Shown here piece by piece: positions 1 to 64,000 of a stretch of DNA of 64,000 bases. Location: contig NZ_CAXTHG010000005.1 of assembly GCF_964244005.1 (NCBI RefSeq), forward strand, positions 106,832-170,831, in the 5' to 3' direction. Made by a program: the position numbers and the translations under genes. How positions within the stretch are numbered: position 1 is the stretch's first letter; each line of letters begins with the position of its first letter. Under the pieces are notes generated by a model. That model had not been told where the DNA came from. It was given only the letters and a program-made list of their open reading frames with translations, and ran no database searches. The stretch is from an uncultured Friedmanniella sp. (GTDB lineage Bacteria; Actinomycetota; Actinomycetes; Propionibacteriales; Propionibacteriaceae).

Positions 1-603
1 TTCGCCATGCTCGGACAGCTGCAGCTGCAGTCGACCTCCGACCAGCAGGACCCGCTGCTCTATCCCGCCATCGCGATCGGCTCGGTCGTCCACATCCTGC
101 CCGAGCAGGCGGCGCAGTGGGCCTATCCGCAGGCCGGCATGTCCGATGAGGAGATCGCGTTCACGATGTGCACCGGGCTGGCCGGGCGGCTCTACCAGTC
201 CGGCCTGCTCGACCGGATGGACCCCGATCAGCTGGCCCTGGTGGCCGCAGGCGTCGCCGCCCACAAGCTGACCCGGCACGCCATCGCCCGTTCGACGCCG
301 CGCTTCCCGACGGGGCTGCCGAGCTGGGACCAGGCCTGGCTCTCGGTGGCCTTCGACGCCGGACCGGAGACGTACGTGCTGGTCTGGCGGCAGTCCCACG
401 CGCCGCGGGCCGGGCGGCTCGAGCTGCCGCACCTGGGTGGGGCGGAGCTGGCCATCGAGCAGGTCTACCCGCCGACGGACCGGTTGCCACGGTGGGACCT
501 GCGGCGTACGGAGGGGGGTCTGCTGGTCGAGGTGGCCGGTGACGCTGCCGCGGCCCGGATGTACCGGATCACGTCAGTCTCACCGAGTCCGACGGCTGGT
601 TGA
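1..603 (+). CDS. C-terminal part of a glycoside hydrolase family 36 (alpha-galactosidase-like) protein; 5'-partial
   Basis: Frame is open from base 1 (TTC GCC ATG...). The QSTSDQQD...YPAIA segment and the following TGLAGRLYQSG helix resemble the C-terminal catalytic region of GH36 proteins. Confidence 0.6.
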   Translation, partial: FAMLGQLQLQSTSDQQDPLLYPAIAIGSVVHILPEQAAQWAYPQAGMSDEEIAFTMCTGLAGRLYQSGLLDRMDPDQLALVAAGVAAHKLTRHAIARSTPRFPTGLPSWDQAWLSVAFDAGPETYVLVWRQSHAPRAGRLELPHLGGAELAIEQVYPPTDRLPRWDLRRTEGGLLVEVAGDAAAARMYRITSVSPSPTAG

Positions 604-655
604 ACCGCGGCCCGGTGACGGGCCCCGGTTGACCTCTGAGCCGGTGAACAACCGG

Positions 656-1465
656 TCAGGGCCCGGTGTTCACCCAGCCCTCACCGCACGGACCGCCCTC
701 GGCAGACTCGGCGATCGTCACCTCATGGCCGTCGGGATGAAGCAGCGGGATGTAGAACTGCGCCACCTCGACACTGGTCTGCGGGATGTAGTGGAAGATG
801 AGCGAGCGCCGGAACCGGTCCGCGCTGGTGTTGGACCGCGACCCGTGCACCAGGCTGCCGTGAAAGAACAGGACGTCTCCTGCCTTCATCTCGGTCTGGA
901 CCCGTGGCGCGGACTCCGGCACCGGAATGGTGGCACGTGAGAACGACTCGTCGGGATCGGCATCCTCTGGGCACAGGATCTGGATCTGATGAGATCCCGG
1001 GATCACCATGAGTCCGCCGTTCTCCGCGTCGCAGTCGTCGATGGCGATCCAGGCGGCGAGGCACGTCTCGGGGTGCGCCTGCAGGAACAGGTTGTCCTGG
1101 TGCAGGGCCTGGCCGCGGGCCGTGGGGGGCTTGAAGTAGAACATCGACTGGGCTCCGTAGGCCGGCCCGATCAGCTCGGTGACCACTCCGAAGATTCGTC
1201 GGTCCGTCATCAGTCGACGAGCAAGACGGCCGGCTTCGACCTCCGGGTGACGGTGCGGGTGCACAAACCTGGGGAATCTCGCCAGGATGTCCTCGCTGGG
1301 AACGTGGTCGTCGAAACCTAGTGACCGGTCGGCCTCAACCTGCTCGGTGAAGACTGTGCGAATCTCTGCGATCTCCGCCGGGGAAAGCAGCTGCGGGATC
1401 AGGATCACTCCGTCGGACAGGTAACGCTCGGTGATGTCTTGACGTTCGGTCATCAACTGGGTCAT
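656..1465 (-). CDS. Phytanoyl-CoA dioxygenase (PhyH) family Fe(II)/2-oxoglutarate dioxygenase
   Basis: QSMFYFKPP, ALHQDN (HxD), AWIAIDD...ENGGL and GDVLFFHGSLVHGS...RR motifs. Start taken at ATG 1465 (MTQLMTER). Confidence 0.9.
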   Translation of the reverse strand: MTQLMTERQDITERYLSDGVILIPQLLSPAEIAEIRTVFTEQVEADRSLGFDDHVPSEDILARFPRFVHPHRHPEVEAGRLARRLMTDRRIFGVVTELIGPAYGAQSMFYFKPPTARGQALHQDNLFLQAHPETCLAAWIAIDDCDAENGGLMVIPGSHQIQILCPEDADPDESFSRATIPVPESAPRVQTEMKAGDVLFFHGSLVHGSRSNTSADRFRRSLIFHYIPQTSVEVAQFYIPLLHPDGHEVTIAESAEGGPCGEGWVNTGP

Positions 1466-1578
1466 GGGTCGAGTCTTCCGACAATCGTGCTGTGTCACCA
1501 GATAATCGACGGTCGGATCTATGGAAGTTCCTGCTGCGCAGCGGACCCGATCACGGCTCCTGCCCGGTCAGCCGCCGG

Positions 1579-2580
1579 TCACACCCCGGCGGGACGCCCA
1601 GCCAGCAGCTCCAGGTTCACCGAGCGCGGATAGTGACACGCGACCAGCCGACCGGGGGCCGCCTCGGCCAGCGGCGGGTCCACCTCCACGCACAGGTCCG
1701 TAGCATGATGGCACCGGGTCCGGAAACGGCACCCCGACGGCGGGTTGATCGGGCTCGGCACATCGCCCTGCAGCACGATCTGCTCGCGGGCGGCACTGAG
1801 GCGAGGGTCGGGGATCGGCACTGCCGACAGCAGGGCCTCCGTGTAGGGATGCATCGGGGCGGTGTAGAGCGAGGCCGAGTCACACAGCTCCACCAGCCGG
1901 CCGAGGTACATCACCCCGATCCGGTCCGCGATCTGCCGCACCACGGCCAGGTCGTGGCTGATGAAGAGGTAGGTCAGTCCGAGCTCCTCCTGGACGTCCT
2001 CGAGCAGGTTGACCACCTGGGCCTGGACGGAGACGTCGAGACCAGAGACCGGCTCGTCGGCCACGACCAGCCGCGGCTGCATCACCAGAGCTCGGGCGAT
2101 CCCGACCCGCTGCCGCTGTCCGCCGGACAACCCACGGGGATAGCGACCGGCCAGACTTGACGGCAATCCCACCCGGTCCAGCATCTCGGTGACCTTGCGG
2201 TGCCGGGCCGCCGGGTCCCGCTCGCCGTGCACGAGCAGCGGGTCGCCGATGATGTCGGAGATCCGGCGCCGGGGGTTGAGCGAGGCGAACGGGTCCTGGA
2301 AGACCATCTGCAGGTCCCGACGGTACGGCCGGAGCTGCCGTTCCGACAGCTGGCTGATGTCGGTGCCGGCGAATCGCAGGCGACCCGCGGTCGGGGTGTT
2401 GAGACGGATCAGGGTGCGGCCGAGGGTGGACTTGCCACAGCCGGACTCCCCGACGAGGCCGAGGGTTTCGCCCTCGCGTACGTCGAAGGAGACGTCGTCC
2501 ACGGCGTGCACCACCGTCCCGCGGCGCCCCGGGACGTTGAAGTGCTGGACCAGGGACTCGACCTCGAGCAGTGTGCCCAT
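1579..2580 (-). CDS. Peptide/nickel-type ABC transporter ATP-binding protein (OppF/DppF-like)
   Basis: GESGCGKST Walker A, LSGGQRQR signature, ADEPVSGLDV, C-terminal PSGCRFRTRC. Start re-called at [10 protein letters not shown]. Confidence 0.95.
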   Translation of the reverse strand: MGTLLEVESLVQHFNVPGRRGTVVHAVDDVSFDVREGETLGLVGESGCGKSTLGRTLIRLNTPTAGRLRFAGTDISQLSERQLRPYRRDLQMVFQDPFASLNPRRRISDIIGDPLLVHGERDPAARHRKVTEMLDRVGLPSSLAGRYPRGLSGGQRQRVGIARALVMQPRLVVADEPVSGLDVSVQAQVVNLLEDVQEELGLTYLFISHDLAVVRQIADRIGVMYLGRLVELCDSASLYTAPMHPYTEALLSAVPIPDPRLSAAREQIVLQGDVPSPINPPSGCRFRTRCHHATDLCVEVDPPLAEAAPGRLVACHYPRSVNLELLAGRPAGV

Positions 2581-3659
2581 CAGACCCGCCCTCCCAACAG
2601 CAGGTGGCGCAGGGCAGGACGTTCGGCGGGTTCGCGCCAGCACGCGTCGACATGGCCGGGCTGGCTGCGGGGCAGCAGCGGCGGCTGCTCGGTGCAGCGG
2701 TCGATCTCGACGGTGCATCGGAGTCGGAAGGCGCAGCCGGTGGGCAGTTGATCGAGCTGCGGTGGCGACCCGGGGATCGCGGTGAGCCGGTCGATGCGAT
2801 CGAGATCGATCCGGGGCACCGACGCCAGGATGCCCCAGGTGTAGGGATGCTGGGGGTGGTAGAAGACCCGGTCCCGGTCGGCCTGCTCGACCACCTTCCC
2901 GGCGTACATCACCGCCACCCGGTCCGCGACGTCGGCGACGATGCCCAGGTCGTGGGTGATCAGCACGATGGCGGTGCCACGGGTCTCCCGGAGCTGGCGG
3001 AGCAGGGCCAGCACTTGGGCCTGGATCGTGACGTCCAGCGCGGTGGTCGGTTCGTCGGCGATCAGGATCTCCGGCTCGCAGGCCAGCGCCATCGCGATCA
3101 TCACCCGCTGCCGCATCCCCCCGGAGAACTGGTGCGGATAGTCCTCCACCCGGCGGTCCGGGGAGGAGATGCCGACCTCGGCCAACAGCTCGACGGCCCG
3201 GGCCCGCGCCTGCTTGGGTCGCAGGTCCAGGTGCAGCCGCAGCACGTCGACGATCTGCCGGCCCACCGTCTTGGTCGGGTTCAGCGAGGTCATCGGGTCC
3301 TGGAAGACCATCGCGATCCGAGAGCCGCGGATCGGTCGGAGCTCCGCGTCGGACAGCTTGACGAGGTCCCGCCCGCCGTACCAGATCTCACCGTCGATCG
3401 AGCGGGCCTGGCCACGGGTCAGCCCGAGCAGGGTCATCGCCGTGACGCTCTTGCCGGAACCGGACTCACCCACCACGGCGAGCACCTCGGCCGGCCGGAG
3501 GTCGAAGGTGACTCCGTCGACGGCACGCACCGGGCCGGTCGGTCCGTCGAAGGTGACCTGCAGGTTGCGTACGCTCAGCACCGGCTCGGCCTGACTCTTG
3601 GTCGGCGGTATCTCCTCGGTCGGGGTCGTCTCGTCGGTCGGCATCAGCGGACTACTCAT
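2580..3659 (-). CDS. Peptide/nickel-type ABC transporter ATP-binding protein (OppD/DppD-like)
   Basis: [42 protein letters not shown]. Confidence 0.95.
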
Positions 3660-4654
3660 CGGCGCAACCTCGGATCGAGCAGGGCGTACGACGCGTCGGT
3701 CAGCACGTTGATCAGGACGTACGTCAAGGCGATCACCAGGGCAGCGCCCTGGACCACCGGGTAGTCCCGGGTGGTGATGGTCGAGACCATCAACCGGCCG
3801 ACACCCGGATAGGAGAACACCGCCTCGGTCACCACCGCACCGCCGAGCAGCCCGGCGACCTGCAGCCCGAGAATGGTCACGATCGGCAGCGAGGCGTTGC
3901 GGAAGATCTCCGACCAGAAGATCATCGAGCGCCCCATGCCCTTGGCCCGGGCCGTCCGGACGAAGTCCTCGCTCATCGTCTCCACGAAGCTGGCCCGGGT
4001 GATCCGCATCAAGAAGCCGGCGGTGGTCAGCCCCACGGTGACCGCCGGCAGGATCAGGTGCGCCGCCCAGGGCCGCAGCAGGTCGTAGCGGTTCTGCAGC
4101 ACCGCATCGACCAGCACGAAGTTGGTGGTGGGGGAGTAGCTGGTCCCGGGCGGGAAGCGGCCGAAGCTCGGCAACCAGCCGAGATAGACGCTGAAGACGA
4201 CGATCAGGGCGACGCCGAGGAAGAACCAGGGCATCGAGAACAGCACGGTGGCGACGGTTCTGGCCAACCCGTCCAGCCAGGTGCCCGAGGTCGCGGCGGC
4301 CAGCATGCCCGTGCTCAGCCCGACCACGACCAGGACCACGCCGGCGGCCACGGACAGCTCGATGGTGACCGGCAGGGCTTCGCGCAGCAGATCGACCACG
4401 GGTGTGGACCCGGTGAAGGAGTTACCGAGGTCAGCGTGTACGAGGCCCTTGAGGTAGATCCAGTACTGCGCGAGCAACGACTCGTCCAGGCCCAGCAGAC
4501 GCCGGATCTCGGCCTTCTGCTCGGGTGTGGCCGTGGGCTGGACCGACTGCTCCACCGCGTCGCCCGGCACGACCCGCAGCACGATGAAGACCAGGGTGAC
4601 GGCGCCCCAGACCACGAAGGGGACGGCGAGCAAGCGGCGTCCGAGTGCCCTCAT
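3656..4654 (-). CDS. Peptide/nickel-type ABC transporter permease (OppB/DppB-like)
   Basis: DLGNSF, multiple TM helices, EDFVRTARAKG EAA loop, RDYPVVQG. Confidence 0.95.
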   Translation of the reverse strand: MRALGRRLLAVPFVVWGAVTLVFIVLRVVPGDAVEQSVQPTATPEQKAEIRRLLGLDESLLAQYWIYLKGLVHADLGNSFTGSTPVVDLLREALPVTIELSVAAGVVLVVVGLSTGMLAAATSGTWLDGLARTVATVLFSMPWFFLGVALIVVFSVYLGWLPSFGRFPPGTSYSPTTNFVLVDAVLQNRYDLLRPWAAHLILPAVTVGLTTAGFLMRITRASFVETMSEDFVRTARAKGMGRSMIFWSEIFRNASLPIVTILGLQVAGLLGGAVVTEAVFSYPGVGRLMVSTITTRDYPVVQGAALVIALTYVLINVLTDASYALLDPRLRR

Positions 4655-5559
4655 GCCCGGGCCCGCTTGCCGCTCAGGGCGTTGCCGGGGTCGAGCACGT
4701 CACGCAGGTCGTCGCCGGCGAAGTTGCAGGCCAGCACGAAGAGCGTGATCAACACGCCCGGCACGATCGCCAGGTCGGGAGCGTCGAAGAGGAACTCCTG
4801 CGCCTCCTTCACCATCAGACCCCAGTCCGGGTTGGGCGGTTGGACACCCAGCCCGAGATAGGACAGCGCGGCGCTCAGGCTCGTCGCCACCGCAACGGTC
4901 GAGGTGGCTTGGACGATGATGGGTCCGACCAGGTTGGGGAGGATTTCGCGGAACAAGATCCGGGGGGCGCCGAAGCCGGCCGCCCGGACCGCCAGCACGT
5001 ACTCGCGTTCGCGCTCGCGAAGGGTGAGGGCCCGTGACAGCCGGGCGAAGACGGGCAGCTGGGAGATGGAGATCGCCAAGATGACGTTCTGGACCCCGGA
5101 GCCCAGCGCGGCGACGATCATGATCGCCAGCAGGATGAGCGGGAAGGACAGCAGGACGTCCATCCCGCGGGCGACCACGGCGTCGAGCCAACCACCTCGA
5201 TAACCGGCCCAGAGCCCGAGCAGGGTGCCCACCACGGTCGAGATCACCACGGAGCAGACCGCGGTGAGCATGATCGGCCGCCCGCCGTAGAGCAGCCGGG
5301 TGAACTGGTCGCGACCCAGGTTGTCGGTGCCGGCCAGGTGGCCTGGTGAGCCGGGGGCCAGCAGGGTCGAGGAAAAGTCCTGGGTGGTCGGTTCGTAGGA
5401 CGACAGCAGAGGCGCCGCCAGGCTCAGCACGACGACCAGCAGCAGGAAGCCCCAGACGACGACCGAGGACGGCCGGCGTAGGGCCTGCCGGAGCCCGCCA
5501 AGGCCATGCGCCCCGATGGCCGGGGGCAGCGCAGGCGTACCCACCGGCAACACGCTCAT
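4651..5559 (-). CDS. Peptide/nickel-type ABC transporter permease (OppC/DppC-like)
   Basis: GTDNLGRD, REREYVLAVRAAG, ILPN, LSYLGLGVQPPNPDWG. Start re-called at MSVLPVG (4-bp overlap with the upstream gene). Confidence 0.95.
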   Translation of the reverse strand: MSVLPVGTPALPPAIGAHGLGGLRQALRRPSSVVVWGFLLLVVVLSLAAPLLSSYEPTTQDFSSTLLAPGSPGHLAGTDNLGRDQFTRLLYGGRPIMLTAVCSVVISTVVGTLLGLWAGYRGGWLDAVVARGMDVLLSFPLILLAIMIVAALGSGVQNVILAISISQLPVFARLSRALTLREREREYVLAVRAAGFGAPRILFREILPNLVGPIIVQATSTVAVATSLSAALSYLGLGVQPPNPDWGLMVKEAQEFLFDAPDLAIVPGVLITLFVLACNFAGDDLRDVLDPGNALSGKRARA

Positions 5560-7238
5560 CCGACGGTGGCCTTCTCGAAGAAGGTGCGGTAGGTGCCGAG
5601 TGCGTCCGGGTTGAGGTTCTGGACGTTGCTCTGCTGGACCGTCGGGAGATAGCGGTAGGCCACCATCGCCGTGGCCAGGATCTCTTCGGTCCAGTAGGTC
5701 TGCAGCTGCACGTAGAGGTCCTTGCGCTTGGCCTGGTCCGGTTCGCCGCGGGCAGCGGTGAGCAGTTGGTCGAACTGCTTCTGCTTCTCGGGCAGCAGGG
5801 ACTCCACGCGCAGCCACTGCTGGTTGTAGCTCGAGTCCCCCGCCAGCAACGGGGTGAGCTTGTTGTCAGGGTCGGCGACGAAGGCCGAACGCTGCTCGAG
5901 GAACACCTCGTGCTGGTTCTTCACCGCGCGATCGCTGAACGTGGCCGAGTCCAGGTACTCAACCTTGGGCTTCAGCCCGATCGCGGTCAGATTGGCCTCG
6001 ATCACCTGACCGAGCGCGGGCCAGAACAAGATGTTGAGGGTGATCAGGCTGATGGACTTGCCGACGGCTCCAGCTTCGGTCAGCAAGGCCTTGGCCTTGT
6101 CCACATCCTGGGTGGACAACGCCTTCAGGCTGTCGTCGTAGCCGAGCTCGGCCGGGGTCACCATCCCGCCGGGAACTGCGGCCGCACCGGCGAAGACCGA
6201 GGAGACCACGGCCTGCCGGTCGATGGCGAGGTTGATCGCCTGCCTGACCTTCTGGTCGGCGAGCGTCGGTTTGCTGAGGTTCATCCCGAGATAGATGTCG
6301 ATGTAGGGCTTCGCCTCCTCGACCACGAGACCTGAGCTCTTCAGTCGCGCGACGTTCGAGACCGGCGCGAAGCAGGTCGCGTTCACTGCGTTGCTGCTGA
6401 GCGCGCTGACCAACGAGGAGGGGTCGGGCAGGATCTGGAACACGACCTTCGACAGGGTGGGTTTGCCCTCCCAGTAGTCATCGAAGCGCTCCAGGACCAC
6501 CGACTGCCCGGCGGTGAAGCTGACGAACTTGTAGGGGCCCGATCCCACCAGGGACTGACCGATCTTGGCACCCTTCGCCTCGATGGCCGCCGAGGACAGG
6601 GCGACGGAGTTGGGGTTCGAGCAGCGGCCGAGGAAGGCGACGTCCGGCGCGGCCAGCTTGACCTCGAAGGTGGCGTCATCGAGAGCCTGGTAGGACTTCA
6701 CGTTGGCTCCGCCGAGCTCGGAGGAGGCATAGGTCGTGGGGTCGCGGGTGGGGTCGCTCTCGTCGAAGAGCCGGCGCCAGGAGCGCTCGAAGTCCTTCGC
6801 GCTGACGGTGTTGCCGTCGTGGAACTTGACTCCCGAGCGGATCTTGAAGGTGTAGACGAGCTGGTCGTCGGAGACCGTCCAGCTCTCGGCCAGCGCCGGC
6901 TTGGGCTCGCTGCTCACGTAGTCGACGTGCGTGAGGCCGCGAGCGATGCAGTCGATCACCATCCAGTTGCCAAAGCTGGCGAAGGAGCCGGGGTCGCTGG
7001 TGCCGGTGAGCTGGTCGACGGCGAAGATCAGCTCGCCGTCGGTGTTCGCCGGACCGGTCGGGGTCTCGGCCGGAGTGTTCGACCCGGAGGTGCCGGGTCG
7101 ACTGCAGGCCGCTAGCAGACCGGGGGTCAGGATCACACCGCCACCGACGAGGGCGGAGCGGAGGAACGTACGGCGGGCCACGGCCACGTCGAGCGCGGCG
7201 GTCGCGGTGGCGGTCAAGTCGGAGGTGCTGCTGCTCAT
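5556..7238 (-). CDS. ABC transporter substrate-binding lipoprotein (family 5), Tat-like signal
   Basis: RRTFLR twin-arginine motif and LAAC lipobox; PALAESW.VSDD, GVKFHDG, GSGPYKF family-5 motifs. Confidence 0.92.
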   Translation of the reverse strand: MSSSTSDLTATATAALDVAVARRTFLRSALVGGGVILTPGLLAACSRPGTSGSNTPAETPTGPANTDGELIFAVDQLTGTSDPGSFASFGNWMVIDCIARGLTHVDYVSSEPKPALAESWTVSDDQLVYTFKIRSGVKFHDGNTVSAKDFERSWRRLFDESDPTRDPTTYASSELGGANVKSYQALDDATFEVKLAAPDVAFLGRCSNPNSVALSSAAIEAKGAKIGQSLVGSGPYKFVSFTAGQSVVLERFDDYWEGKPTLSKVVFQILPDPSSLVSALSSNAVNATCFAPVSNVARLKSSGLVVEEAKPYIDIYLGMNLSKPTLADQKVRQAINLAIDRQAVVSSVFAGAAAVPGGMVTPAELGYDDSLKALSTQDVDKAKALLTEAGAVGKSISLITLNILFWPALGQVIEANLTAIGLKPKVEYLDSATFSDRAVKNQHEVFLEQRSAFVADPDNKLTPLLAGDSSYNQQWLRVESLLPEKQKQFDQLLTAARGEPDQAKRKDLYVQLQTYWTEEILATAMVAYRYLPTVQQSNVQNLNPDALGTYRTFFEKATVG

Positions 7239-7300
7239 GGCGGGTCCTGTCGGATGCAGACGTACGGACAGTGGGACGAGAGAAAGAGCCGAACCGCAAT

Positions 7301-7312
7301 AGTTTATAAAGT
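7301..7312. promoter_or_regulatory. Candidate operator, near-palindrome AGTTTATAAAGT (copy 1)
   Basis: One mismatch to the perfect palindrome ACTTTATAAAGT. AT-rich site in a GC-rich intergenic region upstream of the ABC operon. Confidence 0.5.
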
Positions 7313-7481
7313 ATGGAAACTACAGCAGCGGTACATGTCGAATCCACGCACCTTCTGTTACGGTCAGGTTACGGAATTGATGGCTTGACCGCGGGCTTGA
7401 GTAGTGAGCGCGGTCCGTGGTGTCATAAGGCCGGGGTGGGGGAGGGGCAGCGGCGGAATGGTGAAACCTCGAAACCAGCAA

Positions 7482-7493
7482 ACTTTATAAGGT
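7482..7493. promoter_or_regulatory. Candidate operator, near-palindrome ACTTTATAAGGT (copy 2)
   Basis: One mismatch to ACTTTATAAAGT; followed by AT, like copy 1. Confidence 0.5.
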
Positions 7494-7731
7494 ATATCTC
7501 GTGGCCAGTTTGTCAGAGTCAGGAGCAGTCGGTGTCATCCCTGCCGACGGTAAGCCGTCGGCGCCCTGACCGGTGGGGCTTCGGTGGCATCGCGGCCGCA
7601 GCGAACCTCCGGCGTCGCGGTGTCCAGTATTTCGTGATCTTCGAGCGCGGAGCTGCCCACCGCGGCCCGGGACGACTCGTTCGGCGGTCAGCGAGCCGTG
7701 CTGAGCAGCCATTTCTTCGAGCCGATGCCGC

Positions 7732-8442
7732 TCAGGGGACGGCTGGGGGGAAGAGGAGGTCGCGGACGGCGGCACCGGTGTGCACGATGTGCTCGATCGA
7801 CGTCCGGCTGGCCAGGTCGGGGTTGCCGTCGGAAACGGCTTGGGCGACCGTCTTGTGCACCTGGACCCAGTCGCGGCCGAGCTGGTCCTCCACGGTGGAG
7901 AAATAGAACCGGGCGCGCTTGCGCAGACTCACGGCGGTGCTGCCGAGTACCGAGTTGTGGGCCGCGTCACTGAGAGCCAGGTAGAACGCGTGGTTCGAGG
8001 AGCTGAGAGCATCGTGGTCGACCGCGCGATGTGCGGTCTCGCCGGCCTGCACCGCCTGCTTGAGGGTGGCCAGCTCCGCCGGTGTCCGGCGTTCCGCTGC
8101 CCACCGGGCCACCTGACCTTCGACCAGAGCGCGGAACTCGAACAGCTCGGTCAGCTCCTGCTCGGTCCGCTCCCGCACCCGTACGCCGTAACGGGGCTTG
8201 ATGTCGACCCAGCCAGCCTCGTGCAGCGATCGCAACGCTTCCCGGACCGGGATCCGGCTCACACCGTAGTGGGCGGCGAGGTCGTCGGCGTGGATCCGGG
8301 CGCCCGGCTCGAGTGCACCGGTGATGATTGCTTCCTCGAGGTTGTCGAACAACATCAAGGGCAGCGTGCTGGACCCTGACAGCAGGGGCAGCGAACCAGT
8401 GAAGTCGCTACGGCTAGTGGCGACTGAGCCTTCGGTGGTCAC
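7732..8442 (-). CDS. GntR family transcriptional regulator (FCD domain)
   Basis: LEEAIITGALEPGARI...YGVSRIPVREALRSL HTH followed by an FCD domain (ELFEFRALVEG, NHAFY). The true start may be further downstream. Confidence 0.92.
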   Translation of the reverse strand: MTTEGSVATSRSDFTGSLPLLSGSSTLPLMLFDNLEEAIITGALEPGARIHADDLAAHYGVSRIPVREALRSLHEAGWVDIKPRYGVRVRERTEQELTELFEFRALVEGQVARWAAERRTPAELATLKQAVQAGETAHRAVDHDALSSSNHAFYLALSDAAHNSVLGSTAVSLRKRARFYFSTVEDQLGRDWVQVHKTVAQAVSDGNPDLASRTSIEHIVHTGAAVRDLLFPPAVP

Positions 8443-8489
8443 AGCTTCTCCGGACGTGTAGAGCGGTTGGTTGCACTATATGGACCCTG

Positions 8490-8766
8490 CGGGGTTCCGT
8501 ATCGATCTGAGGTCGTCGTCGGGCCACCAGCCCAGGGTTGCCGACCGAGTTCGCGCCGGTCTCGGCCTGACCGGCAAGGGCATCCGCTGCGCTGGCTCCG
8601 GCGCCTGCGGCATCAGCACGCAGATCGCCGTTCGGGAAGCCAGCGCCGCATCGACGGCGTTGCCGCCTTGCTCACCTGAGTGCCTCGCCCTGACAGCCCT
8701 CGACGAGGCGCCGGGAGAGCTCGAGGTCGACAGCCCGCGTTGCTCCGGAGCCAAGGTGGTGGTCAT
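8490..8766 (-). pseudogene. Gamma-glutamyltransferase N-terminal remnant
   Basis: GGNAVDAALA...AICVLMPQA matches the GGT N-terminus. After a frameshift, another frame reads GAGAS...ETGANSVGNPGLVA, resembling GSG...G..SVGVPG. The rest of the gene is missing. Confidence 0.6.
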
Positions 8767-8865
8767 CGGTTGGTGCGGCCCGGGTCAACGCGTCGGGTAC
8801 TCACGATCTATCGTGCTCGCGGCACGAGACGTCTCGGTCGGGCGTGGCGAAGCGCGGCCAGCCCG

Positions 8866-9771
8866 CTACCGCGAGGCCAGCACGGTGTCGGCGGCTCTGG
8901 CCGTCTCGTTGGCGACCCGGCGGGCCGTGAGCGTCGCCACCGTCTGCACGTCGGCCGCGGTGCTCCGGACGGTGAGCTCCAGGGCCATGGCCGCATCGGC
9001 CGCGGCGGCGGCCGCCTCCATCGCTGCGGTGGCCGCCGCCCGAGCCACCTCCGTGGCGTGCAGAGCGACGTCGTGGGCGATCACGACCGCGGCCGCCGAT
9101 ACTCCCGCGGCGATCATGGTGGCCTCGGCCGCGACGTCGACGTCGTGCGGGTCGGTCGAGGAGAGTGCGACCCGTGTGGCCTGATCGGACGCCGCGTGGG
9201 CCACCCGGTCCGCTTCTTCGTCGGCGCGCAGCCGCACCGCGGTCGCGGTCGCTCGGACGGTCTCGGCGATAGCGGCTGCCGAGCGAGCCGTGGCCAGGGC
9301 TTGAGCGTCGCTGGCTGCCGCGGCCGCGAGCGCGGTGCGTTCGGCAGCAGCGGCGACGGCATCGAGCGCCAGCAACGCGGCTTGGCTGGCCGCGGCCTCG
9401 AGTCCGAGCGCCACCTGGATGTCGACCTCGGCCTCACGGGCCAGCGCCGCGACGAGGGCCTCGGCGGTACTCATGTCCGCGTGCTGGCTCACGTCGTCGG
9501 GGCCGGGCAGCGCCCTCAGCTTGATGATCGGGGTCGGCGCCTGCTGGTCAGCCTTCGCGGGCGGCACCTGGCCGGTGATCGTGTCCGGCTCGTCGGCGGC
9601 GACGGACAGGTCCTCCGCCAGCGCGTCGAGCCACTCGGGGCGGTCGGCCAGCCAGATCGCGGTGGCCAGTACCCTCGCTCGGTGGGGCGTCATGGTCAGG
9701 ACCACGTTGCCGGCGCGGCGGCCAACAGCGGGCCCCTGCCACTTCGTGAAGTCGGTCATGGTGGTCTCCAA
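8866..9771 (-). CDS. Hypothetical Ala-rich, predicted helical/coiled-coil protein
   Basis: 301-aa ORF with high-GC coding style, a likely RBS (AGG/GGAG) and a long Ala/Glu-rich C-terminal half. Confidence 0.6.
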   Translation of the reverse strand: METTMTDFTKWQGPAVGRRAGNVVLTMTPHRARVLATAIWLADRPEWLDALAEDLSVAADEPDTITGQVPPAKADQQAPTPIIKLRALPGPDDVSQHADMSTAEALVAALAREAEVDIQVALGLEAAASQAALLALDAVAAAAERTALAAAAASDAQALATARSAAAIAETVRATATAVRLRADEEADRVAHAASDQATRVALSSTDPHDVDVAAEATMIAAGVSAAAVVIAHDVALHATEVARAAATAAMEAAAAAADAAMALELTVRSTAADVQTVATLTARRVANETARAADTVLASR

Positions 9772-9981
9772 GGACCTGCGTAGTCGGCGATGCGACGGTG
9801 GGGGAAGGTGCCGACTCCCGGGTGGCGGCCGTACGGCTGGAGGCCAGCTGCAGGCCGAGAAACCTGCGGCCGCTGGATGACGTCCTCACACGTTACACCG
9901 CTGAGCTCGGTCGACGGCGCGCTCCAGCAGGGGAGATCGGGCGGACGAGGTGCTGGAGCGCGCACGGGATCCGCCGGGGCC

Positions 9982-11430
9982 TCAGCGGTCGGGTCGGCTG
10001 ATCCGGTCGAGGAAGCCGCGCAGCAGGGCTTCGCGCAGCGGCGGGGGAGCGAGGTCGAGCAGGGCGTTGACCGGCGCCATCCGCTCGGGCAGCGCGAGGC
10101 CGCCCGATCCGCCGGCTGCGCCGAGGCCGGCGAGGGTCAGCAGCGCGTCAAAGCCGGCGTCGTCCAGGGTCGCCGGGTCCACCGCCGCGAGCGCTCCGCG
10201 CACCTGCGGGTCGACCCCGATCGGTCCGGTCGCGACCACCGCGTCGACCGCCTGGCCCAAGGCGACAAGGAACTCCGGCAGCAGCGGTACGGTCGCCGCG
10301 CTGACCGAGAGGTGCAGGCTGGCCGGGAACGGCCCAAAGCGCAGCTGGGGCTGGGCGTACCAGCCGCGGGCCAAGAGCTCGTCAGCGATGCTGAACACGT
10401 CGACCGACGCGTCGGCGGTGACCGCGACCAGGCTCGACTCGGGCGTGCACAGCACCCGGAGGTGGTCGATCCGGTCGACGCCGGCGACGAGCGCCTCGAC
10501 CCCGCGGCGTACCGTCCGGGCCAGCTCGGCGTAGCCGCTGTCGCCGATGTAGCGGGTGACCGCCCACGCCGCGGCGAGCGGACCGCCGGACTTCGTCGAC
10601 TGCAGGGTCGAGTTCAGCATCGTGTAGCCCGGCCAGGCGGCACTGGCGAAGAGCTGGGGCCGGCGCAGCGCGGAGTCGCGGTAGAGCAGCAGCGACGTGC
10701 CCTTCGGGGCGTACGCGTACTTGTGCAGGTCGACCGAGACGCTGGTCACCCCGGGCACGTCGAAGGCGAAGGGCCGCAGCGTCGGGTCGTCGCGGCGGAG
10801 GTAGGGCAGCAGCCAGCCGCCGATACACGCGTCGACGTGGCAGCGGACGCCGTGCGCGGCCGCGGCGGCGGCGATCTCGGTCACCGGGTCGACCACCCCG
10901 TGCGCGTACGAGGGGGCAGAGGCGACGACCAGCACGGTGTCCGGGCTGATGGCCTCCGCCATCGCCGCCGCGTCGGCCCGTCCGGTCTCGGGATCGACGT
11001 CCACGAAGTGGCAGCGGACCCCGAAGTAGTGCCCGGCCTTGTGGAACGACGCGTGCGCGGAGGTGGGCAGCACCATGGCGGGCCGGGCGACGTCGGGCCG
11101 GGAGTCGCGCGCAGTCTGGACGGCCAGCAGCAGCGACTCGGTGCCGCCGGAGGTGACGGTGCCGACCGTGCCGGGCGGGCCGTCCAACAGGTCGGCGGCG
11201 GTCGTGACCAGGTCCTGCTCCATCGCCCGCAGCGAGGGGAACGCGGTCGGGTCGAGACCGTTCGTCCCCCCGTACGCGGCGAGCGCCTCGCGGCCGAGCG
11301 CGTCGGCCTCGGCGAGGCCGGAGTCGTAGACGTAGGCCAGCGTCCGGCCCCCGGTGGTCGGCAGGTCGGAGCGGCGCAGTGCGTCCAGGGCGGCGCGCAC
11401 CTCGTCGGCGGTGCTCCCGTCGGAGATCAC
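9982..11430 (-). CDS. PLP-dependent group II decarboxylase / sphingosine-1-phosphate lyase-like enzyme
   Basis: TSGGTESLLLA, AHASFHKAGHYFG, HVDACIGG, SVSVDLHKY (PLP Lys), GYTMLNSTLQSTKSGG. Confidence 0.85.
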   Translation of the reverse strand: MISDGSTADEVRAALDALRRSDLPTTGGRTLAYVYDSGLAEADALGREALAAYGGTNGLDPTAFPSLRAMEQDLVTTAADLLDGPPGTVGTVTSGGTESLLLAVQTARDSRPDVARPAMVLPTSAHASFHKAGHYFGVRCHFVDVDPETGRADAAAMAEAISPDTVLVVASAPSYAHGVVDPVTEIAAAAAAHGVRCHVDACIGGWLLPYLRRDDPTLRPFAFDVPGVTSVSVDLHKYAYAPKGTSLLLYRDSALRRPQLFASAAWPGYTMLNSTLQSTKSGGPLAAAWAVTRYIGDSGYAELARTVRRGVEALVAGVDRIDHLRVLCTPESSLVAVTADASVDVFSIADELLARGWYAQPQLRFGPFPASLHLSVSAATVPLLPEFLVALGQAVDAVVATGPIGVDPQVRGALAAVDPATLDDAGFDALLTLAGLGAAGGSGGLALPERMAPVNALLDLAPPPLREALLRGFLDRISRPDR

Positions 11431-12755
11431 GGCATCACCACGTCCTCGGTGGTCGAGCGGACCCGGGCGGGCGACCCGTACCCGCGCAGGGCCAGCAGGC
11501 TGAGCAGGATGAGGGCCGCCGGGACCGCCGAGAAGCCGACCGTGATCGCCGTGCCCGCGCTCGCCGGCTGAACGACCTGGTCGCTGCGCGAGGAGACGTA
11601 GCCGCCGAGCGCGAGCAGCAGGGCGAGCACCGCCGGACCCGTCGCAAGCCCCAGCGTCTCCCCGGCGGTCCAGATGCCGGTCAGCACGCCCACCCGGTTC
11701 TCACCGGTCCGGGTGGCGTCGTCGGCGGCGGTGTCGGGCAGCATGGCCAGCGGGAACAGCTGGCAGCCCGCGTAGCCGGCCCCGGCCAGGGCGGTCAGCG
11801 CGAAGGTCACCGCCACGGGGGTGTGTCCGGCGCTCAGCAGCCCCAGCGCCGCGGCCGCCAGCAGCAGCGACGACGCGCGGTAGCCGGCTTTCTTGCCGGT
11901 CCGGTCGGCCACCTGCCGCCACAGCGGTGTCACCAGCAGGGCCGGACCCACGAAGCAGGCGAAGAGCACCGCCGAGGCGCCGGGACTGCCGAGCACCTCC
12001 CGCGCGAGGTAGTCCACGGCGGCGAGCATGCAGCCGATGGCCAGCGCCTGCAGCACGAAGGTGGCGAGCAGCCGGCGGAAGTCGGCGACCCCGAGCGCGA
12101 GCCGCAGCTGCACGGCCAGACCACCGACCGGTGAGGGCACGCTGCGGACCGACGCCCCCGCCGTACCCCACCAGGCGCCGAGCGCGCCCACGACGATCAG
12201 CCCGGCCACGGCGAGAGCCATCGCGCGGTAGCCGGCCGCCCCGCCGACGGCGTCGCGGATCACGGGTGCGGTCGCCCCGCTGGCCAGGATGGCGACCGCC
12301 AGCACCGCGACCCGCCAGGTGAGCAGGACCGTCCGCTCGCGCGGGTCGTCGGTGAGCTCGGCGGGCAGGGCGACGTAGGGGACCTGGAAGACCGAGTACG
12401 CGACGGCGCAGAGCGTGAACGCCACCACCACCCAGCCGGCGGCGAAGGCGGCCGGACCCTGCGGACCCCAGAAGAGCAGCACGAAGCCGACGGCCAGGCC
12501 AAGCCCGCCGACGAGCAGGAACGGGCGCCGGCCCGAGCGGTCGGCCAGTCGGTCGCTGACCCGTCCGGTCAGCGGGTTGAGGACGACGTCCACCGCTTTC
12601 GGGAGGAAGACGATCAGTCCGGCGGCGAGCGCGGCGATCCCGAGGGTGTCAGTGAGGTAGGGCAGCAGCAGCAACCCGGGGACCGTACCGAACGACCCGG
12701 TCGCCACCCCACCTAGCGCGTACCCGAACCGAAGTCGTCCCGACAGCCCGCGCAC
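11427..12755 (-). CDS. MFS transporter, glycoside-pentoside-hexuronide (MelB-like) family
   Basis: DVVLNPLTGRVSD, GRRPFLL, FQVPYVALPAELT..ERT, AMLPD motifs; about 12 TM segments. GTG start. Confidence 0.85.
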   Translation of the reverse strand: MRGLSGRLRFGYALGGVATGSFGTVPGLLLLPYLTDTLGIAALAAGLIVFLPKAVDVVLNPLTGRVSDRLADRSGRRPFLLVGGLGLAVGFVLLFWGPQGPAAFAAGWVVVAFTLCAVAYSVFQVPYVALPAELTDDPRERTVLLTWRVAVLAVAILASGATAPVIRDAVGGAAGYRAMALAVAGLIVVGALGAWWGTAGASVRSVPSPVGGLAVQLRLALGVADFRRLLATFVLQALAIGCMLAAVDYLAREVLGSPGASAVLFACFVGPALLVTPLWRQVADRTGKKAGYRASSLLLAAAALGLLSAGHTPVAVTFALTALAGAGYAGCQLFPLAMLPDTAADDATRTGENRVGVLTGIWTAGETLGLATGPAVLALLLALGGYVSSRSDQVVQPASAGTAITVGFSAVPAALILLSLLALRGYGSPARVRSTTEDVVMP

Positions 12756-12880
12756 GCGCCCATTGTGTCCCAGCCGGCCCCGCGGGTAGGCGGGTGTCGC
12801 GGCCCCCGCCCTGGAAATCGACCCCGAGAAGGGGCAATAGTGCCTCCGCGGTCATGATTGGCGCGTCTGGGGGTCGATTC

Positions 12881-14020
12881 TCAGGGCGGAGTGTCGGAGA
12901 GGAGCTCCCGCCGACGGAGGATCGGCAGGACGCCTTCGGCGAACCAGTAGGCCTCCTCGACGTGGGGGTAGCCCGACATCACGAACTCGTCGATACCGAC
13001 GGCGGCGTACTCGGCGATCAGGTCGGCCACCTCGGTGTGGCTGCCGACCAGCGCGGTGCCGGCGCCGCTGCGCATCAGGCCGATACCGGACCAGAGGCCG
13101 GGATGGATCTCCAGGGCGTGGGCGTCCGACGGTGCCGTGCCGCCGTGCAGGGCGCGCATCCGCCGCTGCCCCTCGGACTCACTCGAGGCGAGCACGGCCT
13201 GCGTCCGCCGGACCTCCGCCGGGTCGAGCTGGGCGAGCATGTCGTCGGCAACCGTCCACGCGTCCTCGGAGCGGTCCCGGCTGATCGTGTGCAGCCGGAC
13301 CCCGAACCGGACGCCTCTGCCGGCCTCGGCGGCCAGCGCCCGGATCCGGTCGACCTTGGCGGCCACGTCGGCAGGCGGCTCGCCCCAGGTGAGGTAGACG
13401 TCGACGTGGTGCGCCACCACGACCCCGGCGGCGGGTGAGGAACCGCCCAGGTAGATCGGCGGCACGGTGGCCGGCTGGCGGGTCCGGGCGTCCTCGACGT
13501 CGTAGAAGGTGCCCGAGAAGTCGGTGCCCTCGTTGCCGAAGGAGCCGCGGAAGACCTGCAGGAACTCCGCGGCCCGGGCGTACCGGCTGTCCTTGTCGAT
13601 CCGGTCGCCGAAGCGCAGCTGTTCGGAGCGGTCGCCACCGACCACCACGTTGAGCAGCAGCCGGTCGCCCGAGAGCCGCTGGAAGGTCGACGCCATCTGG
13701 GCGAGCAGCGTCGGGGCGATGAGGCCGGGCCGCAGTGCGACCAGGAACTTGAGCCGCTCGGTCTGCGTGATCAACGCGGACGTGACGACCCAGGCGTCCT
13801 CGCACGGCGTTCCCGTCGGCGTCAGCACGGCGTCGAAGCCCAGGTCCTCGGCCGTCCGGGCCACGTGGGCGAGATATCGCAGGTCTGGTTCCCGGAAGCG
13901 ACCGGCAGTGTCGATCGATCCGCCGGCGCGGCCGAGGTCGGTCGGGACACTGTGCCCGCCGCCGACGAGGGAACGGCTGTCACCGGTCGTGGGCAGGAAC
14001 CAGTCAAAGGTCAGCGCCAT
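12881..14020 (-). CDS. LLM-class flavin-dependent oxidoreductase (SsuD-like alkanesulfonate monooxygenase)
   Basis: FDWFLPTTGD, AEDLGFDAVLTPTG, LKFLVALRPG, DVYLTWGEP, ALVGSH.EVA, FVMSGYPHVEEAY. Confidence 0.9.
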   Translation of the reverse strand: MALTFDWFLPTTGDSRSLVGGGHSVPTDLGRAGGSIDTAGRFREPDLRYLAHVARTAEDLGFDAVLTPTGTPCEDAWVVTSALITQTERLKFLVALRPGLIAPTLLAQMASTFQRLSGDRLLLNVVVGGDRSEQLRFGDRIDKDSRYARAAEFLQVFRGSFGNEGTDFSGTFYDVEDARTRQPATVPPIYLGGSSPAAGVVVAHHVDVYLTWGEPPADVAAKVDRIRALAAEAGRGVRFGVRLHTISRDRSEDAWTVADDMLAQLDPAEVRRTQAVLASSESEGQRRMRALHGGTAPSDAHALEIHPGLWSGIGLMRSGAGTALVGSHTEVADLIAEYAAVGIDEFVMSGYPHVEEAYWFAEGVLPILRRRELLSDTPP

Positions 14021-14103
14021 CCCTCACCTTTCGGGCCGGCTGTGGCAAGGAGCACGGCGAAACACTAGCCTTGTCCGGTCTCTCCCTACATTCCCTGCAG
14101 GGA

Positions 14104-14132
14104 TTGACACCCCGCGCCTGGATCTCTACTGT
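14104..14132 (+). promoter_or_regulatory. Housekeeping-sigma promoter TTGACA-N17-TACTGT for the riboswitch/tau operon
   Basis: TTGACA at 14104-14109 and TACTGT at 14127-14132, 17-bp spacer, directly upstream of the riboswitch. A perfect 12-bp palindrome TCCCTGCAGGGA (14092-14103) abuts the -35. Confidence 0.75.
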
Positions 14133-14138
14133 TCTGGC

Positions 14139-14256
14139 CAGGTCATGAGTATCAGCTTCAAGCCCTGGCTGGCTGATCGGCAACCCTCGCTCGCGGTGGG
14201 GTGCCCCAGGTGAGGACCCGACAGGAGCCGAACCCCGCTCCTGTAAGCGCTGGTCT
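14139..14256 (+). ncRNA. SAM-IV riboswitch
   Basis: GGTCATGAGT..CAGC..CAAGCCC.GGCT.GCTG..CGGCAACCCTC...CGCGGTGGGGTGCCCC.GGTGA.GACC matches the actinobacterial SAM-IV pattern as recalled. It lies upstream of sulfur-acquisition genes. Confidence 0.88.
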
Positions 14257-14293
14257 CGTCTCCGACGGGCCTCGACCCGAACAGGTACGCCCC

Positions 14294-14329
14294 ATGGTCA
14301 TGATGTGTCGCCGCCACCGGTGTTGCTAG
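14294..14329 (+). CDS. Putative Met/Cys-rich leader peptide MVMMCRRHRCC
   Basis: ATG GTC ATG ATG TGT CGC CGC CAC CGG TGT TGC TAG. Three Met and three Cys in 11 codons, between the riboswitch and tauC. Confidence 0.5.
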   Translation: MVMMCRRHRCC

Positions 14330-14458
14330 CCCCTGAGAGCAACCTCCGCAGAGCACGAACCAGGCTCCAGACCCCCCACCCGGCTTCAGCCCGACTTCCC
14401 CTCAGCCGCGCGGTACGACCCCGTCGTACCCGGCATCCACTCCGTCCAAGGAACACCC

Positions 14459-15367
14459 ATGACTCTGGTCGACGACCGTCCTCCGCCCACCACGCCCGCC
14501 GACGCCACCCGAGCTCGGCCGGCACCACCTGCCCGGTCCGGCTCCCTGGACGCCGGCGACACGTCGGCTGTCCTGGGCGCTCGGGGCGGACTGGGCCGAC
14601 GGCTCGGCCTGCGGCTGCTGGCCGTGGTGCTGCTGATCGGCGTCTGGTGGGCCGTCGCGGCCTGGGGTGAGGACGACCCGGTCATCCGGCCCTCCCCGGG
14701 GCTGGTCTGGGACACGTTCGTGCAGCTCAACACCACCCACGACGGCGTCCGCGGCTACAACGGCCAGCTGCTGATCGAGCACCTGGCCGTCAGCCTGCGC
14801 CGCATCCTGATCGGTTCGGCCATCGGCATCGCCGGCGGGCTCGTCCTCGGCGTCGTCCTGGGGACGGTGAGCTGGGTACGGGTGATGGCTGAGCCGCTGG
14901 TGACCTTCGTCCGGGCGCTACCGCCGCTGGCCTACTTCAGCCTGTTCGTCATCTGGTTCGGGATCGACGAGACGCCGAAGATCTGGCTGCTGGCGGTGGC
15001 GGCGCTGCCCCCGGTCGCGGTGGCCACGGCTGCGGCGGTGGTCTCGGCGCCGATCAGCCTGGTCGAGTCGGTCCGGGCCCTGGGAGCCCGGCGGATCGAC
15101 ACCATCCGCGACGTGATCCTGCCCGCCGCCCTGCCCGAGATCCTGACCGGCATCCGGATCGCTGTGGGCATCGCCTACTCCTCGGTGGTGGCGGCCGAGA
15201 CGATCAACGGCCTGCCGGGCATCGGCGGGATGGTCCGCGACGCCCAGCGCTACAACAACACCGCCGAGGTCTTGGTCGGCATCATCGCCATCGGCATCTC
15301 CGGCCTGGTCATCGACGGCCTGCTCAGCGCCGCCGGCCGCCGGCTGGCCCCCTGGCGCGGGCGATGA
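14459..15367 (+). CDS. tauC: Taurine/sulfonate ABC transporter permease
   Basis: SLRRILIG, FVRALPPLAY, GIDETPKI, ALPEILTGIR, VVAAE; in an operon with tauA/B/D. Confidence 0.85.
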   Translation: MTLVDDRPPPTTPADATRARPAPPARSGSLDAGDTSAVLGARGGLGRRLGLRLLAVVLLIGVWWAVAAWGEDDPVIRPSPGLVWDTFVQLNTTHDGVRGYNGQLLIEHLAVSLRRILIGSAIGIAGGLVLGVVLGTVSWVRVMAEPLVTFVRALPPLAYFSLFVIWFGIDETPKIWLLAVAALPPVAVATAAAVVSAPISLVESVRALGARRIDTIRDVILPAALPEILTGIRIAVGIAYSSVVAAETINGLPGIGGMVRDAQRYNNTAEVLVGIIAIGISGLVIDGLLSAAGRRLAPWRGR

Positions 15368-15429
15368 CGACCACCACCCCCTCGTTCTCTTCCTCTGCAG
15401 CAATCCCGTACCGATCCGAAGGACCACCC

Positions 15430-16473
15430 ATGCACCCTCGCCGCCGTTTCCTCCGTGCTCTCGGAGCCGGTCTCGCCGCCACCTCCCTGGTCACGCTCGC
15501 CGCCTGCGGCGGGGGAGGGGGTGCTGCGGCCCCGGAGGACAAGACGATCCGCATCGCCTACCAGAAGTTCCCCAGCGGCGACCTGATCGTCAAGAACCAG
15601 GGCCTGCTGGAGAAGGCGCTGCCCGACTACAAGATCGAGTGGAAGGTCTTCGACTCCGGCGCCAGCATCAACACCGCGTACGTGGCGAAGGCCGTCGACG
15701 TCGCCGCCATCGGGTCGAGTCCGGTCGCCCGCGGTCTGTCGGGGCCGCTGAACCTGCCCTACAAGGTCGCGTTCATCCTCGACGTGGCCGGCGACAACGA
15801 GGCGCTGGTCGCCTCCAACGCCTCCGGGGTGACCAAGGTCGCCGACCTGCGCGGCAAGAAGATCGCCACCTCGTTCAGCTCGACCGCGCACTACAGCCTG
15901 CTCGTCGCCCTGAAGCAGGCCGGGCTGACTGAGCAGGACGTGACGCTGGTCGACCTCGAGCCGCAGGACATCCTCGCGGCCTGGAAGCGCGGGGACATCG
16001 ACGCCGCGTACACCTGGCTGCCCAACCTGGACGAGCTGCGCAAGACCGGCAAGACGCTGGTGGCCAGCAAGGACCTCGCCACCGCCGGCAAGCCGACGCT
16101 GGACCTGGGCGTGGTGTCGGACGCCTTCATCAGCGCGCACCCTGAGGCCGTCGACGCCTGGCGCAAGGCCGAGGCGCAGGCCCTGACCACGATCAAGGAC
16201 CAGCCCGACCAGGCCAACCAGGCTGTGGCCGCCGAGCTCGGCATCACCCCCGAGGAGGCCGCCGGGCAGCTGAAGCAGGGCGTGTACCTGACGTCGGCGG
16301 AGCTGACCAGTCCCACCTGGCTGGGCACGGAGCAGTCGGTCGGCAAAGCCTCGACCTACCTGCACGACGCCGCGGTCTTCCTGGCTGAGCAGAAGCAGAT
16401 CCCGGCCGCGCCCGACCAGAAGGTCTTCGACGACGCCATCTACCGGAAGGGTCTGTCCAGTGACCTCAACTAG
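15430..16473 (+). CDS. tauA: Taurine/sulfonate ABC substrate-binding lipoprotein
   Basis: RRRFLR with LAAC lipobox; KVFDSGASIN, IGSSP, STAHYSLL, DAAYTW. Confidence 0.85.
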   Translation: MHPRRRFLRALGAGLAATSLVTLAACGGGGGAAAPEDKTIRIAYQKFPSGDLIVKNQGLLEKALPDYKIEWKVFDSGASINTAYVAKAVDVAAIGSSPVARGLSGPLNLPYKVAFILDVAGDNEALVASNASGVTKVADLRGKKIATSFSSTAHYSLLVALKQAGLTEQDVTLVDLEPQDILAAWKRGDIDAAYTWLPNLDELRKTGKTLVASKDLATAGKPTLDLGVVSDAFISAHPEAVDAWRKAEAQALTTIKDQPDQANQAVAAELGITPEEAAGQLKQGVYLTSAELTSPTWLGTEQSVGKASTYLHDAAVFLAEQKQIPAAPDQKVFDDAIYRKGLSSDLN

Positions 16474-17269
16474 CACCTCGGGGACCGCCCCGACGACGGG
16501 GACCGCTGCAGCCGTCGAGGTCGAGCAGGTGACGCGCCGGTACGGCCGCGGCGACCAGGCCGTGACCGCCCTCGGTCCCGTCGACCTGCGGATCGACACG
16601 GGAGAGTTCCTCGTGCTGGTGGGGGCGTCCGGCTGCGGCAAGTCCACCCTGCTGCGACTGATCGCCGGCTTCGAGGAGCCGTCGACCGGACGGGTCACCG
16701 TCGCCGGCGCCGCGCCGGAGCCAGGACGGGGAGCCGGGCTGGTCTTCCAACAGCCCCGGCTGCTGCCCTGGCGCACCGTCGGCAGCAACGTCGACCTGGC
16801 CCTGCGCTACGCCGGGTTGGCGGCGTCCGAGCGCGTCGCGCGGCGGGACGCCCTGCTGCACCGGGTCGGTCTCGACGGGATAGCCCACCGGCGGATCTGG
16901 GAGATCTCCGGTGGTCAGCAGCAGCGGGTCGCGATCGCCCGCGCCCTGGCGGTGGATTCTCAGCTGCTGCTGCTGGACGAGCCGTTCGCCGCCCTCGACG
17001 CCCTCACCCGCGAGCGTCTCCAGGAGGACCTGCGCCAGGTCAGTGCCGAGACTCACCGGACGTCGGTCTTCGTGACCCACAGCGTCGACGAGGCGGTGTT
17101 CCTCGGCAGCCGCGTCATCGTGCTGAGCAAGCGGCCGGGCCAGATCGCCCTCGACCTGCCGGTCGACCTGCCCCGGACGGGGGCGACTCCGGACGAGATC
17201 CGGGCCCTGCCCGCCTACGCCACCGCGCGCAGCACCGTCGCTCACGCCGTCCGTGCCGCGGCGGCCTGA
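16460..17269 (+). CDS. tauB: Taurine/sulfonate ABC ATP-binding protein
   Basis: GASGCGKST, FQQPRLLPWRTV, ISGGQQQR, DEPFAALD, FVTHSVDEAVFL. Confidence 0.88.
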   Translation: MTSTSTSGTAPTTGTAAAVEVEQVTRRYGRGDQAVTALGPVDLRIDTGEFLVLVGASGCGKSTLLRLIAGFEEPSTGRVTVAGAAPEPGRGAGLVFQQPRLLPWRTVGSNVDLALRYAGLAASERVARRDALLHRVGLDGIAHRRIWEISGGQQQRVAIARALAVDSQLLLLDEPFAALDALTRERLQEDLRQVSAETHRTSVFVTHSVDEAVFLGSRVIVLSKRPGQIALDLPVDLPRTGATPDEIRALPAYATARSTVAHAVRAAAA

Positions 17270-17287
17270 CCACCGGAAGGACTCAGC

Positions 17288-18154
17288 ATGACTCTCACCG
17301 CTCCCGCTGCCTCGACCCTCGAGCCGCTCGGCCCGTCCTTCGGCGCCGAGGTCCACGGCCTCGACCTTGCCGCGATCGACGACGGCCAGGTCGCCGCTCT
17401 CCGGCAAGCGCTCGTCGCCCACAAGGTCTTGTTCTTCCCGGGACAGGACCTGACCGACGACGAACAGGTCGAGTTCGGTCGCCGGCTCGGCCAGCTGACC
17501 GCCGCCCATCCGGTGGCGGCCCCGCTGGACGCGGCCCATCCGGAGGTCTACTCCATCGACAGCGCCGACCCGGACTTCTCGTTCTCCGACGTCTGGCACA
17601 CGGACGTGACGTTCATGGAGCACCCGCCGCTCGCCTCGATCCTGCGGGCGGTGGAGCTGCCGCCCACCGGGGGCGACACGAGCTGGGCCGACAGCCAGTT
17701 GGCGTACGAGTCGCTGTCGGCCCCGGTCCAGCGGCTCGTCGACTCCCTCGACGCCGTGCACGACGGGAACCGGGAGTGGGGCCACCACCTCAAGCACGGC
17801 CGCCGTGGCCAGGGCAACGAGTGGGACGGCAAGACGGTCACCGAGCTGACGCCGGTCGTGCACCCGGTGGTCCGCGTGCACCCCGAGTCCGGACGCAAGG
17901 GGCTGTTCGTCAACCCGGGATTCACCTCCCACATCGTGGGAGTCTCCGAGGCCGAGAGCCGAGGCATCCTCGACCTGCTCTACGCCCACCTCACCAAGCC
18001 CGAAAACACGGTCCGGCACCGCTGGCACGTCGGCGACCTCGGGGTGTGGGACAACCGGAGCACCCTGCACTACGCCAACCGGGACTACACCGCCCAGCGG
18101 GTGATGCGGCGCATCACCCTGGCCGGCGACCGGCCCTGGGGGCCGGCCCGCTGA
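17288..18154 (+). CDS. tauD: TauD/TfdA family 2-oxoglutarate-dependent dioxygenase
   Basis: WHTDVTF (HxD), GGDTSWA, HPVVRVHPESGRK, WDNRSTLHYA..DY..RVMRR. Confidence 0.92.
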   Translation: MTLTAPAASTLEPLGPSFGAEVHGLDLAAIDDGQVAALRQALVAHKVLFFPGQDLTDDEQVEFGRRLGQLTAAHPVAAPLDAAHPEVYSIDSADPDFSFSDVWHTDVTFMEHPPLASILRAVELPPTGGDTSWADSQLAYESLSAPVQRLVDSLDAVHDGNREWGHHLKHGRRGQGNEWDGKTVTELTPVVHPVVRVHPESGRKGLFVNPGFTSHIVGVSEAESRGILDLLYAHLTKPENTVRHRWHVGDLGVWDNRSTLHYANRDYTAQRVMRRITLAGDRPWGPAR

Positions 18155-18160
18155 GGCCAG

Positions 18161-18239
18161 CCGCTGACCAATGCTCCGGCGATCGAGCGGTGAGGCGGTT
18201 CCGGGCCGCTCAGCGCAACTGCGGAGCATCCGTCAGCGG
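18161..18239. repeat. Imperfect inverted repeat (REP-like / bidirectional terminator) between convergent genes
   Basis: CCGCTGACCAATGCTCCG (18161-18178) pairs with CGGAGCATCCGTCAGCGG (18222-18239) at 16/18; inner GAGCGG/CCGCTC stem. Confidence 0.55.
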
Positions 18240-18366
18240 TGGCGCGCCGTCAGGCGCGTGGCCAGGGCCGTCGTCGCTGGTCGCCCTGGTCCGCGGCTCT
18301 GGCGAGGTGTCCACCCGACGGGGTCAAGGCCAGTCGTACCTGCAGTCGTGCCGTGCGGACAGCAGC

Positions 18367-19071
18367 TCACACCCAGCCGTCGAGCACGGCGACGAAGCCT
18401 TCAGGGTCGTCGGCGTGGAGCACGTGGCCGGCGCCCGCCAGGACGCGGAACTCATACCCGGCGGCCTCGAGCTGTCGCCGCTGATCAGCTCCGACCAAGT
18501 CGGACGGGTCGGCCAGCACGATCAACGACGGCACGACGGGCGGCGACGGCGGCATCACGTCGATATCGAGCATCCCGGGAGCGCGCAGCATCTCAGCCGA
18601 CCAGCGGGAGTACGAGGCCAGTGACTGGTCGATCTCGCTCGGCGTCCACTCGGGGTGGAAGCTGAAGAGCTCGTCGCGGGTCATCGGGGTGCCGTCGACG
18701 AACTGGGGGAACGTGCCGTCAGCGATGGCGTCGGGATCCAGCGGGCCGAAGGCCGGATCCAGGTAGACCGCCTTTCCTGGCCGGAGGTCACTCACAGCCC
18801 GGGCTAGCACACGCCCGCCCAGCGAGTGCCCGGCGATCACGTCGATACCGGTCGGCAGCGACTCGACGAGGTCGCCGGCGAAGTCGTCGATCGCGTACGA
18901 GGGGCCTGGACCGGTGAGACCGTGCCCGCGAAGGTCGGGCGTCAACACCCGGTACCCGCGCTGGACGTACACCGACACGATGTCGCGCCACGTGCCGCGA
19001 TCACCACTGGCACCGTGGATCAGGACGAGGGTCTTGCCCCCGTCACCGAACTCGTCGATGTGCAGCTTCAT
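18367..19071 (-). CDS. Alpha/beta fold hydrolase
   Basis: VLIHG, PDLRGHG, GHSLGG nucleophile elbow, GAGHVLH. Confidence 0.9.
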   Translation of the reverse strand: MKLHIDEFGDGGKTLVLIHGASGDRGTWRDIVSVYVQRGYRVLTPDLRGHGLTGPGPSYAIDDFAGDLVESLPTGIDVIAGHSLGGRVLARAVSDLRPGKAVYLDPAFGPLDPDAIADGTFPQFVDGTPMTRDELFSFHPEWTPSEIDQSLASYSRWSAEMLRAPGMLDIDVMPPSPPVVPSLIVLADPSDLVGADQRRQLEAAGYEFRVLAGAGHVLHADDPEGFVAVLDGWV

Positions 19072-19079
19072 CGTCCACC

Positions 19080-19850
19080 TCACCCAGTCTCGTCCAGGTC
19101 GGCGCCCCGGCCCTCTTCGCGCAGTCGCTTCACGTACTCGCTTGCCGTGCGGATGTGAACGGCCATCTGTTCGCGCGCCAGCTCCGGATCACCGGCCTCG
19201 ATGGCCTCCAGCACCAGCGCGTGCTGCACGAAAGCGGTCCGGGCCTCGCCCGGAAGCAGGGAGGCGGCGGCCCGGTCCCGTGCGAGCAGGTCGGCCGCGG
19301 CGCCGAGCATCAGCGGCAGGACCGAGTTGCCCGTTCCGCGGGCGATCGCGTTGTGAAACTCCAGATCGGTCTTCCAGGGCGCCAGCCCCGAGTCGACCTC
19401 ACCCCCGTGCACGAGGTGCCAGCGGCGGATCTCGCTCAGATCCTCCGAAGAGGCCCGACGGGCGCAGAGTGCAGCCGCTTCGGTCTCGAGCACCAGCCGC
19501 ATCTCGTACAGATCCTCGGTCAGTTCGCTGGACATCAGTGAGATCAGCTGGTGTCGGGGCAGCGCCTGCTCAGGCGCGGTCGAGAGCACGGTGGCACCGA
19601 GCCGCGGCCGGACGTCGAGCATCTTCATCGCGACGAGCCCCTGCACGGCCTCACGCACCGTGTTGCGACCGACGCCGTACTGCGCCATCAGCTCCTTCTC
19701 CCCGGGCAGCTTCGAACCGGGCGGGAACTCGCCTCCGCCGATCCGGGCCACCAGATCGTCCGAGACGTAGCGCGACAACGACTGCCCGGGTGGGACGGCC
19801 GGACGCACGGTGGACCTAGTAGTGCTCGTGTGGGGTCTGGTGCTCACCAC
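19080..19850 (-). CDS. FadR/GntR family transcriptional regulator
   Basis: PGSKLPGEKELMAQYGVGRNTVREA HTH; FCD domain with DLEFH..IA..TGN. GTG start with a GAGG RBS. Confidence 0.92.
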   Translation of the reverse strand: MVSTRPHTSTTRSTVRPAVPPGQSLSRYVSDDLVARIGGGEFPPGSKLPGEKELMAQYGVGRNTVREAVQGLVAMKMLDVRPRLGATVLSTAPEQALPRHQLISLMSSELTEDLYEMRLVLETEAAALCARRASSEDLSEIRRWHLVHGGEVDSGLAPWKTDLEFHNAIARGTGNSVLPLMLGAAADLLARDRAAASLLPGEARTAFVQHALVLEAIEAGDPELAREQMAVHIRTASEYVKRLREEGRGADLDETG

Positions 19851-19988
19851 GTCCTCGTTTCGCCGTTTGGCTGAGTCGAGCATGCCGCTGCCCGCGTCGG
19901 TAGCGCAACACAGGCAGCGCACCCAGAGGCAGCGCACCACGGGCAGCGCACCGCAGAACCCGGCTCATCACACCTCGCGAACTGGCCA

Positions 19989-20018
19989 TTGACATCGTCG
20001 TCAGCATCGAAGCAAAAT
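19989..20018 (+). promoter_or_regulatory. Candidate promoter TTGACA-N18-CAAAAT for the dehydratase operon
   Basis: TTGACA at 19989-19994 and CAAAAT at 20013-20018, in the divergent FadR intergenic region. Confidence 0.45.
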
Positions 20019-20194
20019 ACATCCTACAAATCCTGTCAGAAGATTCGAGGATGGACTGGCGGGCTAGCGCGGCGGGTCCCGGCTCCTCGGGTCTTGAGGC
20101 TGCGAGGCAGTCTCCGGGCAGGTGCCGGACCGACGCTGGGCCAAACGATTGCCGGCAACGATGCCCGTTCATCGAGCAGTAGGGACACGACGAC

Positions 20195-21391
20195 GTGCGG
20201 ATAGGTCAGGTCGAACCGATCGCCTGTGATCTCGGGTGGCGGACCATCTCCTTTCTCAAGATCACGACCGACGACGGGATTGTCGGGTGGTCGGAGTACA
20301 GCGAGAGCTTCGGCAACCAGGGCCTCGGGTCGGTGATCAGCTCACTGACGCCCTACGTCCTCGGCCAGGACCCGCTGCTCATCGAGCGTCTCACCTGCGA
20401 CCTGTCCGCGCTGGTGCGGCCGGCGCGGGGCGCGATGAACCGGCAGGCCATCGCGGCCATCGAGAATGCGCTGCTCGACATCAAGGGCAAGGCACTGGGC
20501 GTACCGGTTGCCGGTCTGCTCGGCGGGACCGTCCGGGACCGGGTCCCGGTGTACTGGTCGCACTGTGGCACTTACCGGGTCGGACGTTACGTCGAGTATC
20601 TCGGGGTCGGGGCGCTCCACACCTACGAGGACGTGGTCCTGCTCGGGAAGCTGGTGCGCGAGCGCGGGTTCACCGCGATGAAGACCAACATCACCGGCCT
20701 CGACGACCTGGAGGTGCAGTCGCGGTCCAACCCGTACGCCCGAGCTGCCCAGACCACCGGGCGCTCCTTCGACAACCGGATGATCGCCGAGGCCGAGAAG
20801 ATGATGGCCGCCATGCGGCAGGGTGCCGGCGACGACGCCGACATCTTCTTCGACATCAACTTCTGCCTCGAGCTGGAGGGCTACTCCCGGCTCGAGCGGG
20901 CCCTGGCTCCCTACCGCCCGGCCTGGCTCGAGATCGACACCTTCGACGCGGAGGGGCTGGCGTCGGTCCGCAGGGGTGGCACGACCCCGATCGGCTCAGG
21001 CGAGGCGCTGTACGAGCGGGCCGGCTACCGGCCGTTCTTCGAGGCTCAAGCCTTCGACGTCGCCATCGTCGACGTCCTCTGGAACGGCTGGCTCGAGTCG
21101 GTCAAGATCGCCGCTCAGGCCGAGGCCTACTCGGTCGCGGTGGCACCGCACAACTTCTATGGTCACCTCGCTTCTGCGATCAGCGCCAGCTTTGCGTCGG
21201 CGGTGCCGAACCTGCACATCATGGAGATCGACGTCGACGGCGCGACCTGGCGCGACGAGCTCACCACCCCGCCGGTGATCGAGGACGGTCATCTGATCTT
21301 GTCCGACGCTCCTGGCTGGGGCGTCGAGGTGAACGAAGAAGCCATCCGCAGACATGCCCCGTCGACCAGGAGTGAGGTGCCGTGGCGATGA
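20195..21391 (+). CDS. Mandelate racemase/muconate lactonizing enzyme family (enolase superfamily) acid-sugar dehydratase-like
   Basis: KITTDDGIVGWSE, IENALLDIKGKALGVPV..LLGG, metal ligands D..E..E, VAPHNF. Confidence 0.88.
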   Translation: MRIGQVEPIACDLGWRTISFLKITTDDGIVGWSEYSESFGNQGLGSVISSLTPYVLGQDPLLIERLTCDLSALVRPARGAMNRQAIAAIENALLDIKGKALGVPVAGLLGGTVRDRVPVYWSHCGTYRVGRYVEYLGVGALHTYEDVVLLGKLVRERGFTAMKTNITGLDDLEVQSRSNPYARAAQTTGRSFDNRMIAEAEKMMAAMRQGAGDDADIFFDINFCLELEGYSRLERALAPYRPAWLEIDTFDAEGLASVRRGGTTPIGSGEALYERAGYRPFFEAQAFDVAIVDVLWNGWLESVKIAAQAEAYSVAVAPHNFYGHLASAISASFASAVPNLHIMEIDVDGATWRDELTTPPVIEDGHLILSDAPGWGVEVNEEAIRRHAPSTRSEVPWR

Positions 21392-22845
21392 CCGCCATGT
21401 CCGAGAGGTTCATGCTTTGCCACGCCGAGCAGGTGCTGGTAGGCGGCCGGTGGCGCCCTTCGGCCACGACAGAGCGCATCGAGGTGCGCAACCCGGCCGA
21501 CGACCAGGTCATCGCCTCGGTCAGTGCCGGTGCCATGGAGGACGTCGACGCAGCGGTGGCGGCAGCGCGCGCCGCCTTCGACGGCTGGAGCCGGACCAGC
21601 CGGCAGGACCGGCTCGAGGTGCTGGAGCGGATCTCCGCAGCCTACGAACGCCGGGCCGACGACCTGGCTGAGGTCCTCTCGCTCGAGGTCGGTGCGCCCA
21701 CCCGGCTGGCGCACGGCCCGCAGGTCGGGGCCGGCCGGGGACACCTGGCCAGCGCGATCACCTACCTGCGTGACTACCCCTTCGAGGTCGACCGCGACGG
21801 CACCCTCATCGTCCGGGAGCCCATCGGGGTCACCGGGTTGATCACCCCCTGGAACTGGCCGCTGCACCAGATCCTCTGCAAGGTGGCCCCCGCCCTGGCG
21901 GCCGGCTGCACGATGGTGCTCAAGCCGAGCGAGGTCGCCCCGCTGAACGCGGTCGTGTTCGCCGAGGTGATGCAGGAGGCCGAGGTGCCGGCCGGGGTCT
22001 TCAACCTCCTGCAGGGCTACGGCGCCACCGTCGGCGCGGCGTTGGCGGCGCATCCCGACGTCGACATGATCTCCTTCACCGGCTCGACCCGTGCCGGGGT
22101 GCTGGTGGCCGAAGCCGCCGCACCGTCGGTCAAGCGGGTGACCCAGGAGCTGGGCGGCAAGTCGCCGAACATCCTGCTCGACGACGTCGACCTCGCCGCC
22201 GTGATCCCCGCAGCAGTCGCTGGCTGCTTCATGAACAGCGGGCAGTCGTGCAACGCTCCCACCCGCTTGCTGGTAGCCCGGGCTCAGCTGGACGAGGCGG
22301 CCCGACTGGCCGCCACGGCCGCTCGCAGCTTCGTCACCGGTGACCCGTCGTCGGAGAAGACCGACCTCGGGCCGGTGGTCAGCGAGGCGCAGTACCTCCG
22401 GGTCCAGTCCCTGATCAAGGCCGGGATCGAGGCCGGCGCACAGATCGTCGAGGGAGGCCTGGGGCGACCGGACGGCTTCCGGGAAGGCTGGTTCGTCCGG
22501 CCGACGGTCTTCACCGGCGTCACCAACGACATGGCGGTCGCGCAGCAGGAGATCTTCGGCCCCGTGCTGACGATCCTGCCGTACGACACCGAGGAAGAGG
22601 CCATCCGGATCGCCAACGACACCGAGTACGGTCTGGCCGCCTACGTGTCCTCCAGCGACCCGGACCGGGCCCGTCGCGTCGGACTCCGACTTCGAGCCGG
22701 CCAGGTCACCCTGAACCAGTCCGACGGCGACCCGACCGCGCCGTTCGGCGGCTACAAGAAGTCGGGTAACGGTCGCGAGCAAGGCTGGATCGCGATGGAG
22801 GACTTCCTCGAGACCAAGGCCGTCATCGGCTACGGAACGGCGTGA
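21382..22845 (+). CDS. Aldehyde dehydrogenase
   Basis: ITPWNWP, KPSE, SFTGST, ELGGKS, NSGQSC, EIFGPV, PFGGYKKSG. Confidence 0.95.
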   Translation: MAMTAMSERFMLCHAEQVLVGGRWRPSATTERIEVRNPADDQVIASVSAGAMEDVDAAVAAARAAFDGWSRTSRQDRLEVLERISAAYERRADDLAEVLSLEVGAPTRLAHGPQVGAGRGHLASAITYLRDYPFEVDRDGTLIVREPIGVTGLITPWNWPLHQILCKVAPALAAGCTMVLKPSEVAPLNAVVFAEVMQEAEVPAGVFNLLQGYGATVGAALAAHPDVDMISFTGSTRAGVLVAEAAAPSVKRVTQELGGKSPNILLDDVDLAAVIPAAVAGCFMNSGQSCNAPTRLLVARAQLDEAARLAATAARSFVTGDPSSEKTDLGPVVSEAQYLRVQSLIKAGIEAGAQIVEGGLGRPDGFREGWFVRPTVFTGVTNDMAVAQQEIFGPVLTILPYDTEEEAIRIANDTEYGLAAYVSSSDPDRARRVGLRLRAGQVTLNQSDGDPTAPFGGYKKSGNGREQGWIAMEDFLETKAVIGYGTA

Positions 22846-22849
22846 CCCG

Positions 22850-23779
22850 GTGCTCGGCACCGGGAGCTCCGCGGTCGCGGCGGTGGTCTGCGTCGGCGGC
22901 GTCAACCTTGACCACGTGTTCGAGATCGAGCGGTTACCGACCGCGGAGGGCAAGGAGCTGGCCCGCAGCGCCCGGGTGAGCGGCGGCGGTCTGGCCGCCA
23001 CCGCAGCGGTGGCGATCAGCCGGCTTGGCGGACGTAGCGTCTGGTGTGGTTGCCTCGGAGACGACGACACCGGGCTCATCCTCGCCGGGCTGTTGAAAGA
23101 AGCCGGGGTCGTGCTGTGCGACAACGCGGTGGTGCCCGGCGCGCGGACCCCGGAGGCGGTCGTGCTCGTCGCCGCGGACGGCGCACGGTGGATCGGCTTC
23201 TACGGTGACGTACCGCTCGAGGGCCAGCACGGCCCACCGAAGCCACCCGATCTCTGCGACGCGGGTGCTGTGCTCACCGACCAGTGGTCACCCGCGCTGA
23301 GCCTGGAGGTGCTCGCTACGGCCTGCCGGAGGGGGATCCCCCGGGTCTTCGACGTCGAACGGCCGGACTGGAACGGGTCCGGCGAGCAGATGGCGCTGTC
23401 CGACCACGTCATCTTCGCCGACGCCGGGCTGCGGGCCTATACCGGGATCGCCGACCCGGTCGCTTCGCTCCAGCTGGCGGCAGCTCGGCTCCCCCACGCC
23501 ACGGTCGCGGTCACCCGCGGGTCCGCCGGAAGCCTGTGGTGGCTCCGCGGGGGTGCGTGCAGCGTGTCGGCGCCCACCGTCCGGGCCCGCGACACCACGG
23601 GTGCAGGCGATGTCTTCCACGGCGCTTATGCCCTGGGTCTGGCTGAGGGGCTGGGTGTCGAGGACGCTGCGGTGCTGGCGACAGCCGCCGCTGCCGTGAA
23701 GGTCGAACGAGGCAACGGCTGGGACGGGATGCCTAGCCGAGAAGATACATCGCGCCTGATCGAGAAAGGATGGACATGA
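22850..23779 (+). CDS. PfkB family carbohydrate kinase (YihV-like subgroup)
   Basis: GGGLAATAAVAISRLG, GDDDTG, DTTGAGDVFHGA. Confidence 0.9.
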   Translation: MLGTGSSAVAAVVCVGGVNLDHVFEIERLPTAEGKELARSARVSGGGLAATAAVAISRLGGRSVWCGCLGDDDTGLILAGLLKEAGVVLCDNAVVPGARTPEAVVLVAADGARWIGFYGDVPLEGQHGPPKPPDLCDAGAVLTDQWSPALSLEVLATACRRGIPRVFDVERPDWNGSGEQMALSDHVIFADAGLRAYTGIADPVASLQLAAARLPHATVAVTRGSAGSLWWLRGGACSVSAPTVRARDTTGAGDVFHGAYALGLAEGLGVEDAAVLATAAAAVKVERGNGWDGMPSREDTSRLIEKGWT

Positions 23780-24816
23780 AGATCTCTCCGGGAAAGCTCT
23801 GGGGCCTCCGCAGGCTGGCCGACGACGACGGCTTCTGGCGGATCGTCGCCACCGACCAGCGCGAGCTGCTGGCCGAGTCGATCGCGGCCCGGCGGGGGGT
23901 GGACGTGGCTCCATACGCCGATGTCGCCGAGCTGGTGACCTCGCTCGCCACCGAGCTGCAGTCCGAGGCGACCGCCGTCCTGCTCGACCCGATCTACGGC
24001 TACTACCACGCGGTCGAGCGGCTCGATCCGCACAAGGGCCTGATGATCAGCTACGAGAGCCTCGACATCTCGCACACCCCTGGTGGAGTGATGATGGAGC
24101 CGATCCCGGGCTGGTCGGTAGCCAAGACCCGCTCGCTCGGGGCAGACGGGGTCAAGGTGCTCGTCCTCTACCGGGCCGACGCCGCCCCCGAGGTGCGACA
24201 GCACCAGGAGGACTTCGTCCAGGCCGCGGGCGAGGAGTGCGAGCGGCTGGACATCGCGATGCTGCTGGAGATCCTGGTCTACGCCCGGCCCGACCAGAGC
24301 CCGGCGCAGTACCAGGCGGAGCGCCGGGACCTGGTCCTTGCGGCGATGCAGGTGTTCCGAGACCCGAAGTTCAAGGTCGACATCTACAAGTTGGAGCCGC
24401 CCGCGCCGCTGTTCGGTGTTCCCAAGATCGACAGCGAGGCCGGGCAGGCTCTGCTCGAGAGCTACCACCTGATGACAGACGGGTTGCGGGCGCCGTGGGT
24501 GTTGCTGTCGGCCGGCATGAACAAGCAGGACTTCAAACAGTCCCTCGAGTACGCCTACCGGTGCCAGGCCAGCGGCTACCTGGCCGGGCGGGCCCTCTGG
24601 TCCCAGGCTCCGGAGCTGTTCCCCGACACCGACGCGATCACCGCCTCCCTACGCGAGGAGAGCCTGCCCTACATGCGGGAGCTCAACGAGCTGACACGTC
24701 GCTCGGGTACTCCCTGGCCGCAGCACCCTTCCATCGGCGGCGGTCCCGAGCGGAGATATCCGCTGGACCGGGACTTCGCCGTCCATTACGTCACGGAGGT
24801 ACCCGTGACGGTCTGA
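23776..24816 (+). CDS. Class I aldolase, tagatose-1,6-bisphosphate aldolase (LacD)/YihT family
   Basis: ATDQRE, AVLLDP, VKVLVLYRAD, DIYKLE (Schiff-base Lys), PWVLLSAG, SGYLAGRALW. Confidence 0.85.
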   Translation: MKISPGKLWGLRRLADDDGFWRIVATDQRELLAESIAARRGVDVAPYADVAELVTSLATELQSEATAVLLDPIYGYYHAVERLDPHKGLMISYESLDISHTPGGVMMEPIPGWSVAKTRSLGADGVKVLVLYRADAAPEVRQHQEDFVQAAGEECERLDIAMLLEILVYARPDQSPAQYQAERRDLVLAAMQVFRDPKFKVDIYKLEPPAPLFGVPKIDSEAGQALLESYHLMTDGLRAPWVLLSAGMNKQDFKQSLEYAYRCQASGYLAGRALWSQAPELFPDTDAITASLREESLPYMRELNELTRRSGTPWPQHPSIGGGPERRYPLDRDFAVHYVTEVPVTV

Positions 24817-24919
24817 GGTCGTCCGTCAGCCTCGGATCTGGCATGACCCGGTCGTCCGTCCTCGGTCGTCCGCGCTCACCTGCACCACGTTCCCACTCAC
24901 CCCTCATCAGGAGGAACCC

Positions 24920-26329
24920 ATGACCCTTCTCCACACGGCCGGGCAGCGACGCCGCGGCTGGACGATCCGCACCGCAGTCACGCTGGTCACGGCAGCGCTC
25001 AGCATCTCCGCCGTCACCGCGTGCAGCGGCGGAGCCGGCAACGTCGGGAGCGGCGGTGACGGCGGAGGCGGTGGTGGAAGCGAGAGCAAGACCATCAACG
25101 TGCTGGCCGTCAACAACCCGCAGATGCTCGACGCGCAGAAGATCACCGACAAGTACTTCACACAGAAGACCGGGATCACGGTGAACTACACGATGCTGCC
25201 GGAGAACGAGGAGCGCGACAAAGCCACCCAGGACGTCGCGAACTCCGCCGGTCAGTACGACGTGACGAACCTGGGCCCCTACGAGGTGCCGGTGTGGAGC
25301 AAGAACAAGTGGTTGACCGACCTGAGCGAGCTGGCCGCCAAGGACCCTGGCTATGACATCGACGACCTGGTCCCCTCGGTCCGCGACGCCATGAGCTCCG
25401 ACGGCACGTTGTACTCGGCGCCATTCGCCACCGAGTCGACCTTCACCGCCTACCGCAAGGACTGGTTCGACGAGCAGGGTCTCACGATGCCGGACAACCC
25501 GACCTGGCCGCAGATCCTCGACCTGGCCAAGAAGCTGAACGACCCGTCGAAGAAGCGGGCCGGTGTCTGCGTACGCGGCCTCGCCGGCTGGGGCCAGAAC
25601 ATGGCGTTGTTCACCGACATGCTGAACACCTTCGGCGGGACCTGGTTCAACCAGGACTGGAGCAGCGGCGTCAAGGACCCTGCGTTTCGCGAGACCATGG
25701 AGTTCTACAAGGAGATCGCCAAGTACGGCCCCAAGGGACAGGCCAGCCTGAGCGTCTCGGACTGCTACAACAACTACATCGCCGGCACCAGCGCGATGTG
25801 GATCGACTCCTCCGCCGCTGGCCCCTCGATCGAGGACCCGAAGGAGTCCAAGGCCGCCGGCAAGACCGGGTACGCGTACATGCCGGTGGTGAAGACCGAG
25901 TACTCCGGGTGGTTGTGGAGCTGGGGCTGGGCGATCCCTCAGGCGGCCAAGAACAAGGACGCGGCCTGGCAGTACATCAGCTGGGTGACCGGCAAGCAGT
26001 ACCCGCAGGACATGGCCCAGGAGCTCGGCTGGTCGCACTACGCGGGCTACATGCGCAAGTCGGTTGACCAGGACCCCGGTTTCGTCGCCGCGAACGACGC
26101 CTTCACCAAGATCACCAGCGGGTCGCTGGAGCACGCCGACCCGAACAACCCCGGGCTCCAGCCGCGGCCCTACGCCGGGATTCAGTACCTCACCATCCCG
26201 GAGTGGCCCGACCTCGGGACGACGGCCGGCCAGCAGCTGCAGGCCGTCCTCGCGGGCACCAAGAGCGTCGACCAGGCGATCGACACGATCGCAGCCGCCG
26301 CTGACAAGGTGTCCTCAGCCCACCAGTAG
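24920..26329 (+). CDS. Sugar/polyol ABC substrate-binding lipoprotein (SmoE-like)
   Basis: VTAC lipobox; VLAVNNPQM, LPENE.R, RGLAGWGQN, SGWLWSWG, RPYAGIQY..IPEW.DLGT. Confidence 0.88.
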   Translation: MTLLHTAGQRRRGWTIRTAVTLVTAALSISAVTACSGGAGNVGSGGDGGGGGGSESKTINVLAVNNPQMLDAQKITDKYFTQKTGITVNYTMLPENEERDKATQDVANSAGQYDVTNLGPYEVPVWSKNKWLTDLSELAAKDPGYDIDDLVPSVRDAMSSDGTLYSAPFATESTFTAYRKDWFDEQGLTMPDNPTWPQILDLAKKLNDPSKKRAGVCVRGLAGWGQNMALFTDMLNTFGGTWFNQDWSSGVKDPAFRETMEFYKEIAKYGPKGQASLSVSDCYNNYIAGTSAMWIDSSAAGPSIEDPKESKAAGKTGYAYMPVVKTEYSGWLWSWGWAIPQAAKNKDAAWQYISWVTGKQYPQDMAQELGWSHYAGYMRKSVDQDPGFVAANDAFTKITSGSLEHADPNNPGLQPRPYAGIQYLTIPEWPDLGTTAGQQLQAVLAGTKSVDQAIDTIAAAADKVSSAHQ

Positions 26330-26345
26330 TCCCCCCAGGGCCCGT

Positions 26346-26378
26346 GCGGGGCGGCGGTCCTCGAGGCCGCCGTCCCGC
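26346..26378 (+). terminator. Intra-operon stem-loop after the substrate-binding protein gene
   Basis: GCGGGGCGGCGGTC-CTCGA-GGCCGCCGTCCCGC hairpin, allowing GU pairs. Confidence 0.45.
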
Positions 26379-26405
26379 TCGCGTCCCTCGCGACGAGGAG
26401 CAGAC

Positions 26406-27371
26406 ATGACCACCTTTGCCGCGCCACCAGCCTCACAGCGGCGGCTCCGACAGCCGAAGGAGCCTCTTCCCCAGTACAGCCGTCGGAAGCTCTGGCGCCT
26501 GCGGGGCCCGCTCCTACCAGCCTTCATCTTCACCCTCGCGCTCACCCAGCTGCCCTTCCTGGTCACGCTCTACATCTCGGTGGTGCGGTGGAACGTCCTT
26601 GAACCCGGTGCGCACCGCTTCGTCGGCCTGGGCAACTACGCAAACGTCGTCACCGACTCCGGCTTCCTCGGCGCCATCGTGCACAGCGTGGAGATGACGG
26701 TGGCCACCGTGTTGATCGCGCTGCTCCTCGGGCTCGGCTTCGCGCTCCTGCTCAACCAGAAGTTCTTCGGCCGGGGCCTCGCACGGACTCTCCTGATCTC
26801 GCCGTTCCTCGTGACACCCGTGGCCGCGGCGCTGATCTGGAAGTACCTGCTCTACAACCCGACCTACGGCCTCTTCAACGGGATCCTCGTCTGGTTGGGG
26901 CAGCTGTTCAACTTCGTCGCGCCCCAGCCAGACTGGGTGTCGAACACCCCGATGGCGGCCATCGTCGCCTCCCTGGCCTGGCAGTGGGTCCCGTTCGAGA
27001 TGCTGATCCTGCTCGCGGGGCTCCAGAGCCAGTCCTCGGATGCGGTCGAAGCTGCCAAGGTCGACGGCGCCAACGCCTGGCAGCTCTTCCGGTACCTGAC
27101 TCTGCCGCACCTTCGCCCGTACCTCGAGCTCGGGATCCTGCTGGGGGTCATCTACATCACGCAGGCTTTCGACGCCATCTACACGATCACCTCGGGCGGG
27201 CCCGGGACGGCAACCACCAACCTGCCCTATCAGGTCTACATCATGGTCTTCCGCAAGTACGACTACGGAGCGGCGGCGGCGGGCGGCACGATCGTGGTCA
27301 TCCTCTCGATCTTCGTCGCCACCTTGGCGCTCCGCGTCATCTCGAGCCTGCTGAAGGAGGACGCGCGATGA
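26406..27371 (+). CDS. Carbohydrate ABC permease (SmoF-like)
   Basis: FVGLGNY, RTLLISPFLVTPV, WQWVPF, EAAKVDGA. Start MTTFAAP. Confidence 0.92.
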   Translation: MTTFAAPPASQRRLRQPKEPLPQYSRRKLWRLRGPLLPAFIFTLALTQLPFLVTLYISVVRWNVLEPGAHRFVGLGNYANVVTDSGFLGAIVHSVEMTVATVLIALLLGLGFALLLNQKFFGRGLARTLLISPFLVTPVAAALIWKYLLYNPTYGLFNGILVWLGQLFNFVAPQPDWVSNTPMAAIVASLAWQWVPFEMLILLAGLQSQSSDAVEAAKVDGANAWQLFRYLTLPHLRPYLELGILLGVIYITQAFDAIYTITSGGPGTATTNLPYQVYIMVFRKYDYGAAAAGGTIVVILSIFVATLALRVISSLLKEDAR

Positions 27372-28246
27372 CCGCGACACTGGCTCGCCCCACCCGCTTC
27401 CACCCCTCGGTCGGGACGGGTCAGCGGGTTCGGCGCCGGCTCGGTGGGAAGCTCGCGCTGACCGTCGTCGCCTGGCTCGCGACCCTGATCTTCGTCCTGC
27501 CGACGCTGTGGATGGTGCTGACCTCATTTCACCAGGAGGTCGACGCCGTCGCGAACCCACCCGCTGTCGCGGCCACTCTCACCCTCGAGTACTACCGCGA
27601 GCTGCTGACCGGCAAGCTCCTCGGACCCTTGATCAACTCGCTGATCGCTTCGATCGTCCCGACGATCCTCGTGGTCGCGCTGGCCATCCCGGCGGCGTTC
27701 GCGCTGGCGATCCGGCAGGTGCCCAAGTGGCGCGACGTGATGTTCTTCTTCCTGTCCACCAAGATGATGCCGGCCGTGGCCGGCCTGCTGCCGATGTACC
27801 TGATCGTGAAGAACCTTGGGCTTCTCGACAACGTGTGGGTGCTCGTCGTGCTGTATCTGTCCGCCAACCTGCCGCTGGGCATCTGGATGATGGCGCAGTT
27901 TTTCCGCGAGATCCCGCGGGAGCTGATCGAGGCCGCCGAGCTCGACGGCGCCGACACCAGGACGATCCTGTGGCGCGTCGTCCTGCCGATGGCCTATCCC
28001 GGTATTGCCGCCACGGCGCTCATCTCGTTCATCTTCTCCTGGAACGAGTTCCTCTTCGCCCTCAACCTCACCGCCACCCAGGCCTACACCGCACCGGTCT
28101 ACCTGATCGGCTTCCTCAGCGGGCAGCGGTTGTTCCTCGCTCACCTGTGTGCTGCGTCGGTCATCGTCTCGCTCCCGGTGCTGATCGCCGGGTTCGCGGC
28201 TCAGGACAAGCTGGTCCAGGGCCTGTCGCTCGGAGCGGTGAAATGA
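27368..28246 (+). CDS. Carbohydrate ABC permease (SmoG-like)
   Basis: STKMMPAVA, IPRELIEAAELDGA, FSWNEF, QDKLVQGLSLGAVK. Confidence 0.92.
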   Translation: MTATLARPTRFHPSVGTGQRVRRRLGGKLALTVVAWLATLIFVLPTLWMVLTSFHQEVDAVANPPAVAATLTLEYYRELLTGKLLGPLINSLIASIVPTILVVALAIPAAFALAIRQVPKWRDVMFFFLSTKMMPAVAGLLPMYLIVKNLGLLDNVWVLVVLYLSANLPLGIWMMAQFFREIPRELIEAAELDGADTRTILWRVVLPMAYPGIAATALISFIFSWNEFLFALNLTATQAYTAPVYLIGFLSGQRLFLAHLCAASVIVSLPVLIAGFAAQDKLVQGLSLGAVK

Positions 28247-29259
28247 AGGCGGTCTTCATCCGCGAGGACGGCTCGATCGACGTCTCGACCACGCCCGACC
28301 CCGCGCCGGGCCGCGATGAGGTGGTGATCGCGGTGGGCGCTGCAGGAATCTGCGGCACGGACCTCCACATCATCGACCGCGAGATCGAGTTCGCCACGCT
28401 GCCTGTCGTGCCGGGCCATGAGCTGTCCGGCACCGTCGTCGCGCTCGGCCCGGACGTGGACGCCCGGTCGGTCGCTCTCGGGGACCGGGTGGCGGTCTCC
28501 CCGGGGATCACCTGCGGGGTCTGTCGATACTGTCGACGTGGGCGTTCCAATCTCTGCCCGCACGCCAGCGGGATCGGGATCTCCCGGAACGGCGGTGCAG
28601 CGGAGTTCGCGGCCGTTCCGGCGGCCAACTGCTACGCCCTTCCGGCGGAGATGCCGATGCACGCCGGCGCCCTGGTCGAGCCGCTCTCCTGCGCGATCCA
28701 CGGCATGGATCTTCTTCCCCGCGGTATTGACGAGGAGTACCTGATCTACGGTGCCGGCACGATGGGCCTGCTGATGATGCAGCTCGCCCTGGCCTCGTCA
28801 GCGCGGTCCGTGAGCGTGATCGACACCAACCCGGGCCGGCTCGAGTCCGCCAGGATGCTCGGAGCACACCATGTGGCGAACTCGGCCGACGACCTGTCGC
28901 GCGAGTACGGCTGGAGCACCGTCATCGACTGCACCGGAGCGGTGGCAGCGATCGAGGACGGACTGTCGCGAGTCGACCGCGGCGGGACCTTTCAGGCGTT
29001 CGGGGTCGCCCGCGGTGATGCGCTGGCGCGGATCTCACCGTTCCGTCTCTACCACGACGAGATCACCATCGTCGGGAGCATGGCGGTCCTCAACAGCTTC
29101 GGCCGGGCAGTCGACGTGATGGCCTCGGGCGCCGTGGACGCTGACGTCATCGTCAGTCACCAGCTCGGGCTCGACGACTACCCGACGGCGATCAACCTCT
29201 TTCGTAACAAGGAGGGCCGAAAGATCATGGTGACACCACCCTCCACATGGGCTGGATGA
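28243..29259 (+). CDS. Zinc-dependent alcohol/polyol dehydrogenase
   Basis: GICGTDLH, GHE, C..CRYC..GRSNLC structural Zn site, EPLSCAIHG, GAGTMG. Confidence 0.93.
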   Translation: MKAVFIREDGSIDVSTTPDPAPGRDEVVIAVGAAGICGTDLHIIDREIEFATLPVVPGHELSGTVVALGPDVDARSVALGDRVAVSPGITCGVCRYCRRGRSNLCPHASGIGISRNGGAAEFAAVPAANCYALPAEMPMHAGALVEPLSCAIHGMDLLPRGIDEEYLIYGAGTMGLLMMQLALASSARSVSVIDTNPGRLESARMLGAHHVANSADDLSREYGWSTVIDCTGAVAAIEDGLSRVDRGGTFQAFGVARGDALARISPFRLYHDEITIVGSMAVLNSFGRAVDVMASGAVDADVIVSHQLGLDDYPTAINLFRNKEGRKIMVTPPSTWAG

Positions 29260-29271
29260 TTGATTCCACGG

Positions 29272-29377
29272 TCAGTGGTCGTTGACGGATTCGATGATCT
29301 GGCGTGGAGGTTTGAAGAAGTGGGCGCAGGGTCGGTTGGTCTCCCCGGCTCGGGTGGGGCGGAGCAGGGTGGTCCAT
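29272..29377 (-). mobile_element. IS982-family transposase fragment
   Basis: Reads TLLRPTRAGETNRPCAHFFKPPRQIIESVND, resembling the IS982 LLRP.R.GE......FKPLRQ.IESVN segment. Confidence 0.6.
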
Positions 29378-29580
29378 CTCCCACTCGTCGTGGTGGCCGT
29401 TGCGGACCACCCACCGGCGACCCAGCTCGTCGACCTGGTCGGCATGGCCCTCGCTGTCAGCGGCCACCTCGGCCGGCAAGGCCGCCGCCAACATCGGCGG
29501 GCACCATCACGCACGACCTCATCAAGCAACGACCTGTCGGCCTCGTTGGCCGAGGCTTCTTCGGGACCTACCGTGAGCAC
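29378..29580 (-). mobile_element. IS256-family transposase N-terminal remnant (frameshifted)
   Basis: GTG-LTVGPEEASANEADRSLLDEVVRDGARR, frameshift, then MLAAALPAEVAADSEGHADQVDELGRRWVVRNGHH, the typical actinobacterial IS256 N-terminus. Confidence 0.75.
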
Positions 29581-29608
29581 CCTGGTCGCCGCGGCCCGCC
29601 TCCGCCGC

Positions 29609-30400
29609 TCAGGCGTGGCTGTGGACCAGCAGCCGGTAGGGCGGCTGCGAGAACAGCAGGTTGGCCTGCTGGGGTCCGACCGAGGAGGCGTGCTCGTCGT
29701 CGACGGGATCGTGGACGCTCGCCTGCCAGGAGCGGACCGCCGCGTCGGTGAGCTCGAGGTAGTTGCCCGTGGTGGGCAGTGCCGTGGCCCCGTCGCGCTG
29801 GTTGAGGACGTGCTGCAGCCGCCGTACCGAGTCTGACGCCATGGTCCCGAAGCAGAGCTTGGCCACGTAGACGTCACCGCGGCTCCAGTCCTCAGTCACG
29901 CTGTGCTGGACGTCGTCGGTGCCCACCCGCTGCTTCCAGGTCTTGGCCCGCTCGACCGCGTCCTGGGCGTAGGCGTCACCGCCGTTGTAGGCCTTGGCGC
30001 TCTGGTAGAAGCTTCCGGTCGAGCTTCAGGTGCGGTGCAGGACGGAAATGCCGAACCGGATGTTGTCGGCGGGCACCCAGGGCTGCAGACCCTGCTGCTC
30101 CATCTGGTCAAAGAATCCCCGGAACGTGATCTGCATCGGACCGACGCCGTTGCTCGACTGGTGCCGGATCAGCTCGCGGAACTTCTGGTACCGCTCCTTG
30201 GTCACCTCGATGTCGTGACCAGACTCGGAAAAGGCGCCACCCCGGTCGTGGCCGAAGATGTTCGCGCCGCCCGTCTCCTTCTGCAGGATGGTGCAGCCGA
30301 GGTAGAAGGGAAATCCTGTCTGGTCACAGGCGGCGGCCAGCGCCTCGACGTTGGTCAGCCACTGTCCGGCTGCGGCGATCTGTTCTTCGGTGACGCTCAT
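29609..30400 (-). pseudogene. Lysozyme/lytic-transglycosylase-like peptidoglycan hydrolase with C-terminal PG-binding-like domain; one in-frame TGA at 30026-30028
   Basis: GGAGGT RBS and ATG at 30400. LQKETGG (catalytic Glu), NGVGPMQIT, PADNIRFG; past the TGA the same frame reads AKAYNGG..YA, then KLCFG..SDSVRRLQHVLN...TGNY...TDAAVRSWQ. Confidence 0.7.
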
Positions 30401-30588
30401 TCCGACCTCCACGAGAAACGTTCCCTGACCCGTACGTGAGAGGTCACGGCGACGTCGGAAATACCGTTCAGGACGACCTTTTCCACCCGCTGGTCGACGG
30501 CTTGGTGACCGGTATCACGCCACCGTGGAGGCGCTCTGTCTGGGCACCGAGCGCCACGACGGCGCTCACCTTTCGGATGGAGCGCACC

Positions 30589-32430
30589 ATGCCAGAAACA
30601 CCGCAGGAACAGCTCGAGCAGGCGGGCGGGATCACCAAAGCGCTGCTCGACACCCTCGACCAGCTGGTTGACCGCATCCTCGGTCAGCAGACGGTGGACA
30701 AGAGCGGCAAGCCGCTCCGTCAGGTCGCGTACATGCACATGCCGAACGGCCTGCCCGTCGACCCGCGTCAGTACGCCAACCCCTGGACCCCGGCCGGTGG
30801 AGCCACCCTGGCGAAGCTGAACAACGACGGCACCCTGCCGAAGGTCGACCCGGTGCCGCCGCCCGTGCCGCAGCCGGCCGCCCCTGCCGGCACGCCGCCG
30901 GTCACCCCGGTGCCGGTCAAGCCCACCCAGGACCAGGCCCTGATGGCGTCGATGCAGGCCGCCCTGAACACGGCCTGGCTCTTCGACGAGATGCCCATGG
31001 TGACCGGGGACGGGACCTACCGGCCCTACCCGAGCACCCGCAAGCTCAGCTCGGCGTACGAGGGTCTCGTGCACTCAGTCCAGGCCGTCCCCCCGCCGCC
31101 GCAGCCGGCCGACGTCGCGCAGGCCCTGGCGGATGCCGAGAAGGTCCTCTACAACCACGACGCCGACGGCAACATCACCGGTCCCTCGATCAAGTTCCAG
31201 AACTGGATCAAGTTCTCGCAGAGCTACGCCGACGCCAAGGCCACCTTCGCCACCCAGCAGGCCCAGGCCATGGCCGACCCGATCCTCGGTTCGGTGTGGC
31301 CCGCGACCGGCGCCTCGCTGCAGCAGAAGGTGGACACTGCCTACCAGATCTGGCGCAGCTCGGGCGCCGACGACGTCGAGAAGGCCCTCGACCTGATGAA
31401 CTCCGAGGGCGGCTCGGCGGCCGCGCACTTCGTCTCCCAGGCCCGCGAGCTGCTCGACAAGTGGGACCTCTCGCTGGCCGGCGCCGTCGCGGTCCGCACC
31501 CCGTACACCCAGGTCACCCCGGCCAGCTGGTACGACCACACCAACAATGACATCGGTTTCGCCGGGATCTCGGCCTCGTCGGACCGCTACCACAGCAGCG
31601 GCGGCGCGCAGAGCAGCAGCTTTGCCAACAGCTGGTACAAGGGGACGAGCTCCTCGACCCAGGCCAGTGCGGGTGCGAGCTTCTTCGGTATCAGCATCGG
31701 CGGTTCGGGGGGCGGCTCGTCCTCGGAGAGTGACAGCGCCGGTCACCAGGGCGGTCAGTCCTCCAGCCAGCACGCCGACTCCTCCACCACGGCGTCGATC
31801 TCGTGCGAGTTCGGCGTGATCAAGATCGAGCGGCCCTGGTTGTTGACCGAGCTGTTCCACATCGGTGGCTGGTACGTACCCGGTGAGAAGGCCGGCTGCG
31901 TGAGCGACGGCACGATCGCCGGCCAGGACGGCGACGACAAGAAGCTGCTGCCGATGATCACCACCCAGGCGCTGGTCATCCGCAACGTGACGATCACCGC
32001 CACCGGCTGGGGCGCGGCGGGCCAGGCCCTGTCGGAGTACCAGGCCAACCAGGCGGCGCACTCCGACAGCAGCTCCTGGAACGCGGGCGGCAGCGTCGGC
32101 TTCATGGGCTTCGGCGGCTCCGTCAGCCACACCGAGAGCGACTGGGCCGGCAGCCAGTCCTCCGACGCCTCGTCGAGCTGGGGCTTCTCCTACGACTCGT
32201 TCACCGACACGGGCACGCTGACCATCAACGGCTCGCAGATCGCCGGCTACATCGGCGAGATCGTCGGCTCGAACCCGCGGCTCGACGACCCGAACGTCGA
32301 CAAGCCGGCGGACACGACGACGGACCCCGCGCCCGCCGACAGCACGCCGACGACTGACGGCACCCCGACGTCCGACGGCAGCGGCACCCCCGTTGCCCCG
32401 ATCCTGACGCCCGCCGGCGCCAACGTCTGA
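30589..32430 (+). CDS. Uncharacterised 613-aa protein A with two Ser/Gly-rich hairpin-like segments (candidate pore-forming subunit)
   Basis: Strong coding bias, GGAG RBS before MPETPQ, no signal peptide, Pro/Thr/Asp-rich tail; paralogous to the next gene. Confidence 0.85.
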   Translation: MPETPQEQLEQAGGITKALLDTLDQLVDRILGQQTVDKSGKPLRQVAYMHMPNGLPVDPRQYANPWTPAGGATLAKLNNDGTLPKVDPVPPPVPQPAAPAGTPPVTPVPVKPTQDQALMASMQAALNTAWLFDEMPMVTGDGTYRPYPSTRKLSSAYEGLVHSVQAVPPPPQPADVAQALADAEKVLYNHDADGNITGPSIKFQNWIKFSQSYADAKATFATQQAQAMADPILGSVWPATGASLQQKVDTAYQIWRSSGADDVEKALDLMNSEGGSAAAHFVSQARELLDKWDLSLAGAVAVRTPYTQVTPASWYDHTNNDIGFAGISASSDRYHSSGGAQSSSFANSWYKGTSSSTQASAGASFFGISIGGSGGGSSSESDSAGHQGGQSSSQHADSSTTASISCEFGVIKIERPWLLTELFHIGGWYVPGEKAGCVSDGTIAGQDGDDKKLLPMITTQALVIRNVTITATGWGAAGQALSEYQANQAAHSDSSSWNAGGSVGFMGFGGSVSHTESDWAGSQSSDASSSWGFSYDSFTDTGTLTINGSQIAGYIGEIVGSNPRLDDPNVDKPADTTTDPAPADSTPTTDGTPTSDGSGTPVAPILTPAGANV

Positions 32431-32442
32431 ACGGAGCTGCAG

Positions 32443-33951
32443 ATGTCTGACGCCACTGGGCTCCTGGCTCTCGGCCAAGCACTCGATGACTACCTGAGCA
32501 GTGAGTACGCGCCGCCGCCAGGAACCCAGACGGCGTTGGGCTTCGTCCCCGGGGTCGCCGTCAACCCGTCCTCCTTCTCTCCGACCGGCGTCGTCAACCC
32601 GATGGCGGTCCAGACCTTCCTGAACGTCGTGACCAACCTGATGGGACCCGTCGTCGACGGCCGTTTCTCCGGCTTCCTCTCGGCCGCGACAATGTACGGG
32701 GCGTTGATCAACATGGCGACACCTCTCGACCCGCTCGGGACCCCCGCGGCCGACGCCTTCCTCCGGGTGGTCAACACCGCGCGGTCGGCCTTCGGCGGCA
32801 ACGGGCCGAAGGAGCTGGTGGCCGTGCCGCTGAACTGGTACGACGCCACCAGCACCGGCGGCTGGTCGACCTACACCACCACCTCGAGCGAGCAGTCGGG
32901 CGAGGGCCAGAGCAGCACGAGCGGCACGGGCGAGCCGCCTACCGACACCTTGCCCGACCCCCACCAGTCGCCGCCGATCATCGACCAGACCCGGTTCGAG
33001 AAGATGTGGCGCTTTCGCACTCTCGACGAGACCGCGATCGCCGAGGTGGTCGTGCCGACCGTCGACCCGCCCGTGGCGGTCGAGGTGACCCAGCCTCCGG
33101 TGGTCGTCGCGGAGCAGCTGGTGAAGAGCCACCAGCCGGTCGTCCGTGACCACGTCGGGGTGGACCTGTCGGAGACCTCCGTCCGGACCAAGGGCCGGGT
33201 GTTCCAGACCAGGCTTTCGGCTTCGTCGGCGGACCTCCTGGTGCCCTCGACCGGCCGGCTCCAGCTGCGGGCGCCCACGCTCGCCGCCGGGTTCGTCGCC
33301 ACGCCCCTGGCGCGGACCGTCGACGATGACGCAGCGGTACGCGTCCTCGCCGCCGGCTCTCGGCGCCAGCTGGTCGCCGCGCTCGCCCAGGACAACTCGG
33401 TCATCGCCGGGGACGGCGACCTCGCGGTCTCCCAGGCGCTGGCGCACCTGATCCGGGCCCAGTCGCCGGCCGTGGTGGCCGAGATCGACGACGACCGCGA
33501 GACCACCTCGACCCAGTCGATGGAGACCAACGAGCTCACCCTCTCCCTCGAGTACTGCTTCGTGCAGATCTCCCGCGACGGGTGGTGGAACGACGCGGTG
33601 CTCCGGATGCCGCGCTGGTACGCCCCCGGTCAGAAGGCGGGCGAGTTCAGCTCAGGGACCGCCGTCGGCGGGCTGCCCCTCGGCGTCCCGATCGCCATGG
33701 TGCTGACCCGCAACGTCTCGGTGAGCGGTCGCTGGACCGAGTCCGACCGGACGGCCGCCGAGAGCCACACCAGTCTCGGCCCCTGGTCGATGCAGGACTC
33801 GCAGATGGCCTACGACGCCTCCTCGGAGACGGCCACGCTGACCATGCCCAGCATGCAGGTGGTGGCGGTCGTCTGTGCCGTCCTGCCCGCCCTGCCGCCG
33901 TCGGACGACCCGAGCCTCCCGGCCGCCGCGCCGGACCCGGCCACCCACTAA
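32443..33951 (+). CDS. Uncharacterised 502-aa protein B, paralog of protein A
   Basis: GGAG RBS, starts 12 bp after A. Shares P..WYD, W(Y).PG.KAG..S.G, RNV....W and T.TLT....Q....DDP motifs with A. Confidence 0.85.
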   Translation: MSDATGLLALGQALDDYLSSEYAPPPGTQTALGFVPGVAVNPSSFSPTGVVNPMAVQTFLNVVTNLMGPVVDGRFSGFLSAATMYGALINMATPLDPLGTPAADAFLRVVNTARSAFGGNGPKELVAVPLNWYDATSTGGWSTYTTTSSEQSGEGQSSTSGTGEPPTDTLPDPHQSPPIIDQTRFEKMWRFRTLDETAIAEVVVPTVDPPVAVEVTQPPVVVAEQLVKSHQPVVRDHVGVDLSETSVRTKGRVFQTRLSASSADLLVPSTGRLQLRAPTLAAGFVATPLARTVDDDAAVRVLAAGSRRQLVAALAQDNSVIAGDGDLAVSQALAHLIRAQSPAVVAEIDDDRETTSTQSMETNELTLSLEYCFVQISRDGWWNDAVLRMPRWYAPGQKAGEFSSGTAVGGLPLGVPIAMVLTRNVSVSGRWTESDRTAAESHTSLGPWSMQDSQMAYDASSETATLTMPSMQVVAVVCAVLPALPPSDDPSLPAAAPDPATH

Positions 33952-33994
33952 AGCCCCACCCACGCTCACACCCACGAAAGATCGAGGTTTCACC

Positions 33995-35110
33995 ATGGCC
34001 ACCTACCCCAACGCCGAGTGGCGGCCGCTCGCCGCCGGCAGCCCCGGTGCCCCGATGGACGCGCACGACATCGTCTGCGTCCACACGATGGTCGGCTTCC
34101 TCGCCGGCACCGAGTCGATGTTCCGCGAGAACGGCTGGGCTGGCACCGAGTCGCACCTCGGGGTCGGCGGCCCCGCCGACGGCGCCCTGGACGGCACGGT
34201 CTACCAGTGGGTCGACACCGACGACCAGGCCGACGCCAACCTGCAGGGCAACCACCGTCTGATCAGCATCGAGACCAGCGACGGGGGCGACGAGAAGAAC
34301 CCGTGGTCGGACGCACAGCTCGACGCGATCACCGGCATCATCGTCTGGGCGTGCCAGACCTACGACATCCCGGCGGAGCTGATCGCCGACAGCACGGCCG
34401 GGCAGCGCGGCATCGGCTATCACCGCCAGGGCATCGACCCGTGGCGGGTGGCGGCCGGTGAGAAGTGGTCGAACAGCAACGGCAAGGTCTGCCCGGGCGA
34501 CGTCCGGATCGCCCAGCTGGTCGACACGATCATCCCGCGCGTCCAGGCGCAGGTGTCGGGCTCCGGGTCCGGGACGGTGTCCACGGCCCTCATCCTCGAC
34601 GCGATCAGTCCGGACGCCGGTGTCGCCGGTGACCAGGTCGTGCTCACCGGCTCCGGGTTCGCGCCGGCGGACGGGGTGTCGTTCGGCGGCGTCTGGGTCG
34701 AGACGTGGACCATCGACAGCGACAGCCAGATCACCGCGACCGTGCCCGAGCCGAACGCCAGCGGCTCGGTCTCGGTGGCGGTCAGCACCCCCGACGCGAC
34801 GAGCGACGGGGTCTGGTTTAGCTACGCCGACAGCTCTACGCCGCCCTCGCCGCCGACGTCATCACTGACCCTGTCCTTCATCGGTCCCGACACCAGCACC
34901 GCCGGCAGCCAGGTGGTGCTCACCGGGTCCGGGTTCCTGGCGGCGAACGGGGTGTCGTTCGGTGACGTATGGGTCGACACCTGGACCATCGACGACGACA
35001 GCCAGATCACCGCCACCGTGCCCGAGCCGGTCACCAGCGGCTCGGTCTGGGTCTCGGTGAGCTCGCCGGACGCGACGAGCGACTCGATCTCTTTCGCCTA
35101 CGAGGAGTGA
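33995..35110 (+). CDS. N-acetylmuramoyl-L-alanine amidase (Amidase_2, Zn) with two C-terminal IPT/TIG domains
   Basis: GAGG RBS; VCVHTMVG, SHLGVG, ISIETSD, IGYHRQG, GKVCPG (H/H/C Zn ligands); two ISPD.G..G.QVVLTGSGF...VSFG repeats. Confidence 0.88.
   Translation: MATYPNAEWRPLAAGSPGAPMDAHDIVCVHTMVGFLAGTESMFRENGWAGTESHLGVGGPADGALDGTVYQWVDTDDQADANLQGNHRLISIETSDGGDEKNPWSDAQLDAITGIIVWACQTYDIPAELIADSTAGQRGIGYHRQGIDPWRVAAGEKWSNSNGKVCPGDVRIAQLVDTIIPRVQAQVSGSGSGTVSTALILDAISPDAGVAGDQVVLTGSGFAPADGVSFGGVWVETWTIDSDSQITATVPEPNASGSVSVAVSTPDATSDGVWFSYADSSTPPSPPTSSLTLSFIGPDTSTAGSQVVLTGSGFLAANGVSFGDVWVDTWTIDDDSQITATVPEPVTSGSVWVSVSSPDATSDSISFAYEE
34634..35083 (+). repeat. Tandem intragenic duplication of a 174-bp IPT/TIG coding unit (34634-34807 and 34910-35083)
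   Basis: Both copies run CAGGT.GTGCTCACCGG.TCCGGGTTC ... GACAGCCAGATCACCGC.ACCGTGCCCGAGCCG ... GACGCGACGAGCGAC, with the same length and no gaps. Confidence 0.9.
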
Positions 35111-35114
35111 CGGT

Positions 35115-35145
35115 CTCGTGCCCCCTATCCTAATGGGGGCACGAG
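35115..35145 (+). terminator. Intrinsic terminator-like hairpin ending the A-B-amidase operon
   Basis: CTCGTGCCCCC-N9-GGGGGCACGAG, a perfect 11-bp stem 4 bp after the stop codon. Confidence 0.75.
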
Positions 35146-35240
35146 CCCGGATCATGCATGAGGTGGCGGTTCTGTCCGCGAGTTGATCAAGCGAAGAGTG
35201 CTCCTGACCAGGGAGAATTCTTCTTGCGACGGACATATTT

Positions 35241-35264
35241 GGCTCTTCACAATGCAGGGTGTAG
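35241..35264. mobile_element. Possible ISL3-family terminal inverted repeat (isolated end)
   Basis: GGCTCTTCACAATGCAGGGTGTAG resembles the GGCTCTTC...GGGTGTAG ends of actinobacterial ISL3 elements, as recalled (e.g. IS1096). Confidence 0.4.
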
Positions 35265-35325
35265 CCAGGGTCTGAATACGCCGGTCGGCGCCGGGCTCAC
35301 CCTGTTCGAGCAGGCCGACGGGTAG

Positions 35326-35874
35326 CGCTACCAAGCGTTCGTCATCAACACCCGGAGGGGTCGGCTCGGGTTCCTCGAAGCCCGGCATCGCGCGCACGCC
35401 CGGGTCGAGGACCGGATCCGGATCGCAAGAGACACCGGCCTGGGCCGGCTCCCGTCGCGGGAGTCGCCATCCACCAGGTGTGGGTCCAGATCGCCGCAAT
35501 AGCGGCCGATCTGACCGGCTGGCTCCAGCTGCTCGCCCTGCATGAGGCCTCCGACCTGGTCCGCGCTCGACCGAAAACGCTGCGGTTCCGGACCCTGCAC
35601 GTGCCCGCCCGCTACAGCCACGGCGGCCGACGACGCCGCCTCCGGATACCGCCCGGCTCGCCCTGGGCAACTCAGATCGCCGGCCGCGTTCACTCGGATC
35701 ACCGCCATCCCGGCACCCATCTGACCGGTCGAACCGGCCGACCACCACCACCCCACGGAACCCGCCCCGGAGCGCACCCGGCGGTCCGCCCCTGCCCGAA
35801 AGCAGAAACCATGACTCCAAGCCCAACCACGATCAAAGGCGGCTCCGACGCCGACCTCATCAAAGGACCGGGGC
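35326..35874 (+). mobile_element. IS1380-family transposase 3' remnant (frameshifted)
   Basis: RYQAFVINT...FLEARHRAHARVEDRIRIARDTGLGRLPSRE, then WVQIAAIAADLTGWLQLLAL...RPKTLRFRTLHVPAR...RRRLRI...PWA. Confidence 0.85.
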
Positions 35875-36068
35875 TGGGCGGCGAGTGCCTGGCGAAGACT
35901 CGACCAGTCACGGTTGGTGTCGTTGCGTTCGAGGCAGACCCTGCTCGTTGCTGATGCCAAACGTGGCGAGGCATCCCATTGGTCGCTGAGGTTCAAAGCG
36001 GCTTGGGGGCGTGCTCTCCTTTGAAGTTGCCTTGGCGAGCCTCAGGCCCCACACATCTAAATGACAAG

Positions 36069-36536
36069 TCAGCGCTTCCCCTCCTCCTGCGGAGGCGGTG
36101 GGAGCTTGACAGAGAAGGTATCAACCTGGGTGGCTCCGTCGGCGCTATAGACAGGGACTACGTACGCAACTCGTTTTCCGTTATTGTAAGCCTCTGTTCG
36201 AGCCTTCTGATAGGCGACAGCCTCTTCCGGGTTAGACGGCTGGTCGGCGTCTCCGAACACAAGCTTGCTGTCGGCATAACCCTCGATTCCGTGATTGCCC
36301 ATCACTGAGACTAGATCCGGCGTGAGAGCGTCAGGAACACCGTTCTCTTCTCCTGCAGGCATCGGCACAGGACCGTAGTGACGTCCGTCCTTCGTAACAC
36401 CCGACGCGACAGCAGACGCTGGTACCGGATGTGGGGCCGGGGCGGCAACCAGGGACTGAGAGGCAACTCCAGAGGCGATTCCGTAGCCCACTATCAGGAC
36501 AGCGGCTATGCCGACAAGATATTGGTGAGGACGCAT
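36069..36536 (-). CDS. Secreted/membrane-anchored hypothetical protein (low GC)
   Basis: N-terminal hydrophobic helix, GAAGGAG RBS; G..YG...PDLVSVMG..G.EGY...P.NPEEA...PVY..DG.T motif set. Confidence 0.75.
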   Translation of the reverse strand: MRPHQYLVGIAAVLIVGYGIASGVASQSLVAAPAPHPVPASAVASGVTKDGRHYGPVPMPAGEENGVPDALTPDLVSVMGNHGIEGYADSKLVFGDADQPSNPEEAVAYQKARTEAYNNGKRVAYVVPVYSADGATQVDTFSVKLPPPPQEEGKR

Positions 36537-36561
36537 GAGTGAAGGCTCCTTCCTCAGTAGC

Positions 36562-36830
36562 TCAGGTACGGTGAGACGCGGGCATCATCGTCCTTGTGGT
36601 GCCGACGGCAGTTGAGCCAACGAAATAGTACGTGGTGTCGGGATTATACTGCCAACCCGAAGACAGACATACAGTTCCGTTTTGATTGACAACGGACGAA
36701 GCGCCGCCAATAAATCCAGCTGGACGAGCGTGAGGCCTGCCCGATCCACAATTACCATCACGGCTGATACTGTTCACTTCACCAACATACTCCGGTGAGT
36801 TAACAACGATTCGCGCTTGATCAAAGCCGC
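36562..36830 (-). CDS. Small low-GC hypothetical protein, probably 5'-truncated
   Basis: Frame is open upstream of GTG 36777 (...ARIVVNSPEYVGEVNSI...PAGFIGGASSVVNQNGTVCLSSGWQYN); no good start codon is found. Confidence 0.4.
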
Positions 36831-37573
36831 ATAGGTGGACACCGCCCGTACTGAAAGTTACATTCGAGACCCCGGTCTGGTCCGACCTCCGGCGTCCCGG
36901 GTCGCCAGTGCCACGGGTGACCGCAGTCGTGACACTCGAACGAGCAGCCGTCCCGGACCTGCACGGCGAGCACCCCGAACGACCCGCAACGAGGGCACTG
37001 CACCACCCGGCGTACGGCCCGCTCGGGATCCGCCGTGGTCAGCCGGATCTCCTCCGAGGCGGGCGGAACAGGCTGGTCGTGGTCTGCCTCCGGGTCCGGC
37101 TCGGCGACCAGCGGGGGCGGGGCCGACAGCGACGCCGCCCCGGACACCGCGCCAGCCGCGCCGCGTTCGGCGGCTTCGTGCCAGGAGAGCCCACCCGTCG
37201 ACCTGCCGGCGGCGGCTCCGGTCAACGTGAACCCAGCCTCCGCGGGCGCCGCTGGCCCCGGCGAGAGCGGCGGCAGGGCTGGCGGCCGGGTCTGCGGCCG
37301 GGGAGCAGGACCGGTGGCGGGGTCGCTCGACTCACCGCCGGTCGCCCGAACCGGTGCGGCGAGGGCCGTCGATTCCTGGTCGGCGGCGATCATGGCGACC
37401 GCGACCGCACACAGAGCTGCGACGAGGACCGCCCCGGAATTGACCACCCAGGGAAAGCGGATCTGCTGGTCGAGGACGAAGCCGATGGTGACCACGGCAG
37501 CCAACGAGCCCAGCGCGGACGCCGCGGCCACCCGGAGGAGCACCACCAGCCGCGGGACGGGTGCCTCAGCCAT
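36821..37573 (-). CDS. Membrane protein with C-terminal Zn-ribbon (CPRC...CHDC); C-terminus apparently replaced by island sequence
   Basis: Two N-terminal TM helices, Pro/Ala linker, VQCPRCG...FECHDCGHPWHW. The last ~20 codons lie in the low-GC segment. Confidence 0.7.
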   Translation of the reverse strand: MAEAPVPRLVVLLRVAAASALGSLAAVVTIGFVLDQQIRFPWVVNSGAVLVAALCAVAVAMIAADQESTALAAPVRATGGESSDPATGPAPRPQTRPPALPPLSPGPAAPAEAGFTLTGAAAGRSTGGLSWHEAAERGAAGAVSGAASLSAPPPLVAEPDPEADHDQPVPPASEEIRLTTADPERAVRRVVQCPRCGSFGVLAVQVRDGCSFECHDCGHPWHWRPGTPEVGPDRGLECNFQYGRCPPMRL

Positions 37574-38144
37574 GCTTCACGAACCTCAGGTCGACCGGAC
37601 CGTCGGTCTGGATCGGCCGGCACGACCGGCCGTCGATGGAGGTTCGCCACACCACGGTGTCGCCGTCCGGGCTCCAGCCGAGGTCGGTGAACCCCTTCGC
37701 CAGGCAGACCCCCTGCGCCGAGACCTCCACCGCGTTGGGCACCAGCTGCTGCGGCGCACTGCCGACCGGGAGACGGGTGAGGCAGTGCAGCTCGATCGCC
37801 AGCGCGGCGTCCGGGGAGGGTGAGGGAGAGATCGGCGGCGGTGCGCTGGGCGGCGGCGCGCTCGCGGTCGGCGTGGTCGGCTCGGCCACGGTCACCTCGG
37901 CGACCTGGTACGGCAGGGGCAGCGAAACGCCTTCACCCTGCCATTCTGGACGGTTTCCCGAATACAGGTCGACCAGTGCGTGCAGCGTGCTGAGCAGGGT
38001 CAGCGGCACCACGTGGGCGTCGATCAGGATCAGGCCCCACAACCCCAGGACGGCGGTACCCGTAGCGATCACGATAAAGACCAGGGTCACGATCAGCAAC
38101 GTCGAATCGCTGGATCGCTGCGCGATATTCCGGCTGGCCGACAT
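37566..38144 (-). CDS. Hypothetical membrane-anchored protein
   Basis: N-terminal TM segment, Pro-rich linker; 8-bp overlap with the downstream gene. Confidence 0.6.
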   Translation of the reverse strand: MSASRNIAQRSSDSTLLIVTLVFIVIATGTAVLGLWGLILIDAHVVPLTLLSTLHALVDLYSGNRPEWQGEGVSLPLPYQVAEVTVAEPTTPTASAPPPSAPPPISPSPSPDAALAIELHCLTRLPVGSAPQQLVPNAVEVSAQGVCLAKGFTDLGWSPDGDTVVWRTSIDGRSCRPIQTDGPVDLRFVKHG

Positions 38145-38218
38145 CGGACCACCATGCCCGCTCCGGTGACGTCGGGGGAGGGGTTGTCCGACGAACTCCG
38201 GTCACGAGATCACGCCGG

Positions 38219-38992
38219 CTACCTGACGTCGACGAAGTCTCCAGCGGTGTGGGAGGACCCGCTGGACCCGGTGCCGGCGAAGACGAGACGGTAGTAGCCG
38301 TCCTGGGTCCCGGACGTCACCGTGGTGCGGACGGTACCCGCGGTGCTCGTCTTCAGGCTCTTGATCGTCGCGTACGTGCCGTTCGTCGTCCGGAACTGCA
38401 GGTCGAGGGGCCGGCCGGAGTAGGGGAGGTAGCGGCCCCTGTCCCAGTTCGCCCGCTCCAGCAGCCCCGTCACCGTGACGGTGCCGCCCGCCCTGACCGG
38501 CTCCGGGCTGGCGTTGACCTTCAGTCGGGTGGCGCGGAGGACCTGGAGGTCGTTGGTGACGGCGGCTTCGGGCTGGTCGTCGAGGATCCGGAACGTCGTC
38601 GGCCACGGCCCGGCCTGGTCGTTGGTCAGCGCGGACGGCCTGAGGGTGATGGTGGCGTCGAAGAAGGTCAGGCCGTCGAAGCTCTCACCCTCGGCCAGCG
38701 GCACCCGGTAGATCTTCGGCCCGCCGTCGAGCACGACGTCGGTGGCGGAGGCGTTGGCGCTGCTCTCGGTCACGGCCATGCTCAACGGGACCTTCTTCGT
38801 CTTGCTGACTCCGACGACGACGGGGTCCCGCGGCGCGAGGGCGGCCTGGATCCGGAAGGTGGCCGGCCGGGGCGGTGCGGCCTGGGCCGGAGCCGCGGCC
38901 AGTCCGGTGGCCGCCGTCCCGACCACGGCGAGAGCGGCGAGTGAGAGGGCGAGGCGGCGCGGGGTGCGCTGCTGCAGCGTGAGGTGATGCAT
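38219..38992 (-). CDS. Secreted protein, DUF5707-like
   Basis: Signal peptide ending AQA-A; C-terminal RLKVNASPEPVRAG.TVTVTG.LERANW...LQFR...Y.T.K...DGYYRL.FAG...GDFVDVR, as in Streptomyces secreted proteins. Confidence 0.75.
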   Translation of the reverse strand: MHHLTLQQRTPRRLALSLAALAVVGTAATGLAAAPAQAAPPRPATFRIQAALAPRDPVVVGVSKTKKVPLSMAVTESSANASATDVVLDGGPKIYRVPLAEGESFDGLTFFDATITLRPSALTNDQAGPWPTTFRILDDQPEAAVTNDLQVLRATRLKVNASPEPVRAGGTVTVTGLLERANWDRGRYLPYSGRPLDLQFRTTNGTYATIKSLKTSTAGTVRTTVTSGTQDGYYRLVFAGTGSSGSSHTAGDFVDVR

Positions 38993-39117
38993 GGCGGTAC
39001 TCCTTCTGAGCGGTGGTGGGAACCCCGACAGTGTGCTGGGCATCGGTTGCGGCCCGCTTGCGCTCGTGGGCCGGCCCCGGACCGCCGCTCTGCAACCGGG
39101 CTGCAAACCGCGCGAAG

Positions 39118-39169
39118 AAGAGCCTGCGACATGGTGCCGCGACTACGCGGCACCATGTCGCAGGCTCTT
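39118..39169. terminator. Perfect 24-bp inverted repeat downstream of the SARP gene
   Basis: AAGAGCCTGCGACATGGTGCCGCG-ACTA-CGCGGCACCATGTCGCAGGCTCTT. Confidence 0.8.
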
Positions 39170-39181
39170 GTGACGTGGGCC

Positions 39182-42100
39182 CTAAGGCGAGATCCCCGCC
39201 CCGACGACGCCGATCAGGGAGGTGGCCAGCGCGCGGAGCCGTGGGCCGAGGAAGTATTCGCCGGTCTCGGCGGCGACCTCCGCCGACTGGCGGGCCCGCT
39301 CCCGGGCCGTCGCCAGGTCACCGTGCCGCGCGTACGCCTCGGCGGCGAGCATCCGGTAGGTCGGCGCGAAGATCTTGATGCCGCTGTTCCGGTAGGCCGC
39401 GGCTGCGGCGTCAGCCCGCTCCGGCCCGGTCGGGTCGCCCTTCATCGCGTCGGCCCACGCCTGCACCTGGTCGGCGTGCAGCTCGAAGATGCCGAACCCC
39501 AGCCGGTCGGAGAGCCGGCGGCACTGCTCGCCACGGCGGCGGGCCTGGTCGGCGTCGCCGCGCATGGTGGCCAGCAGGGCGAGGTAGAAGTCGCACTTCA
39601 CCTGAACGTCCTCAGCCGTCGTCGAGGAACGCAGCAGCCCAGCCACCTCCTCGTCGGCCGCGGCTTCGTTCCCGACCGCGTGCTCGAGCATCGCGCGGTA
39701 GGCGTAGACGTCCTCGACCATGTGGAACAGCCGACCGGGCAGCTGGATGTCGACGCCGTCGGCCAGCAGCTGGCGGAGGACGTCCAGCTCGCGCCGGGCG
39801 GTCCTCAGGTCGCCGGACAGCAGCGCCAAGTGTCCGAGCACGAAGCGGGCTGTGCTGGCGGCGATCGGGGCCGGTCGGTCGGCCAGCACCTCCGCCGCGG
39901 CGGCCATCGACCCCGCGTAGCGGCCACGGACGGCGGTGGCGACGACGGTGCCGAGCCAGGCGGCCGCCGACGCGGCGTCGGTCGGCGCGGCCGGGGCCGG
40001 CGTCGGCAGTCGTTCCTCGGCGCTGCTCGCGGCCCACATCCAGAGGGCGTCGAGATGGCCTTGCACCAGGGCGTGCAGGGACTGGCGGACGACGGGGTCG
40101 GGGACCGCCGCCGCGAGCCGGAGGGCCTGGACGAGCGTGTCGTGGGCCGCTTCGGTGGCGGAGCGGCGTAACGCGTCCTCGGCCGCCGACACGAGATAGG
40201 GGACAGCTGCGGCCGGTCCGACCGCCGGCGCCGCGAGCACCAGCTGACGGGCGACCTCGAGCACCTCGTCGGTCTGCTGGGGGTTGCGCTGCTGCAGGGC
40301 GGCCGCGATCTTGGCGTGCAGGTGGACGCGGCGGGCCACCGAGAGGCGGGCGACCAGCGTCTCGCGGACGAGCGCGTGGCTGAGCGCGAACCGGCCCGTC
40401 CCGTCGCCGGTCTCGACCAGCAGCCCGGCCAGCAGCGCGGCCTCGCAGGAGTCGAGGACCTGTTCCTCGTCCAGGCCCGTCGTCCGGGCCAGCAGGTCGG
40501 GGGTGACAGGCCCGGACCCCAGCAGGGCCGCCACCCCGAGCAGCGAGACCGTGGCTGCCGGCAGCCGGTCGAGCCGGCGTCCCAGGACGTCCAGCACCTC
40601 GGCGGGCAGAGCCTGCTGGGCCGCGCTGGTGGTGAGTCCTCGCTCGGCGCTCAGCAGCTTGACCAGCTCGGTCACGAAGAGCGCGTTCCCACCCGTGCGT
40701 TCGGTGACGGCCGCGACGACCCCCGGCTCGGGCTCGCGGCCGTCGATGGTGCGGATCAACGCCGAGACGTCCTCGGCCGCCAGCGGCGCCAGCTCGACCC
40801 GGGTGACCAGGTCGCGGGGCAGCGAGCCGAGGGCCCGGTCGAGCTCGGCGGTGGGCTCGTCCGAGCGCACCGCGACCGCCACGAGGAGGCCGTCGGGGGC
40901 GAGCTCCTCGACCGCCAACCGGAGCAGGGTCAGCGTGTCGCGGTCGACCCAATGGGCGTCGTCGACCAGCACCGCCACGGGTCCCGACCGCTGAGCCCGC
41001 TCGAGCAGGTCGAGCACCCCGCGGAACAGCAGCGACCGGCTGAGCGGCGGCCGCGTCTCGGACGGGTCCTCCGGTGGAACGGGCTGCAGCGCGGCGAGAG
41101 CCGCCGCCGACGGGTCGTCGTCGCCGCGGGTTCCCTCGGCCAGGCCGGGGGTGGCGGCGGTGAGCTCGCGCAGCACGGTGACCCAGGGCCAGAGCGCCGG
41201 GGCCGCCCCGTCAGGCAGCCCGTGCCCGTGCACGACCCGGCCGCCGGACCGCCGCACGACCTCCTCGAGCGCGTCGAACACGGTGGTCTTGCCGGCGCCC
41301 ATCGGGCCGCGGACGACCACCAGCCCTCCTGACCCGGAGGACGCGGCGCGCACCACGCTCGCCAGGGCGGCCAGCGCCGGTCGGCGCCCGACCAACGGCC
41401 ATCCTGCGGTGGTCCGGGCCGGGTCGGGCCGGTCTGGATCGGCAGCGGGCAGCGACGGCTCCACCTGGACCAGGCTGCGGTCGGCGCTCGGTCGCGGGGC
41501 CCGCAGGACCGGGTCGTGCTGCAGCAGCTGGCGTTCGAGGTCGCGCAGGGCGGGCGACGGGTCGAGGCCGAGCTCGTCGGCGAGCGTCCGGCGCAGCTGC
41601 CCGTACGTGTCCAGCGCCTCGGCCTGCCGACCCGTGCGGTAGAGCGCGATCATCAACGCGCGCCAGCCGCGCTCCCGGAACGGTCGGGCTGCGACCACGC
41701 GACGTGCCTGGTCGACGACGACCTCGGGCTCACCGACCGCGAGCCTGGCCTCCAGCAGCGTCTCGACGGCCGCGTCACGCAGGTCACTGAGCCGGGTCGC
41801 CTCCGTCCGGGCGAACGGCACGTCGGCCAGGTCGCCCAACGCCTCGCCCGACCACAGGCCGAGCGCCTGGTCGAGGTCGGCGACGGCTGACCGCAGCGCG
41901 GTCGGCTCCCCGGACTGGGCGGCCGCGCGGCCCCGGTCCAGCAGCGCGCTGAACCGGGATAGGTCCGTCGCCTCCGCCGGCAGGCTCAGCACCCACCCGG
42001 GTGGCTGAGTGGTGATCTGGGCAGGCGTCGGTTCCAGCACCCGCCGCAGCCGGGACACGTACGCCCGCAGCGTGAGGACGGCCTGCGCCGGTGGGCCGTC

Positions 42101-42253
42101 GGGCCAGAGCTCGTCGATCAGCCGGTCCGTGCTGACGACCCGGCCGGCTTCCAGCGCGAGCAGGGCGAAGACGGCCCGCTGCTTGACGCCGCCGAGCGGC
42201 AGGGATCGCCCCTCGTGCCGGCACGTCACCGGGCCCAGTAGCCTCACCTGCAT
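39182..42253 (-). CDS. AfsR/SARP family regulator (OmpR-type HTH, BTAD, AAA ATPase)
   Basis: VRLLGP...KQRAVFALLAL, LIDELWPD, BTAD (PFRERGW..LM.ALYR.GRQAEAL), GPMGAGKTT, VDDAHWVD, RTGGNALFV. Confidence 0.92.
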   Translation of the reverse strand: MQVRLLGPVTCRHEGRSLPLGGVKQRAVFALLALEAGRVVSTDRLIDELWPDGPPAQAVLTLRAYVSRLRRVLEPTPAQITTQPPGWVLSLPAEATDLSRFSALLDRGRAAAQSGEPTALRSAVADLDQALGLWSGEALGDLADVPFARTEATRLSDLRDAAVETLLEARLAVGEPEVVVDQARRVVAARPFRERGWRALMIALYRTGRQAEALDTYGQLRRTLADELGLDPSPALRDLERQLLQHDPVLRAPRPSADRSLVQVEPSLPAADPDRPDPARTTAGWPLVGRRPALAALASVVRAASSGSGGLVVVRGPMGAGKTTVFDALEEVVRRSGGRVVHGHGLPDGAAPALWPWVTVLRELTAATPGLAEGTRGDDDPSAAALAALQPVPPEDPSETRPPLSRSLLFRGVLDLLERAQRSGPVAVLVDDAHWVDRDTLTLLRLAVEELAPDGLLVAVAVRSDEPTAELDRALGSLPRDLVTRVELAPLAAEDVSALIRTIDGREPEPGVVAAVTERTGGNALFVTELVKLLSAERGLTTSAAQQALPAEVLDVLGRRLDRLPAATVSLLGVAALLGSGPVTPDLLARTTGLDEEQVLDSCEAALLAGLLVETGDGTGRFALSHALVRETLVARLSVARRVHLHAKIAAALQQRNPQQTDEVLEVARQLVLAAPAVGPAAAVPYLVSAAEDALRRSATEAAHDTLVQALRLAAAVPDPVVRQSLHALVQGHLDALWMWAASSAEERLPTPAPAAPTDAASAAAWLGTVVATAVRGRYAGSMAAAAEVLADRPAPIAASTARFVLGHLALLSGDLRTARRELDVLRQLLADGVDIQLPGRLFHMVEDVYAYRAMLEHAVGNEAAADEEVAGLLRSSTTAEDVQVKCDFYLALLATMRGDADQARRRGEQCRRLSDRLGFGIFELHADQVQAWADAMKGDPTGPERADAAAAAYRNSGIKIFAPTYRMLAAEAYARHGDLATARERARQSAEVAAETGEYFLGPRLRALATSLIGVVGAGISP

Positions 42254-42325
42254 AGCGAGCAGTGTGGCACCACGCCGCGGGGGCCGACCAGGTCTGGCGA
42301 GCACCGAGGGACGTGTCGGCAGGGC

Positions 42326-42640
42326 TCAGGCCTCGCGTTCGTCCGGCTCGAACAGCCGCGCGATCCGGACCTCGAGACCGGCGGCCGCCAGCTGCTGCAC
42401 GATCTGCTCCGGATCCGTGCGGTCGGGGTCGAAGGTGGCGAGGGCCCAGGTGACGTACGGGTCCACGTGGGCCCGTGTCACTCCCGGGCAGCCGAGCAGC
42501 GCGGCGGTCAGCTGGTCGTGTCCGGCAGTCTCGGCGCACCTGCCCAGGTCGAGCGTGAGGTCGCGGCTCGGAGTCGCGGACGGGTCGGTCGCGGAGTCCA
42601 CCCGACCACTGTCCCGATCGCGGTTGCAGCGGACTTGCAC
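42326..42640 (-). CDS. Small heavy-metal-associated (HMA)-fold-like protein
   Basis: L...PGV..A.V....A..FDPDRTDPEQIVQQLAAAG pattern; lacks the canonical CxxC. True start uncertain. Confidence 0.45.
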   Translation of the reverse strand: MQVRCNRDRDSGRVDSATDPSATPSRDLTLDLGRCAETAGHDQLTAALLGCPGVTRAHVDPYVTWALATFDPDRTDPEQIVQQLAAAGLEVRIARLFEPDEREA

Positions 42641-42688
42641 CGCCCGTCCCGCCGGTCCGTGGTCACGGCCCAGCCTCAGCGGCTGACC

Positions 42689-43576
42689 CTACTGGGGCGG
42701 CGGGTCCGACTGCCGGCCGAGTGACCCGATGGCCGCCACGATCAACAGGCAACCGACGGCACCCGCGAGGGTGAGCTGCTCGTGCAGCAACAGCACGGCC
42801 AGCAGCACCGCGACGACGGGTTCGACCAGGGTGGCGATCATGGCGACCCCGCTGCTCGTGCTGCGAAGTCCGGCGTAGAGCAGCGCGTACGCGAGCGCCA
42901 TCGTGACGACGCCGAGATAGACCAGGAGCAGCCAGGAGGGAAGGTCGGTCGTCGTCAGCGGGTCGCCCCGGACGTAGGCGACGGCGAGCACGCCCGGCAC
43001 CAGGACGGCGGCCGCCACCGCCAGGGTCGCCACGGTGATGGTGAGGGTGTCGAGGGCCTGCGACAGCGGTCGGGCGACCTCAGCGGAGAGGCCGAACGCA
43101 GCCCCGGACGCCAAGGCGCTGACCACGCCGATGAGCGGGCTCGACGCCTGGTCGCCCGGGCCGCTGCCGAGCAGGCTGACCAGCAGCAGCCCGGCGATGG
43201 CCATCACCACCGTCAGGAGGTGGGTCGCCGCGGGGAGCCGTCGTTGCCGGACGGAATCGATGACGAGCAGGAGGACCGGGGCAAAGCCGAGGCAGATCAC
43301 GGTCGCGACGCTGACCCCGCTCGCGACGACGGCGACGAAGAACAGCACCTGGAAAGCGATGGTGAGCAGTCCGACCGCCGCGATGCGCCGCCCGTGGCTG
43401 CGGGCCGCGGCCCAGGAGATGGCGAGCCGCCGCCGGACGGCGATGGCGCCGGTCAGCACGAGGACGGCCGCCAGGGTCCGGTAGGCGCTGATCGTCAGCG
43501 GGGACAGTCCCGACCGCTCGTGCACCAGACGGACGGCGATGCCGAGGGTGCCCCAGATGACCCCGGCGGTGATCAC
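42689..43576 (-). CDS. EamA/DMT family transporter
   Basis: AGVIWGT, about 10 TM helices, TLVEPVVA; start may lie slightly upstream. Confidence 0.88.
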   Translation of the reverse strand: MITAGVIWGTLGIAVRLVHERSGLSPLTISAYRTLAAVLVLTGAIAVRRRLAISWAAARSHGRRIAAVGLLTIAFQVLFFVAVVASGVSVATVICLGFAPVLLLVIDSVRQRRLPAATHLLTVVMAIAGLLLVSLLGSGPGDQASSPLIGVVSALASGAAFGLSAEVARPLSQALDTLTITVATLAVAAAVLVPGVLAVAYVRGDPLTTTDLPSWLLLVYLGVVTMALAYALLYAGLRSTSSGVAMIATLVEPVVAVLLAVLLLHEQLTLAGAVGCLLIVAAIGSLGRQSDPPPQ

Positions 43577-43626
43577 CAGGACCAGTCCGCGTCCCGCAGT
43601 CGACGCGGTCCGCTGGCTGCTGGAGC

Positions 43627-44823
43627 TCAGGTTCTGCCCAGGGTTCGGGTCAGCAGCCGGCCGAGCTCGCTGACGCCGTGCACCAGCCGGTCGTCGGGTA
43701 CGCCCGAGAAGCTCAGCCGGGCGTGGTTCGGCTCGTGGTCGACCGGGAAGAAGGTGGCGCCGGGCACGTAGGCCACCTTGGCCTCGGGCAGCAGGGTCTG
43801 GGCCATGAACGCGGCGGCGTCGAAGCCGGGCGGGAAGGTCAGCCAGGTGAACAGCCCGCCGTCCGGTTCGGTGAACTGCACACCCGGCGGCAGCGTGCTG
43901 GCGAGTGTGGTGAGCATCAGGTCCCGCTTGTGCCGATAGACGGGGACGACCCGGGCCAAGTGGGCGTCCAGGTCGTAGCGCCCGAGATAGCCGGCGGTGG
44001 CCGCCATGTTCAGCGTGCTGTTCTGGGTGTCGGCGGCGAGCTTGAGCAGCGCGAGCCGCTCCAGGACCTCCGGGCTCGCGTGGGCCCAGCCGAGCCGCAG
44101 TCCCGGGGCCAGCAGCTTGGAGAAGCTGCCCAGGTGCAGCACCTGGCCGACGGTGTCCAGGCTCTTCAGCGTGGGCAGCTCCTCACCGGAGTAGCGCAGC
44201 GGCCGGTAGGGGGTGTCCTCCACCACCAGCACCCCGTACGCCTCGGCGAGCTCGAGCAGCCGCCGTCGCCGGGGCAGGCTCAGGGTGACCCCGCTGGGGT
44301 TGGCGAAGTCGGGCACCACGTAGATCATCACCGTGTCCGGATTGGCCTCGAGCACCTGCTGGAGGTGGTCGGTGTCCATCCCGTCGACGTCGGTCCGGAC
44401 CGGTGCGTAGCGCGGTTCGTACGGGTTGAAGGCGATCAGCGCCCCGAGGAACGTCGGGTTGTCGGTGACGACTACGTCGCCGGCGTCGATCACCAGCTTG
44501 CCGGCCAGGTCGAGCCCCTGCTGGCCGCCCTGGATGATCAACACGTCGTCCGGCCCGGCCGGCATCCCGTCCGCGGTGAGCCGTGCCGCCACCGCGCTGC
44601 GCAGCTCCGGCAGCCCCACCGACGCGGTGTACTGAAGGGCCGTCGCGTGCTCGGGGGTGAGCAGGTCGGCGTACACCTGGGCCAGCTCCGCCACCGGGAA
44701 CAACGACGGGTCGGGATAGCCGCCGCCGAAGGAGATCACCTCGGGGTCGGTGCCGAGCCGCAGCAGCTCGCGGATCGCCGACGGCTGTACCCGGGCCATC
44801 CGGGCCGCGTACGGGATGGTCAC
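43627..44823 (-). CDS. PLP-dependent class I/II aminotransferase (LysN/Aro8-like)
   Basis: ISFGGGYPD, GGQQGLDL, YVVPDFANPSG, EDTPY, GSFSKLLAPGLRLGW, RLSFS. Confidence 0.92.
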   Translation of the reverse strand: MTIPYAARMARVQPSAIRELLRLGTDPEVISFGGGYPDPSLFPVAELAQVYADLLTPEHATALQYTASVGLPELRSAVAARLTADGMPAGPDDVLIIQGGQQGLDLAGKLVIDAGDVVVTDNPTFLGALIAFNPYEPRYAPVRTDVDGMDTDHLQQVLEANPDTVMIYVVPDFANPSGVTLSLPRRRRLLELAEAYGVLVVEDTPYRPLRYSGEELPTLKSLDTVGQVLHLGSFSKLLAPGLRLGWAHASPEVLERLALLKLAADTQNSTLNMAATAGYLGRYDLDAHLARVVPVYRHKRDLMLTTLASTLPPGVQFTEPDGGLFTWLTFPPGFDAAAFMAQTLLPEAKVAYVPGATFFPVDHEPNHARLSFSGVPDDRLVHGVSELGRLLTRTLGRT

Positions 44824-45488
44824 GAGAACGCCAGGCTGGACGGCTGACCGGCGCGCAGCGCCGCCAGGTGCTCGTCGAGGTTGACGTGGTCGAGCAGGGA
44901 CTCTCCGGCCTCGATCTGGAACCGCAACGTCTGCTCGCGCTGGTGGATGTCCTCGGCCGCCCCGATCACGGCAGCAGTCGCGTCGACCGTCCCGACGACG
45001 ATCCCGTCGTCGTCACCGAAGACCAGGTCGCCGGGCCGGACCTCGACGTCGCCGATCATGACCGGCACCTGCAGCACCGGTACCGCAGAGGCCGGGAAGG
45101 CCGACGGGGCGACCCCGTGGGCGAAGACCGGCAGCTCCAGCCGGGCCAGGGTGCGGCTGTCGCGGCAGCGTCCGTCGATCAAGATCCCGGCCAGCTGGCG
45201 GCGCACGGCCTCGGTGGCGAAGAGCTCCCCGGCCACCGCGTGCTCGTCGCCGCCGGCGGCCACGACCAGGACGTCACCGGGACGGGCCTCCCGCAGGGCC
45301 AGCAGCATCCCCAGCAGGTCGCCGCGCGCCTCGACGGTGAACGCCGGCCCGGTCATGGTGAGCCCGGGCCGGACGGGCCGCAGCGTGGGCGGCAGCACGC
45401 GCAGGCCCCCGGACGGTTTGTCGGCGTCGACCAGCGAGGTCGTGTCGATCCGGCCGAGCCGGTCCAGCAGGTCAGTCTCCGACGGCAT
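44820..45488 (-). CDS. RraA family protein (HMG-aldolase/methyltransferase-like)
   Basis: TTSLVDAD, GPAFTV, AVAGELF, IDGRCRD, V.PGDLVFGDDDGIVV. Confidence 0.88.
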   Translation of the reverse strand: MPSETDLLDRLGRIDTTSLVDADKPSGGLRVLPPTLRPVRPGLTMTGPAFTVEARGDLLGMLLALREARPGDVLVVAAGGDEHAVAGELFATEAVRRQLAGILIDGRCRDSRTLARLELPVFAHGVAPSAFPASAVPVLQVPVMIGDVEVRPGDLVFGDDDGIVVGTVDATAAVIGAAEDIHQREQTLRFQIEAGESLLDHVNLDEHLAALRAGQPSSLAFS

Positions 45489-45806
45489 GGCATGACTCTG
45501 CCACGGTCGAGGCTGGCGACGCCAAGCGTCCGCAGCACCAGCACGGCTGGTTGCTTCAGCTTCGTCGAGGGGCCGAGCTCGTCCCCAGCTGATGAAGCGT
45601 GGACTGAAGTCCGCAGGGGCTCCCGCGCGCCGCCAGCTCGCTGCCGCAGCAGCCCCCCTGATTACTGCATTGTCGAGAAACCACACGGTTGAATGGTTTG
45701 ACGATCAAGTAACATTGCGGTTGTGCGAGGCTGACGCCGAAATCCTCCCGATACCTGAAGATCAGGTAATGTGCGTGACGCCGCACGTGAGGGAGCAGAG
45801 ATCGAG

Positions 45807-46265
45807 ATGGACACGACAGACGACGCGGTGCAGAGCCTGCGGTCTCTCATTCTGGCGGCCGAGCGTTACCGCGCGGTTCTTGCCGCGCACGTGGGGCTCG
45901 GGGTCACCGAAGCCCAGGCGGTGAGCTCGCTGAGCGTGCACGGCGGCCGTGGCCAGAAGGAGCTTGCCGTAGACCTCGGACTCACCAGTGGGGCCGCGAC
46001 GGCCCTCGTCGACCGACTTGAGAAGCAGGGGATCGCGCAGCGTTCCCCCCACGCCTGGGACCGTCGGCGCACCATCGTCCGGCTGACCGCGCGCGGGCAC
46101 CAGGTCGTCGAGGAGAGCCGAGTCTGGCTGAGCGCGCTGTTCAACGACGCCACTGAGGACGAGCTGGAGCGGCTCGCCCCCCTGCTGCGGGGGGTCGCCG
46201 ACCGGCTGGGCGACCGCTGCCGCGAGATCGAGGCCTCGGACGGCTGGTCGTACCGGCGTGCCTGA
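45807..46265 (+). CDS. MarR family transcriptional regulator
   Basis: HVGLGVTEAQA, LTSGAATALVDRLEKQG..R..H..DRRRTIVRLT. Confidence 0.9.
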   Translation: MDTTDDAVQSLRSLILAAERYRAVLAAHVGLGVTEAQAVSSLSVHGGRGQKELAVDLGLTSGAATALVDRLEKQGIAQRSPHAWDRRRTIVRLTARGHQVVEESRVWLSALFNDATEDELERLAPLLRGVADRLGDRCREIEASDGWSYRRA

Positions 46266-46379
46266 GCTCATCCGTCGGCGTCGGTGGCTTCCCGTGGCGC
46301 CGAGGAGGTCGACTGACCGGCGACCGCGCCGCCCGGTCGCTGAGGGCGACCGAGGCTGCCGGTCTCGCGGCGAGCTTTG

Positions 46380-47720
46380 ATGGCCGACGAGGCCGGCACC
46401 GCCGGCCTGGACCCAGAAGAGCCGGCGGCTGGTGACTCCGCGGCGGTGGTGGCGGGGCCAGTCGACGCACTGGTCGACGGGCTCGAAGATGCTCCTGGGC
46501 GCCGGAAGCGGGTCAAGCGGCTTCTGGTCGCGAACGGTGCGATCGCCGACGAGTACGCCCTTTCGGCGCTGTACCGGCGGGTCACCGAGCGCAGCGCGTG
46601 GCTGGTCGACGCGTCGACCGCGTCGTTGGCCGTGATCGGCACGACCGAGCAGCCGCTGGAGGTCCTGCGGGCCAGCGGTGGGGAGGCCGCGGTGACGGTG
46701 CCGCTGACCCCAGCCGACGAGCGGGCCGTGGCGGCGCTCGCCCGGTCCCTCGAAGGAAAACAGGTCCGCCGACTGTCCTGGCCGCGCCCCACGCCCGGCA
46801 TGACCCTGCCGTGGCGCTCGGGAGCGATGGTCGTACCCCTGCACTACCGCAGCGAGCTGCTCGGGGTCTTGGTGGTGGAGGCTCCTGCCGGCCGCCGGTT
46901 CACCCCGGTGGATCGTGAGGCACTGGCGAGCTATGCCGTCACCGCGGCTGTCGCCATCGAGAACGCCCGGACGTACGAGCAGTCACGGCGGCGCCAGGAC
47001 TGGTTGACCGAGGCCACGGATCTGGTGAACGGACCGCTGGCGACGGCCGGCATCGAGGGTGGCCTGCGGCTCATCGCCGAGAGCATCTGCAGGCTCGCCG
47101 ACGCCAATCAGGTCCTGCTCTGGCCCGACACGGCGACGCAACGGGTCCTGGCCGCCGGGTCTGAGGCGGCCAGCGCGCACGAGCTGGAGGTCCCGCTGGA
47201 GCCGCGAGAGCCGATGGTGGCCGCGGCTCGGCGTGGCCACCGCGGGCTGGTGACGACCGCCCCTGCGCATCCCCACGCGCCGCTGACCCGCACCCTGGCC
47301 AGCCTGAGACTTGGGCCGGTCCTGCTCGTCAGCTGGGCCGCGGGGGACAGCACGAGGTTCATGGTGATCGGCCGGCGGCGGGGGCGGACGCCGTTCTCCG
47401 AGTTCGACCTCGATCTGGCCACCGCCTTCGCCGCTCAGATGCAGACGGCGCTGGAGCTCCAGCAGGCGCGGCTGATCATGCAGCGCTACAGCGTGATCGA
47501 GGACCGTGAGCGGATCGCGAGCAGGCTGCGTGACGACGTGGTCCCCGACCTCTTCGCGGCCGGGCTCACGCTGCAGGGTCTGCGCTCGCTCGTGCCGGCC
47601 GCCCGCCTACGGGCCAAGCTCGACGAGGCGGTCCAGCTCATCGACACCAGCATCGTCGCCCTTCGACGCTCGATCTTCGCGCTCCGGACCGACCTGGAGA
47701 AGGACCCGGACGAGGGGTGA
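46380..47720 (+). CDS. Double-GAF protein with degenerate HisKA_3 helix and no HATPase domain (DosT/DevS-like pseudokinase)
   Basis: Two GAF-like regions (AAVAIENAR..EQSRRRQDWL); ERIASRLRDDVVPDLFAAGLTLQG; stop shortly after the DHp. Confidence 0.75.
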   Translation: MADEAGTAGLDPEEPAAGDSAAVVAGPVDALVDGLEDAPGRRKRVKRLLVANGAIADEYALSALYRRVTERSAWLVDASTASLAVIGTTEQPLEVLRASGGEAAVTVPLTPADERAVAALARSLEGKQVRRLSWPRPTPGMTLPWRSGAMVVPLHYRSELLGVLVVEAPAGRRFTPVDREALASYAVTAAVAIENARTYEQSRRRQDWLTEATDLVNGPLATAGIEGGLRLIAESICRLADANQVLLWPDTATQRVLAAGSEAASAHELEVPLEPREPMVAAARRGHRGLVTTAPAHPHAPLTRTLASLRLGPVLLVSWAAGDSTRFMVIGRRRGRTPFSEFDLDLATAFAAQMQTALELQQARLIMQRYSVIEDRERIASRLRDDVVPDLFAAGLTLQGLRSLVPAARLRAKLDEAVQLIDTSIVALRRSIFALRTDLEKDPDEG

Positions 47721-48025
47721 CGAGAGACTCTCCAGCAGTGCTCGACCCTGAGCCGATCGGCCAGTCCGGCAGCAGCAGGACGACCTCGGATCGGCCGCTG
47801 CGGAGAGCCCGGGCCGCTGCTGAGGACAGGTAGCCGAGCTCGGCGGCGGCGGTGTGGGGCGTCGGGGACGAGCGCTCGATTCTCCCGGTTCGCGCGGACG
47901 GAGGGCGCTCGCACTCGGCCGTCAGCCTTGCCAGGGGCCAGAAAACGTCTTTAGATTACGTACGCGCGCAGATGCGCGCTTCACTGGCGAGTTCAGTCGG
48001 TGCCACAGCGTCCGAAGGAGTACGC

Positions 48026-49351
48026 ATGAGCAGCTCAGGTCCCTACGACGAGCGTCCCCCGACATCTGACACGCAGGGCGGGGTCGGCGTCCAGGATCCG
48101 CACCAGCACCACTGGTTCGATGTCCCCACCAAGGAGGTCGGACCGCGCTACGTCGGCGGACTGGTCTTTGCCCAGCTGATCTTCTTCATCGCTCTGCTGG
48201 GGCCGGCGATCGTCGGTATCGGCCTGAAGGTGCAGTCGGCGATCCCGCCGGCACAGCAGATCACCGCCGTGGGCATCATCGCCGGGTTTGGCGCGCTGTT
48301 CGCCGTGATCGGCAACGTGTTGTTCGGTCGGCTCTCGGACCGGACCGCCTCCCGCTTCGGTCGGCGTCGCCCCTGGATCGTGGGCGGTACGGTCGTGATG
48401 ACACTGGCCTTCGTCGTGATGGCGCTGGGCCAGAACGTCGCCGTGATCACGGCCGGCTGGTGCCTGGCGCAGCTCGGCGCGAACGCGACGCTCGCTCCGT
48501 TCGTCGCCACGATCTCCGACCAGGTGCCCAAGTTCCAGCGGGGCAGCGTGTCCGCCCTGCTGGGGATCGCGCAGAACGTCGGCATCCTCGGCGGCACGTT
48601 CCTCGCCCAGCTGTTCAAGGACCACCTGGTGGTCCTGTTCGTGGTGCCCTCGATCTTCGCGATCGGGGCGATGCTGCTCTTCGCCGTGATCCTGCCTGAC
48701 CAGAGGCTGAAGGTGAAGCCGCCCAAGATGACGGGTCGGGAGTGGCTCGAGACGCTCTGGCTGAACCCGGTCAAGTTTCCCGACTTCGCCCTCGCCTGGT
48801 GGTCGCGGTTCTTGATCACGCTGGCCACCTTCATGTTCACCACCTTCCGGCTGTTCTACCTCCGCGACGAGCTCGGTCTGGCCGAGAGCGCCGCGCCCGC
48901 CGCGGTCACGTTCGGCGTCTTGATCTACACCATCGCCCTGGTCGCTTCGGGCTGGGTGGCCGGCAAGATCTCCGACCGCACCGGTCGCCGCAAGTTCCTG
49001 GTCGCCGGTTCGACGCTGCTGTTCGGCGTCGGGATCGTGCTGCTGGCGCACGTGTCGACGCTGAGCGGTTTCTACGTGGTCGAGGCGATCCTGGGCTTCG
49101 CGTACGGGATCTACGTCGGCGTCGACCTCGCCCTGGTCATCGACGTCCTGCCCAACCCCGACGACGCCGGTAAGGACCTCGGCGTGTTCAACATCGCCAA
49201 CGCCCTGCCCCAGAGCGTGGCGCCGGCCATCGGTGCGATCCTGCTGGGGGTGGGTGCCGGCTCGACGAACTACGAGCTCCTGCTCTACACAGCAGGCGCC
49301 GCCGCCCTGATCGGTGCCCTGGTCGTGCTCCCGATCAAGAAGGTCCGGTGA
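48026..49351 (+). CDS. MFS transporter
   Basis: GRLSDRTASRFGRRRPW, GKISDRTGRRK, LGVFNIANALPQ; GAAGGAG RBS. Confidence 0.92.
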   Translation: MSSSGPYDERPPTSDTQGGVGVQDPHQHHWFDVPTKEVGPRYVGGLVFAQLIFFIALLGPAIVGIGLKVQSAIPPAQQITAVGIIAGFGALFAVIGNVLFGRLSDRTASRFGRRRPWIVGGTVVMTLAFVVMALGQNVAVITAGWCLAQLGANATLAPFVATISDQVPKFQRGSVSALLGIAQNVGILGGTFLAQLFKDHLVVLFVVPSIFAIGAMLLFAVILPDQRLKVKPPKMTGREWLETLWLNPVKFPDFALAWWSRFLITLATFMFTTFRLFYLRDELGLAESAAPAAVTFGVLIYTIALVASGWVAGKISDRTGRRKFLVAGSTLLFGVGIVLLAHVSTLSGFYVVEAILGFAYGIYVGVDLALVIDVLPNPDDAGKDLGVFNIANALPQSVAPAIGAILLGVGAGSTNYELLLYTAGAAALIGALVVLPIKKVR

Positions 49352-49427
49352 CCGCCGTGCCCGAGGTCGACCAGCAGCGGCGGGTCCCGTCCGTCCAGAC
49401 ATCGAACCAGATCAGGAGCACCACGCC

Positions 49428-49787
49428 ATGAGTGTCTGCGTTGCCGTGACCGACAACAGGGAGGGCCAAGCCGCCCTCGTAGCGGCGGGCCTGGAGGCGG
49501 CCCAGCTGAACGTCCCGCTGGTGGCGGTCAACCTCACCGCAGGCGACCTCGACACCGCCGACATCGCCGCGCACGTACTGCTCGAGGTCGTCGTACCGGC
49601 TGCTTCGAGCCTCGACGAGGTGGAGCAGGTGCTCCAGGTGCTCGACAACCGCCCCGAGATCACCCGGCTCGTCGTGGGGGTGCGCAAGCGTTCTCCCGTC
49701 GGCAAGGCCGTCCTGGGCAGCATCGCGCAGCGACTCATCCTCGAGGCGACCCTTCCCGTGCTGTGCGTCAGGGCCACTGACGGCTGA
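49428..49787 (+). CDS. Universal stress protein (single USP domain)
   Basis: LVVGVRKRSPVGKAVLGSIAQRLILEA..PVLCV. Confidence 0.88.
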   Translation: MSVCVAVTDNREGQAALVAAGLEAAQLNVPLVAVNLTAGDLDTADIAAHVLLEVVVPAASSLDEVEQVLQVLDNRPEITRLVVGVRKRSPVGKAVLGSIAQRLILEATLPVLCVRATDG

Positions 49788-49906
49788 GGGTGGGGGACCG
49801 TCGGACGCCGAGCAGGCCGGACAGCGATGCCCGACGCGCTATCCTGGGAGCCCTCGTGCGCCACAGTCGACGCTGCCTCACCCGCAACGTTCCCAGGAGC
49901 CCGACC

Positions 49907-50398
49907 ATGAGTACCTCTTTGTCCGCCAGTGCTGTTCCGCCACGCCGGGTGCTGTTCGTCGGCGACGACGCGACCTCCCCCCAGATCGCCGCCAGCCTGT
50001 TGCGCGATGCTGCGGGGGACCGGGTCACGGTCGATACGGCGGCGACGCAGCCCATCGAGCCCGGCGGACGCTCGGACGAGATGTTGGTGGCCATGGGCCT
50101 CAACCCGGCCGAGGAGAAGCGGCTGAGCACCGGAGCGCTCTACACCGCCGACCGGGTGGTCGTCCTCGGTACCGACATCGACGTGGCCCGACTCCCCGGT
50201 CCCCGCTACGAGGAGTGGGACCTTGCCCACGAGGACCTCCTCGCCCGGGTCCAAGCGCTCAGCGAGGACCTGACCAGCGTGCTGACCCCGAGACCGCGTG
50301 GTTCGGCGGTCGTGGACCGGCTGCGCGCGCTGCTCAGACATCGCCAGCTGCGTCGGCGTCCGTCGTCCGCGGCGGCGGTCCTGACGGACTCAGACTGA
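49907..50398 (+). CDS. LMW-PTP/ArsC-fold protein lacking the catalytic CX5R loop
   Basis: RVLFVGDDATSPQIAASLLR...V.VDTA.T.P, M..MG, ADRVVVLG, PG.RYEEWDL. Confidence 0.7.
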   Translation: MSTSLSASAVPPRRVLFVGDDATSPQIAASLLRDAAGDRVTVDTAATQPIEPGGRSDEMLVAMGLNPAEEKRLSTGALYTADRVVVLGTDIDVARLPGPRYEEWDLAHEDLLARVQALSEDLTSVLTPRPRGSAVVDRLRALLRHRQLRRRPSSAAAVLTDSD

Positions 50399-50693
50399 AC
50401 CTCCACCACACTGCACCCGTGGCATCGACAGCTCGACCCCAGGTCAGCGCGGCTTCCCAGGTGGCTGCAGCGCCGTCGAGGTCGCCGCTGCTGACGTCCC
50501 AGCAGTAGCGGTCGGGCGTCCGCGAACTGCGACAGCCGGCAGGTGTCGTGCGGCGCGCGCACCAAGTTCACGAGACCAACCGGACGCGTGGGGTCGGCAG
50601 AACCGGTGGTGCGGCGCCTGGGACACGCGCCGGCGACCCCGCGCAGCCGGCCCAGGGGTTGTCGGGAGGCCCGAGCGCGAGTTGGGTGGGGGC

Positions 50694-52022
50694 ATGACGC
50701 TGACCACGAGACCGGGAGCTGCCACGGCGTACGGGACCGAGCCGGGTGACCCTGACCGGGCCGCCTTCCTCGGCGGGCCGGGCGAGCGGCTGACCCCCGA
50801 GCAGGTCACCAGCTTCGTCGCCTCCGCCCTGGCCGCCGCCGACGTCGACGGTGCGTCGGTCTGCCTGGTCGTGCCGGACGGCACCCGGACCTGTCCGCTG
50901 CCCCTGCTGCTGGCCGCCGCCCGGGACGCACTCGCAGGCCGCGCCCGGCAGGTCACCGTGGTGATCGCTCTCGGCACCCACCAGGGAATGAGCGAGGACC
51001 AGCTCGCCCGGCACCTCGGCTACGACCCAGGCGACAGCGAGGCGACGTATCCCGGCTGGCGGATCCTGAACCACGAGTCCTGGCTGCCCGAGACGTTCAC
51101 CACGCTCGGCACGATCGGGCCCGAACGGATGGCCGAGCTGACCGGCGGGCTGATGAACGACCTGTCGGTGGACGTCCGGATCAACCGCCACGTCGCCGAG
51201 GCGGACGTGGCGATCGTGGTCGGGCCGGTCTTTCCGCACGAGGTCGTCGGCTTCTCCGGCGGCAACAAGTACTTCTTCCCCGGCGTCTCGGCTGCTGAGC
51301 TGATCGACCTGTCGCACTGGGTCGGCGCGCTGATCACCAGCGCAGAGATGATCGGGACCCGCGGTGTCACCCCGGTGCGGGCGCTGGTCAACGAAGCGGC
51401 GACGATGATCCCGGCCCGGCGGCTGGCGCTCTGCCTCGTGGTCGCGTCCGGCACCGACACCTTGCACGCGGCCGCCTTCGGCACCCCCGAGGACGCGTGG
51501 GCCGCCTGCGCCGCCGTCTCGGCCGAGACGCACGTGTCCTACCGCGACGCACCGGTTCGGCGGGTGCTGTCGATCATGCCGACCAAGTACGAGGACATCT
51601 GGACCGCGGCCAAGGGGTTCTACAAGCTCGAGCCGATCGTGGCCGACGGCGGCGAGGTGATCATCTACGCCCCACACATCACCCAGATCTCGGTGATGCA
51701 CCCCCACATCGCCGAGATCGGCTACCACAACCGGGACTACTTCCTCGGCCAGTGGGAGCGGTTCCGCGACCAGCCGTGGGGCGACCTCGCGCACTCCACC
51801 CACCTCCGCGGCCAGGGCACCTGGAGCCCCGAGGCCGGGGAGCGCAACCGGGTGACGGTCACTCTCGCCACCGGCATCCCCGAAGACGTCGTCCGCAGCG
51901 TCAACCTGGACTACCTCGACCCCGCCGCGGTCGACGTCGCCACGTACGAGGCCGACCCGGACACCTTCGTCGAGCCCCATGCCGGGGAGGTCCTCTACCG
52001 CCTCCGGCCCCGCGCGCCCTGA
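50694..52022 (+). CDS. Lactate racemase (LarA) family nickel-pincer-dependent racemase/epimerase
   Basis: VVPDGTR, IALGTH, NHESW, FPHEVVGFSGGNKYFFPG, SHW, WTAAKG match the LarA catalytic His/Lys positions. Confidence 0.85.
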   Translation: MTLTTRPGAATAYGTEPGDPDRAAFLGGPGERLTPEQVTSFVASALAAADVDGASVCLVVPDGTRTCPLPLLLAAARDALAGRARQVTVVIALGTHQGMSEDQLARHLGYDPGDSEATYPGWRILNHESWLPETFTTLGTIGPERMAELTGGLMNDLSVDVRINRHVAEADVAIVVGPVFPHEVVGFSGGNKYFFPGVSAAELIDLSHWVGALITSAEMIGTRGVTPVRALVNEAATMIPARRLALCLVVASGTDTLHAAAFGTPEDAWAACAAVSAETHVSYRDAPVRRVLSIMPTKYEDIWTAAKGFYKLEPIVADGGEVIIYAPHITQISVMHPHIAEIGYHNRDYFLGQWERFRDQPWGDLAHSTHLRGQGTWSPEAGERNRVTVTLATGIPEDVVRSVNLDYLDPAAVDVATYEADPDTFVEPHAGEVLYRLRPRAP

Positions 52023-52217
52023 GCGAGAGGGCGCCGCTGACGGCTGCCCCCGCTCACACGCCTTCGAGGCGTCCGCCACGAGATCCATCGTCGGGTCAGC
52101 CTGGTCGCCCTCGACGAGCTCGGGACGCGTTGGCCAGTCCTTCCTGGAAAGACTCGGGCCCGCGCTGAGCGGCAACAAGCGGCAAGGGGTGGCCGGCCAT
52201 CGGCCCGGGTCAGCAAG

Positions 52218-52394
52218 ATGGCGTACGTGCCCACTCCAGCCAAGCTCTGCCTGCATCCCGATCGCCTGCTACCCGCCGACCCGGTGCTGCGCCGGCACCT
52301 GGTCTCGGAGACGGCCCGGATGGTCTGCGACGACGGCCCGACCACCTTCCACGACCTCCTCGCCACCCACCCGCGACGGGCCTTCCGGCTGTGA
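52218..52394 (+). pseudogene. uxaC: Glucuronate isomerase remnant with in-frame internal deletion (58 aa)
   Basis: Reads MAYVPTPAKLCLHPDRLLPADP (UxaC N-terminus)...DLLATHPRRAFRL* (UxaC C-terminus); GTGA overlap with the next gene. Confidence 0.7.
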
Positions 52395-53779
52395 CCGGGC
52401 CCGCCCCCCGGCTGTCCCGCTCCCTACCCGGCACCTCCGCCGCCGCCCCCGTCCGGCTGGTGCACCTCGGCCTCGGCAACTTTCACCGTGCCCACCAGGC
52501 CTGGTACACCGCCCACGCCTCGGACTCCGCCGAGTGGGGAATCGCGGCCTTCACCGGTCGGTCCCCGGCGGCGGCCGAGGCGCTGGCGCCGCAGGACGGC
52601 CTCTACACGTTGCTCACCCGCGGTCGCGACGAGGACACCGTGGAGCTGGTCGGGTCGCTGTCGGCCGTGCACCCGGTGGGTGACCACGAGGCGCTGCTCG
52701 GCTACCTGGCCCGGCCCGAGGTTGCCGTCGTCACCATCACCGTCACCGAGGCGGGCTACCTCCAAGGCCCAGACGGGCGCCTCGACGCCGACCGGGACGT
52801 GGTCGGTGACGACGTCGCGAAGCTGCGGTCCGACCCTCGGGCGGTCGTCACCTCGCTGCCCGCGCGCCTGGTGGCGGGCCTGCTCGCCCGCCGAGCCGCC
52901 GGAGCCGGTCCGATCACCGTGCTGTCGTGCGACAACCTGCCCGACAACGGCGCGGTGACCCAGACCGTCGTCCGCGACCTCGCCGCCCTCGTCGACCACA
53001 CACTGGTCGGCTGGGTGGACGGCCACGTCGACTTCGCCACCTCGATGGTGGACCGGATCACCCCGGCCACCACCGACGAAGACCGGGCGCTGGTGGCCCA
53101 GCGCTGCGGCTGGATCGACGCCGCGCCGGTGCCCACCGAGCCGTACCACGCGTGGGTGGTGGCCGGTACCTTCCCGGCGGGCCGGCCCCGCTGGGAGGAC
53201 GCCGGGGTCACGCTCGTGGATGACGTCACCCCGTTCGAGCAGCGGAAGCTCTGGCTGCTGAACGGCTCGCACTCGCTGCTGGCCTACGTCGGCAGCATCC
53301 GGGGCCACGCCACGATCGACGAGGCCATCGCCGACCCGTCCTGCCGGGCCTGGGTGGAGAGCTTCTGGGACGAGGCCGGTCGGCACCTCACCGTCTCCGC
53401 CGACGACGTCGCCGCCTACCGCGCCGCGTTGGCGGACCGGTTCGCCAACCCGCGGGTCCGGCACCGGCTCGCGCAGATCGCCGCGGACGGTTCGCAGAAG
53501 CTGCTCGTCCGTACGGTGCCCGTTCTAGCCGCCGAACGCGCCGCCGGCCAGCTGCCGGTCGGCTGCGCCACCACGGTGGCGGCCTGGGTGCTGCACCTGC
53601 GTGGGCGCGGCGCTCCCGTCCAGGACCCGGGGGCAGGCCACAAGGCCCTGGCCGCCGCGACGCAGCCCGACCTGCCGACGGCGGTCCGGGACGTGCTCGA
53701 CCTGCTCGAGGAGGGCCGAGGCGTCGACGTCCCGTTCGTCGACGCCGTGCTCGGGCAGGTACGGGCGATCGAGGGCTGA
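52391..53779 (+). CDS. uxuB: Mannitol dehydrogenase family protein (fructuronate/tagaturonate reductase-like)
   Basis: VHLGLGNFHRAHQA, TVTEAGY, LSCDNL, SMVDRITP, FEQRKLWLLNGSH, RFANP, IAADGSQKL. Confidence 0.85.
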   Translation: MTGPAPRLSRSLPGTSAAAPVRLVHLGLGNFHRAHQAWYTAHASDSAEWGIAAFTGRSPAAAEALAPQDGLYTLLTRGRDEDTVELVGSLSAVHPVGDHEALLGYLARPEVAVVTITVTEAGYLQGPDGRLDADRDVVGDDVAKLRSDPRAVVTSLPARLVAGLLARRAAGAGPITVLSCDNLPDNGAVTQTVVRDLAALVDHTLVGWVDGHVDFATSMVDRITPATTDEDRALVAQRCGWIDAAPVPTEPYHAWVVAGTFPAGRPRWEDAGVTLVDDVTPFEQRKLWLLNGSHSLLAYVGSIRGHATIDEAIADPSCRAWVESFWDEAGRHLTVSADDVAAYRAALADRFANPRVRHRLAQIAADGSQKLLVRTVPVLAAERAAGQLPVGCATTVAAWVLHLRGRGAPVQDPGAGHKALAAATQPDLPTAVRDVLDLLEEGRGVDVPFVDAVLGQVRAIEG

Positions 53780-53979
53780 CCGGCAGCCGCGAAGAACGGT
53801 GTCCAGACCGTGGTTCTTCGACGGGTACGCCTTCGGCGCCCGTGCCGCCCGGCGGCTCCGCCAGCTGTCGCTCCCGCACGAGTCGACCCGGAGGAGAAGA
53901 GCACGCAGACAGCGCGACTCCCTGGGGATTCCCGCAGCGATCGGGTGCAGCCTGGGGCAGAACGGGTAGGAGGACTCTC

Positions 53980-54186
53980 ATGACCGAAGCCGAGATGCCG
54001 CAGGACCCGCGCACGATGACCGACGAGGAGCTCGCGGAGGTGCCCGTGCCGCCGCCGCCGGCCGATCCCGACCAAGGTTCCGCGCCGGTCGTCGAGGACG
54101 AGTACGCCGAGGGTGACACCAACGCCCCGGACGGCGCCCAGCGGGACGCGCCGGCCGGGGAGGACTACGCGGGCAGCGGGTTCTGA
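53980..54186 (+). CDS. Small acidic, Pro-rich hypothetical protein (68 aa)
   Basis: AGGAGG RBS before ATG 53980. Confidence 0.7.
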   Translation: MTEAEMPQDPRTMTDEELAEVPVPPPPADPDQGSAPVVEDEYAEGDTNAPDGAQRDAPAGEDYAGSGF

Positions 54187-54214
54187 GCCGCCTGGCGGTT
54201 CAGGCGGCTGTGGT

Positions 54215-54499
54215 TCAGCCGGCCTGGTAGGACAGGCAGTCGGCGTTGGCGGCGGTGAAGCCGACGGAGATCGAGGGGGCGTGGCACTCGAGCGACGCGT
54301 TGTGGACACAGTCCTGGCGCTGACAGGCACCGACCTGGGCGACGACGTCGAGGCCGCCCTTCTCGTTCAGGGACAGGAACGTCCCGCAGGCCGCGGCGGA
54401 GTCGATGTTGACGGCGAAAGCGTGACAGCCGTCGTGGTTGTACGCACAGGCCGTCGCCGTGCAGTCGCTCACCTGCGGCATCTCGAGCATGCTGGTCAT
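54215..54499 (-). CDS. DUF1540 family Cys-rich protein
   Basis: Two V..C....C.(Y/H)N....C.A..I......C.(T/S)(F/Y) repeats; GAGGAG RBS. Confidence 0.85.
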   Translation of the reverse strand: MTSMLEMPQVSDCTATACAYNHDGCHAFAVNIDSAAACGTFLSLNEKGGLDVVAQVGACQRQDCVHNASLECHAPSISVGFTAANADCLSYQAG

Positions 54500-54843
54500 G
54501 GGGGTCTCCTCGGTCGGGACGGAACGTCGATGCTGACGAAAGTAAGCCTCTTCTGCGTGCAGGGATAGCCAGGCGAGGCTCGGCTAACTTGTCCACGGCA
54601 GGCTTCCAGATGACGAAAATCACCGCTCGAGCTGACCCCGGAGCAGCGGTTGAGCAGCGCGATGAGCTCCGGGGTCGCGGACGCGGCCCGCAACGGCTGA
54701 CCGCACGAGCAGGTCTGCAGCATCCGCTGGCACCCGTCCAGCTCGATCCGGTGTCGAGGCCGGGCAGCGTGGCGACCTGCTCGACGCCGCGGTCCTGCTG
54801 GGTCTTCACGTCGTGGTCGAGGCCGCGGCGGACGGCCGAGCCC

Positions 54844-55245
54844 CTAGCGGGCGCGGCCGCGGAGGGCGGCCAGCAACAGCCAGACCACGCCGGCCGTGAG
54901 CAGCATCGCGCCTGGGACGTGGATGTAGAGGGTGTCGTAGCCGCCGATCGCTGCCTGCACGAAGCCGTAGCCGAAGACGACCACAGCCAGGGCAGCGACG
55001 CCGATGGTGGTGCGGCCCTGCCGCCACAGCAGGACGGCGGCGATGGCCGCGATGCCGCTGACCACGTGGAGGGCGATCGCCCCGGCCGCGTGCAGCCCGT
55101 CGGGGCCACCGGAGGGGAAGAGCTGGCCCGCGGTGACGAACTGGAAGAGCACGTCGAGCACGGCTAGGGCCGCGAAGACCTGCAGGACGCGCAGCAGCGG
55201 ACTCGGTGCGGTCGTGGGCGCGGTGGCGGCAGCGGTCTGGGCCAT
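54844..55245 (-). CDS. Small four-TM membrane protein
   Basis: Four hydrophobic helices with conserved-looking His residues (LHAAG..ALH, IHVPG). Confidence 0.7.
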   Translation of the reverse strand: MAQTAAATAPTTAPSPLLRVLQVFAALAVLDVLFQFVTAGQLFPSGGPDGLHAAGAIALHVVSGIAAIAAVLLWRQGRTTIGVAALAVVVFGYGFVQAAIGGYDTLYIHVPGAMLLTAGVVWLLLAALRGRAR

Positions 55246-55439
55246 GGTGGTCCTATCTGCGGGGAAGGGGTCAGGTGACGTGTGCGCGTCCAGCATTGCG
55301 GGCCGCGCCCCGAAGACCAACTCGATCACCTGTGCGGCGCGCCGGTGGTCCGCGAGCGGCCAGCTGTTTGAGCCGGTGGCGGACGGGCATCGGAGGGGAT
55401 GCACGGCGGACTGGCCGCCGCGACGACGAGGAGGACCCC

Positions 55440-55607
55440 ATGGGACTGGATGACCTGAAGAACGAGCTGACCGGCGAGGGTGTCGAGAAGGCCAGCGACG
55501 CTGGCATCGAGAAGGCCGGCGACGTCGTCGAGACCAAGACCGGCGGTAAGGGCGAGGCGCAGATCGACAAGGGCGAAGACGTCCTGGACGCCAAGATCGG
55601 CGAGTAG
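55440..55607 (+). CDS. MT0933/Rv0909-like small 'antitoxin' family protein
   Basis: GAGGAGG RBS; MGLDDLK...SDAGIEKAGD.VETKTGGK...QIDKG.D. Confidence 0.7.
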   Translation: MGLDDLKNELTGEGVEKASDAGIEKAGDVVETKTGGKGEAQIDKGEDVLDAKIGE

Positions 55608-55680
55608 CACCGTCCGACCGGCTTGTCAGACCCGTGTCGGCCTCTGGGTCGGCCCGCGTCCGGCAAGCCGGGGTCGGCGG

Positions 55681-56145
55681 TCAGTGGCGGCGCCAGCCGC
55701 CGAGGTCGAGCGTCTCGACCCGCGGCGCGTACCGCCCGCTGGGCCGACCTGCCGCCGCGACCACCTCGTCGGGGACGCGGAGCTCCTCAGGCCCGACCGT
55801 ACCGACGACAGCCGGGACGGTGTCGCCGATCTCGGCCAGCTCGGCCAGCAGCTGACCGTAGGCGATCCGGTTGCCGATCTGCCGGACCGCGGACTGGTGG
55901 CTGTCCTCAGCCAGGATCCGCCGTAACCGCGCGACGTGACCGACCAGACGCTCCCGTCGCAGGGCCTGGTAGAGGTCGACGGCTTCCTGGTCGGGCTCGG
56001 GGTCGGCGGTGAGCCGAGCTCCGGCCCACTCGCCCAGTCGGCCCAGCGCCCGGGTCGCAGCCGGGGCCTGGAGAAGGAACAGCACGACCAGCAGGCCGGC
56101 GAGGAGCACCCAGGCGACCGTGTCGTGATATCCGTCCACCGCCAC
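55681..56145 (-). CDS. Hypothetical protein with N-terminal TM helix
   Basis: GAGGAG RBS, coding-style ORF. Confidence 0.65.
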   Translation of the reverse strand: MAVDGYHDTVAWVLLAGLLVVLFLLQAPAATRALGRLGEWAGARLTADPEPDQEAVDLYQALRRERLVGHVARLRRILAEDSHQSAVRQIGNRIAYGQLLAELAEIGDTVPAVVGTVGPEELRVPDEVVAAAGRPSGRYAPRVETLDLGGWRRH

Positions 56146-56281
56146 TCCTCGACATCGAAGACCGGTCCGGGCAGGGACGGGTCTCTCGCCGCCAGCTCCC
56201 GTTCATCGCCAGGTTAGCCCTCGGCCTCCGGATCCAGCCGCCCCCGCAGAAACCGTCAGCTCCCGTCCCTAGCATCGCGAC

Positions 56282-57274
56282 ATGACCTCGCTCTCCGTCC
56301 TGTTCCTCGGTGGTACCGGCATCATCAGCTCCGCCTGCACGGTGCGCGCGCTCGCGCTCGGGATGGAGGTATCCGTGCTCAACCGCGGCACGTCCTCGAC
56401 CCGGCCGTTACCCGCGGGCTGCGAGAGCCTCGTCGGCGACCTCGCCGACCCGGCGAGCGTCCGCGCGGTGATCGGGGAACGCGAGTTCGACGTGGTGGCG
56501 GACTTCCGGGCCTTCGTGCCGGCCGACGTGACGTCGCGGCTGGAGCTGTTCGAGGGCCGGATGGGGCAGTACGTCTTCATCAGCTCGGCCTCGGCCTACC
56601 AGACGCCGCCCGGTCGGCTGCCGGTGCGGGAGTCGACTCCGCTGCGCAACCCGTTCTGGCAGTACTCGCGGGACAAGATCGCCTGCGAGGACCTGCTGGT
56701 CGACGCCTATCGCGAACGTGCGCTGCCGATGACGATCGTCCGACCTTCGCACACGTACGACCGCACGCTGCTGCCCTTCGACGGCGGCTGGACCGTGGTG
56801 GACCGGATGCGCCGCGGCGCCCAGGTCGTGGTCCCCGGCGACGGCACCTCGCTGTGGACGCTCACTCACCACACCGACTTCGCGCACGCTTTCGTCGGGC
56901 TGTTCGGCCAGCCGGCGGCGCTCGGCGAAAGCTTCCACATCACCTCCGAGGAGTGGTTGGCCTGGAACGAGATCTTCAGAACCGTCGCTGACGCAGCCGG
57001 GGTCGAGCCGCGGCTGGTGCACGTCCCGTCCGACGCCATCGCGGCCGCGGACCCGGCCTGGGGCGCGGGCCTGCTCGGCGACAAGGCGCACTCGATGATC
57101 TTCGACAACGCCAAGGTGAAGCGGCTGGTGCCCGACTACGTCGCCAGCGTCCCGTTCAGCCAGGGAGCACGCGAGATCATGGCGTGGTTCGACGGCGACC
57201 CCGCTCGGCAGCAGGTCGACGCGGCCATGGACGCCACGATGGACGACCTGGTCGCGCGCTACCGCCTCGGCTGA
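56282..57274 (+). CDS. NAD-dependent epimerase/dehydratase (extended SDR)
   Basis: LFLGGTGIISS, FISSASAY, YSRDK, IVRPSHTY. Confidence 0.92.
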   Translation: MTSLSVLFLGGTGIISSACTVRALALGMEVSVLNRGTSSTRPLPAGCESLVGDLADPASVRAVIGEREFDVVADFRAFVPADVTSRLELFEGRMGQYVFISSASAYQTPPGRLPVRESTPLRNPFWQYSRDKIACEDLLVDAYRERALPMTIVRPSHTYDRTLLPFDGGWTVVDRMRRGAQVVVPGDGTSLWTLTHHTDFAHAFVGLFGQPAALGESFHITSEEWLAWNEIFRTVADAAGVEPRLVHVPSDAIAAADPAWGAGLLGDKAHSMIFDNAKVKRLVPDYVASVPFSQGAREIMAWFDGDPARQQVDAAMDATMDDLVARYRLG

Positions 57275-57300
57275 GCCGGGGTCGTGCGCTCAGCGTGGGC

Positions 57301-58053
57301 TCAGCGCGGTTCGGCGCTGACCACGATGTTGTCGCGGTAGCCGGTCTGCCGACTGAAGGGTCCGCCGCACGTGAGCACCCTGAGCGTGGCCGGACCGTCC
57401 TGCCGGAACAGCTGGTCGACCGAGACCCGCGACTTCGGCACGTCGTCCACTGCCGTGACGGTGTAGCGGCGGGTTCGCCCGGCCGCGTCGGTCACGGCCA
57501 GCTCGGCTCCTCGCCGAAGCTGGCGCAACCGGGCGAACGGTCCGAGGCCCTCGGTCCGGGTGTCGACGTGCGCTGCTAGCACCGTGGTGCCGGCAGCGTC
57601 CCCGGGACGCGAGCCGTAGGCGTACCAGGCCACCTCTTGGTTGGTCTCCGGCAGCTGCATCCGGCCGTCGTCGGCCACGCCGGTCTTCACCACGGGCAGG
57701 TCGACGCCGATGCTGCTCGCCACGAACCGGGCCGGGACCGGCCGTTCTGGCGCCACGGGTGGCACCGTGGCCCGGTACTGCGGCACGACCGGCGCCCGTG
57801 AGGCCCGAGCCCTGGTGGGCGCGGGGGTGGCCGAGCCTGAGGGAACTGCCGCTGGGAGCGGGCTCACCGCCGGGACCCCGGCCGACGGGGTGGGCGGGCC
57901 AGCCCCGTCCCCGCCCACCACGCCGTCGCGAACGCCGGTCGACGCGCAACCCAGCAGCAGGACGACGAGCGGCAGCAGGAGGGCGAGCCGCGGCAGGGCG
58001 GCGACGGCTGCGTCGCCCTGTCGGGTCCGTATCGTCCTCGTGCTGCCGCTCAC
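57301..58053 (-). CDS. Class F sortase
   Basis: VAWY...PGD.AGTTVLAAHVD, L.VLTCGG.F....Y.DNIVV (His/Cys catalytic motifs); GTG start assumed at 58053. Confidence 0.88.
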   Translation of the reverse strand: MSGSTRTIRTRQGDAAVAALPRLALLLPLVVLLLGCASTGVRDGVVGGDGAGPPTPSAGVPAVSPLPAAVPSGSATPAPTRARASRAPVVPQYRATVPPVAPERPVPARFVASSIGVDLPVVKTGVADDGRMQLPETNQEVAWYAYGSRPGDAAGTTVLAAHVDTRTEGLGPFARLRQLRRGAELAVTDAAGRTRRYTVTAVDDVPKSRVSVDQLFRQDGPATLRVLTCGGPFSRQTGYRDNIVVSAEPR

Positions 58054-58057
58054 CGAG

Positions 58058-58876
58058 TCAGGCCCGCCGGGCCGCAAGGCGGCGACGGCCGCCCAGCACC
58101 GTCGCCGCACCGAGCAGCAGCACGCCGCCGGCCAGCAGCGGCAGCGGGTCCGGGTCGGCGGCCAGGCCGACCTCTCCGGCGTTGACGCCGGCGGGACCGG
58201 AGTGCAGGCCGGAGATCGTCTGCACCGCCAGGTCGAGGTTGTCGTCCTCCAGGCTGCCCCAGGCGTAGACGATGGTGTTCACGCCGTCCTTCACGGCGAC
58301 GTCGGCGGGCCCGATCAGGGCCTTGGTCTCCCCGGTGGCCGTGACCGAGGCCGACAGGGTGCCGGCGCCGAGGTCGAGGACCTTCTCGTCCGGGTTGGTG
58401 AGGTTGCTGATCACCGCGCTGCCACCGACCCTGACGTCGACGGCCGGAGCGGCGGCGACGTGCCGGACGGTCAGCCGGCCCTGGCCGGCGGCGGTCCGCG
58501 AGATGTCGTTCTTGTACAGCGTGGCGGTGGGGTCACCGCCGGCCTCCAGGTGCGCGACCGCGGTGTAGTTGCCGCCCGCGCCCAGCTTCAGGTCGACAGG
58601 ACCGATCGCGGGGTCGGAGTCGTCCTTGGCGTCGCCCTTGGTGATCGCCACCTCGTAGGTGCCGGGGGCGAGCTTCAACGGGCCGGCCATCATGCCGGGC
58701 TTGAAGTCGTTGAGGGTCCGCTTGCCGTTGACGTACACGTCGACGGTCAGGCCGGGGACGGCGTGCAGCACGGACAGCTGCGCGTCGTCCGCGGCGTGCG
58801 CGGGAGTGGGGCTGAGGGCGGCGCCCGCCAGGACGATCGTGCCGGCGGCCGCGAGGGTGAGGACTCGAGTGCGCAT
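58058..58876 (-). CDS. DUF4397 domain secreted protein with C-terminal sorting-signal-like tail
   Basis: Signal peptide (AHA-A); LSVLHAVPG..VDVYVNG, RLTVRHVAAAPAVDV; tail PAGVNAG, hydrophobic helix, RRRLAARR. Confidence 0.88.
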   Translation of the reverse strand: MRTRVLTLAAAGTIVLAGAALSPTPAHAADDAQLSVLHAVPGLTVDVYVNGKRTLNDFKPGMMAGPLKLAPGTYEVAITKGDAKDDSDPAIGPVDLKLGAGGNYTAVAHLEAGGDPTATLYKNDISRTAAGQGRLTVRHVAAAPAVDVRVGGSAVISNLTNPDEKVLDLGAGTLSASVTATGETKALIGPADVAVKDGVNTIVYAWGSLEDDNLDLAVQTISGLHSGPAGVNAGEVGLAADPDPLPLLAGGVLLLGAATVLGGRRRLAARRA

Positions 58877-58908
58877 GAAGCTCCTTCGTTGCAGGTCTCT
58901 TGGTGTCT

Positions 58909-58935
58909 TTGCGACCACGACGAGCGTCCGGATGC
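58909..58935 (-). promoter_or_regulatory. Candidate ECF-sigma promoter GCATCC-N16-CGCAA for the DUF4397/sortase operon
   Basis: Minus strand: GCATCC (58935-58930), 16 nt, CGCA (58913-58910); mirrored by the plus-strand copy. Confidence 0.55.
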
Positions 58936-58968
58936 GCTCCAGGGTGCGGATGTTTGCTTCGGCGCGCT

Positions 58969-58995
58969 GCATCCGGCGGCGGGCTAGGGACGCAG
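58969..58995 (+). promoter_or_regulatory. Candidate ECF-sigma promoter GCATCC-N16-CGCAG for the fasciclin gene
   Basis: GCATCC at 58969-58974, 16 nt, CGCA at 58991-58994. Confidence 0.55.
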
Positions 58996-59043
58996 AGGGG
59001 GTGATCGCCCCGCCCGGGGCCACGTCAACAAGGAAGGTCTGAC

Positions 59044-59694
59044 ATGACCATTGGACGTCTCGCCAGGTTGGGCGCGGTGCTCGCGCTCGCCACCGCGACC
59101 ACGCTCGCCGGGGTCGCTCCCGCCAGCGCTCACCGCCGCAGTACGCCGGCACCCACGGGGACCGCCAGCCTGGCGACCCTGCTCTCCGCCGACGGCTCGG
59201 GGTTCGACACGAACGCGCGCGACTACGACATCCTCGACAACGCGGTGACCGCGGTGCTGACCGCCAAGCCGGACAGCCCGGTGGCGGTGCTCGCTGACGG
59301 CAGCACACCGCTGACGGCGTTCCTGCCGAACGACAAAGCCTTCCGTACGCTCGCCTACGACCTCACGGGGCACCGCTACCGCAGCGAGGCCAAGGTCTTC
59401 AGCGTCCTGGCCACCCAGCTCGGGGTGGACACGATCGAGAACGTCCTGCTGTACCACGTGGTGCCCGGGTCGACGATCAGCTATCGACAGGCACGGGCCG
59501 CGAACGGGGCGGTGCTGACCACCGCACTCGCCGGCTCGACCCTCGAGGTCAAGGTCGTCTACTGCCGCGTCGTCTCCCTCGTCGACGCCGACCCGGACGC
59601 CCGCAACCCGTTCGTGGTCGATCCGAACCTGAACAGGGGCAACCTCCAGATCGGGCACGGCGTCGACCGGGTGCTCCGTCCGGTCGACCTCTGA
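59044..59694 (+). CDS. Fasciclin (FAS1) domain secreted protein
   Basis: Signal peptide (ASA-H); LTAFLPND.AF, LLYHVVPG, IGHGVDRVLRP. Confidence 0.88.
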   Translation: MTIGRLARLGAVLALATATTLAGVAPASAHRRSTPAPTGTASLATLLSADGSGFDTNARDYDILDNAVTAVLTAKPDSPVAVLADGSTPLTAFLPNDKAFRTLAYDLTGHRYRSEAKVFSVLATQLGVDTIENVLLYHVVPGSTISYRQARAANGAVLTTALAGSTLEVKVVYCRVVSLVDADPDARNPFVVDPNLNRGNLQIGHGVDRVLRPVDL

Positions 59695-59840
59695 GGCAGG
59701 GACGGCCCGGTCGCAGTAGGGTGTGAGGCGCGGCGAGCGGCGGATCGGCCGATCAGGGTCACGACGACCGGGCTGCCGCAGCCACGACGAGGTGGCCGTC
59801 CGCCGCCTCGCACCCGTCGACGTGGGGGAGGGGTCAGCTC

Positions 59841-60425
59841 GTGAGGGTTGGGCCTCCGCCACGCCGTGCCGTCGACTCCTTCGACTGGGCCGCGATGAGT
59901 GACGCCGACCTCGGGCTCGCCTTCGTGGCCGGCACTGAGGGGAGCCTGGAGGAGTGCTTCCGACGGTGGGCTCCGCTGGTCAACACTTTTGCCTGGCGGC
60001 TGCTCGGCAACGCGAGCGAGGCCGAGGAGATCACCCAGCAGGTGTTCGTCTCAGCCTGGCGCGGCCGGCACACCTTCGCTCCGGAGCTCGGCAGCGTCCC
60101 GGCCTGGCTGCTCGGCAACGCCCGGCACCGGGTCGTCGACCGGCAGCGCAGCCGGGCCCGCGAGGTCCGGCTGGTCCGGGCCGCGTTGGATGATGCTGCC
60201 GAGCGCGGGCGGCACGAGGCCCCCGAGGTCGTCACCGACCGACTGCTGCTGGCCCACGAGATCGGTCTGCTGCCCGATCCGCGGCGCTCGATCCTCACCC
60301 TCGCCTTCTACGACGGCTACACCCACGCCGAGATCTCCGAACGTCTCGGCCTACCGATCGGTACCGTGAAGAGTCATGCCCGCCGCGCCCTGCTCCACCT
60401 GCGACGGCGGTTGATGACCTCATGA
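59841..60425 (+). CDS. ECF RNA polymerase sigma factor (SigK-like)
   Basis: AEEITQQVF..AWR, WLLGNARHR.VD, L.FYDGYTHAEISERLGLPIGTVKSH.RRAL. Confidence 0.9.
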   Translation: MRVGPPPRRAVDSFDWAAMSDADLGLAFVAGTEGSLEECFRRWAPLVNTFAWRLLGNASEAEEITQQVFVSAWRGRHTFAPELGSVPAWLLGNARHRVVDRQRSRAREVRLVRAALDDAAERGRHEAPEVVTDRLLLAHEIGLLPDPRRSILTLAFYDGYTHAEISERLGLPIGTVKSHARRALLHLRRRLMTS

Positions 60426-61144
60426 GGCACCTCGACGACGAGCTGCTCGCCGGGCTGGCCCTGGGCGAGCCCGACCGGCTCGAGCTGCGGGACCGCGCCC
60501 GCCTGCTGCTGTGCCTATCCTGTCGCGCCCGTCTCGCCGAGCTGCGTCGGCTGGTCGCCACCGGCCGGGCCGCGCCCGCGTACGCGTGGCAGCCGCCGCG
60601 TCCCGGACTGCTCACCGCCATCCAGGCCGAGCTCGCGGCCGACCCGCGCGGCCGGCTGGCCGAGCCGGTCGGCGGCGTCCAGCCTGCGGTGGGCGGCCGC
60701 GGCCCACGTCTGCGGACGCCTGCGTACGGACGCCGGTTGCTCGCTGCCGCCGCCGTCCTCGTGGTCGCTGCCGGAGGCGCCCTCTGGTACCGGCAGGACG
60801 TCGCCGACGTGGTCGTGGCGCGGGCGACGCTGGCGCCCCTGCCCGACAAGTCCGGCCAAGGCGTCGCTCAGCTGGTCCGCCGGGACGGGGTGTCCCAGCT
60901 GCGGATCGAGGTGACCGCGCCGGCGCCGGCGGACCGGTTCGAGGAGCTGTGGCTGATCAACACCGACGGCCGCCGGATGATCTCTCTCGGCGTGGTGCCG
61001 CCGGACGGTCGGGCCAGCTATCCCGTGCCGACGACGGGCGGCGCCCTCGACGGCTACACCATCGTCGACATCTCACTCGAGCCCTACGACGGCAACATCG
61101 CGCACAGTCGTAACAGCGTCCTGCGTGGCACGCTGGACCCGTGA
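60422..61144 (+). CDS. Anti-sigma factor (RskA-like)
   Basis: N-terminal H...L...LALG / LC.SC ZAS-like segment, one TM helix, C-terminal ELWLI...SLG...VDISLEP.DG; 4-bp overlap with the sigma gene. Confidence 0.85.
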   Translation: MRHLDDELLAGLALGEPDRLELRDRARLLLCLSCRARLAELRRLVATGRAAPAYAWQPPRPGLLTAIQAELAADPRGRLAEPVGGVQPAVGGRGPRLRTPAYGRRLLAAAAVLVVAAGGALWYRQDVADVVVARATLAPLPDKSGQGVAQLVRRDGVSQLRIEVTAPAPADRFEELWLINTDGRRMISLGVVPPDGRASYPVPTTGGALDGYTIVDISLEPYDGNIAHSRNSVLRGTLDP

Positions 61145-61797
61145 GCGACCCAGCGTCCGGCGGTCCGGCGCCGTACCCGCCGTGGTTCTTCGACCGGGAC
61201 GACCCCACGCCTGACGACCGCTTCTACTCACCGCCCCGGTTGGTCACCCACATCGACGACGGCGCGATCGCCGCGGTCGGGGAGCTCTACGCCGAGCTGG
61301 GAGTCGATGCCTCCGGTCGGGTGCTCGACCTGATGTCGTCGTGGGTCTCGCACCTGCGGAGCGCCCCGGCCGAGCTGGTCGTCCTCGGGATGAACGCTGC
61401 GGAGCTGGCCGCCAACCCGATGGCGACCGAACGGGTGGTGCAGGACCTGAACGTCGACCCGGCACTGCCCTTCGCCGACGCTTCCTTCGACGCTGTGCTC
61501 TGCTGCGTCTCGGTGGACTACCTCGTCCGGCCGGTCGACGTGCTCGCCGAGGCGGCCCGGGTGCTGCGTCCCGGCGCCCCGCTGGTCCTGACCTTCTCGA
61601 ACCGCTGCTTCCCGACCAAGGCCGTCCACGGCTGGCTCGTCGCCGACGAGCCCGGCCGCTGCGCCATCGTCGCCGACTACGTCCGCCGCGCCGGCGGCTT
61701 CACCGCCCCCGAGGTGAGCCTGCGCACCCCCGGCCGCCGCACCTACCGCGGCGACCCGCTGTACTCTGTCGTCGCCCGCCGCCTCCCCACGGACTAG
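61141..61797 (+). CDS. Class I SAM-dependent methyltransferase
   Basis: FY..PRLVTHIDD, VLDLMSSWVSH, LGMNAAEL, VSVDYL..P, TFSNRCFPTKA. Confidence 0.88.
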   Translation: MSDPASGGPAPYPPWFFDRDDPTPDDRFYSPPRLVTHIDDGAIAAVGELYAELGVDASGRVLDLMSSWVSHLRSAPAELVVLGMNAAELAANPMATERVVQDLNVDPALPFADASFDAVLCCVSVDYLVRPVDVLAEAARVLRPGAPLVLTFSNRCFPTKAVHGWLVADEPGRCAIVADYVRRAGGFTAPEVSLRTPGRRTYRGDPLYSVVARRLPTD

Positions 61798-61899
61798 GTC
61801 CGCCCGCGCGCTGGGCTCCGCACGCCACGCCACGCCACACCACACCACGCCAGGCCCGGCCCCGTGGCCTCGGCTCAGCCCCCTGGCCCCATCCTGCAC

Positions 61900-61977
61900 G
61901 GTCACTTCACAGCCTCGAGGGCGTCCTTGCGCCCGCTCCAGGGGGTGTGAGGTCGCCCTTGAGTGTGTGAAGTGACC
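61900..61977. repeat. Long imperfect inverted repeat between convergent genes, preceded by CAC(G/A)C pentamer repeats (about 61820-61852)
   Basis: GGTCACTTCACA...CTCGAGGGCG pairs with CGCCCTTGAG...TGTGAAGTGACC. Confidence 0.65.
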
Positions 61978-62055
61978 GGCCGGGCTCCGCCCGGTGGCGA
62001 GGGCCGGTCCCGAGGGGCGGACGGCGGCGGAGGGGTGGAGAGCCGCCGGGAGGGT

Positions 62056-62736
62056 CTACGGGACGAAACGGTAGCCGACGCCGGGCTCGGTGAGGAAGTG
62101 GCGGGGACGGCCGGGTTCGGCTTCGAGCTTGCGGCGCAGGTTGGCCAGGTAGACGCGCAGGTAGTTGGTCTCGCGGTGATAGCTGGGCCCCCAGACCTCG
62201 CGTAGCAGCTCGGTCTGGCGGACGAGCTGGCCCGGCTGGCGGGTCAGCACCTCGACCAGCCGCCACTCGGTCGGCGTGAGGTGCACCGGCTCACCCTTGC
62301 GGAGGGCGGTCTGGTCGTTGAGGTCCAGCCGCAGATCGGGGGTCTCGACCACCCGGGGCGGCGTGCTGGCGCCCAGCGGACTCCGCCGCAGCGCGGCCCG
62401 GACCCGGGCCAAGAGCTCTTCCATCCCGAACGGCTTGGTCACGTAGTCGTCGGCGCCGAGGTCCAGCGCCTCGACCTTGTCGTCGGACGCGTGCCGGGCC
62501 GACAGCACCAGGACCGGAACGGCGGCGAACGACCTGAGCTGGGTCAGCACGCTGACCCCGTCGATGTCGGGCAACCCGAGGTCGAGCAGCACCAGGTCCG
62601 GCAGCCGCTCGGCCACCACCTGCAGGGCCGACCGGCCATCGCCGGCGGTCTCCACGTCGTAGCCGCGGGCGCGCAGGTTGATGGTCAGCGTCCGCAGCAG
62701 CGCGGGGTCGTCGTCCACCGCCAGGATGAAGGTCAC
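62056..62736 (-). CDS. kdpE: Response regulator KdpE
   Basis: ILAVDDD, LLDLGLPD, SDDKVEALDLGADDYVTKPF, LTPTEW, YLRVY.ANLRRKLE..P..PRHFLTEPG.GYRF. Confidence 0.92.
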   Translation of the reverse strand: MTFILAVDDDPALLRTLTINLRARGYDVETAGDGRSALQVVAERLPDLVLLDLGLPDIDGVSVLTQLRSFAAVPVLVLSARHASDDKVEALDLGADDYVTKPFGMEELLARVRAALRRSPLGASTPPRVVETPDLRLDLNDQTALRKGEPVHLTPTEWRLVEVLTRQPGQLVRQTELLREVWGPSYHRETNYLRVYLANLRRKLEAEPGRPRHFLTEPGVGYRFVP

Positions 62737-64000
62737 GCGGTCACGGCTTCGGCCGGGTCGACAGTGCCCGGGGGAGGCGGAACGTCTTCGAGGCCCTCGA
62801 CCGGCTCAGGGCGCGTGGCGCCAGGCTCAGGGCGCGTACCCACCGGTGCGCCCGCGGGCAGGTCGATCACCATGGTGAGGCCGCCGCCCGGGGTGTCCTC
62901 GGCGCGGATCTGGCCGCTCATGGCCTCGGCGAGGCCGCGGGCGACCGCCAGTCCCAGTCCGAGGCCGTCGCCGTTCGGCACGTCACCGAGCCGCTGGAAC
63001 GGCGCGAACAGATCCGCCTTGGACTCCGCCGGGATGCCCGGACCGTGGTCGACGACCCGCAGCAGCACCCGCGGACCTGGGCCGTTGGGGTGAGGGCCCT
63101 CGGTGCCGTCGGGCTCGAGGTCGAGCTCGCTGGTCACCTCCACCGTCGTCCCGGCCGGCGTGTGCCGGAGGGCGTTCTCGACCAGGTTGGCGATCACCCG
63201 GTCCAGCAGCCCGGGGTCCGCGTGCGCCGTCCGGGCGTCGGCCCCGAGCCGGACCCGTACCTGGCTGGCGTCGGTGAGCGGGTCCAGCGCCCACTCCACC
63301 GCGCTGGCGAGGTCGACCTCGCCGAGCAGCGGGTTGATCGTGCCCATCTGCAGCCGGCTCAGGTCGAGCAGGTTGCCGATCAGGTTCTCGAGCCGGTCGG
63401 CGCCGTTCTCGATCGTGGCGAGCAGCTCGGCCTCATCGGCCGGGGACCAGGTCACGCTGCCGTCGCGCAGGCTGCTGACCGCCGCCTTGATCGCGGCGAG
63501 CGGGGTCCGCAGGTCGTGGGAGACCGCGGCGAGCAAGGCGGTCCGGGTCCGGTTGGCCTCGGCGAGCTCGGCGGCGAGCCGGGACTCCGCCAGCGCCTCG
63601 CGCCGCTCCCGGACGATCTGGAAGTGCGTCGCGTACGCCGACATCAGCCGCCGGTCGGCCGCGTCGAGCGGGTGGCCGCGGAAGACCACGGTGACGTCCG
63701 GGCTGACCACGATGTCCGCGTCCCCCTCAGCGACGCTGGTGGGCGCATCCCCGTACGTGGCTTCGACGGTCGTCTCGTCGCCGGTCGTCCGCAGCACCGC
63801 CCCGCCGGACATCACGAACAGCTCGCACACCCGCGCCAGCAGCGACTGCTGGTCGTCACCGGTGTGCAGCAGGGTGTGCGAGAGCACGGCCAGCGCGTTG
63901 GACTCGGCTCGGGCGCGGGTGGCCAGCGCGGTCTGCCGCGCAGCCCGGTCGACGACCGTGGCCACGGCCACCCCGGTCAGCAGGAAGACCGCGACGGCGA
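62733..64000 (-). CDS. kdpD: Sensor histidine kinase KdpD, C-terminal part (5'-partial)
   Basis: LLAAVSHDLRTPLAAIK, NLVENALRH, DHGPG, GLGLGLAV; end of the TM region at the window edge; adjacent to kdpE. Confidence 0.88.
   Translation of the reverse strand, partial: AVAVFLLTGVAVATVVDRAARQTALATRARAESNALAVLSHTLLHTGDDQQSLLARVCELFVMSGGAVLRTTGDETTVEATYGDAPTSVAEGDADIVVSPDVTVVFRGHPLDAADRRLMSAYATHFQIVRERREALAESRLAAELAEANRTRTALLAAVSHDLRTPLAAIKAAVSSLRDGSVTWSPADEAELLATIENGADRLENLIGNLLDLSRLQMGTINPLLGEVDLASAVEWALDPLTDASQVRVRLGADARTAHADPGLLDRVIANLVENALRHTPAGTTVEVTSELDLEPDGTEGPHPNGPGPRVLLRVVDHGPGIPAESKADLFAPFQRLGDVPNGDGLGLGLAVARGLAEAMSGQIRAEDTPGGGLTMVIDLPAGAPVGTRPEPGATRPEPVEGLEDVPPPPGTVDPAEAVTA

Follow-up and report, generated by a model that had tools for sequence, protein, structure and literature searches.

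A paralogous gene pair recurring beside envelope-degrading enzymes, the probable core of an undescribed lysis or toxin module

Gene organization of the locus

The features around the gene pair in the window, by which we mean the whole 64,000-nucleotide stretch that was analysed, are listed in Table 1. Genes A and B lie on the same strand with a spacing of 12 nt by ORF calling, the start assigned to A agrees with the N-termini of its homologs in the alignment, and together with the downstream amidase gene they form an operon closed by a terminator hairpin, as the original prediction had read it. The amidase gene matched Amidase_2 (E 2.6e-11) and TIG (E 1.5e-12) in Pfam as well as PHROG endolysin families (phrog_1493, E 2.5e-15). 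The hairpin sits 3' of the amidase stop codon and was folded at -32 kcal/mol (z = -5.7); since it carries no T-run, it was missed by the consensus terminator scan. Upstream of A no sigma-70 consensus was found, in a scan that is uninformative for actinobacteria. Reading the N-termini of A, B, the amidase and the divergent lysozyme-like gene gave no evident signal peptide, as had been claimed for all four genes; the amidase N-terminus is not hydrophobic, and TM-like segments were found in none of A, B and the amidase.

Table 1. Features of the locus in the analysed window
Feature	Position	Strand	Basis
IS256-family transposase N-terminal fragment, frameshifted and truncated	~29375..29550	-	tblastn
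SLT/lysozyme-like gene with PG_binding_1-like C-terminus, probable pseudogene	29609..30412	-	translation, weak Pfam match
Intergenic region upstream of A, divergent	30413..30588	.	GGAG ~7 nt 5' of ATG, sequence read
Gene A, 613 aa, longer paralog, founding member of an unannotated family	30589..32430	+	ORF call
A insert 1, residues 336-398, Ser/Gly-rich loop, hydrophobic centre ASFFGISIG	31594..31782	+	composition, pLDDT
A's copy of the shared C-terminal beta-sheet domain, residues 393-574	31765..32310	+	hhalign to B 356-496
A insert 2, residues 488-532, Ser/Gly-rich loop, hydrophobic centre SVGFMGFGG	32050..32184	+	composition, alignments
Gene B, 502 aa, shorter paralog	32443..33951	+	ORF call
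Endolysin-like N-acetylmuramoyl-L-alanine amidase, Amidase_2 (residues 26-168) and two C-terminal IPT/TIG domains	33995..35110	+	Pfam, PHROG
Terminator hairpin, 11-bp perfect GC-rich stem, 9-nt loop, no T-run	35115..35145	+	sequence, folding
DDE_Tnp_1_4 (IS1380-like) transposase C-terminal fragment, right side	35478..35954	+	Pfam PF13701

The pair had also been described as flanked by two hydrolases, the amidase and a divergently transcribed lysozyme-like gene. The amidase stands and a divergent ORF is indeed present, but the single frame of the latter is broken by an in-frame TGA at 30026-30028, so that it is either a pseudogene or needs readthrough, and it lies beside A and B in no other locus. 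No match to hydrolase profiles, PHROGs or solved structures in the PDB was obtained for it; PG_binding_1 was sub-threshold (E 0.002, 18.7 bits against a 23-bit cut-off), and the SLT-like motifs E-T, GPMQ and AYNGG were recognised by eye only. The IS debris reported on both sides was recovered. On the left, the separate ORFs gave nothing in Pfam, while the frameshift-spliced peptide showed 62-78% identity to annotated IS256 transposases in tblastn; on the right, the fragment matched profile positions 358-423 of 435 of PF13701 with E 9e-06, at 24.6 bits and thus under the Pfam gathering cut-off of 34.7.

The claim that A and B could not be placed in any family held through all profile searches, with no match in Pfam, NCBIfam (neither giving a match at E <= 0.1), PHROGs or PADLOC, and none of the A profile to PDB sequences at E <= 10 by hmmsearch. 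Neither protein matched a known enzyme or structural family, a match that would have spoken against the original prediction if the family were unrelated to pores. All 74 homolog clusters of A are annotated as hypothetical, and the A/B superfamily, which is large and unannotated, comprises 1342 cluster representatives. By their sequences A and B are true paralogs, as had been proposed: they matched each other in BLASTP (E 2e-9), residues 393-574 of A aligned with 356-496 of B in hhalign (98.6%, E 1.1e-15), and the A and B profiles matched reciprocally in every locus with jackhmmer. The shared domain is closed in both paralogs by a conserved P-x-x-P-x-DDP motif, which is followed by variable tails, and R415, P416, W417, W428, S439 and G441 are invariant in A's copy.

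The original prediction had pointed to toxin pairs in which one subunit supplies membrane hairpins, and it fits this pattern that the two inserts with hydrophobic centres are a property of A and not of B. Insert 1 is 29% Ser and 17% Gly across the family, has a central hydrophobic patch, which we take to resemble the insertion loop of anthrax PA in its segment ASFFGISIGG, and is of low pLDDT in the AF2 model; its site in B is occupied by a long, unrelated disordered region. Insert 2 is missing from B, where the alignments show a gap. Both inserts are mostly polar with a hydrophobic centre of just 9-10 residues, unlike classical amphipathic transmembrane hairpins, and a long alternating polar/hydrophobic pattern was not found in them. 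The AF2 models were of mediocre quality, with pLDDT 62 for A and 58 for B, the latter being confident at residues 5-119 and 362-495 and disordered at 120-361.

Conservation of the pair and its gene neighbourhoods

The pair was found to be highly conserved as a unit: B adjoins A in 38 of 39 non-redundant loci, and in every locus that extends far enough, usually with a gap of a few bases, so that homologs are not the singletons whose predominance would have spoken against the original prediction. The loci come from soil bacteria of six phyla (Actinomycetota, Chloroflexota, Acidobacteriota, Alpha- and Betaproteobacteria and Cyanobacteria), with a patchy, IS- or plasmid-associated distribution, and SARP-, LAL- or LuxR-type activators are often encoded near the pair. 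In the inspected loci, we found neither a third conserved gene of immunity-like type nor genes for a secretion system.

The recurrence of hydrolase neighbours was also borne out. In about half of the loci, envelope-degrading enzymes without an evident signal peptide lie near the pair, and the roughly 20 accessory enzymes that were read open directly with a catalytic or binding domain. Nine peptidoglycan-hydrolase types recur in five phyla, namely Amidase_2+TIG (the same architecture follows B in locus L009), GH24-like+TIG, GH25, GH108, GH19-like, Muramidase PF11860, Glucosaminidase+Hemopexin, M23+PG_binding_1 and PASTA. Tle1-like phospholipases occur at two distant loci (E 1e-82 and 4e-70; Pfam T6SS_Tle1-like_cat in L029 and L038), and a lipase-like alpha/beta hydrolase lies beside the pair in one locus. 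In a Pfam census of the 148 nearest neighbours, PG_binding_1 ranked first, and the other top families included Glucosaminidase, GH25, Hemopexin, TIG, Tle1-like and Muramidase. Fusion of B to PG_binding_1 occurs in Chloroflexota (E 2e-13), and a homologous PG-binding-like tail is present on B in Streptomyces and Kitasatospora, which gives at least two independent forms of such fusion.

A link between the pair and envelope hydrolases is supported, and we regard it as quite improbable that the hydrolase neighbourhood is incidental, with A and B serving an unrelated cytosolic function among co-residents of variable genomic islands. Such a reading would account for the roughly half of loci without a recognisable envelope enzyme, for several loci lying amid unrelated metabolic genes and for other island-type genes close by (SIR2, STAND, CHAT). 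It is difficult to reconcile with nine hydrolase types in five phyla, mostly on the same strand as the pair, whose seeded matches all fall within 3.1 kb of it and are absent from the outer flanks, given a coverage of 8-10 kb on each side, nor does it explain the independent fusions of B to PG-binding domains.

Comparison with known pore-forming and lysis systems

Gasdermins were the fold that ranked high in the structure searches. Bacterial gasdermins (bGSDM) form large membrane pores once a short inhibitory C-terminal peptide has been cleaved off. For the B model, Foldseek placed bacterial gasdermins at ranks 1-3 (E 0.049-0.39) and a bGSDM oligomer at rank 9 (E to 1.6), with a probability of at most 0.41, TM ~0.2 and rmsd ~9 A, which is below significance; for the A model a bacterial gasdermin at rank 3 (E 0.52) was likewise below significance. 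The structures matched or compared were PDB 7n50, 7n51, 7n52 and 8sl0. Neither protein has a gasdermin match in Pfam or PADLOC, and hhalign to an approximate human GSDMD-N sequence gave a probability of 0.05%. There are some resemblances in that A and B are presumed cytosolic without a signal peptide, the confident core of B (~250 residues, 5-119 plus 362-495) is approximately of gasdermin-N size, the two flexible inserts of A belong to the sheet domain, the part in which segments of gasdermins are refolded as hairpins, and the spread in soil bacteria is sporadic. As differences, both proteins are 2-2.5 times longer, with added N-terminal, helical and disordered regions, they are always a paralog pair, and their partners are wall hydrolases and lipases. 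In bGSDM an N-terminal Cys (C3/C4) is palmitoylated and an activating protease is adjacent in 43 of 50 loci (Johnson et al., bioRxiv 10.1101/2021.06.07.447441), whereas Cys is absent from the 20 N-terminal residues in the aligned A and B families (A begins MPETPQEQ and B MSDATGLL), no protease adjoins the pair in this window, and a nearby protease was found in only 2 of 39 loci, L004 (CHAT and S8, 5-9 kb off) and L036 (Peptidase_C70).

Other pore-formers gave no match. MACPF (PF01823) and thiol-activated cytolysin profiles matched neither A, B nor 65 diverse superfamily members, and no MACPF/CDC chain was among the listed Foldseek PDB matches for the two models; aerolysin, ETX-MTX2 and Toxin_10 were absent from both the Pfam and the Foldseek matches of A and B, and Binary_toxB/PA14 from their Pfam matches. 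In arrangement, A and B resemble the two-component beta-pore-formers pleurotolysin A/B, CDCL pairs and BinA/BinB, being two adjacent, related or cooperating proteins of which only one has candidate membrane-active loops. Unlike these, they have no MACPF, CDC, aegerolysin or Toxin_10 match and no signal peptides, and in length the hydrophobic stretches of A fall far short of TMH1/TMH2 in MACPF/CDC proteins. The Neurospora proteins RCD-1-1 and RCD-1-2 are cytosolic gasdermin-like variants proposed to become membrane-active on meeting; A and B are similarly two versions of one protein type, while the Neurospora variants are allelic, come from different individuals rather than from an operon, and have no wall enzymes.

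In gene content, the locus is comparable to holin-endolysin cassettes, in which a signal-less hydrolase with a catalytic and a wall-binding domain, the build found in the amidase and in the accessory enzymes of other loci, stands beside a presumed membrane-breaching component, and hydrolase types are interchangeable between loci. It differs in that A and B are large, soluble and without a TM helix, the operon contains no further ORF and thus no gene for a small holin of 1-4 TM segments, spanins are lacking, and phospholipases are also present. Phage relatives of A were found neither by tblastn in 50,697 phage records nor, with confirmation, by an IMG/VR pattern scan, the regions flanking the inspected loci showed no phage genes, and none of A, B, the amidase and the lysozyme-like protein matched a known anti-phage defence model in PADLOC. 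A bacterial derivative of such phage cassettes is known in lysis-dependent 'type 10' secretion.

The lack of a significant pore-former fold match is one of the points that would favour A and B being a non-pore pair, a wall-associated scaffold or regulator by which peptidoglycan hydrolases would be recruited, activated or held back, for example in hyphal remodelling, germination or division, with the Ser/Gly-rich and disordered regions as flexible linkers. The long stretches of predicted disorder in B and the loops of A that were modelled with low confidence agree with this, as does the choice of partners, which are wall enzymes and wall-binding domains and not any membrane protein. We consider it unlikely, as cytosolic proteins that lack an export signal can gain access to the wall only once the membrane has been opened, and Tle1-like phospholipases and lipase-like enzymes next to the pair are out of place in wall housekeeping. 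In addition, the spread is sporadic and accessory rather than core-genome, and the gene is not essential-looking, with IS debris flanking it in this window.

Proposed role of the module

In general, the analysis suggested that A and B are probably the conserved core of an undescribed two-protein module with a job tied to destruction of the bacterial envelope, in cell lysis or as a toxin. Of the binary pore-forming or antibacterial complex originally proposed, the conserved pairing and the hydrolase link were retained, and a significant pore-former sequence or fold match was not obtained. The absence of export signals, immunity genes and secretion-system genes makes us lean towards action from inside, and our leading though tentative interpretation is a regulated inside-out lysis module, working in the manner of holin-endolysin cassettes or gasdermin systems, in which A and B would breach the membrane for endolysin-like enzymes. 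Induction would probably proceed through the SARP-, LAL- or LuxR-type activators encoded nearby; cytosolic A, with its two Ser/Gly-rich, hydrophobic-tipped loops, would breach the cytoplasmic membrane, B would partner or control A and then dock on peptidoglycan, and the endolysin-like cargo, here the Amidase_2-TIG enzyme, would reach the wall so that the cell lyses. If this is true, lysis may serve as an altruistic death, may set free the cell contents or may deliver the enzymes as weapons.

Several observations count against this interpretation. The gasdermin lead from the predicted folds is sub-significant, and pore formation is an unproven, candidate role. The hallmarks of bGSDM are absent, about half of the loci lack a recognisable hydrolase and the inserts of A are mostly polar. 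The peptidoglycan-binding tail of B would be just as suitable for a protein attacking other cells from outside.

Such an outside attacker, a binary pore-forming or antibacterial toxin whose hydrolases and phospholipases would open the target wall and membrane or free the toxin from its producer, and whose B subunit would dock on the target by its PG-binding domain, appears to us less probable, though it is the strongest of the rival readings. It draws on the same pair conservation and hydrolase/phospholipase association, and on the fusion of B to PG-binding domains; the accessory enzymes fall in the three activity classes of T6SS effectors (Tae, Tge, Tle), as amidase, muramidase and Tle1-like lipase, and the patchy, IS- and plasmid-associated spread and the local antibiotic-cluster-type activators (SARP/LAL) are typical of competition genes and of antibiotic clusters, respectively. 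Unlike the case of T6SS effectors, no T6SS or immunity genes occur in the inspected loci, and many hosts are Gram-positive without T6SS. Export signals are lacking in all components and a secretion system is absent nearby, neither the pair nor the Tle1-like enzymes are accompanied by a conserved immunity-like gene, and MACPF/CDC, aerolysin and binary-toxin B components were not matched. Release of such a toxin would still need lysis, and the outside-acting toxin therefore folds back into lysis from inside, which we continue to prefer.

A further point against the preferred reading is that TM proteins lie beside the pair in some loci and could themselves provide the true membrane component. A 382-aa protein with 3 TM segments adjoins the pair in Streptomyces, and a 120-aa ORF with 3 TM segments is present in L009.

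Operon organization and paralogy of A and B

The original prediction, made from the DNA alone, had described an operon of A, B and a gene with Zn-amidase and two IPT/TIG domains, closed by a clean terminator and flanked by IS debris, and this layout was confirmed (feature table). In Pfam searches the product of the third gene is an N-acetylmuramoyl-L-alanine amidase of the Amidase_2 type that carries two IPT/TIG domains and also matches endolysin families in PHROG; the terminator hairpin folds at -32 kcal/mol (z = -5.7 versus shuffles), and the debris consists of a frameshifted IS256-family N-terminal fragment on the left and a C-terminal fragment of DDE_Tnp_1_4 on the right. The window DNA is actinobacterial, with a G+C content of about 70%; the closest relatives of its A are found in Nocardioidaceae and Marmoricola MAGs (76-78% identity), and the stretch was found in lichen metagenome runs. 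One claim was not confirmed, namely that the divergent gene is a lysozyme-like hydrolase: an in-frame TGA divides it into parts of 128 and 139 aa, so that it is either a pseudogene or subject to readthrough, and it showed no hydrolase profile or solved-structure match in Pfam, NCBIfam, PHROGs or PDB, only SLT-like motifs seen by eye and a sub-threshold PG_binding_1 match. It adjoins A-B in none of the other loci. Genes for a sugar ABC transporter and a zinc alcohol dehydrogenase lie beside the cassette and also flank, on the opposite side, the pair of a Nocardioidaceae MAG (L004), which suggests a common chromosomal neighbourhood that has been rearranged.

Coordinates of features in the window and in other loci carrying homologous A-B pairs (L handles)
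Feature	Position	Strand	Description
Sugar ABC transporter, zinc alcohol dehydrogenase	window 24920-29259		
SLT/lysozyme-like + PG-binding-like gene	window 29609-30412	-	divergent, one frame; TGA at 30026-30028
A	window 30589-32430	+	613 aa, first gene of operon
P-x-x-P-x-D-D-P motif in A	window 32275-32292		
B	window 32443-33951	+	502 aa, starts 12 nt past A
Disordered middle of B	window 32800-33525		residues 120-361
P-x-x-P-x-D-D-P motif in B	window 33898-33918		
Third gene, amidase	window 33995-35110	+	371 aa
Terminator hairpin	window 35115-35145	+	perfect GC-rich 11-bp stem, six bases past amidase stop codon
SARP/LAL-type regulator	window 39182-42304	-	1040 aa, BTAD + Trans_reg_C + AAA_16; 4 kb downstream of operon
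382-aa 3-TM protein	L006 8579-9724; L029 6764-7906; L037 5418-6896		absent from window
Holin-like ORF	L009 12534-12893		120 aa, 3 TM, past amidase
Rhizobial upstream genes	L002 6081-9776; L015 3566-7665; L017 3570-7672; L041 4679-6781		
Transporter and dehydrogenase genes	L004 13314-21535		
Defence-island-type genes	L004 149-5176		CHAT, Peptidase_S8, sigma-70 factor
Defence-island-type genes	L005 13959-18235		SIR2_2, 1123-aa protein
RamC-like gene	L032 11304-14450		directly downstream of B
A-like fragment, then Peptidase_C70	L036 2873-3999		past B

As had been stated, A and B could not be placed in any family: Pfam, NCBIfam, PHROGs and PADLOC gave no usable match (the sole NCBIfam matches were far below cut-offs), and the A-family profile returned 0 matches to PDB sequences at E <= 10. 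The claimed paralogy was borne out. The C-terminal ~180 residues of the two proteins align at a BLASTP E of 2e-9, the family profiles align with 98.6% probability (E 1.1e-15), and the reciprocal jackhmmer profiles cross-match in every locus, at 50-128 bits for B under the A profile and at 157-263 bits for A under the B profile. These comparisons mark the two as genuine genes and as true paralogs of each other. The homology also reaches upstream of the C-terminal domain, to a common P-x-(S/N)-W-Y-D motif before an insertion site that holds a ~60-residue Ser/Gly-rich loop in A and a ~240-residue, predicted disordered region in B. A second Ser/Gly-rich loop is present in A and missing from B, and across the A family both loops contain 29% Ser, 17% Gly and a hydrophobic centre of 9-10 residues (ASFFGISIG and SVGFMGFGG). 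The common domain is closed in both paralogs by a P-x-x-P-x-D-D-P motif, conceivably a processing or hinge site, after which variable low-complexity tails or PG-binding domains follow. The disordered middle of B carries repeated V-R-D-H(-R) motifs in Nocardioidaceae-type sequences, including homologs, and these are possible short linear motifs.

Distribution and envelope-degrading neighbours

The homologs of A form 74 clusters at 90% identity, every one annotated as hypothetical, and an exhaustive profile search extended the superfamily to 1342 representatives at E <= 1e-3 (533 at 1e-10). Pfam analysis of 65 diverse members found no informative domain fusion, with two weak Porin_4 matches and one DctM match, and a search with the B-family alignment returned the already known close B set and one fragment. 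A genome scan located 32 loci in Actinomycetota, Chloroflexota, Acidobacteriota, Alphaproteobacteria, Betaproteobacteria and Cyanobacteria, and two further copies lie on megaplasmids of Neorhizobium and Paraburkholderia. Among the carriers that can be cultured are S. calvus, Luteipulveratus mongoliensis and Paraburkholderia atlantica. A phage origin was rejected, since 50,697 phage records contained no relative and IMG/VR yielded no confirmed one.

The expected recurrence of the pair was found, with 38 of 39 non-redundant loci having B next to A and the exception being a contig that ends at A, which shows A-B to be an obligate paralog pair. Most loci have A before B; the Chloroflexota have B-lysozyme-A, and one Caulobacteraceae MAG has B-A. 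An Oscillatoriales locus (L036) has an extra A-like fragment past B, followed by an AvrRpt2-like cysteine protease.

The hydrolase neighbours recurred as well. Based on precomputed Pfam calls and our own profile scans, about 20 loci, roughly half, contain at least one envelope-degrading gene or fusion, and the pair is thus repeatedly coupled to endolysin-style wall enzymes and phospholipases.

Envelope-related genes and fusions beside A-B
Family	Loci
Amidase_2 + TIG	window, L009
GH24-like lysozyme + TIG	L008, L024; also L019
GH25	L004, L007, L014
GH108	L042
GH19-like	L033, L035
Muramidase PF11860 + PG_binding_1	L020, L026
Hemopexin + Glucosaminidase	L006, L029, L037, L040
M23 + PG_binding_1	L006, L029, L030, L037, L040
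PASTA	L007
Tle1-like phospholipase	L029 (Streptomyces, E 1e-82), L038 (Caulobacteraceae, E 4e-70)
Lipase-like alpha/beta hydrolase	L030
Peptidase_C70	L036

It is very unlikely that this neighbourhood is incidental. With 8-10 kb covered per side, no match to profiles seeded with the neighbour families lies more than 3.1 kb from the pair, and most are on the same strand; none of the eight loci that have unbiased precomputed Pfam annotation contains a wall hydrolase in its outer flanks; and when the 148 nearest neighbours are counted by Pfam family, PG_binding_1 comes first, Glucosaminidase, GH25, Hemopexin, TIG, Tle1-like and Muramidase are in the top ten, and the only other top-level families are the generic SDR-type adh_short, adh_short_C2 and KR. 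These three results together argue for more than chance. In addition, the Chloroflexota B has a C-terminal PG_binding_1 domain (Pfam, E 2e-13), and in eight Streptomyces/Kitasatospora loci the B tail shares homology with the PG-binding domain that the adjacent M23 enzymes carry. Conserved neighbours of 134, 150, 169, 314 and 382 aa, and others, gave no Pfam, PHROG or PDB match except a weak SH3_3 and one unnamed PHROG.

Structural models and the gasdermin lead

The AF2 model of A (pLDDT 62, pTM 0.56) runs from an N-terminal helix-hairpin through a Pro-rich linker and a helical region to a long-stranded sheet interrupted by both low-confidence inserts, while that of B (pLDDT 58, 65 residues >= 90) is confident at 5-119 and 362-495 and disordered between. 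Foldseek searches of A and B against PDB and of B against BFVD returned nothing at E <= 0.001. Below this level, the top three matches of B are bacterial gasdermins (7n51, E 0.049; 7n50, E 0.094, prob 0.41; 7n52), with a bGSDM oligomer ninth and GSDMB 42nd, and 7n52 ranks third for A behind antibody artefacts; the gasdermin matches of both models are below significance, with TM-scores near 0.2 and an rmsd near 9 A. That two independent models, searched against 350,542 chains, converge on a few entries gives a lead toward a gasdermin-like fold but does not demonstrate it. At the sequence level the likeness was negative in Pfam, PADLOC, the A profile against PDB sequences and hhalign, the last giving no signal between the A family and an approximate human GSDMD-N query. 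Canonical bGSDMs are characterized by an N-terminal palmitoyl-cysteine and, in 43/50 loci, an adjacent protease (bioRxiv 10.1101/2021.06.07.447441), whereas both are absent from A-B of the window. No MACPF, CDC or aerolysin chain is among the Foldseek PDB matches listed for A or B. The original prediction was largely right in observation, and its interpretation is supported in part: for the pairing and the hydrolase link, but not for the MACPF/CDC-type analogy.

Possible membrane breach and regulation

The A-B pair has no evident export signals and no TM helices, no TM-like segment was found in A, B or the amidase, and about 20 accessory enzymes that we read start straight at the catalytic or binding domain. 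Export of A-B by T7SS or by Sec/Tat was rejected on the basis of the N-termini and the distribution in Proteobacteria. Such enzymes are cut off from their substrates unless the membrane is breached, and the window operon has no holin; on the simplest model the breach is made by A-B. We therefore propose tentatively, at somewhat less than even confidence, that A-B may breach the cytoplasmic membrane from the inside out for signal-less lytic enzymes. The two hydrophobic-tipped loops would make A the active subunit, B would act as its partner or regulator and then dock on the wall, and the co-encoded enzymes would finish lysis. The model put forward originally, in which A-B form a binary toxin acting on other cells from outside, accounts for the same data but still requires a release step, and no conserved immunity-like third gene or secretion-system gene occurs in the loci inspected; we consider it rather unlikely.

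Three points count against an inside-out breach by A-B: the inserts of A are mostly polar, recognisable enzymes are missing in half of the loci, and TM proteins that adjoin the pair in some loci may be the true membrane component. Streptomyces loci encode, directly upstream of A, a conserved protein of 382 aa whose C-terminal part has three predicted TM segments and which may be a membrane partner; the closest genomic relative (L009) has a holin-like ORF, of which the window has no homolog, the position being occupied by the terminator and IS debris. That A-B are instead a non-pore scaffold or regulator of the hydrolases seems improbable.

It is possible, if somewhat doubtful, that A-B constitute a widespread, hitherto unrecognised two-component class of membrane-breaching proteins, gasdermin-like or of an entirely new fold and comprising at least some 1300 sequence clusters from six or more phyla, which would replace holins in cellular genomes and pass signal-less wall hydrolases and phospholipases for regulated lysis (suicide, content release or weapon release). 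Membrane breach with wall hydrolases is already known from holin-endolysin cassettes, which share the logic of the proposal, and breach alone from gasdermins, which share that part only; neither the A/B proteins themselves nor the obligatory pairing nor the range of cargo was known before. Our literature searches in the library covered (family, accession numbers, gasdermin-like plus hydrolase systems) found no description of A or B, and no curated family or solved structure covering them was found.

If endolysin-like cargo does pass the membrane through the action of A-B, the pair would be a new protein answer to how folded lytic enzymes lacking a signal leave the cytoplasm, a lysis route encoded by cellular genomes and not phages in Gram-positive and Gram-negative soil bacteria, and a non-phage, non-Sec path to the wall common to monoderm and diderm bacteria. 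They would also become candidate executioners for regulated lysis events without known effectors; for Caulobacter GTA release, a 2026 study describes the downstream lytic effector as unidentified (PMC13236601). Over a thousand clusters of a dark superfamily would gain an annotation, and, if the gasdermin lead holds, the fold would extend to paralog pairs that are coupled to wall hydrolases in place of proteases. Should the pore idea fail, the module would still be well defined and testable by its invariant pairing and by its links to hydrolases and PG binding.

Dedicated activators are commonly encoded near A-B: the SARP/LAL-type regulator in the window, a small BTAD/SARP gene upstream of the pair in Streptomyces loci L006, L029, L031, L037 and L040, and GerE-type proteins in Alphaproteobacteria. 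In four rhizobial loci a conserved ~150-aa ORF with the same orientation immediately precedes A-B; it follows a ~1056-aa MalT-like STAND protein, also counted among the activators, in L002, L015 and L017 and an unannotated 525-aa hypothetical protein in L041. Defence-island-type genes occur near the pair in L004 and L005, and the gene next to B in a Kitasatospora locus (L032) encodes a RamC-like lanthionine synthetase/kinase, a SapB-type morphogen enzyme.

Follow-up and report, generated by a model that had tools for sequence, protein, structure and literature searches.

What is the function of a protein that carries two Ser/Gly-rich segments, each centred on an aromatic turn, and that lies upstream of a second, related protein and of a cell-wall amidase? 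This is the question raised by protein A, encoded in the 64,000-nucleotide stretch of DNA from an uncultured Friedmanniella sp. that we analysed (hereafter, the window), and whose translation is identical to the database protein P0001. A previous reading of the letters alone (the sequence-only reading) likened the two segments to twin transmembrane beta-hairpins and linked their number per monomer to the MACPF/CDC design. Our own answer, to which we give a probability of about 40%, is that protein A is a new two-hairpin beta-pore former, predicted to insert into the membrane and to serve as the holin-like partner of an endolysin. The strongest clues to this function are the partner, protein B, and the murein hydrolases encoded nearby, both overlooked in the sequence-only reading. 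The features discussed below are located in Table 1.

Table 1. Features of the protein A locus, in window coordinates
Feature	Position	Strand	Basis and remarks
105-aa ORF	29609-29926	-	Weak PG_binding_1 match; divergently oriented; module membership uncertain
128-aa ORF	30026-30412	-	No database match; divergently oriented; module membership uncertain
Protein A gene	30589..32430	+	ORF preceded at 8 nt by a GGAG ribosome-binding site; 613 aa
Excursion 1, residues 331-400, between strands b1 (325-330) and b2 (401-414)	31579..31788	+	AlphaFold and alignment
Putative hairpin-1 tip, residues 359-376	31663..31716	+	Alignment; beta-bridge 365/368 in C-terminal model
Conserved core between excursions	31789..32004	+	Common to A and B; invariant columns
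Excursion 2, residues 473-530	32005..32178	+	AlphaFold and alignment; not present in B
Putative hairpin-2 tip, residues 497-514	32077..32130	+	Alignment; small predicted hairpin E503-505/E508-510
Strands b4/b5 (residues 531-558, G-S-Q-I-x-G) and conserved P-x-x-D-D-P motif	32179..32292	+	Both also in B
Protein B, 502 aa	32443..33951	+	Begins 12 nt past the A stop codon; paralog of the A C-terminal core
N-acetylmuramoyl-L-alanine amidase (Amidase_2) with 2 x IPT/TIG	33995..35110	+	Domain matches; third gene of apparent operon
SARP-type regulator (Trans_reg_C + BTAD + AAA_16 STAND ATPase)	39182..42304	-	4 kb downstream

Both segments are found exactly as quoted in the translation of protein A, SSSTQASAGASFFGISIGGSGGGSSSESDS at residues 354-383 (nt 31648-31737) and SDSSSWNAGGSVGFMGFGGSVSHTESD at residues 492-518 (nt 32062-32142), and the block described between them (IERPWL...GWYVPGEKAG...LLPMI...RNVTI) is confirmed as well. 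The conserved core between the excursions comprises strand b2, R415-P-W-L, G-W428-Y, S439-D-G-T, L-P455-M and strand b3 (456-472) with R465-N-V. In an alignment of protein A with its homologs (70 sequences, 33-79% identity) both motifs are conserved, nearly gap-free and of near-fixed length: excursion 1, rich in Ser, Gly and Ala, measures 69-71 aa and excursion 2 58-62 aa in all 70 sequences. The excursions contain 0% Pro and 53% Ser+Gly+Ala, whereas the true linkers of the same protein (residues 72-112 and 572-613) contain 16-18% Pro and range over the family from 21 to 51 aa and from 0 to 95 aa, respectively. A variable Pro/Thr-rich tail follows the P-x-x-D-D-P motif. Compact relatives of 450-530 aa keep both excursion motifs, in the form of G(L/F)WSxG and G(W/Y)GPF. 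As judged from the alignment, the Ser/Gly pattern of the two segments exceeds chance, and they are conserved, structured elements and no mere linkers. That they could be unconserved linkers, an outcome named in the sequence-only reading as refuting it, is ruled out by their fixed length, their lack of Pro and their conserved tips. We likewise regard as most improbable that they are low-complexity disordered stretches with no specific role, as the low AlphaFold confidence and a weak NCBIfam match to 'serine-rich protein' (E=0.049) might suggest, since this is contradicted by the same features and by the scarcity of gaps over so wide a range of identity.

The tips of the two putative hairpins follow a common pattern. 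In the first, small polar residues separate the hydrophobic positions 361/363/365; a turn at 366-367 (F-G) comes next, and hydrophobic positions resume at 368/370/372/374. In the second, positions 499/501/503/505 precede a turn at 506-507, followed by 508/510/512. Hydrophobic residues occupy position 365 in 98% of the sequences and position 368 in 87% (n=70), and position 505 is aromatic in 69/70 and hydrophobic in 70/70. A conserved His comes after tip 1 in 47 of the 70 sequences, and His514 after tip 2 in 61. The aromatic turn proposed in the sequence-only reading is borne out by tight turns at 366-367 and 506-507 in both AlphaFold models, but the alternation of hydrophobic residues that it also described is no better than in shuffled profiles, with period-2 Kyte-Doolittle scores of 1.13 and 1.42 where the shuffles reach up to about 2.1. 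This alternation is of low amplitude (Ala/Gly/Val versus Ser), and the putative lipid-facing residues, about four per strand, are mostly Ala, Gly or Val. As the period-2 score lies within the shuffles, we claim no statistical support for amphipathicity of the tips. The two excursions align to each other ungapped and in register, with an offset of 140 residues (hhalign 91%, E=9e-7). Furthermore, sub-threshold matches to Porin_4, the Pfam porin profile, fall in distant relatives of the compact type exactly on hairpins 1 and 2 (the tip 1 equivalent in P0152 and the tip 2 equivalent in P0154).

The AlphaFold model of full-length protein A (pLDDT 73, pTM 0.69) has a largely helical N-terminal part of about 300 aa and a C-terminal half formed by a long-stranded beta-sheet which bears both excursions. 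Each excursion is a low-confidence departure (pLDDT < 50 inside both segments) between long strands of the confident sheet, E325-330 and E401-414 for the first, E456-472 and E531-558 for the second; the hairpins themselves are not modelled. Excursion 2 starts with a confident helix (475-491, preceded by W474 in the motif W474-G-x-x-G) and continues with the Ser/Gly segment. The C-terminal half predicted alone gave a poor model (pLDDT 44). In the full-length model the topology of the excursions matches that of the gasdermin and MACPF/CDC hairpins, the adjacency of the strands (b1/b2 and b3/b4) being assumed from sequence order.

Could the segments be structured and yet work outside membranes? 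Flexible Gly/Ser arms with aromatic tips might bind peptidoglycan or another polymer, or might zip A subunits together into, for example, a cross-beta or beta-solenoid-like assembly, with A-B as a scaffold or regulator of murein hydrolases in wall remodelling. The low hydrophobicity of the tips, an alternation within chance, the disorder of the segments in AlphaFold and a context whose strongest signal is the cell wall and not membranes would all fit, and a Ser/Gly/Asn/Gln-rich, Pro-free sequence punctuated by aromatic residues also suits self-association. However, the strict length, the position between strands, the in-register duplication, the aromatic turn and the porin-profile matches are features of inserting hairpins, and a cytoplasmic protein with no export signal would reach the wall only through a breached membrane. 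We consider this alternative unlikely.

If the segments are inserting hairpins, does protein A belong to a known family of pore formers? Sequence and model comparisons do not support its membership in any. Neither A nor B matched a Pfam family at E<=1, including MACPF (PF01823) and Thiol_cytolysin (PF01289), and neither of these two profiles matched any of 50 distant relatives. Sequence and profile searches of the PDB, including one with a profile of the distant relatives, returned no match at E<=10. The MACPF signature (Y/W)-G-(T/S)-H-(F/Y)-x6-G-G and the CDC undecapeptide occur in 0/70 family members, and none of these 70 sequences has, among its first 10 residues, a Cys that could serve as an N-terminal palmitoylation site. 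NCBIfam and PHROGs gave nothing useful for A or B, and of the PADLOC defence-system models none at E<=1 matched the upstream ORF, the amidase or either member of the A-B pair. The database names of the inspected members are all 'hypothetical protein', save one Mycolicibacterium member labelled 'Bacteriophage protein'; our literature search found no description of the A family, and it is not mentioned in the conflict-systems paper of Kaur et al. 2020.

Foldseek searches with the full-length model (pLDDT 73, excursions disordered) gave no match at E<=0.001, either against 350,542 PDB chains or against viral structures. The top match, non-significant, was a bacterial gasdermin (7n52, E=0.19, TM 0.10/0.21); 7n52 and 7n50 came back at E=2.2 and 5.0 in the search with the C-terminal model, which is too poor for its matches to be interpreted. 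Bacterial gasdermin is the sole pore-former fold to recur among the weak matches. The MACPF/CDC relationship suggested by the sequence-only reading found no backing in profiles, signature motif or undecapeptide, and no MACPF/CDC chain appears among the 50 Foldseek matches listed.

Bacterial gasdermins such as that of Runella zeae (7n52) nevertheless resemble protein A in several respects. Like protein A they are cytoplasmic and have no signal peptide; they use two beta-hairpins per protomer that issue from a twisted sheet, as proposed here for A, and they occur in cell-death or conflict contexts, a caspase-family gene also being found beside some A family members. They differ from A, which has no sequence similarity or significant fold similarity to them, in size (about 250 aa versus 613 aa, the N-terminal half of A being large and helical), in the obligatory paralogous partner of A, in the adjacent protease that A has nowhere in the window, and in the N-terminal Cys that A does not possess. 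Moreover, the hairpin regions of A are Ser/Gly-rich and predicted disordered, whereas gasdermin hairpins are folded against the core. Gasdermin operons, unlike A-B, have no known link to murein hydrolases. Descent from a true gasdermin or MACPF/CDC ancestor, with twin hairpins that were inherited and not convergent, would account for the recurrence of 7n52 and 7n50 alone among pore formers, for the two excursions from a long-stranded sheet and for the caspase-family genes beside A-B in 4 loci. Such extreme divergence seems improbable to us: the fold matches are all non-significant (E 0.19 to 5, TM <= 0.21), no Pfam or PDB profile matches even at E=10, the MACPF signature, CDC undecapeptide and N-terminal Cys are all missing, A is larger than a bacterial gasdermin by a factor of 2-2.5, and no protease is encoded in the window.

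Other pore formers offer partial parallels. With MACPF/CDC proteins, protein A would share the design of two hairpins per monomer, as its topology and conservation suggest, long hairpins (the arms of A, about 29-35 residues, would give a tall barrel) and excursions that, in the monomer model, open with a helical stretch (H345-359, H475-491). The two-component members (pleurotolysin, the Bacteroidota CDC-like proteins, C8/C9) also pair an inserting with a non-inserting subunit. Unlike them, A has neither the PF01823/PF01289 match, the signature motif nor the undecapeptide, and it is not secreted. The single-hairpin toxins (aerolysin/ETX-MTX2, alpha-hemolysin, anthrax protective antigen) would resemble A in their Ser/Thr/Gly-rich amphipathic insertion loop, which in the protective antigen ends in a Phe-Phe tip similar to the hydrophobic/aromatic tips of A. 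However, each of their protomers supplies a single hairpin, they are secreted, and A does not match their Pfam families.

The first of the two strongest clues is protein B, which retains the core of A and has neither hairpin 2 nor the Gly-rich hairpin 1. Over the core the two proteins are clearly similar (BLASTP E=2e-9; hhalign 98.4%, E=6.5e-15), hairpin 2 appearing as a deletion in B. The two genes adjoin in all of the approximately 50 loci with enough flanking sequence, and also in one distant compact relative. The pair is found in at least 8 phyla, among them Actinomycetota, Cyanobacteria, Acidobacteriota, Proteobacteria and Chloroflexia, and clustering of the superfamily at 50% identity leaves about 1,360 representatives. 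Protein A has neither a signal peptide nor a transmembrane helix, no 19-residue window exceeding 1.8 on the Kyte-Doolittle scale, and none of either is visible in B. On a rough hydrophobicity criterion and visual inspection, used in place of a dedicated predictor, a signal peptide is missing in 191/193 full-length family members, and one of Sec type is present in two distant relatives.

The second clue lies downstream. The amidase gene starts 43 nt past B, its product shows no signal peptide on inspection, and a terminator-like hairpin follows at 35201-35215. Orthologous amidase-TIG genes adjoin A-B in four further loci (L010, L030, L035 and L036). In a census by Pfam family of the neighbours in 44 A-B loci (208 ORFs), the commonest were peptidoglycan hydrolases, with at least five types represented; the wall-directed families were PG_binding_1 (10), Glucosaminidase (4), GH25 (3), M23 (3), Amidase_2 (3) and Muramidase (2). 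The other recurrent families were Tle1-like lipase (2) and caspase (2), and unrelated families did not exceed 2. A hydrolase lies within 3 kb of A-B in only about one third of the loci. The hydrolase N-termini that we inspected have no visible signal peptide either. Caspase-family genes adjoin A-B in only four loci, which cluster together (L025, L031, L037, L040), and an S8 protease gene in L009; no activating protease is encoded near A in the window. The operon context fits an attack on membrane and cell wall.

This arrangement recalls phage holin-endolysin cassettes and type 10 secretion, in which one or more genes for a membrane lesion are followed by that of a murein hydrolase with no signal peptide. 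As with endolysins, the type of hydrolase is interchangeable between A-B loci (amidase, GH25, glucosaminidase, M23, muramidase). However, holins are small, alpha-helical and membrane-integral, whereas A and B are large, soluble and free of transmembrane helices, and no homolog was found in 50,697 phage genomes, the neighbourhood of A-B being chromosomal and not that of a prophage. A prophage lysis cassette was rejected on these grounds, the flanks consisting of a sugar ABC transporter, an alcohol dehydrogenase and the SARP regulator.

We propose that protein A may perforate the membrane as one subunit of a two-gene module, hitherto undescribed, that it forms with its paralog B. Two fixed-length, Pro-free Ser/Gly/Ala excursions would leave the sheet in the order b1-seg1-b2 and b3-seg2-b4 and, upon oligomerisation, straighten into two beta-hairpins, so that each protomer would contribute four strands. 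The bilayer would be spanned by the short ends of the hairpins, amphipathic and tipped with aromatic residues (about 359-376 and 497-514), and the Ser-rich arms, exposed to water, would make up the upper part of the barrel. B, which keeps the core sheet without hairpins, is probably co-translated with A and probably co-assembles with it or gates it. Neither A and B nor the hydrolases show a visible signal peptide, and we therefore expect the pore to act from inside the producer: it would open the producer's own cytoplasmic membrane, and the hydrolase, here the amidase-TIG protein, could then reach the wall. A-B and its hydrolase would in this way be a cellular, non-phage counterpart of holin and endolysin, presumably under tight regulation and leading to programmed lysis or release. 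We regard as a more speculative and rather unlikely extension that the A family is a third independent superfamily of giant two-hairpin beta-barrel pore formers, besides MACPF/CDC and gasdermins, forming an obligate heteromer with its hairpin-less paralog and acting as a 'beta-barrel holin' that lets out signal-less murein hydrolases for programmed lysis; such a regulated self-perforation device would then be present in many phyla, several of them filamentous or multicellular.

The same pore chemistry could be directed outwards. A and B might reach the outside when a subpopulation lyses, or along a route not yet recognised. The co-encoded hydrolases and lipases would then clear the target wall for A to perforate the membrane of a competing bacterium or another cell, and B would serve for targeting or nucleation, or would be the immunity protein of the producer. 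The Sec-type signal peptides in two distant relatives and the Tle1-like lipases in two loci favour such a weapon. Classical effectors of antibacterial attack include both murein hydrolases and Tle1-like phospholipases, and the hydrolases bear binding modules characteristic of extracellular proteins (TIG, hemopexin, PG_binding_1, SH3). A-B is patchily distributed across many phyla and on megaplasmids, as would suit a conflict gene, and pore toxins that combine an inserting component with a helper are well known. Against this stand the 191 signal-less members and the inspected hydrolase N-termini, and the lack of a secretion machinery that would be common to the five phyla named above or encoded near the genes. 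A small conserved immunity-like gene was not found at the A-B loci either. We judge an exported weapon to be quite unlikely. Export as type VII or type VI secretion substrates was rejected as a general explanation, the module being found in phyla that do not have those systems.

If the holin-like reading of A-B is correct, it would give a function to a large superfamily whose inspected named members are, but for one, annotated as 'hypothetical', and would reveal a second bacterial route to holin-like membrane lesions, based on beta-barrels and of non-phage origin. It would bear on programmed lysis and the release of cytoplasmic proteins, DNA and toxins in Streptomyces, mycobacteria, rhizobia and cyanobacteria, on the origin of two-hairpin pore architectures, by descent or by convergence, and on the role of a hairpin-less paralog within a pore complex. 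Large beta-pore formers that pass from a soluble to a membrane form would also be useful as lysis tools and nanopores.

Upstream of A, a lysozyme-like assignment of the 128-aa ORF, made by eye on E-T-G-G ... G-P-M-Q, is unsupported by Pfam and PDB. Downstream, the SARP-type regulator may control the A-B module; in other loci a MalT-like STAND protein is encoded near the pair (L001), as is an ORF that is SARP-like by its N-terminal sequence (L028).

Protein A, identical in sequence to database protein P0001, is a candidate beta-pore former on the two-hairpin principle. Both Ser/Gly-rich segments quoted in the sequence-only reading, which had proposed MACPF/CDC-like twin transmembrane beta-hairpins, occur exactly in A (residues 354-383 and 492-518), as does the globular block that separates them. 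The G+C content of the window is 70.5%, and the nearest relatives of A come from Nocardioidaceae and Marmoricola MAGs (76-78% identity).

We followed the two excursions, i.e. the Ser/Gly-rich stretches holding these segments, through an alignment of 70 full-length homologs of A (33-79% identity). Ser, Gly and Ala make up 53% of each. Around a two-residue turn, both show a short run in which hydrophobic or small apolar columns alternate with Ser/Gly/Asn, at positions 361/363/365 and then 368/370/372/374 in excursion 1, and at 499/501/503/505 and then 508/510/512 in excursion 2. Hydrophobic residues fill position 365 in 98% of the sequences and position 368 in 87%, position 505 is aromatic in 69 of the 70 homologs, and a conserved His follows each alternating stretch (H376 in 47/70, H514 in 61/70). 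Conserved in length, Pro content and tip residues, the excursions are therefore not the unconserved linkers that would, by its own terms, have refuted the sequence-only reading, and that they are meaningless linkers is extremely improbable.

Features of the A-B region (window coordinates, or residues of A where indicated; lengths and Pro content from the 70 homologs)
Feature	Position	Strand	Remarks
105-aa ORF	29609-29926	-	divergent from A; weak PG_binding_1 match, E=0.002
128-aa ORF	30026-30412	-	divergent from A
Protein A, 613 aa	30589-32430	+	ATG start, GGAG upstream
Linker of A	residues 72-112		length 21-51 aa, SD 4.4; Pro 18%
Excursion 1	residues 331-400		length 69-71 aa, SD 0.36; Pro 0%
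Excursion 2	residues 473-530		length 58-62 aa, SD 0.77; Pro 0%
C-terminal tail of A	residues 572-613		length 0-95 aa, SD 18.6; Pro 16%
P-x-x-(D)-D-P motif of A	32275-32292
Protein B	32443-33951	+	starts 12 nt past the A stop codon, own GGAG
P-x-x-(D)-D-P motif of B	33904-33921
Amidase_2 with two TIG domains	33995-35110		third gene; PHROG matches endolysin-like
Unannotated ORFs	36821-39106	-	between operon and SARP gene
SARP-type regulator	39182-42304	-	Trans_reg_C + BTAD + AAA_16 STAND ATPase

Shifted by exactly 140 residues, the two excursions also form an ungapped alignment with each other, tip on tip (31663-31716 against 32077-32130). Comparison with hhalign gave 91% probability with E=9e-7, a value probably inflated by low complexity, and this in-register repeat of the two tips suggests either an internal duplication or a strong convergent constraint. 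The alternation of hydrophobic residues is seen column by column but is of low amplitude: the Kyte-Doolittle period-2 scores of the tips (1.13 and 1.42) lie within the shuffled range, which reaches about 2.1. Such weakly hydrophobic tips would suit structured, non-inserting arms in a wall-remodelling scaffold, a reading which we consider rather doubtful.

Compact relatives of 450-530 aa retain the core motifs (RPW, ISxG, LPxIP, RN, GxQIxGW) together with both excursions, which are shorter and have the tips G(L/F)WSxG and G(W/Y)GPF. Seven of 50 gave sub-threshold matches to the Pfam Gram-negative porin profile. In the two cases whose placement we examined, the match, again sub-threshold, lies exactly on hairpin 1 (P0152, 290-340) and exactly on hairpin 2 (P0154, 414-449), a weak indication, but one from an independent profile, which scores these stretches as membrane beta-strand-like.

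An AlphaFold2 model built on the 70-sequence alignment (pLDDT 73, pTM 0.69) predicts a helical N-terminal half with a long helical hairpin (201-273), and a C-terminal half whose strands are very long (401-414, 456-472 and 541-558). The two excursions enter the model as insertions of low confidence, the first between E325-330 and E401-414 and the second between E456-472 and E531-558; from the sequence order, we assumed that the strand pairs flanking each excursion are adjacent. A helix opens each excursion (345-359 and 475-491), only the second being called confident. The turns expected at the aromatic tips are placed there by the predicted models, the full-length one drawing a small hairpin (503-505/508-510) and that of the C-terminal half alone beta-bridges 365/368 and 505/508. 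With a pLDDT of 44, the latter model is of poor overall quality; the C-terminal half is therefore not an independent domain.

Neither A nor B matched any sequence in Pfam, NCBIfam, PHROG, PADLOC or PDB, nor did a profile of distant relatives match the PDB. With Foldseek, the full-length A model retrieved nothing at E<=0.001, no MACPF or CDC chain among the 50 listed matches, and nothing from a viral structure library. The MACPF signature, the CDC undecapeptide and the N-terminal cysteine occur in 0/70 A homologs. Membership of A in the MACPF/CDC family thus fails all tests run (profile, motifs, Foldseek). Foldseek ranks 7n52, a bacterial gasdermin from Runella, first (E=0.19, TM 0.10/0.21), and gasdermins 7n52 and 7n50 recur with the poor C-terminal model (pLDDT 44; E=2.2 and 5.0), a recurrence which we treat as a lead rather than evidence. 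Gasdermin membership is at best undecided, and genuine but very distant descent from a common ancestor with gasdermin or MACPF is improbable; this is a question of ancestry, and the mechanism overlaps with that of the readings of A as a pore. On paper, the segments of A may still operate like twin-hairpin systems. Compared with the families that define this principle, A has no detectable relationship, and its obligate paralog and hydrolase linkage are distinctive.

This paralog, protein B, corresponds to the C-terminal core of A (BLASTP E=2e-9; profile-profile 98.4%, E=6.5e-15). In the A-B alignment a gap stands at hairpin 2, and B is devoid of the Gly-rich hairpin 1. B keeps only a short HTS(L/F)GPWS loop, similar to the tip GWGPF found in compact relatives of A, and the strand that comes last in B (MQVVAVVCAVLPAL) has an unusually hydrophobic sequence. 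Common to A and B are a conserved C-terminal strand and, closing the conserved part, a P-x-x-(D)-D-P motif, after which both continue into a variable Pro/Ala/Thr-rich tail; the motif might conceivably serve for processing or for an interaction. In a set of 58 loci drawn from genomes and metagenomes, B adjoins A wherever the flank is long enough, usually downstream and upstream in three, and a distant compact relative likewise has a B-like gene behind it, matching the B profile at E=1.2e-32; A and B are therefore an obligate pair. The organisms concerned belong to Actinomycetota, Alpha- and Betaproteobacteria, Acidobacteriota, Cyanobacteria, Eremiobacterota, Chloroflexia and Armatimonadota.

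Murein hydrolases are enriched among the neighbours of the pair. Indeed, a blind count over 44 loci, taking in 208 nearby ORFs up to about 3 kb away, returned PG_binding_1 (10 ORFs), Glucosaminidase (4), GH25, M23 and Amidase_2 (3 each), and Muramidase, Tle1-like phospholipase and Caspase (2 each), unrelated Pfam families reaching at most 2 ORFs each. Amidase_2+TIG genes recur at L010, L030, L035 and L036, GH25+CHAP at L012 and related loci, and glucosaminidase and M23+PG_binding_1 at Streptomyces loci (with hemopexin repeats in the L028 glucosaminidase); N-acetylmuramidase is also among these wall-directed neighbours. By inspection, the window amidase, whose gene is followed by a terminator-like hairpin, has no signal peptide, and none was found in the other hydrolase N-termini inspected, nor in A and B.

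Unrelated hydrolase types thus swap beside a constant A-B pair without export signals, which follows the logic of holin plus endolysin, where the cytoplasmic membrane must be breached for the hydrolase to reach the wall. A alone is a candidate for this breach, and within it only the two constrained, aromatic-tipped excursions look membrane-active. A regulated self-perforation and lysis module is therefore our best explanation, with a probability of roughly 0.4. Each A protomer would contribute two hairpins to a beta-barrel, the pore would breach the cytoplasmic membrane and let the hydrolase reach the wall, and B would co-assemble with A or gate it. Membrane insertion and ring formation, whether the module acts inside-out or outside-in, and the role of B are inferred.

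The same pore could instead be an exported weapon against other cells, which we regard as unlikely; Tle1-like lipase neighbours, extracellular-type binding domains and two relatives bearing signal peptides speak for it. The lipase domains (T6SS Tle1-like, PF09994, E=1e-82 and 4e-70) occur in two of the loci L001-L057. Sec-type leaders were found in only 2/193 full-length family members, both distant relatives (P0234 and P0235, 497 aa, whose N-terminal signal peptides are Sec-like or lipoprotein-like), and at least one minor clade appears to be exported.

Regulation of the self-perforation module would presumably lie with the SARP-type protein encoded 4 kb downstream of the operon. STAND-type regulators stand near several A-B loci (the window SARP-AAA, a MalT-like protein in L001 from Rhizobium), and in Streptomyces L028 a nearby ORF resembles a SARP protein, judging by its N-terminus alone. 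Caspase-family (Peptidase_C14) neighbours occur in four loci by ORF clustering (L025, L031, L037 and L040, in the last directly upstream of A, L040:6962-7900), and L009 has a subtilisin (S8) gene downstream (L009:10124-11911); these genes recall the protease-activated gasdermins. Elsewhere a conserved third gene, encoding about 350 aa and matching nothing in Pfam, takes the place of the hydrolase, after B or before A (L008:10298-11362, L003:11334-12374, L015, L021, L034, L046), at several loci from Alphaproteobacteria, Mycolicibacterium, Burkholderia and Bryobacteraceae. In the 128-aa ORF, the strings E-T-G-G and G-P-M-Q recall lytic transglycosylases, a likeness without Pfam or PDB support. 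The window flanks are ordinary metabolic genes.

An exhaustive profile search gave 1,361 A-family representatives (clusters at 50% identity) at E<=0.001, 521 of them at E<=1e-10. A literature search found no description of the family, for whose members the database names are all 'hypothetical protein' except for one 'Bacteriophage protein' label; a search of 50,697 phage genomes gave no homolog. Two megaplasmids each carry one, and the compact A-like P0152 (502 aa) with its B-like partner (L058:7001-9859) sits inside a ribosomal-protein gene cluster, at an odd insertion site with the L29/S17/L14 genes on one side and the gene for L16 on the other.

Follow-up and report, generated by a model that had tools for sequence, protein, structure and literature searches.

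In the complement membrane attack complex (MAC), target-bound C5b-8 initiates with reduced or partial insertion, and its fully inserting paralog C9 polymerises. An analogy between C5b-8/C9 and the two-component CDCL toxins of Bacteroidota (CDCL-L and CDCL-S) has been drawn (PMC11169675). One CDCL paralog serves as a membrane platform for about 30 copies of the other, which it recruits (PMC11169675); the platform carries a variable binding region, the other paralog builds a giant beta-barrel, and the role is antibacterial (PMC11169675, PMC11952106). In the two-part pore-formers pleurotolysin (PlyA and PlyB) and the binary alpha-PFTs YaxAB/XaxAB, spanning of the membrane falls to one part and binding or anchoring to the other; YaxA and YaxB are related in structure, and their membrane segments are asymmetric (PMC4318580, PMC5935710). 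Bacterial gasdermins (bGSDM) are leaderless, cytoplasmic proteins of about 250-300 aa with two insertion hairpins on a twisted sheet, and are single-gene effectors paired with a protease. Holin-endolysin cassettes, and streptolysin O with its co-encoded NADase in cytolysin-mediated translocation, place a permeabilising protein beside a leaderless enzyme that needs a lesion to reach its substrate.

The gene pair described here, A and B, lies in a 64,000-nucleotide stretch of DNA from an uncultured Friedmanniella sp. (the window). Like the CDCL genes, A and B are adjacent paralogs that fall into two clades, a likeness of organisation only and not of family membership. CDCLs match PF01289, and both of their subunits have SpII signal peptides; neither is true of A and B. 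Both CDCL subunits retain their hairpins whereas B has lost both, and neither the proteolytic activation required by CDCLs nor their lipoprotein immunity factor is seen at A/B. The MAC resembles the roles proposed for A and B in its paralogous subunits and division of labour, but consists of eukaryotic, secreted MACPF-domain proteins with no sequence or significant fold match to either protein. The leaderless state of bGSDM is shared by A and B, and a caspase-like peptidase adjoins the pair at one A/B locus (a Peptidase_C14 in locus L037). A, however, is a 613-aa protein whose large N-terminal half is helical, and its partner is always a hairpin-less paralog; the bGSDM N-terminal Cys is missing in A/B; and among the neighbour proteins scanned, the L037 peptidase is the only candidate for an adjacent activating protease, the window having none. 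PlyA (an aegerolysin) is unrelated to PlyB (MACPF), unlike the paralogous A and B, and YaxAB pores are alpha-helical; neither system has sequence similarity to A or B. The third gene of the window resembles endolysins, as in holin-endolysin cassettes, but holins are small TM-helix proteins, whereas both A and B are large and A is without a TM helix, and the A-B loci lie in no recognisable prophage. Streptolysin O is a secreted CDC, and A lacks a signal peptide.

The A and B genes

The features of the two genes, all on the forward strand, are:

30589..32430, +, gene A, putative pore-forming subunit, 613 aa
31537..31788, +, hairpin-1 segment of A, aa 317-400, with 79% of residues small or polar (S, T, G, A, N, Q, H)
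32005..32208, +, hairpin-2 segment of A, aa 473-540, with 69% of residues small or polar, tip SVGFMGFGG
32433..32436, +, GGAG Shine-Dalgarno-like motif, 7 nt upstream of the B start codon
32443..33951, +, gene B, hairpin-less paralog of A, 502 aa, ATG-to-TAA ORF
32443..32844, +, B N-terminal conserved domain, aa 1-134, with PLNWYD at its end; P129, W132 and D134 invariant
32845..33534, +, B insert, aa 135-364, at the A hairpin-1 position; length variable, disorder predicted
33535..33918, +, B C-terminal domain, aa 365-492, with PPSDDP at its end; homologous to A 394-578

The database form of A begins MPETPQ and is the 613-aa form, with 78 homologues, whereas the mechanical ORF starts at 30436 (664 aa). 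Its N-terminus (MPETPQEQLEQ...) has no hydrophobic leader and no lipobox, both by eye and as computed, and neither a TM helix nor a signal peptide was found in A (maximum 19-residue hydropathy 1.21). The AF2 model of A (pLDDT 70.9, pTM 0.65) contains long strands at 401-414, 456-472 and 541-558 beside two low-confidence, helix-containing segments. Hairpin 1 has low pLDDT at 336-391 and a helix at 345-356, lies between strands 325-330 and 401-414, and carries a hydrophobic tip (FFGISIG) at the centre of the segment. In hairpin 2, a helix at 475-491 is followed by low pLDDT at 494-527, between strands 456-472 and 541-558. The hairpin-2 segment is devoid of Lys and Arg, the segments having 0-2 of these residues each, and from Actinomycetota to Cyanobacteria the two are alike in length, position, low charge and the presence of hydrophobic tips. 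Their period-2 hydrophobic moment is moderate (0.6-0.8, compared with 1.1-1.6 in core strands), which neither establishes nor rules out TM hairpins and would also suit flexible polar loops.

The B start codon lies 12 nt 3' of the A stop codon. The N-terminus of B (MSDATGLLALGQ...) is likewise without a hydrophobic leader or lipobox (by eye and computed), and the sole hydrophobic stretch of the protein is a predicted beta-strand (19-residue hydropathy 1.89). The original prediction described B as a paralog lacking the hairpins of A, with a Pro/Val/Ala-rich insert of roughly 200 aa in place of hairpin 1 and a short segment in place of hairpin 2. Both replacements are present, the second amounting to about 28 residues within the C-terminal domain; the insert is longer than stated, at 230 aa, and its P+V+A content (30%, versus 31.6% in the remainder of B) does not bear out the description of its composition. 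The AF2 model of B is poor overall (pLDDT 41), with values of 22-33 in the insert and about 80 at residues 415-480. The insert is poorly conserved overall, and within it are a conserved Trp/Arg motif, RFEKMWRFRTLD, at aa 184-195 and the conserved positions P177, P178, F185, W189, R192, D195, R307 and Q309, which indicates that it is not pure filler.

In most B proteins, including that of the window, no recognisable binding domain was detected in the insert. In one lineage, the N- and C-terminal domains of B are separated by a PLL-type lectin propeller (PDB 6rfz, E=1.1e-32; PF26607), which occupies precisely the hairpin-1 site. Another B has four LGFP repeats (E=4.6e-46), and a third has Cys-rich repeats in the insert.

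B is a paralog of A without its Ser/Gly-rich segments

BLASTP aligned A 441-621 (664-aa numbering) with B 353-492 (E=3e-9, 23% identity), and the alignment contains a 55-column gap precisely at A hairpin 2, the segment missing from B. Similarity between the A and B profiles had been set beforehand as a check on the proposed paralogy, and proved significant: profile-profile comparison gave a probability of 98.1% (E=1e-13), rising with broader alignments to 99.1% (E=7.5e-19) over the C-terminal domain, and the hhalign global probability was 99.7%. Weaker colinear matches reach the N-terminus, the N-terminal domain of B matching A at 25-66, 133-191 and 283-344 (hhalign). The B proteins of three other loci (L037, L042 and L046) match the A HMM over 34-569, 122-567 and 279-562, respectively (E 8e-12 to 1e-19).

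Of five motif pairs that had been aligned by eye, four lie inside the single BLASTP alignment (A/B: ISCEF.../LSLEY..., GWYVPGEKAG/RWYAPGQKAG, VIRNVTIT/VLTRNVSV and TLTINGSQI...DDP/TLTMPSMQV...DDP). The fifth, PASWYD/PLNWYD, falls short of significance when taken alone (BLASTP E=1.6; hhalign suboptimal match E=0.029). Its P, W and D are invariant in both families, and A proteins match the B HMM over this stretch within significant multi-segment matches (E=4.7e-13 in L054 and 9e-10 in L057). The motifs common to A and B are PxxW(Y/W)D, (E/Q)(Y/F)xxxxIxR..W, GWYxPG, RNVxI and a C-terminal PxxDDP. A-type proteins are about 560-640 aa long with two Ser/Gly-rich segments, and B-type proteins are about 420-520 aa long, adjoin an A-type gene and are without such segments; the window pair fits both descriptions. 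B is thus a true paralog of A, and chance similarity is ruled out by BLASTP, by the profile-profile comparison and by the tree of the shared domain.

That tree, of 45 A and 45 B sequences, splits into two pure clades, indicating that the duplication was single and ancient. The A-B distance within a locus (0.828) equals that across loci (overall mean 0.826), and recent or repeated duplication and gene conversion are therefore rejected. B has evolved faster than A, with a mean pairwise identity of 29.1% against 43.5% for A, and in 99.8% of 990 genome pairs the A value is the higher.

In 50 A-anchored loci, the A-type gene has a B-type neighbour 48 times, and the two exceptions stop at a contig edge. 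The same adjacency was found in 3/3 further loci and in 4/4 B-anchored loci, so that the two co-occurring clades anticipated by the original prediction are seen together in every testable locus. A-B adjacency is obligate. The pair occurs in seven bacterial phyla, mostly in soil bacteria, and the B profile retrieved 715 representative clusters at 50% identity. Literature searches, run on accession numbers and on concepts, turned up no account of the family. A and B are an undescribed, widely distributed two-gene module.

Gene neighbourhood and comparison with known pore-formers

Downstream of B in the window, two further features were recognised:

33995..35110, +, third gene in what appears to be one operon, encoding a leaderless protein with Amidase_2 and two TIG domains (Pfam)
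35201..35215, +, terminator-like stem-loop, a consensus match only, about 90 nt past the amidase stop codon

The third gene has GAGG 8 nt upstream of its start, and the stem-loop possibly marks the end of the operon. Amidase_2 is an N-acetylmuramoyl-L-alanine amidase, and the enzyme of the window resembles phage endolysins (PHROG endolysin, E=2.5e-15). In the closest relative (L005) the amidase is kept after A-B, with 66% identity. Upstream, the 128-aa ORF of the window showed no significant BLASTP similarity to the PG_binding protein upstream of the pair in S. adustus.

Hydrolases are enriched near the A-B pair, a leaderless wall or membrane hydrolase being encoded nearby in only about a third of loci. 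Across loci the neighbouring genes encode Amidase_2, Glucosaminidase with or without Hemopexin, Muramidase+PG_binding_1, GH75, CHAP (weak), M23 (weak), a Peptidase_C70-like protein and a Tle1-like lipase. A single conserved third gene was considered and rejected, as clustering of the neighbours gave several unrelated families and many loci with none. Among the 41 co-directional neighbour proteins adjoining the pair that were scanned against Pfam, the caspase-family Peptidase_C14 was found in one locus only (L037), and the window has no such gene; in L052 a C14+EACC1 pair lies 6 kb from A-B. STAND- or LuxR-type regulators adjoin the pair in Rhizobium and Mesorhizobium, L014 and L044 have possible LuxR-type regulators (GerE, LuxR-family, matches below the Pfam cut-off), and an AfsR-like regulator lies 5 kb away within the window.

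No signal peptide was found in A, B or the adjacent enzymes, in monoderm and diderm phyla alike. The leaderless state of all these proteins sits uneasily beside the extracellular-type lectin and LGFP modules. The A-B loci have no recognisable prophage or defence-island context, A, B and the amidase had no PADLOC match at E<=1, and no gene for immunity was recognised.

Neither A nor B had a match in Pfam, NCBIfam, PADLOC or PHROGs even at E<=1, and in the Pfam hmmscan at that threshold neither protein matched PF01823 (MACPF), PF01289 (thiol-activated cytolysin/CDC) or gasdermin PF04598. Searches of PDB sequences with A and B (phmmer and profile hmmsearch) gave nothing relevant, and no CDC or MACPF. 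With Foldseek, neither the full-length A model (against PDB and viral structures) nor the low-confidence B model (against PDB) had a match at E<=0.001, and no MACPF or CDC chain was among the top 50 matches of A. The best PDB matches of both models were bacterial gasdermins (7n50, 7n51, 7n52), which are not significant (E=0.1 and 0.098, probabilities 0.18 and 0.60, TM-scores 0.23-0.25), the B model being of low confidence. A and B thus have no statistically significant structural or sequence link to a known pore-former.

Proposed roles of A and B

The favoured explanation, to which a probability of about 0.45 is assigned, is that A and B form a two-component system that most likely makes beta-barrel pores, with B as a non-inserting, target-binding or nucleating partner. 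In A, two long, low-charge, Ser/Gly/Ala-rich segments with hydrophobic tips appear to lie between long strands of a twisted sheet, a layout that would correspond to the two-hairpin 'giant pore' proteins (MACPF, CDC and gasdermin). One ancient duplication of A gave rise to B, which retained the scaffold and the presumed subunit-contact motifs and lost both hairpins. It may then bind the target and nucleate or position the polymerisation of A, as CDCL-L does for CDCL-S and C5b-8 for C9. The original prediction had listed receptor-binding, initiating, chaperone and immunity roles for B; the PLL, LGFP and Cys-rich modules, together with its faster evolution, lean toward the first two, and hairpin loss, faster evolution and acquired glycan- or cell-wall-binding modules together make a non-inserting partner the most likely role. 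The leaderless wall or membrane hydrolases beside the pair (in the window, Amidase_2-TIG) probably act jointly with the pore. We infer pore formation, hetero-oligomerisation and the binding or nucleating role of B from sequences and models, and likewise whether the membrane attacked belongs to other cells or to the producer itself. Against this reading stand the lack of a significant link to any known pore-former, the poor model of B, the moderate amphipathicity of the hairpin segments, the B inserts without a recognisable binding domain in most cases, the hydrolases at only about a third of loci and the failure to find an immunity gene; moreover, A, B and the adjacent enzymes have no signal peptide that would take them to an external target.

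The lack of signal peptides and TM helices in A, B and the neighbouring enzymes, in monoderm and diderm phyla alike, is in keeping with a cell-autonomous lysis or suicide module, in which A inserts into the producer's cytoplasmic membrane from inside, gasdermin-like, and B is a sensor or nucleator. Its large pore would let the co-encoded leaderless hydrolase reach the wall, making it a holin-independent counterpart of the holin-endolysin cassette, and its purpose could be abortive infection, developmental lysis or content release. The endolysin-like third gene coupled to A-B in the window is consistent with such a module, as are the best (non-significant) fold matches to gasdermins, which act from the cytoplasm, the caspase-family peptidases at L037 and L052, and the regulators in Rhizobium, Mesorhizobium, the window and possibly L014 and L044. 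Extracellular proteins, however, are the typical bearers of the PLL and LGFP modules found in certain B proteins and of the TIG, hemopexin and PG_binding_1 domains on the hydrolases, a protease partner is missing from nearly all loci, and the absence of PADLOC matches and of recognisable defence islands or prophages also argues against it. The module is judged somewhat unlikely. A more specific proposal, that A and B are a new, deeply diverged gasdermin/MACPF/CDC-like branch forming an intracellular, protein-conducting lysis pore, nucleated by B and releasing leaderless hydrolases, is unlikely; if true, the pair would amount to a 'gasdermin plus endolysin' system for cell death or secretion that needs no holin and is present in seven phyla.

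Strict 1:1 adjacency and tight coupling are also features of toxin-antidote pairs, and B could be a decoy or inhibitor, like an immunity protein or antitoxin, that retains the oligomerisation surfaces of A, caps or poisons A oligomers and so renders A harmless to the producer until B is removed. That B has lost both insertion segments entirely while keeping the core motifs would suit such a protein, A and B are both cytoplasmic as made, and the long disordered insert could render B labile. The immunity proteins and antitoxins known so far tend to be small and to share no ancestry with their toxin, whereas B is almost A-sized and conserved along its whole length; paralogous pore-former pairs (CDCL, leukocidins, YaxAB and MAC) are co-operating subunits (PMC11169675, PMC5935710), and the gain of lectin and LGFP modules by an inhibitor is hard to explain, making this role quite improbable. 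Least probable of all, and very unlikely, is that A and B assemble into a heteromeric scaffold, soluble or wall-associated, that might organise or regulate peptidoglycan hydrolases, with the Ser/Gly-rich segments as flexible polar loops: the lack of significant similarity to any pore-former, the modest beta-amphipathicity and the recurrent peptidoglycan-acting enzymes and PG-binding domains nearby are compatible with it, but the segments are unlike linkers in their conservation from Actinomycetota to Cyanobacteria, in the soluble model they contain helices and lie between long strands of the sheet, an arrangement that would match TMH1/TMH2 of two-hairpin pore-formers, and non-wall enzymes (a Tle1-like lipase and a caspase) are also among the neighbours.

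If A and B are pore-forming, as in the favoured two-component reading, a large bacterial lineage with no family annotation and no solved structure would be added to the short list of two-hairpin pore-formers. B would be a natural case of a subunit that retains the oligomer scaffold and discards the membrane hairpins, and the nucleation and targeting of giant pores would become directly testable in a simple two-gene system, in which the lectin-bearing B variants offer ready handles toward targets. The variable neighbouring enzymes suggest either that leaderless envelope hydrolases have a new route of protein delivery or lysis, or that the system belongs to a new class of antibacterial weapons.

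Layout of the A-B region

B is encoded by an ATG-to-TAA ORF that begins 12 nt beyond the stop codon of A, with GGAG 7 nt before its ATG, and a third gene, preceded by GAGG, follows closely. The relevant features are:

29609-29926, - strand: small ORF divergent from A
30026-30412, - strand: small ORF divergent from A
30589-32430, + strand: A, 613 aa, database form (MPETPQ...)
32443-33951, + strand: B, 502 aa
33995-35110: third gene, starting 43 nt past the B stop; Amidase_2 with two TIG domains C-terminal to it (Pfam)
35201-35215: terminator-like stem-loop downstream of the third gene
39182-42304, - strand: AfsR/SARP-type regulator (Trans_reg_C, BTAD and AAA_16 STAND NTPase), 5 kb from A-B

The mechanical ORF of A starts at 30436, as against 30589 for the database form; residue numbers of A refer to the 613-aa form, and the 664-aa numbering of the A-B BLASTP comparison is higher by 51. 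The third gene specifies an N-acetylmuramoyl-L-alanine amidase that is similar to phage endolysins (PHROG 1493, E=2.5e-15). The G+C content is about 70% across the A-B region, the same as in the remaining window. No tRNA genes were found across the whole window, and a SAM-IV riboswitch lies at 14141-14255 (+; full-length match, 106.7 bits, E=1.1e-18). Of the two divergent ORFs, 30026-30412 shows a lytic-transglycosylase-like motif by eye (QKETGG...GPMQI) and had no match in a Pfam scan, and 29609-29926 gave a weak, below-cutoff match to PG_binding_1 (E=0.002). PG_binding_1 and M23 genes are likewise divergent from the A-B pair of S. adustus (L052; such handles denote loci with A-type and/or B-type genes in other genomes).

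Paralogy of A and B and loss of the putative hairpins

BLASTP, profile-profile and global alignment all agree that B is a paralog of A, as the original prediction held. Comparison of the two window proteins by BLASTP gave one HSP (E=3e-9, 23% identity, 188 columns) with a 55-column gap coinciding exactly with the second Ser/Gly-rich segment of A. Four of the five motif pairs that had been aligned by eye fall inside this HSP. The fifth, PASWYD/PLNWYD, lacks significance by itself, but P, W and D in it never vary in either family, and the B HMM matches A-type proteins over the PxxWYD stretch inside significant multi-segment matches. The A family (64 sequences) and the B family (17) match at a probability of 98.1% (E=1e-13), and when the alignments sampled 45-51 loci across many phyla, A 402-585 matched B 361-502 (617-aa numbering) at 99.1% (E=7.5e-19). 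Three weak, suboptimal matches are colinear (A 25-66/B 5-45, A 133-191/B 61-117 and A 283-344/B 107-157; E between 0.01 and 0.07), and the global profile alignment has a probability of 99.7%. By profile match, the B proteins of L037, L042 and L046 are nearer to A, being hit by the A HMM over positions 34-569 (E=8e-12), 122-567 (E=1e-14) and 279-562 (E=1e-19), respectively. Taken together, the colinear matches, the global alignment, the A-HMM matches and the PxxWYD evidence indicate that homology probably extends from end to end, apart from additional helical material at the N-terminus of A.

Both putative hairpins of A are missing from B, as had been predicted. Hairpin 1 (A 317-400, 84 residues) lies between PxxWYD and the strand '...SISCEFGVIKIERPW', is 79% S/T/G/A/N/Q/H with two Lys/Arg, and has a central hydrophobic tip, FFGISIG. 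Hairpin 2 (A 473-540, 68 residues) lies between RNVTITATGW and GTLTINGSQI, is 69% small/polar with zero Lys/Arg, and has the tip SVGFMGFGG. The length and pattern of both are kept from Actinomycetota to Proteobacteria. In place of hairpin 2, B has about 28 residues, and in place of hairpin 1 an insert of 230 residues (135-364), unstructured in the AlphaFold model (pLDDT 22-33) and differing in length among relatives. An insert of roughly 200 aa had been expected and is present, but the Pro/Val/Ala richness ascribed to it does not hold, these residues making up 30% of the insert vs 31.6% of the rest of B. Within this variable insert are an APRRQL motif and, at 184-195 (window 32992-33027), a conserved Trp/Arg motif, RFEKMWRFRTLD, with F185, W189, R192 and D195 invariant, which could serve to bind a protein or the membrane interface. 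W-containing basic counterparts were found in distant B proteins.

Both paralogs close their folded part with a Pro-rich and DDP motif, PRLDDP in A (32263-32280) and PPSDDP in B (33898-33912). This motif is near-invariant in both families, with variable tails of low complexity behind it, and might serve for processing or recognition. The last core strand of B, LTMPSMQVVAVVCAVLPAL (aa 466-484, window 33838-33894), has a 19-residue hydropathy of 1.89, above the highest value anywhere in A (1.21); it far exceeds the homologous A strand in hydrophobicity, a difference that is not uniform in distant B proteins.

Searches of Pfam, NCBIfam, PADLOC, PHROGs and PDB sequences gave no matches for either family, homologues are named 'hypothetical protein' throughout, and the A and B accessions are not cited in the literature searched by accession number. 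No TM-helix-like stretch was found in A, and no signal peptide in A or B. In the AlphaFold model of A (pLDDT 70.9, pTM 0.65), the N-terminal half is helical and long strands are predicted at 46-57, 325-330, 401-414, 456-472 and 541-558. The Ser/Gly-rich segments sit between strand pairs, at low confidence and partly helical (345-356, 475-491), and in the two-hairpin pore-formers of the MACPF, CDC and gasdermin families, TMH1 and TMH2 are similarly placed. Foldseek returned no significant match for either model. The best PDB match of A was the Runella bacterial gasdermin 7n52 (E=0.1, not significant), and those of B, predicted independently and poorly (pLDDT 41), were the Bradyrhizobium and Vitiosangium gasdermins 7n50 (E=0.098, probability 0.60, rmsd 5.3 A over 125 columns) and 7n51 (E=0.22). 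A gasdermin-like fold for A and B is thus a lead only.

Pairing, phylogeny and evolutionary rates

Forty-six A-type loci came from a profile-guided scan in which each species was represented by one genome; record titles assign them to Actinomycetota, Alpha- and Betaproteobacteria, Acidobacteriota, Cyanobacteria and Chloroflexia, with further loci in Eremiobacterota/Vulcanimicrobiota and Armatimonadota. When six-frame ORFs of these and four earlier loci were scanned with the HMMs of both families, a B-type ORF directly adjoined the A-type ORF in 48 of 50, and in the other two (L006, L045) the contig ends right behind A. The predicted co-occurrence is therefore borne out as an obligate pairing, seen also in three more A-anchored (L051-L053) and four B-anchored loci (L054, L056-L058). 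A precedes B in all but L044 and L049. An exhaustive search with the B profile (search space 1.84 billion clusters) found 715 representative clusters at E<=1e-3, and 428 at E<=1e-10.

Two gene arrangements stand apart. In L058 (3264-4990) the A-type gene is split into ORFs of 397 and 178 aa, with the break inside the hairpin-1 segment and A-HMM positions 378-419 absent, which could be due to a frameshift or to faulty assembly, or the gene may truly be split. In L036 (Oscillatoriales), a partial A lies upstream of B and a 124-aa fragment (2945-3319, A-HMM 166-269) downstream, which may be a rearrangement or duplicated remnant.

When the C-terminal domain common to both families (131 columns) was used for a neighbour-joining tree, the 45 A and the 45 B sequences separated without mixing into the two clades anticipated. 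These pure clades, and an A-B distance within the same locus (0.828) equal to the overall A-B mean (0.826), show that the duplication was a single event and predates the dispersal of the pair. In pairwise comparison B proteins are on average 29.1% identical, vs 43.5% for A proteins, and in 99.8% of 990 genome pairs A shows the higher conservation; on these identities, B evolves faster than A.

Neighbouring genes, binding modules and possible function

No universal third gene accompanies A-B across the loci compared, and in about a third an envelope-attacking enzyme is encoded one or two genes away.

Enzyme genes near A-B
Amidase_2, with or without TIG: window, L005, L026, L032, L033
Glucosaminidase, alone or with hemopexin repeats: L003, L023, L025, L050
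Muramidase and PG_binding_1: L029
CHAP (weak match): L004
PG_binding_1 and M23 (weak matches): L052
Cysteine-peptidase family: L009, L015, L031, L039; PF12385 in L057
Tle1-like lipase: L044/L056
GH75 chitosanase: L058

Relatives of the cysteine-peptidase family are fused to Amidase_3. Since at least five unrelated catalytic classes occur beside A-B, the association points to a functional link rather than inherited synteny. No N-terminal signal peptide was present in the neighbour-enzyme examples inspected. Genes of the ricin-B lectin and patatin types also occur close by in L058. In Rhizobium and Mesorhizobium, the gene directly upstream of A-B encodes a STAND protein that is MalT-like and has a DNA-binding domain, and the upstream gene in L014 and L044 has a weak LuxR-family (GerE) match below the Pfam cut-off; with the AfsR/SARP-type gene of the window, a regulatory link to STAND-type proteins is possible.

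Some B-type proteins retrieved by the profile search are longer, and they show what the variable parts can accommodate. In P0147 (798 aa), with an A-type gene upstream, a seven-bladed PLL/PHL-type lectin propeller (PDB 6rfz, E=1.1e-32; PF26607) sits at the hairpin-1 site, flanked by the N-terminal and the C-terminal B domain. P0152, from a Caulobacteraceae locus ordered B, A, Tle1-like phospholipase, begins with four LGFP repeats (E=4.6e-46), the insert of P0191 holds three Cys-rich WRWCxKCQGLFF repeats, and P0179 has a C-terminal extension. Of the two partners, B is therefore the one that is modular and evolves fast, having gained binding-type domains repeatedly.

We propose that A and B form a two-component beta-pore-forming system, in which A would provide two hairpins per protomer and B, retaining the scaffold and contact motifs but unable to insert, would serve as a target-binding and/or nucleating partner. 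Such a role for B would resemble the recruitment of about 30 CDCL-S subunits by one CDCL-L in the CDC-like (CDCL) toxins (PMC11169675), or the seeding of C9 by C5b-8 in complement. The adjacent hydrolases would work with the pore, perhaps by passage through it or by clearing the wall. The comparisons above establish the paralogy, the hairpin loss, the obligate pairing, the unequal rates, the binding modules of some B proteins and the association with hydrolases; that A forms pores, that A and B touch, what B does and where the system acts are inferences. In organisation the A-B pair is closest to these two-component toxins and to the complement membrane attack complex (MAC), and in possible fold to bacterial gasdermins, but A and B fail the sequence criteria of all three. 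The signal peptides of CDCL are absent, as is, from almost all loci, a gasdermin-type protease partner. A caspase-family Peptidase_C14 gene (6962-7900) lies directly upstream of A in L037 (Chloroflexia). In L052 (16232-17791), a C14 and EACC1 pair occurs among transposases 6 kb from A-B.

Where such a pore would act may be read in two ways: a lysis, suicide or release module working within the producer cell is favoured by the absent signal peptides and by the gasdermin lead, and an antibacterial weapon acting outside the cell, exported by some route, is favoured by the effector-like neighbours and by the lectin and LGFP modules. B might also be an inhibitor (decoy), and a non-pore scaffold is possible for A and B. 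Under the two-component pore proposed here, we know of no described pore-forming system in which one obligate paralog has lost both hairpins and bears a binding domain at a former hairpin site, and the A-B pair would be a binary pore-former resting on an undescribed protein family.
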